Shown: piece by piece, positions 1-10,066 of the stretch
Numbering within the stretch: the first letter of the stretch is position 1
Layout: every line of letters begins with the position of its first letter
Virus record (IMG/VR): IMGVR_UViG_3300032304_001269
Span: 1 to 10,066 of that record
DNA from: a virus
Lineage: Duplodnaviria; Heunggongvirae; Uroviricota; Caudoviricetes
Length of the DNA stretch: 10,066 nucleotides
Reading direction: 5' to 3' (one strand)
The notes under the pieces: generated by a model
Seen by the model: only the letters and a program-made list of their open reading frames with translations
Told to the model about the DNA's origin: nothing
Database searches by the model: none
Translations under genes and position numbers: made by a program

Positions 1-23
1 AGTCTTTTCTTGAACATGTGTAT

Positions 24-52
24 ATTATACGATCATAATCACATTCTGTCAA
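24..52 (-). promoter_or_regulatory. Consensus sigma70-type (phage early) promoter driving a gene left of the window
   Basis: Minus strand reads TTGACA (52-47), 17-nt spacer, TATAAT (29-24): a perfect consensus. Confidence 0.9.
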
Positions 53-63
53 TGGATTTCTGC

Positions 64-273
64 TTATGTTGTGATCTTACGCAGCGGGGCCTCTGGTTGG
101 AATTGGCGTTTTGGCTGCTGGTACAAGGGATCTAATTGGAACTCTGGCTTAGGCTGTGCTAGTAAAGGATCTACCACAAACTGATCACAGCAGGAGTACA
201 CAGCCGCGGGCCAGTAACGGTGTGTGCGGTGTACGTGATACAGTACTAGTACAGAGTCTTCAGCAGTGATCAT
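64..273 (-). CDS. Hypothetical protein (69 aa from ATG 273; the ORF track starts at GTG 294) with a 13-aa tandem repeat
   Basis: DPLLAQPKPEFQL/DPLYQQPKRQFQP repeat with synonymous codon differences between copies. TATATA box 6 nt upstream of ATG 273. Confidence 0.65.
   Translation of the reverse strand: MITAEDSVLVLYHVHRTHRYWPAAVYSCCDQFVVDPLLAQPKPEFQLDPLYQQPKRQFQPEAPLRKITT
81..91 (+). repeat. GCAGCGGGGCC dispersed repeat, copy 1
   Basis: Identical 11-mer at 81-91, 308-318 and 652-662. Confidence 0.85.
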
Positions 274-279
274 ATACAG

Positions 280-285
280 TATATA
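280..285 (-). promoter_or_regulatory. Possible late-type promoter variant (TATATA-ctgtat-ATG)
   Basis: One mismatch to TAAATA. Short CTG-containing spacer to ATG, like the boxes at 1279 and 1322. Confidence 0.35.
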
Positions 286-307
286 TCGTGACACACACTA
301 AACCCCC

Positions 308-318
308 GCAGCGGGGCC
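308..318 (+). repeat. GCAGCGGGGCC dispersed repeat, copy 2 (part of the CCCCGC-A-GCGGGG dyad at 304-316)
   Basis: Direct sequence match. Confidence 0.85.
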
Positions 319-381
319 ACTGTATACACAGGGTTTTACAGTCTATGACGCTGGATTCATGGTAGAAGAATGTGGGAGAAT

Positions 382-397
382 GGTTCGAACGGTTCGA
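382..397 (+). repeat. Short tandem duplication GGTTCGAAC-GGTTCGA
   Basis: 9-nt period, about 1.8 copies. Confidence 0.6.
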
Positions 398-490
398 TTT
401 AATGTGATTCTACACTAGAATCTCGAGTAGCTAGATTCGCCAGGCCGGTGGTGGGAGAGGCTATGCTCAAATGGTCAGCATAAGATGCTG

Positions 491-508
491 CGATTCCCAC
501 GATTCCCA
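491..508 (+). repeat. Tandem duplication (CGATTCCCA)x2
   Basis: Perfect 9-mer x2; each copy carries GATTC. Confidence 0.8.
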
Positions 509-512
509 ATAT

Positions 513-540
513 TTTATACTGCGAGTCCAAGCATTCTCAA
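513..540 (-). promoter_or_regulatory. Possible sigma70-like promoter inside the intergenic element
   Basis: TTGAGA (540-535), N16, TATAAA (518-513). One mismatch per box; a GANTC lies in the spacer (523-527). Confidence 0.35.
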
Positions 541-570
541 CTTATTCCCCATGCGACCCCCAAGATCTCC

Positions 571-593
571 CACAGTAGACTCACAGTAGACTC
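571..593 (+). repeat. Tandem duplication (CACAGTAGACT)x2+C
   Basis: Perfect 11-mer x2; each copy ends in a GACTC site. Confidence 0.8.
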
Positions 594-612
594 TAGTACG
601 CATACACTACAC

Positions 613-633
613 CCACTATACACCACTATACAC
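613..633 (+). repeat. Tandem duplication (CCACTATACA)x2+C
   Basis: Perfect 10-mer x2. Confidence 0.8.
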
Positions 634-651
634 ACACTGTACGCAGACCTT

Positions 652-662
652 GCAGCGGGGCC
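652..662 (+). repeat. GCAGCGGGGCC dispersed repeat, copy 3
   Basis: Direct sequence match. Confidence 0.85.
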
Positions 663-686
663 TATACACGAATCTACCTGCTTGTA

Positions 687-914
687 TCACTGTGAGTTGC
701 CCACACGTCTTATATACTGCCATATGGGTCTATGGCCGTCTCTAGTACCAGGATCTCCACCCACAGTCAATCGCAGTCTGCTGTCAATACCTCTGCTGTG
801 TGAGTTCACGTATTCTGCTATCTGTCTGTCACTGGTGCGAATTAGGCACTGGCCTTGATCGTTGCACACTGTATACATCACACAGCCTTCTGGATCCTCG
901 TCTGTGATCAGCAT
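687..914 (-). CDS. Hypothetical phage protein (75 aa)
   Basis: ATG start 9 nt downstream of the stop of the 924-1052 ORF; last gene of the tiled 1273-687 minus-strand unit. Confidence 0.7.
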   Translation of the reverse strand: MLITDEDPEGCVMYTVCNDQGQCLIRTSDRQIAEYVNSHSRGIDSRLRLTVGGDPGTRDGHRPIWQYIRRVGNSQ

Positions 915-923
915 GTGCTAGGG

Positions 924-1052
924 TTAAAACACTATGATTTTGTAGTGTACTAGACTCCAGAACGCTACCCAGCTTAGGAATCCTAATATTAATAACAGTA
1001 TTTCCATTTCAGCTAGGTCCTGCTGCCATTTACTGTGTTCTTGTTCAGTCAT
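924..1052 (-). CDS. Small single-pass membrane protein (42 aa), not in the ORF track
   Basis: Hand translation: MTEQEHSKWQQDLAEMEILLLILGFLSWVAFWSLVHYKIIVF*. ATGA overlap with the stop of 1049-1273; hydrophobic run ILLLILGFLSWVAFWSLV. Confidence 0.75.
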   Translation of the reverse strand: MTEQEHSKWQQDLAEMEILLLILGFLSWVAFWSLVHYKIIVF

Positions 1053-1273
1053 CTATGCTGCCTTTGTTTGCGTATAACTCCACGTACACAGTGTTGTCTA
1101 CGTTCCCAATTCCGGATCTTGTCACAGAAAGCTGCGCTACCACTGTATGCGGCCATACACTCCCAACGATCGTCTTGGGTCTTTTTCATGTTACACTCGT
1201 TGACGTCACTGTGAGCTAGACCTGTGAGGGTGAGCATAGCCGCATACAGTAGTAGACGCAGTGAATTAACCAT
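1049..1273 (-). CDS. Secreted Cys-repeat protein (74 aa, signal peptide)
   Basis: Hydrophobic N-terminus ending AHS|D. Mature part C-x11-C-x10-C-x11-C. TAAATA box 5 nt upstream of the ATG. Confidence 0.8.
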   Translation of the reverse strand: MVNSLRLLLYAAMLTLTGLAHSDVNECNMKKTQDDRWECMAAYSGSAAFCDKIRNWERRQHCVRGVIRKQRQHR

Positions 1274-1278
1274 GCAGT

Positions 1279-1284
1279 TATTTA
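1279..1284 (-). promoter_or_regulatory. T4-like late promoter core TAAATA
   Basis: Minus strand reads caaTAAATAactgcATG. Confidence 0.65.
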
Positions 1285-1304
1285 TTGAAAAAATTCTACC
1301 GCTG

Positions 1305-1331
1305 AGCTGCTTCGCAGCTGATAAATAGCTG
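1305..1331. other. Overlapping alternative hairpins between the divergent promoters
   Basis: AGCTGC-TTC-GCAGCT (1305-1319; the minus strand contains GCGAAGC) and CAGCT-GATAAAT-AGCTG (1315-1331). Confidence 0.55.
1322..1327 (+). promoter_or_regulatory. T4-like late promoter core TAAATA
   Basis: Plus strand reads gaTAAATAgctgtATG. Confidence 0.65.
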
Positions 1332-1332
1332 T

Positions 1333-1563
1333 ATGCTGCGAAGATACCTTGTCACTGATCACACTTGCTTACCCGAGATACTAGAGTGGGTTGCGGAGCC
1401 TGATCATCGCTGTCAACTGATTGGATCGCGTGTGGCGGACACTGTAGAGTATCACGTGGTACTGGATCTCACCCACGGACATCTAGAACTTGTGGATCTA
1501 TTATTAACTGAGTTTCCTCGTGCTGTTGCAGCCGTGGAATTTCCTCGCAGTCACTTACTATGA
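1333..1563 (+). CDS. Hypothetical protein (76 aa)
   Basis: ATG 5 nt after TAAATA; its stop overlaps the next ATG (ATGA). Confidence 0.7.
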   Translation: MLRRYLVTDHTCLPEILEWVAEPDHRCQLIGSRVADTVEYHVVLDLTHGHLELVDLLLTEFPRAVAAVEFPRSHLL

Positions 1564-1946
1564 AAACACTAATACTATCTATCGCAATCATGCTCACAGG
1601 CTGTGCTACAGTACAGTCGTGGATACCTTCATTCTGGGATGCTAATCAAAGCGCAAGAATCACAGACGTGCAATTGGCCGTGGATCGCCTGGACTGTGCT
1701 GCAGATCAACTGGTTCAGGTCACACGCATACGTGATGATCTACGTTGGTTTGAACTGTACAGTGTCAGCAAAGGCTCAGTACAACAGGATGTGGTGCGTT
1801 TGATACAACCCATGCAGCAGACTGTGGAAGACATGTACAAACGCAACACAGAGGGTCGGGGCTCCACTGTGTATTGTGAACTCAAAAAGCGGATCATGCA
1901 ACAACAGGCTAGCAGAGCAGCCGCAGGCATACAAGGGAGATGGTAA
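1560..1946 (+). CDS. Lipoprotein, function unknown (128 aa)
   Basis: MKTLILSIAIMLTG|C: lipobox LTGC with Cys15. Two further Cys and a helical-looking mature domain. Confidence 0.85.
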   Translation: MKTLILSIAIMLTGCATVQSWIPSFWDANQSARITDVQLAVDRLDCAADQLVQVTRIRDDLRWFELYSVSKGSVQQDVVRLIQPMQQTVEDMYKRNTEGRGSTVYCELKKRIMQQQASRAAAGIQGRW

Positions 1947-2176
1947 TGCAACAACTACACGACATAGCAGCCACAGGTCCTGGATGGGCACGTGAGCGAG
2001 CTGAAATGGCCCTGGCCATAATGAGTCAGTATGAGGGTGGGGGTCTAGAGCTAGATGAGTATCAAGAACTCATGCGAGACCTAGTGAGATCAGACACTCT
2101 CAACGCACAAGCTGACGATCAGGAACTGAAAAACCTATTGGTCTCATGTGTGATGATCGGGGCTCGACTAGCATGA
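1946..2176 (+). CDS. Small acidic hypothetical protein (76 aa; start more likely 1946 than 1940)
   Basis: TAATG overlap with the lipoprotein stop; AGGGAG Shine-Dalgarno at 1934-1939, 6 nt upstream. Confidence 0.8.
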   Translation: MQQLHDIAATGPGWARERAEMALAIMSQYEGGGLELDEYQELMRDLVRSDTLNAQADDQELKNLLVSCVMIGARLA

Positions 2177-2661
2177 AGATCACGGAAATCATCACGGAAA
2201 ACATATTCACCTGCGACTACCGAGCAGTCATGGACGCTGTGGCTGCACTGTATCAAGAACACTATGATGTCAACATATGGAACAATGCAGAAGCACATGA
2301 TCAAGCAGCCCAGGTCTTGATGAAAGAGCATCCCACCCAAGAAGAGCTGGAGTTCATCATAGACACACAAGAATTACCAGAACGATTCCAAGAACTCAAC
2401 TTCCCCCTCAACGACGGCATACTGTTGGGCCTGGAACCTCAGGACACAGAGGTCACAGAACAGCCTGCCAGTCGCGATCTCTGCACATCAGGCAAGCCAG
2501 ACTCAGCCCTGGGTGCCTCACAGCTGAGCTCATGCAAGAGCCAGGGCTATCGCAGCCGAGAGGGTGCTAAGTCACACAAGGTGGGTACAGAACGCATACG
2601 CATGCGTGGCAAGAAAATCAAGGGCAAGAAGTACGGGGGTCCCTTGCCTGATTGGTCATAA
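2173..2661 (+). CDS. Putative virion-internal protein: acidic N-domain plus basic C-domain (162 aa; start 2173)
   Basis: ATGA overlap with the upstream stop. N-terminus MKITEIITE. 21 D/E vs 4 K/R in the first ~97 aa; 15 K/R vs 5 D/E in the last ~65 aa. Confidence 0.8.
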   Translation: MKITEIITENIFTCDYRAVMDAVAALYQEHYDVNIWNNAEAHDQAAQVLMKEHPTQEELEFIIDTQELPERFQELNFPLNDGILLGLEPQDTEVTEQPASRDLCTSGKPDSALGASQLSSCKSQGYRSREGAKSHKVGTERIRMRGKKIKGKKYGGPLPDWS

Positions 2662-2666
2662 GCTGC

Positions 2667-3212
2667 ATGGTCAAAGTCACTGATCTACTCATAGCCCCAC
2701 CCCAGATGCCCGACCCCCGATTCCGGGACACAGTGCTGATGATCACTGCCCACAGTACCGTGGGCTCACGAGCAGTGTGTGTGAATCGACCCTTGGGTGT
2801 GACCCTGGATCAAGTGTTGCAGGGTCACCCATGGTCACTGCCCCCTACCCCCGTGTACTGGGGTGGCCCTGTTAACACCCACAGCCTTTGGATGATACAC
2901 AGCACAGACTGGCTGTGCGATTACAGTCAACAGCTGTCAGAGTCTTGGGCAGTGACCAGCCATGCACACATGCTGGATCAACTCACAGAGCCCGGGGGTC
3001 CTAGATACAGCAGATTCGTTTTGGGTCACGCTGGGTGGGCCCCAGGACAACTACAGGCTGAGCTAGAGGGTGCTCAGGGATGGTCACAGTCGCAGTCATG
3101 GCTGACTGCAGATAATCTAGGAGTGGAGTGGCTGTTGGAGCAGAGCGTTGAAGATGTTTGGAACAACACTATTACTGTCAGTTGTCATCAGGCAGTCGAT
3201 AGTTGGCTTTGA
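2667..3212 (+). CDS. yqgE: YqgE/AlgH family protein (DUF179), 181 aa
   Basis: Family motifs LLIAPPxMxDPxFxxTV, NRP, VYWGGPV, LGxAGWAPGQLxxEL and WL, in the correct order. ATG at 2667, 5 nt after the upstream stop. Confidence 0.9.
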   Translation: MVKVTDLLIAPPQMPDPRFRDTVLMITAHSTVGSRAVCVNRPLGVTLDQVLQGHPWSLPPTPVYWGGPVNTHSLWMIHSTDWLCDYSQQLSESWAVTSHAHMLDQLTEPGGPRYSRFVLGHAGWAPGQLQAELEGAQGWSQSQSWLTADNLGVEWLLEQSVEDVWNNTITVSCHQAVDSWL

Positions 3213-3450
3213 AACGTTCACTGTGACTCTGGCAGGTCACGCACAGCTGGGTACCCGGCACTGCCTGTTGTCTAGCCAAGGGGATATCATCACCACAGGT
3301 TTCACACTCAGTGGCCGAGGGCTGAGCCCTTTGGCGTTCTAGTCGTTGGCGCACTGAGTCCAGAGCCTGGGCATCACGCATCATAGCAATGGCCTGGGCC
3401 TGCTCTCCCTCTTCTGAGCTGCTGACGTCAATTTTATCGAGTTCGTTCAT
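3178..3450 (-). CDS. TraR/DksA family C4 zinc-finger protein (90 aa from ATG 3450; GTG 3456 is an alternative start)
   Basis: CETCGDDIPLARQQAVPGTQLCVTCQxxxER matches the TraR pattern CxxCGxxIPxARxxxxPGxxLCVxCQ. Confidence 0.92.
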   Translation of the reverse strand: MNELDKIDVSSSEEGEQAQAIAMMRDAQALDSVRQRLERQRAQPSATECETCGDDIPLARQQAVPGTQLCVTCQSHSERFKANYRLPDDN

Positions 3451-3709
3451 TGTCACTGTTCCGTATGGTTGTTAATAGTTGATTGCGATGATCTCTGTAC
3501 TTAGCGTATTTTTCTCTGACCATGGCGAACCATATGTCTTTGAACACCACTATGGCTATGATGCTCCAGCCCACGTATGCCATGTACGATCCCCAGGGCG
3601 AGGGCACAAACATGCTGGAGACATTCAGTATCAAGCTGACGATAATGGCCTTTTGCCACAGCTCCCAACTGGACCAACAGTAACCCAAAAAGTCCAAGAT
3701 ATTTTTCAT
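3434..3709 (-). CDS. Two-TM membrane protein (91 aa)
   Basis: Hydrophobic segments AIIVSLILNVSSMFVP and YMAYVGWSIIAIVVF, then a charged C-tail. ATGA coupling to the upstream ORF. Confidence 0.8.
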   Translation of the reverse strand: MKNILDFLGYCWSSWELWQKAIIVSLILNVSSMFVPSPWGSYMAYVGWSIIAIVVFKDIWFAMVREKYAKYRDHRNQLLTTIRNSDNERTR

Positions 3710-3909
3710 AATTCAACTCCAAAATTCTGTTTGATCTGTTCAGCAGCATCATCGTATCCATGCAGGGTCAGCTGCTGCACACAGGCTGCGAACAGCAGTT
3801 GAGCGTAGATGCGATTGTAGTTGTCGATCCATTGCTGTGGGTCTAGCCCTGCAGGCACTAGGATCTTGGCCTGATCACTGAACTCTTGATATGCCAGCGG
3901 ATTGATCAT
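3706..3909 (-). CDS. Hypothetical protein (67 aa), paralogue A of the small 'L..C...K..FG(V/L)E' family
   Basis: YAQLLFAAC...AEQIKQNFGVE; ATGA coupling at both ends. Confidence 0.8.
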   Translation of the reverse strand: MINPLAYQEFSDQAKILVPAGLDPQQWIDNYNRIYAQLLFAACVQQLTLHGYDDAAEQIKQNFGVEL

Positions 3910-4148
3910 ATGTAGAGATCCACGTCAGTGCCTTTGAGCAGTTTGGCCTTGGTATAGGCCCTTTCAAGATACATTTCATCTAACAGCAGTGCTTCACGTC
4001 TGCGACTCAGCAGCAGTTTCTCAGCTTCATTGCGATCCTGAACCAGCTTGCGTTCAATGGAATTTTTAGTCAGCTGTAGTTGCAGATTTTTCAAAGCCTG
4101 GGCAGTGGCCATCATGTGATAGGCGTTGTCAGCGGGTCCTACTTTCAT
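3906..4148 (-). CDS. Hypothetical coiled-coil-like protein (80 aa)
   Basis: L/E/K/R-rich helical sequence; C-terminus KGTDVDLYI; TAAATA 19 nt upstream. Confidence 0.75.
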   Translation of the reverse strand: MKVGPADNAYHMMATAQALKNLQLQLTKNSIERKLVQDRNEAEKLLLSRRREALLLDEMYLERAYTKAKLLKGTDVDLYI

Positions 4149-4151
4149 AGT

Positions 4152-4262
4152 TCATGTCCAAAAAATATATTTAACACAGGCTGCGATCACAGCCACTCGC
4201 ATCACAGTCAACCAAACACTGTGATACCATGTAGATTCAATTATTGATTTGATCATATTCAT
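4152..4262 (-). CDS. Small membrane peptide (36 aa), not in the ORF track
   Basis: Hand translation: MNMIKSIIESTWYHSVWLTVMRVAVIAACVKYIFWT*. ATGA overlap with the 4259 stop; ends 3 nt before the next ATG. Confidence 0.7.
   Translation of the reverse strand: MNMIKSIIESTWYHSVWLTVMRVAVIAACVKYIFWT
4168..4173 (-). promoter_or_regulatory. Possible late promoter TAAATA inside the small ORF, upstream of 4148
   Basis: Minus strand gtTAAATAta; same TTAAATATA context as 10026-10031. Confidence 0.45.
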
Positions 4263-4501
4263 GATTTCTCTCCTGCAATCTTATCATCACGGGGGTTGAT
4301 CTTGGCATCAGCACAGATGCCTTCTAGCACAGTGATAGTGCCTTGCCCAGCTTGTTTGACCATGTCTCTCATTCGTTGTTTTTGCGTATGCAAAGACTGT
4401 GTGCATTTGATTTCTTGTGTGAAATAAAAACCATCGCTCTGCATGAACTCACAGTGAGCATTGATGCAGATCCATAACACTGGTATAAAAATTTCAATCA
4501 T
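4259..4501 (-). CDS. Hypothetical Cys-containing protein with hydrophobic N-terminus (80 aa)
   Basis: MIEIFIPVLWICINAHC..., 4 Cys; ATGA coupling at both ends. Confidence 0.75.
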   Translation of the reverse strand: MIEIFIPVLWICINAHCEFMQSDGFYFTQEIKCTQSLHTQKQRMRDMVKQAGQGTITVLEGICADAKINPRDDKIAGEKS

Positions 4502-4719
4502 TGTTCAAGTCCAAAATGTTTTTTAATTGCAAAGGCAAATAATTCTGCTTGATATTGGCCAGCAGATTTTATTTCATAGTCATTGCCCATACTGATACAT
4601 GCCTGAGCACATTCATTAATGACTAGCTCGGCCAACAACTCCATGCGATGCTGACAGTCTTCACTGATATTTTTGTGTAGACCTTTACTGCGCATCAGTT
4701 CTACAATTCGTTCATTCAT
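4498..4719 (-). CDS. Hypothetical protein (73 aa), paralogue B
   Basis: MNERIVEL...LAELVINECA...AIKKHFGLE; GGAG upstream. Confidence 0.85.
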   Translation of the reverse strand: MNERIVELMRSKGLHKNISEDCQHRMELLAELVINECAQACISMGNDYEIKSAGQYQAELFAFAIKKHFGLEQ

Positions 4720-4768
4720 AGTAGATCTCCAACATCCATGCTCGCCACGCCTGTGTGTTTGGCTTCAT
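4712..4768 (-). CDS. 18-aa coupling mini-ORF or gene stub, not in the ORF track
   Basis: MKPNTQAWRAWMLEIYYE*. ATGA overlap with the upstream stop (4765-4768) and 8-nt overlap with the downstream ATG (4712-4719). Confidence 0.5.
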   Translation of the reverse strand: MKPNTQAWRAWMLEIYYE

Positions 4769-4971
4769 ACTGGATGATCCAACCCAAAATAAGCTTCTTT
4801 CAAACTCTGTGCCGCACCTGCGTGACCTGTGTTGATCAGGGTCTGCGCACAGTCTTGAATCATTAACTTAGAGAACTTTTGTGTGTCAAAATGCAGGTGT
4901 CCATCAATCAGCACACCGTTGATATAATGGCTCCAGCACTGTTTTTCAAGTTCTTGAATTCTTTGGTTCAA
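4765..4971 (-). CDS. Hypothetical protein (68 aa, TTG start), paralogue C
   Basis: MNQRIQEL...FSKLMIQDCA...LKEAYFGLD; TTGA overlap with the ligase stop. Confidence 0.8.
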   Translation of the reverse strand: MNQRIQELEKQCWSHYINGVLIDGHLHFDTQKFSKLMIQDCAQTLINTGHAGAAQSLKEAYFGLDHPV

Positions 4972-6287
4972 ATCTTTTCCCCTGCTTTGAAGCCACGGAA
5001 TCTCATGAACCTAGGAAAACGTAGGCTGTAGGTACCGTCTTGATTCTGTGTGACTGCATCTGCTCTGACTTCGATCACCTGCCCAATCAAGCTATCACGA
5101 CTGTCCCAATATTCTCGGCGATCGCTGTCTGTGAATCCAGAGCCTACATTGACCTTGATGAGTTTGTCATCGTCTGTGCCTTCACAGATCACAGCACCTA
5201 ACCTGCCCACATTACGGCCAGTACCTTCTTCTACTGCAACGATCTGAAGACTCACTTCAATGAAAGGCTTTTGTTTGAGCCAAGCCACGCTTCGCTTGCC
5301 TTCCCATTTGCCGTTAGGGTCTTTGATCATTATGCCTTCATAGCCTGCGGCCACTGCCTGTTTGTTGTAGTCACGGAATTCAATTTCATCAGTGAACACA
5401 TCTAGATCAAACTCTCGTTGTGCAATGATCTCAATACAGCCTGAGTCTGCAAACAATTTGGAAAAGTTCTCACGCAGGAAAGCACTTCTACGCCTCTGGC
5501 CCATTGCACTAGCCCCTGCTTTGAACTCAGTCAACGGCACAATATCAAACAACATCAGTCGGGCATCTTGTGCCTGTACGTCACTCTTTCTGTGTACCTG
5601 CTTCATTAGGTCTTGGAACGAGTTTGAAATCACCTCTCCGTCGAACACATAACTGCGTCCCCAATTGTCCATGTTGTCTTCAAAGGCCTTGACGATATGC
5701 GGAAAGTTAACCAATGCTTTGCCATTGCGAGTGTACATGGTAACTGTACGGCTTTCGTAGTCTACCACAGTAAGTACACGCACACCATCTAGCTTGGGCT
5801 CAACCAGTTTCTTGCCTGTGATCTTGCCTTCGTGATTGGCACCATCATGAGCCAGCATGCATTCAAACACAGGCACAGAGTACTGAGGCTTCTTAGACTT
5901 CTTGGCCACGGTGTTCACTGTCTTTTCTGAAACACCACAACGTAGGTCTTTGATAAGAATCCTACGATAAAATCCATTCCATTGTTCTTTAGTAGCCACA
6001 TCCATAGCTAATTTAATAGCATCACGTGCGGCATGACCTGTGAGTGTTCTACGGTAAAGAGCATCTGCAAGTTCTGAGAAGTTAGTCCAGCTCAGGCCCT
6101 GGCCATCTACTTCACTCTCTGGAACCTGCTTGACACCAAAAGTGTGCAATTTGTCCAAACACCAGCGAACTCCTTCAAAGAATTCATCTAGGCCTTCTGT
6201 CATGGCTTCTGCAAGGATAGCTTCTTTGGCCAAACGGCTGTTGTCTGCTTCAAGTCGGGCAATAACTGCTTGTGGTTGTGTTCTCAT
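4968..6287 (-). CDS. lig: ATP-dependent DNA ligase (439 aa)
   Basis: Motif I EPKLDGVR (adenylated Lys), FDGE, FDIV, EGIMIK, WLKQK and OB-domain VGSGFTD...SLRFPRF. AGGAG RBS at 6294-6298. Confidence 0.97.
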   Translation of the reverse strand: MRTQPQAVIARLEADNSRLAKEAILAEAMTEGLDEFFEGVRWCLDKLHTFGVKQVPESEVDGQGLSWTNFSELADALYRRTLTGHAARDAIKLAMDVATKEQWNGFYRRILIKDLRCGVSEKTVNTVAKKSKKPQYSVPVFECMLAHDGANHEGKITGKKLVEPKLDGVRVLTVVDYESRTVTMYTRNGKALVNFPHIVKAFEDNMDNWGRSYVFDGEVISNSFQDLMKQVHRKSDVQAQDARLMLFDIVPLTEFKAGASAMGQRRRSAFLRENFSKLFADSGCIEIIAQREFDLDVFTDEIEFRDYNKQAVAAGYEGIMIKDPNGKWEGKRSVAWLKQKPFIEVSLQIVAVEEGTGRNVGRLGAVICEGTDDDKLIKVNVGSGFTDSDRREYWDSRDSLIGQVIEVRADAVTQNQDGTYSLRFPRFMRFRGFKAGEKI

Positions 6288-6317
6288 CTTCTGCTCCTAA
6301 TCTGTTACAATGCTAAT

Positions 6318-6346
6318 ATTATAGCATCAAACTGTAGAGTTGTCAA
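6318..6346 (-). promoter_or_regulatory. Consensus sigma70-type promoter for the ligase operon
   Basis: TTGACA (6346-6341), N17, TATAAT (6323-6318). The -35 box lies within the last codons of the HNH ORF. Confidence 0.9.
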
Positions 6347-6821
6347 GAGATATATTGTAACTGTCTGCAGTAATCAGCAGGGCTTCTTTTAGAGTTTCGT
6401 CGTTGAAGTTTTGACGTATGATATTTGCCACTTTCGGACGAATGATGCAGTTATCAAATGTCCATTCTCCACCATAGCTTTTTGGTATTATGTGGTCAGC
6501 GTTAACAGTATGAAAATAATCATATTCATAGACGACCTCTGGATCAAGATCTCTAAATTGATTAATCATTTTGTTTGCGCCCCGGCCGTAATCTAAGAGA
6601 TGTCCCCTAAAGCTGACAGGCATCTTTTCAACCCATTGCTCGGGTGTGCCGCCTGACCATTTCTTCATAATAGAATATGCATAGTCATAACGCAGGTCAC
6701 GAGTTTCTGCAACCTTTCTATAACTAGCAGCACACCAATAGGTCTTGCGATCAAACACAGCACCAGTTTGAAGCTGGCGCTGTTGTATCAATCCGTTAAT
6801 TAACTCTGTGTGTTTAAGCAT
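6327..6821 (-). CDS. HNH (beta-beta-alpha-Me) endonuclease (164 aa)
   Basis: DHIIPKSYGG-x5-N-x8-N (D109, H110, N124, N133), no CxxC pairs. 8-nt overlap with the upstream stop. Confidence 0.85.
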   Translation of the reverse strand: MLKHTELINGLIQQRQLQTGAVFDRKTYWCAASYRKVAETRDLRYDYAYSIMKKWSGGTPEQWVEKMPVSFRGHLLDYGRGANKMINQFRDLDPEVVYEYDYFHTVNADHIIPKSYGGEWTFDNCIIRPKVANIIRQNFNDETLKEALLITADSYNISLDNSTV

Positions 6822-8190
6822 TTTTAATCACAGGCATCGTTAATGGAAATACCATTTTGGTTTCTACAGAATAAGGCTGCACTAGTTGTGTTGCATATTC
6901 TTTAGGTAGACGCTGGTTAAGAACAGAGTAAAATCCTTGAGCGATCCACATGTGTTTTGCAATACGTGTAGAGTCTACAGAATAGAACTTAACATTCTTT
7001 TCTTTATCTTCCTTGGTCTTATAAGGAAACTGTTCACTCATCTCGTCTTGGATCTGACGCCAAGCAGGAGTAGATCCCTTGCCGCTGGTCTTGTTAGGCC
7101 ATTGTTCACGCAGAGCATTCATTAACTTAACCTGGAACAAGTCTTTGTCAAAGTCCTTTTCAAAGATCCAGTCCTTATTAAAATAGATTGTTTCAACTAA
7201 CCCGATCAAGTCAGCAGTTTCTAACCGCTTCAACGGCCAGATATACTCGTACCAATCAAGAGCAAGAGTTAAAATATCGTCACTATATGCATTAGTTTCA
7301 AAGATTGCTTTGAGCTGACTGATATTAGAACAAGCTCCTTTAAGGTTCTTTTCTTCCTTGTTCTCGTCATTAACCATACGGAAGTTTCTTTTTAGACTGA
7401 GCTCATTAAAGATCTTAAAGTTGACAAACTCGTCATCACTCTTGCTAAGTTGCATCTGTTTACAAACTTCTGCGTAACTGATCTCAGTGATATCGATTTT
7501 CTTCTTAATACAATAATCTTCAAGGCTTTTCTTAACAACCAATGCATCACTGAGTGCAAGTTCTACTTCAGTAGCACGAAGCTTGCCTTGATTCTCACGC
7601 TTGAACTGACGAAGGTCGTCGATGTCGTCTGAGCTAGGTAATACTTCGTATGCAAATTCTGTTCGACTTACAATACACCCTGCAATACTACGCTGTTGCC
7701 CCTCGTTAACAAACACTCGATTATCTGTAGGATCTAATCGAGCATTGCCGCAGGTAAGACCATCTGGATCCCATCGACGCAGCATTTGCAGAATATGGCG
7801 AGGCTTAGGATTACGTTGACCTCCTTGACCATCTTCACCGTAGTTCAACCAAATATCTCGAATAGGAAGTTTTTCTACACCCTTCAAACGGCTCTTGCGT
7901 TCTTCAAACGGCAGAAGTATTCCGTCAAGAACTCCTGTTGATTTATAATGTGTAAGGACTTCTTCAACTACACGCTGAAGATTTTCGTTTTCTTTGTTGA
8001 TTGGTAATTCAGCTAGAACCTTGTGCTTGTCCATATGTGCATCAAGTTCTGCTTCGCTGAAATCTTGCAGTCGACGTTTGATAGTTGATTTGTCTGTAGG
8101 AATAACTTTGGTTACATCACTGAGCCAAGTACCAAAACTACGGAAGTGATGTTCTTTTTCTACAGGATTGAATGTGTTTGCTGTTGCCAT
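6814..8190 (-). CDS. ParB/Srx-fold (DGQQR/DGQHR-like) domain protein (458 aa)
   Basis: QR(125-126)...W-D...V-F-V-N-E-G-Q-Q-R-S-I-A (GxxRxxA arginine patch, EGQQR at nt 7690-7704), followed by FxxxN. The rest is unassigned. Confidence 0.7.
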   Translation of the reverse strand: MATANTFNPVEKEHHFRSFGTWLSDVTKVIPTDKSTIKRRLQDFSEAELDAHMDKHKVLAELPINKENENLQRVVEEVLTHYKSTGVLDGILLPFEERKSRLKGVEKLPIRDIWLNYGEDGQGGQRNPKPRHILQMLRRWDPDGLTCGNARLDPTDNRVFVNEGQQRSIAGCIVSRTEFAYEVLPSSDDIDDLRQFKRENQGKLRATEVELALSDALVVKKSLEDYCIKKKIDITEISYAEVCKQMQLSKSDDEFVNFKIFNELSLKRNFRMVNDENKEEKNLKGACSNISQLKAIFETNAYSDDILTLALDWYEYIWPLKRLETADLIGLVETIYFNKDWIFEKDFDKDLFQVKLMNALREQWPNKTSGKGSTPAWRQIQDEMSEQFPYKTKEDKEKNVKFYSVDSTRIAKHMWIAQGFYSVLNQRLPKEYATQLVQPYSVETKMVFPLTMPVIKNA

Positions 8191-8230
8191 TTAATTGCCT
8201 TTCGTTGCCTTAAAAATAAATCCTAGCTAT

Positions 8231-8259
8231 AGTATAGTACAGCTAGGGTTATTTGTCAA
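8231..8259 (-). promoter_or_regulatory. sigma70-type promoter for the ParB-fold/HNH pair
   Basis: TTGACA (8259-8254), N17, TATACT (8236-8231). Confidence 0.85.
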
Positions 8260-8267
8260 CCATTTAA

Positions 8268-9416
8268 TTAACCAAAATCAAATAGTGTATCGAATTGGTT
8301 ATCTGCTTGTGCCATAGCGCCGTAATCTGTGCGCTCATGTACTTCACGAGGTACAAACAACCTGTCCATGTATTTTGGAATCTGTTGATGCGTCATTCCA
8401 ATATCCTTGCCAAAGAACAAACCTTGTTGGGCTTCGTTGGCAGGCTTACGCACAGCACAGACACAGACATAGTCACGCTCTGCAAAGAAGTCGTACAGGG
8501 CCTGCGGATCGTATCCATATTGCTTACATTGTTTGGGCACGATCTCAACCTGCACTGCGGGTCTATACTTGTCTATAGTGTCCTTGGCTCCGTGGATGAC
8601 AAATAGTTCTGAACCTTCCACATCTATTTTGATTGTGTCAACATCTTCAAAGGCAAAACTATCAATGGTTCTTGCAGAAACATTGACCACATGCTGAGAC
8701 TTCTTAACATGTGCATCGTCGTAGACTGCAAAGTTATGTCCGCCGTGTTCAGGATGATCCTGAATGCCAATAGTGCCTGTGTTGCGATTGGTTACTGCTA
8801 CTTCATGCACAGTGATCTGTCCATGTAGGTTCATGCTCTGCGGAACGCCTTTCCAGGTAAACCAACCAACTGTTGGTGTTGGATCTCTATGCACATTGCC
8901 TTGACTTTGATCACCCTGCCAGTAGATACCCTGCAGATTGCTTCTCCGAGCTATTTCGATATTGGCTTTCAGCATGGTCAGTGTAGTTGGCGTGGGTTCA
9001 AACGATTCTACGTGTTGTGCCCATTCTGCATAGGCAATGGTATTGTTACCTACATTAGCTCCTACATCTATAATGCGTCTTGCATTGGGATAGATGGTAC
9101 GGATCAATCTGCTGTTGTTGCCTTGATAGTAGACATTGACTCCACTGAACCTAGGTCCTTGTAGATTGTCGATGCTCAACAACCAATAGCATCTTCCAAA
9201 TTTGTTTATCACTAATCTAAACTTTGAATCTTTGTAAAGCCCGCTAGGCTCGTCAAAACCAAATAGGTCTTTGAATTCTTGTTCAGTGACAGTGGCTGTA
9301 ATTAATTGCGGCATACTAGTTCTCCTTCTAATAAATGTTCGCACTGGTTTGTAAATTGAAAACAGACTGTTGAAGATCTGTCGTTTGAGTTGGCGCTGGG
9401 CCTTTGATAGCATCAT
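8268..9416 (-). CDS. FkbM-family SAM-dependent methyltransferase (382 aa from 9416, or 348 aa from 9314)
   Basis: IIDVGANVG (SAM-binding), SFEP, IDSF and IKIDVEGSELxVxxGA motifs; two in-frame ATGs, each with AAGGAG. Confidence 0.92.
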   Translation of the reverse strand: MMLSKAQRQLKRQIFNSLFSIYKPVRTFIRRRTSMPQLITATVTEQEFKDLFGFDEPSGLYKDSKFRLVINKFGRCYWLLSIDNLQGPRFSGVNVYYQGNNSRLIRTIYPNARRIIDVGANVGNNTIAYAEWAQHVESFEPTPTTLTMLKANIEIARRSNLQGIYWQGDQSQGNVHRDPTPTVGWFTWKGVPQSMNLHGQITVHEVAVTNRNTGTIGIQDHPEHGGHNFAVYDDAHVKKSQHVVNVSARTIDSFAFEDVDTIKIDVEGSELFVIHGAKDTIDKYRPAVQVEIVPKQCKQYGYDPQALYDFFAERDYVCVCAVRKPANEAQQGLFFGKDIGMTHQQIPKYMDRLFVPREVHERTDYGAMAQADNQFDTLFDFG

Positions 9417-9434
9417 ATTAGTTCTCCTTCTAAT
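9312..9434. repeat. 21-bp direct repeat (20/21 identical) covering RBS + ATG, at 9312-9332 and 9414-9434
   Basis: Minus strand ATTAGAAGGAGAACTA(A/G)TATG twice, 102 nt (34 codons) apart. Confidence 0.9.
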
Positions 9435-9450
9435 CAGTTTCTGCTATCAG

Positions 9451-9458
9451 TACTTATA
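9451..9458 (-). promoter_or_regulatory. Possible late promoter variant TATAAGTA upstream of the methyltransferase
   Basis: One mismatch to the T4 late consensus TATAAATA; followed by CTG like the other boxes. Confidence 0.5.
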
Positions 9459-9469
9459 CACTAGAGACA

Positions 9470-9489
9470 CTGCCTTAAATTTAATGCAG
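9470..9489. other. Imperfect 20-bp palindrome right after the HNH stop
   Basis: CTGCCTTAAA|TTTAATGCAG has one mismatched pair and no U-tract. Confidence 0.45.
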
Positions 9490-10002
9490 CTATCCCAAAT
9501 AATCTGCCCAGCTAGTATGTTGCAGGTGATATCCTCGAGCTCGACGCTTGGCAACTAGATCCCAAAATGTAGGTTTGTAAGGCATGATCTTTGGCTTCAT
9601 CTTGCCTACATGTGCTGCTTTCTTGTAGTTACAGGTCTTGCAGGCAGTGGTAGAGTTTTCCCAAGTGGTCTTGCCGCCCAGACTCACCGGATGCACGTGA
9701 TCCAATGTGGCTGTGACTTCTGTGACTGTTGTGCCACAGTACTGGCAGGCATAGGCATCACGCAGAAATATGTTGCGTTTACTCAACCTCATAGTATGCT
9801 TGGGTTTTTGATATGTGGTCAGCATGATCACAGCAGGTACACGGGTCTGCCATCTGGCACTGTGGACGATCCAATCTTCATACCATTCTAGGACTTTGAC
9901 CTTGTCCAGAACCATATATCGTATGGATTCCTGCCAATCTACCACACTCAAGGGTAATAGGCTTACAGGTTGCATGTCTGCGTTTAACAATAGTGTTGCC
10001 AT
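9490..10002 (-). CDS. McrA-like zinc-binding HNH endonuclease (170 aa)
   Basis: LLLNADxxP N-domain; NIFLRDxYxCQYCG...LDHVHPVSLGG...WEN...ACxxCNxKK. Confidence 0.95.
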   Translation of the reverse strand: MATLLLNADMQPVSLLPLSVVDWQESIRYMVLDKVKVLEWYEDWIVHSARWQTRVPAVIMLTTYQKPKHTMRLSKRNIFLRDAYACQYCGTTVTEVTATLDHVHPVSLGGKTTWENSTTACKTCNYKKAAHVGKMKPKIMPYKPTFWDLVAKRRARGYHLQHTSWADYLG

Positions 10003-10025
10003 TTCGAGAAACTTCTTTAAATTTA

Positions 10026-10031
10026 TATTTA
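10026..10031 (-). promoter_or_regulatory. Possible late promoter TAAATA (overlapping TATAAATT) upstream of the HNH gene
   Basis: Minus strand ggtTAAATAtaaatt, 23 nt from the ATG at 10002. Confidence 0.5.
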
Positions 10032-10066
10032 ACCAATGAATTAATCACAGTGTTCATTATACACTC

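Follow-up and report, generated by a model that had tools for sequence, protein, structure and literature searches.

We analyzed a 10,066-nt stretch of viral DNA (hereafter, the window) whose minus strand carries two overlapping genes, encoding a large protein (P0001) and a small HNH-like protein (P0002), next to a gene for an FkbM-family methyltransferase (P0004; Table 1). Both open reading frames, with the 8-nt overlap given for them in a preliminary description of this DNA, are present. Homologues of the large and small proteins form 34 and 23 clusters respectively, their motif columns are invariant and dN/dS against same-class relatives is 0.017-0.06 for both genes, and it follows that both are real and under selection. 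The surroundings consist of replication genes (ligase, clamp loader, exonuclease). A canonical HNH gene close by (9490-10002) occupies a variable position among related loci.

Table 1. Features of the two-gene locus and its borders, in window coordinates.
Feature	Position	Strand	Basis or remark
Large subunit gene, P0001, 458 aa	6814-8190	minus	ORF, homologue alignment and structure model
Small subunit gene, P0002, 164 aa, HNH-like	6327-6821	minus	ORF; overlaps the large gene by 8 nt
FkbM-family methyltransferase, P0004	8268-9416	minus	PF05050 (E 2.7e-18) and TIGR01444; kept upstream neighbor, outside the swapped unit
Exchanged segment (promoter and both genes)	6356-8267	minus	blastn of the window against L022
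Composite terminator/early promoter, upstream cassette boundary	8213-8259	minus	motif scan; L022 homology stops at 8268
TTGACA-17-TATAAT promoter, downstream cassette boundary	6318-6346	minus	L022 homology restarts at 6355
Large protein domains: N-terminal extension (1-100), ParB/Srx fold (104-204), HTH-like helical part (~205-270), helical C-terminal domain			
ParB/Srx-fold core, residues 104-204	7579-7881	minus	structure matches and invariant columns
Box I, G123-R126	7813-7824	minus	invariant in alignment A1
Box II, E163-R167	7690-7704	minus	invariant in alignment A1
Box III, E199-L204	7579-7596	minus	invariant in alignment A1
HNH motif of the small protein, D109-H110...P113...N124...N133	6423-6497	minus	invariant in alignment A2

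The large protein has a ParB/Srx fold, as the preliminary description had proposed from its motifs. When its AF2 model (pLDDT 88) was compared with solved structures, the seven best matches (VIA) were all of this fold and covered residues 103-204 (Z 5.0-7.0). KorB ranked first (Z 7.0, 92 aa, rmsd 2.4), and the other matches were PadC (Z 6.8), pNOB8 ParB-N (6.4; the only one of the top seven to align beyond the core, over 212 aa), sulfiredoxin (5.5-5.6), SerK and Atu1540. Foldseek likewise placed ParB/Noc first (E ~4e-3, prob 1.00), with ParB, Noc, KorB, PadC and Srx proteins making up its best 30 matches, and structural matches of HTH-like type span residues 205-270. The motifs first read from the sequence (GGQR at 123-126, RRWD and EGQQRSIA at 163-170) are present, and in an alignment of the large-protein family of the window's class (A1, 26 sequences, down to 38% identity) the boxes GGQR, EGQQR and EN..KL are invariant, including all residues of the first two and E199, N200, K203 and L204 of the third. 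Their spacing resembles that of ParB (B. subtilis Spo0J numbering).

By sequence, the large protein stands apart as the separate family that had been suggested: it matches no Pfam family at E up to 1 (PF02195, ParB_N, included) and nothing in PHROG, neither protein of the pair has a match in PADLOC or NCBIfam, and a PDB sequence search with A1 returned chance G-alpha matches only. Its nearest shapes in the ESM Atlas are phage hypothetical proteins and DUF6551 (for the DUF6551 cluster, TM 0.45 on the query and 0.67 on the target, with 258 aa aligned within residues 104-447). The models PF20188 (DUF6551) and TIGR03187 (DGQHR) gave no match to P0001; the ParB-like protein P0061 of another phage matches both below threshold (22.2 bits vs 26.8 and 19.6 vs 58.85). 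The large protein would recognize DNA and, in the window's class, probably binds and hydrolyzes a nucleotide.

The small protein is predicted to supply an HNH (beta-beta-alpha-metal) active site. It contains the motif originally quoted for it, DHIIPKSYGG...DN...AN with H110, and lacks a zinc ribbon, also as described, because it has two cysteines only. D109, H110, P113, N124 and N133 are invariant within its own alignment (A2), and H110, N124 and N133 remain so over all classes of the pair (A5). No HNH Pfam model attains its gathering score in the window protein (HNH_5, 20.5 vs 27.5 bits; HNH, 16.5 vs 21.4). Sub-threshold matches to HNH, HNH_4 and HNH_5 nevertheless converge on one stretch, both in the window protein and in its counterparts from loci L022, L026, L028 and L040, as well as in P0074, a distant relative. 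The PHROG endonuclease VII family matches the small protein at 3.7e-5, and an all-class profile matches Cas9 HNH domains at the motif stretch (E 0.009). Fold searches with the small-protein model (pLDDT 86.7) found nothing by structure comparison or Foldseek (best Z 2.4, best Foldseek E 2); the motif makes up a short part of the chain.

The two genes are obligately linked. Wherever the flanking sequence is long enough, the large gene is followed by the small one, so that the co-occurrence anticipated in the preliminary description holds in all loci examined and the small gene is therefore not a free-standing homing HNH gene. The identities of the two proteins co-vary between loci (rho 0.75) and no mix-and-match was found; the corresponding value for the large protein and the methyltransferase is 0.15. 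An HNH gene likewise lies downstream of the distant relatives P0049, which carries a DGQHR motif, and P0052, and in P0061 the ParB-like and HNH parts are fused in one protein. Complex predictions for the two window proteins, run with alignments, scored 0.00, 0.69 and 0.00.

What the preliminary description did not contain is that the pair occupies a fixed locus, beside a conserved FkbM methyltransferase, in which homologous cassette classes are interchangeable. In each of the 26 non-redundant viral loci, the gene directly upstream of the pair is the methyltransferase, which is 61-97% identical across them while the pair changes class. Among these loci we count at least six classes, a lower bound, with identities of 24% or less between most of them; the window belongs to class C2. 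Comparison by hhalign shows the classes to be homologous (prob 98.9 and 99.6) when linked through class C1, and since direct alignment of A1 with class C3 gives only E 0.015, homology between these two is transitive through C1. The complete three-box set is confined to C2: other classes carry DGxHG, EGRHG or DSQHA, three of them (C1, C4 and C5) have no arginine at all in Box II, and the EN of Box III is absent from every class except the window's.

Two loci illustrate the exchange. In L022, the methyltransferase and the ligase are 92% and 91% identical to those of the window and the large and small proteins 21% and 29%; by blastn, the flanks are 85.5% identical and 6356-8267 is without any alignment. 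L024 shows the reverse, with 79% (methyltransferase) and 85% (ligase) against 99% (large) and 96% (small), the nucleotide block 6356-8267 being 92% identical and the flanks ~75%. Here dS is 0.5 in the cassette vs 1.7 in the flanks, with dN/dS of 0.017-0.03; at ~0.02, the cassette is under tighter constraint than the ligase. Class labels follow no pattern on the methyltransferase tree, where they require 12 changes (shuffled mean, 12.9). Each genome holds a single copy of the cassette, including a 98%-complete relative of 353 kb.

The breakpoints fall exactly at promoter motifs, and no co-conversion tract reaches the flanking genes. Upstream, a sigma70-type site (TTGACA at 8259-8254, 17-nt spacer, TATACT at 8236-8231) agrees with the consensus at 11 of 12 positions and is kept in related loci, TTGAC[AT] occurring at the matching intergenic position in 17 of 25 loci and in all classes, which upholds the dedicated promoter earlier assigned to the pair. 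It is one of the two best among 14 promoter-like sites (at least 9/12) in a 3.4-kb region, where shuffled sequences gave 7.8 +/- 2.6. Its -10 element is overlapped by a hairpin (8247-8222) with a T-run that resembles a terminator belonging to the methyltransferase gene upstream. The hairpin was also considered as an operator; we dropped this reading since the T-run marks it as a terminator and analogous hairpins occur in other classes. Downstream, a perfect TG-extended promoter straddles the stop codon of the small gene and is predicted to drive the ligase gene; this arrangement recurs in 19 of 25 loci and in several classes.

In assembled contigs, a single unitig without branches represents the cassette (6258-8220 for X1; for X2 and X3, 6302-8246 at 95% identity), and the flanks split into numerous short variants whose summed depth is higher; a contig of X2 connects 6346 to 8211 and there are loose ends at 6251. 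This pattern hints at heterogeneity within the population around the boundaries, too weakly to count.

Among cultured phages (INPHARED), a megablast of the window and tblastn searches with P0001 and P0052 gave no match; P0061 gave one weak match, in Sinorhizobium phage Phosso, whose downstream gene has no HNH motif. Cultured phages hold only distant relatives of the methyltransferase. A scan of GTDB genomes with class C1 patterns returned no relative. As far as these searches reach the family appears to be confined to phages and would therefore not be a bacterial defense system. Neither a ThyA-type hydroxymethylase nor a TGT was found in genomes G000, G001 and G002, among them the 353-kb relative, and because the latter has no hypermodification genes, the phage's own DNA may be unmodified.

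We favor, with roughly even confidence, the view that the pair is one two-part, specificity-determining DNA nuclease serving DNA-level conflict. The large subunit, with its predicted NTP-binding ParB/Srx core, HTH-like part and helical domain, would read DNA in the manner of ParB or DndB proteins, and the HNH active site of the small subunit would cut it. Its own sigma70-type promoter would drive early transcription of the pair, with translation of the two genes coupled. Its carriers are T4-related jumbo phages of an uncultured freshwater clade, in whose hyperplastic region ancient and deeply divergent classes replace each other, probably by recombination in the conserved flanking terminator and promoter motifs. 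Targets could be host DNA, co-infecting phages or satellites, with different classes addressing different targets. Since the Box II arginine is missing from the majority of sister classes, NTP gating is not the general rule in the wider family; NTP control may be peculiar to the window's class or dispensable. Presence throughout the clade and very strong purifying selection would equally fit an essential housekeeping role, and the conserved methyltransferase neighbor is left unaccounted for by a two-part conflict nuclease.

The cassette could instead be a selfish two-subunit homing endonuclease, which cuts genomes carrying another cassette at or near the locus and is copied in by repair, like the intronless homing and marker exclusion of T4 Seg and Mob genes. 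It does spread independently of its flanking genes, being much younger than they are in some pairs, and the random scatter of classes on the methyltransferase tree agrees with this. Free-standing endonuclease genes are common in the hyperplastic regions of T4-related phages, where this HNH nuclease lies too, and the nearby canonical HNH gene is mobile. Yet homing genes are typically sporadic and decaying, whereas this locus is never empty, the pair being in all 26 non-redundant loci, and its dN/dS is below that of the ligase; moreover, breakpoints at promoter motifs with no co-conversion tract are explained by PeSL-type recombination without any cleavage. We thus regard homing as unlikely. Slightly less probable again is an incompatibility or kin-discrimination locus, in which the at least six ancient classes would be kept by frequency-dependent selection, each cutting genomes, whether of rival phages, satellites or host lineages, that another class spares.

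A housekeeping role in DNA processing, in which the ParB-like protein binds a class-specific cis site and the HNH protein nicks or cuts there to start replication or recombination, or in which the pair controls early transcription (as a KorB- or DndB-like repressor), seems to us improbable, a step below kin discrimination. Constant single-copy presence under such strong selection, the replication-gene neighborhood and the HTH-like matches speak for it, and replicon or immunity modules are swapped as specificity cassettes in other phages. On the other hand, the hairpin in the promoter reads as a terminator, and the cis site would have to lie inside the 1.9-kb segment, because an outside site would be broken at each swap.

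Quite doubtful, too, is a modification or restriction-modification-like system with the FkbM enzyme, in which the methyltransferase would mark phage DNA and the pair cut whatever is unmarked, or in which the pair, as a ParB-like NTPase and an HNH nickase, would help the methyltransferase gain access to DNA (as DpdB does for DpdA). The invariable position of the methyltransferase invites this reading, and the Dnd and Dpd modification systems include DGQHR/ParB-like proteins. Phage ParB-fold domains are, in addition, frequently fused to methyltransferases (PMC12704722). The methyltransferase, however, is separately transcribed and terminated, its identities hardly follow those of the pair (rho 0.06-0.15) and persist through class changes, and no methyltransferase lies beside the distant pairs L008, L009 and L059; the 98%-complete relative, as noted, has neither a ThyA-type hydroxymethylase nor a TGT. 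To our knowledge, FkbM enzymes are O-methyltransferases of sugars and small molecules, and none is known for DNA. No more probable is the version of the preliminary description, a split GmrSD/SspE-type type IV enzyme with an NTP-gated sensor directing cleavage of rivals' modified DNA: its architecture stands (a ParB/Srx xGQQR module with a His-Me nuclease, GmrS/GmrD also existing as two genes), BrxU is among the structural matches (Z 4.2 over 233 aa), one Atlas neighbor cluster has PF03235 in 51% of its members (a lead only) and the 353-kb relative without hypermodification genes would agree, but membership in that family does not stand, as the pair has no match to PF03235 (DUF262) or PF07510 (DUF1524) even at E up to 1 and none in PADLOC, BrxU aligns with an rmsd of 8.8 and comes after ParB, KorB, PadC and Srx in rank, the large protein is closest in shape to ParB/KorB/PadC and to phage proteins of DUF6551 type, and the searches done showed no member of the family in bacterial genomes.

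Couplings of ParB-fold NTP switches to nucleases on the phage side have been catalogued but are not understood. The cassette is a version that is phage-only as far as searched, always present and single-copy, and giant phages that otherwise scarcely differ trade its putative specificity-bearing parts as a whole. Should the cassette be a targeting nuclease, it offers a natural panel of at least six orthogonal ParB-like/HNH pairs in which to learn how the ParB fold recognizes DNA and controls a nuclease, and it would bring to light a further level of conflict in lakes, between phage and host or among phages; if it served kin discrimination, one recombination step would re-target the phage's DNA weaponry. 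It also provides a clean, datable case of promoter-bounded module swapping beyond the cultured T4 group.

ParB-fold NTP switches joined to nucleases are known from bacterial defense in GmrSD, BrxU and SspE. Like these, the pair combines a predicted ParB/Srx NTP-binding module bearing xGQQR with a putative His-Me-finger nuclease, in fused or adjacent genes. Unlike them, it has neither DUF262 nor DUF1524 nor a PADLOC model, its nuclease is nearer to classical HNH proteins (the Cas9 HNH domain, endonuclease VII) than to DUF1524, it is, as far as searched, a phage-only, single-copy occupant of a fixed locus, and the Box II arginine is gone in most sister classes. With the DUF6551/DGQHR (DndB-like) proteins there is a link through the DGQHR motif of the distant relative P0049. 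P0001, however, is ~170-200 aa longer, owing to an N-terminal extension and a bigger helical C-terminal domain, always has a dedicated small HNH partner and is polymorphic as a cassette. A PNAS 2025 survey reported that phage DUF6551 fusions bind ATP or CTP, and noted ParB-HNH fusions (PMC12704722).

With the CTP-switch proteins ParB, KorB, Noc and PadC, the large protein shares the three boxes (QR, GxxR and EN..[KR].L) and an HTH-like region after the N-terminal domain. In contrast to these, it has no ParA partner, ParA-binding motif or partition context, and is coupled to a putative nuclease. As an exchanged unit, the cassette resembles the PeSL modules of T4-type phages, in which composite terminator and early-promoter motifs enclose a gene block of a hyperplastic region that differs from one close relative to the next by replacement; here too, motifs lie at both boundaries with the breakpoints inside them. 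The PeSL swaps described in T4-type phages mostly exchange unrelated ORFans, or insert or delete them (Arbiol et al. 2010, PMC2839356; Comeau et al. 2014, PMC4122927), whereas at this site a homologous two-gene function is always present and is exchanged among ancient classes.

A search with the FkbM methyltransferase gene located next to the pair recovered at least 37 viral loci (26 of them non-redundant), and in all of these the methyltransferase, 61-97% identical across loci, is followed by a gene of 441-563 aa and then by a gene of 153-206 aa. The relatives of this methyltransferase in cultured phages are only distant (Caulobacter CcrPW/CcrSC, Pelagibacter Mosig). At this position the pair occurs as six classes (C1-C6, C2 being that of the window): the large protein of the window is only 16-23% identical to its counterparts in the remaining five, and identity between most classes does not exceed 24%. 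Profile alignment joined the window class to C1 over 395 columns (hhalign probability 98.9, E 2e-17) and C1 to C3 (probability 99.6, E 2e-23), and the classes are homologous from end to end. On the methyltransferase tree, class labels required 12 changes vs a mean of 12.9 after shuffling; pair class is independent of this tree, and four different classes are represented in the window plus the three relatives closest to it (methyltransferases 87-92% identical). When the window was compared with the related locus L022, identity was 92% in the methyltransferase and 91% in the ligase (dS of the flanks about 0.65), with 21% in the large and 29% in the small protein. With the locus L024, the flanking proteins were 79% and 85% identical (dS about 1.7) and the large and small proteins 99% and 96% (cassette dS about 0.5, dN/dS 0.017-0.03). 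Together, these identities and rates show that the classes are old and each strongly constrained, and that whole cassettes transfer between backbones.

No model in Pfam, PHROG, PADLOC or NCBIfam matched the large protein; only 32 proteins emerged when 1.84 billion representatives were searched with a profile, and the homologues form 34 clusters at 90% identity, all metagenomic. The pair is not among the PADLOC systems, and its relatives were not found in the bacterial genomes or cultured phages searched. When the AlphaFold2 model of the large protein (pLDDT 88, 26-sequence alignment) was compared with 48,161 solved chains, the best seven matches were all ParB/Srx-fold and fell on residues 103-204. 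Structure matches included KorB (Z 7.0), PadC (6.8), sulfiredoxins (5.5-5.6), a serine kinase (5.5) and Atu1540 (5.0); that of pNOB8 ParB-N (Z 6.4) reaches over 212 residues, HTH-type matches lie at residues 205-270, and the GmrSD enzyme BrxU matched poorly (Z 4.2, rmsd 8.8). Foldseek ranked ParB, Noc and KorB on top, and both rankings agree with the ParB/Srx fold proposed in the preliminary description; in the ESM Atlas, hypothetical proteins of phages and clusters of DUF6551 come closest in shape. The motifs listed in that description (QR...WD...EGQQRSIA) are all there, as GGQR, RRWD and EGQQRSIA. GGQR, EGQQR and EN..KL are unchanged down to 38% identity, and we take them to be ParB boxes I, II and III, an assignment made by comparing motifs and spacing with those of ParB and not by residue-level structural alignment. 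The canonical arginine of Box II is retained in the window class alone, as is the EN of Box III; the arginine is shifted one position earlier in C3 and C6 and missing in C1, C4 and C5. Judged from this distribution, nucleotide gating, which is plausible in the window class, cannot be a general rule of the wider family.

In the small protein, the described HNH motif is present as DHIIPKSYGG...DN...AN, without cysteine pairs, and D109, H110, P113, N124, N133 and a YGxGxNK motif are invariant. None of the HNH models tested reached threshold; sub-threshold matches to HNH, HNH_4 or HNH_5 fall on the motif stretch of the window protein, and HNH-model matches, also sub-threshold, fall on the corresponding stretch of P0074, a distant relative, and of the small proteins from four related loci (L022, L026, L028, L040). 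PHROG endonuclease VII matched at 3.7e-5 and the all-class profile matched the HNH domain of Cas9 (E 0.009); structure searches with the small-protein model (pLDDT 86.7) gave no match. We regard an HNH-type active site as probable, not proven.

The two overlapping ORFs of the preliminary description are present, and wherever the flank was long enough to tell, the small gene lies at the end of the large one, overlapping or abutting it or trailing it closely. An HNH gene is likewise found downstream of two remote relatives, whose motifs read DGQHR or DAQHR, and in P0061, from another large phage, a single chain has an N-terminal part like DUF6551 and ends in an HNH that is over the Pfam threshold. 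Large- and small-protein identities co-vary (rho 0.75, 325 locus pairs), and no locus in this comparison mixes classes. All of this argues against a free-standing homing HNH gene. A survey of the ParB-CTPase fold (PNAS 2025, PMC12704722) described fusions of ParB to HNH, and DUF6551 proteins of phages that bind NTP, function not given.

We hold it an evenly balanced proposition that the pair is a two-subunit nuclease acting as a swappable specificity module in DNA-level conflict: a ParB/DndB-like subunit would bind DNA and, in the window class, nucleotide, and would place or license an HNH subunit, the pair being made early in infection. A rival is a homing-type selfish cassette; its sporadic form was rejected, the pair being found at all 26 non-redundant methyltransferase loci. 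The pair could otherwise be a housekeeping site-specific nuclease or regulator. The type IV reading, a nucleotide-gated nuclease likened to GmrSD and SspE, did not hold as far as membership goes, the pair belonging to none of GmrSD, BrxU or SspE by sequence. Finally, it is unlikely that the pair serves the methyltransferase as a specificity partner in modification or restriction: the methyltransferase gene ends at a terminator of its own, shows no co-variation with the pair, and is missing beside more distant pairs.

Features of the window around the cassette
Feature	Coordinates	Strand	Remarks
AlgH-like (DUF179) gene	2652-3212	+	E 5.9e-30
ATP-dependent DNA ligase	4968-6287	-	downstream of small gene
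Downstream promoter	6318-6346	-	perfect TTGACA-17-TATAAT, extended TG; spans small-gene stop codon, precedes ligase gene
Small gene, 164 aa	6327-6821	-	8 nt overlap with large gene
Large gene, 458 aa	6814-8190	-	between methyltransferase and small gene
Upstream promoter	8259-8231	-	TTGACA-17-TATACT, 11/12 positions match
Hairpin and T-run			overlaps -10 of upstream promoter; reads as methyltransferase terminator
FkbM-family methyltransferase	8268-9416	-	first gene 5' of large gene
Canonical HNH endonuclease	9490-10002	-	PF01844/PF14279 over threshold, PHROG 16726

The window covers the opening 10 kb of an IMG/VR record 74 kb long, and one relative is a 353-kb, 98%-complete contig. The canonical HNH endonuclease looks mobile in its own right, because its position varies (5' of the methyltransferase in some relatives, 4-5 kb downstream in L016, L026 and L037). 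The AlgH-like gene belongs to a plus-strand block of raised G+C (0.53-0.57). Small gene and ligase are separated by 39 nt; an additional ORF of 119-172 aa, without family match and missing from the window, lies between them in L024:8129-8488, L032:8095-8613 and L004:7732-8250. Three relatives (L004:382-3333, L005, L006) carry consecutive PfkB kinase, CTP_transf_like nucleotidyltransferase, HAD/PNK3P phosphatase, cupin and NAD epimerase genes beside ClpP, a row that looks like an ADP-heptose-type sugar-nucleotide pathway. At the P0032 locus of a distant clade member, the block of methyltransferase and pair comes after genes for SAM synthetase, a 5'-3' exonuclease, RNase T, QueD/PTPS and DUF3307. 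In lake metagenomes (runs X1-X4), the cassette forms one unbranched unitig and its ligase and methyltransferase flanks split into many variants of higher summed depth; one contig connects 6346 to 8211 and several branch off at 6251 (regions 6251-6346 and 8211-8246).

Homology between the window and L022 ends where the methyltransferase gene stops (stop codon at 8268) and picks up again at 6355, a short way before the -35 hexamer that lies within the small-gene end; the block of higher identity with L024 has the same limits. The comparison confirms an insertion that runs from promoter to promoter. The promoter claimed upstream is found as described, and an equivalent TTGAC[AT] -35 and -10, usually with a hairpin, occurs in the upstream intergenic region of 17 of 25 loci. 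The downstream promoter is embedded in the 3' end of the small gene, its final codons and stop included; a promoter spanning this stop occurs in 19 of 25 loci, which belong to several classes, and in L022, L023 and L036 the TGA sits within the -35 hexamer. The cassette edges show the composite terminator/early-promoter (PeSL) arrangement by which modules are reported to be shuffled in T4-type phages (PMC2839356, PMC4122927).
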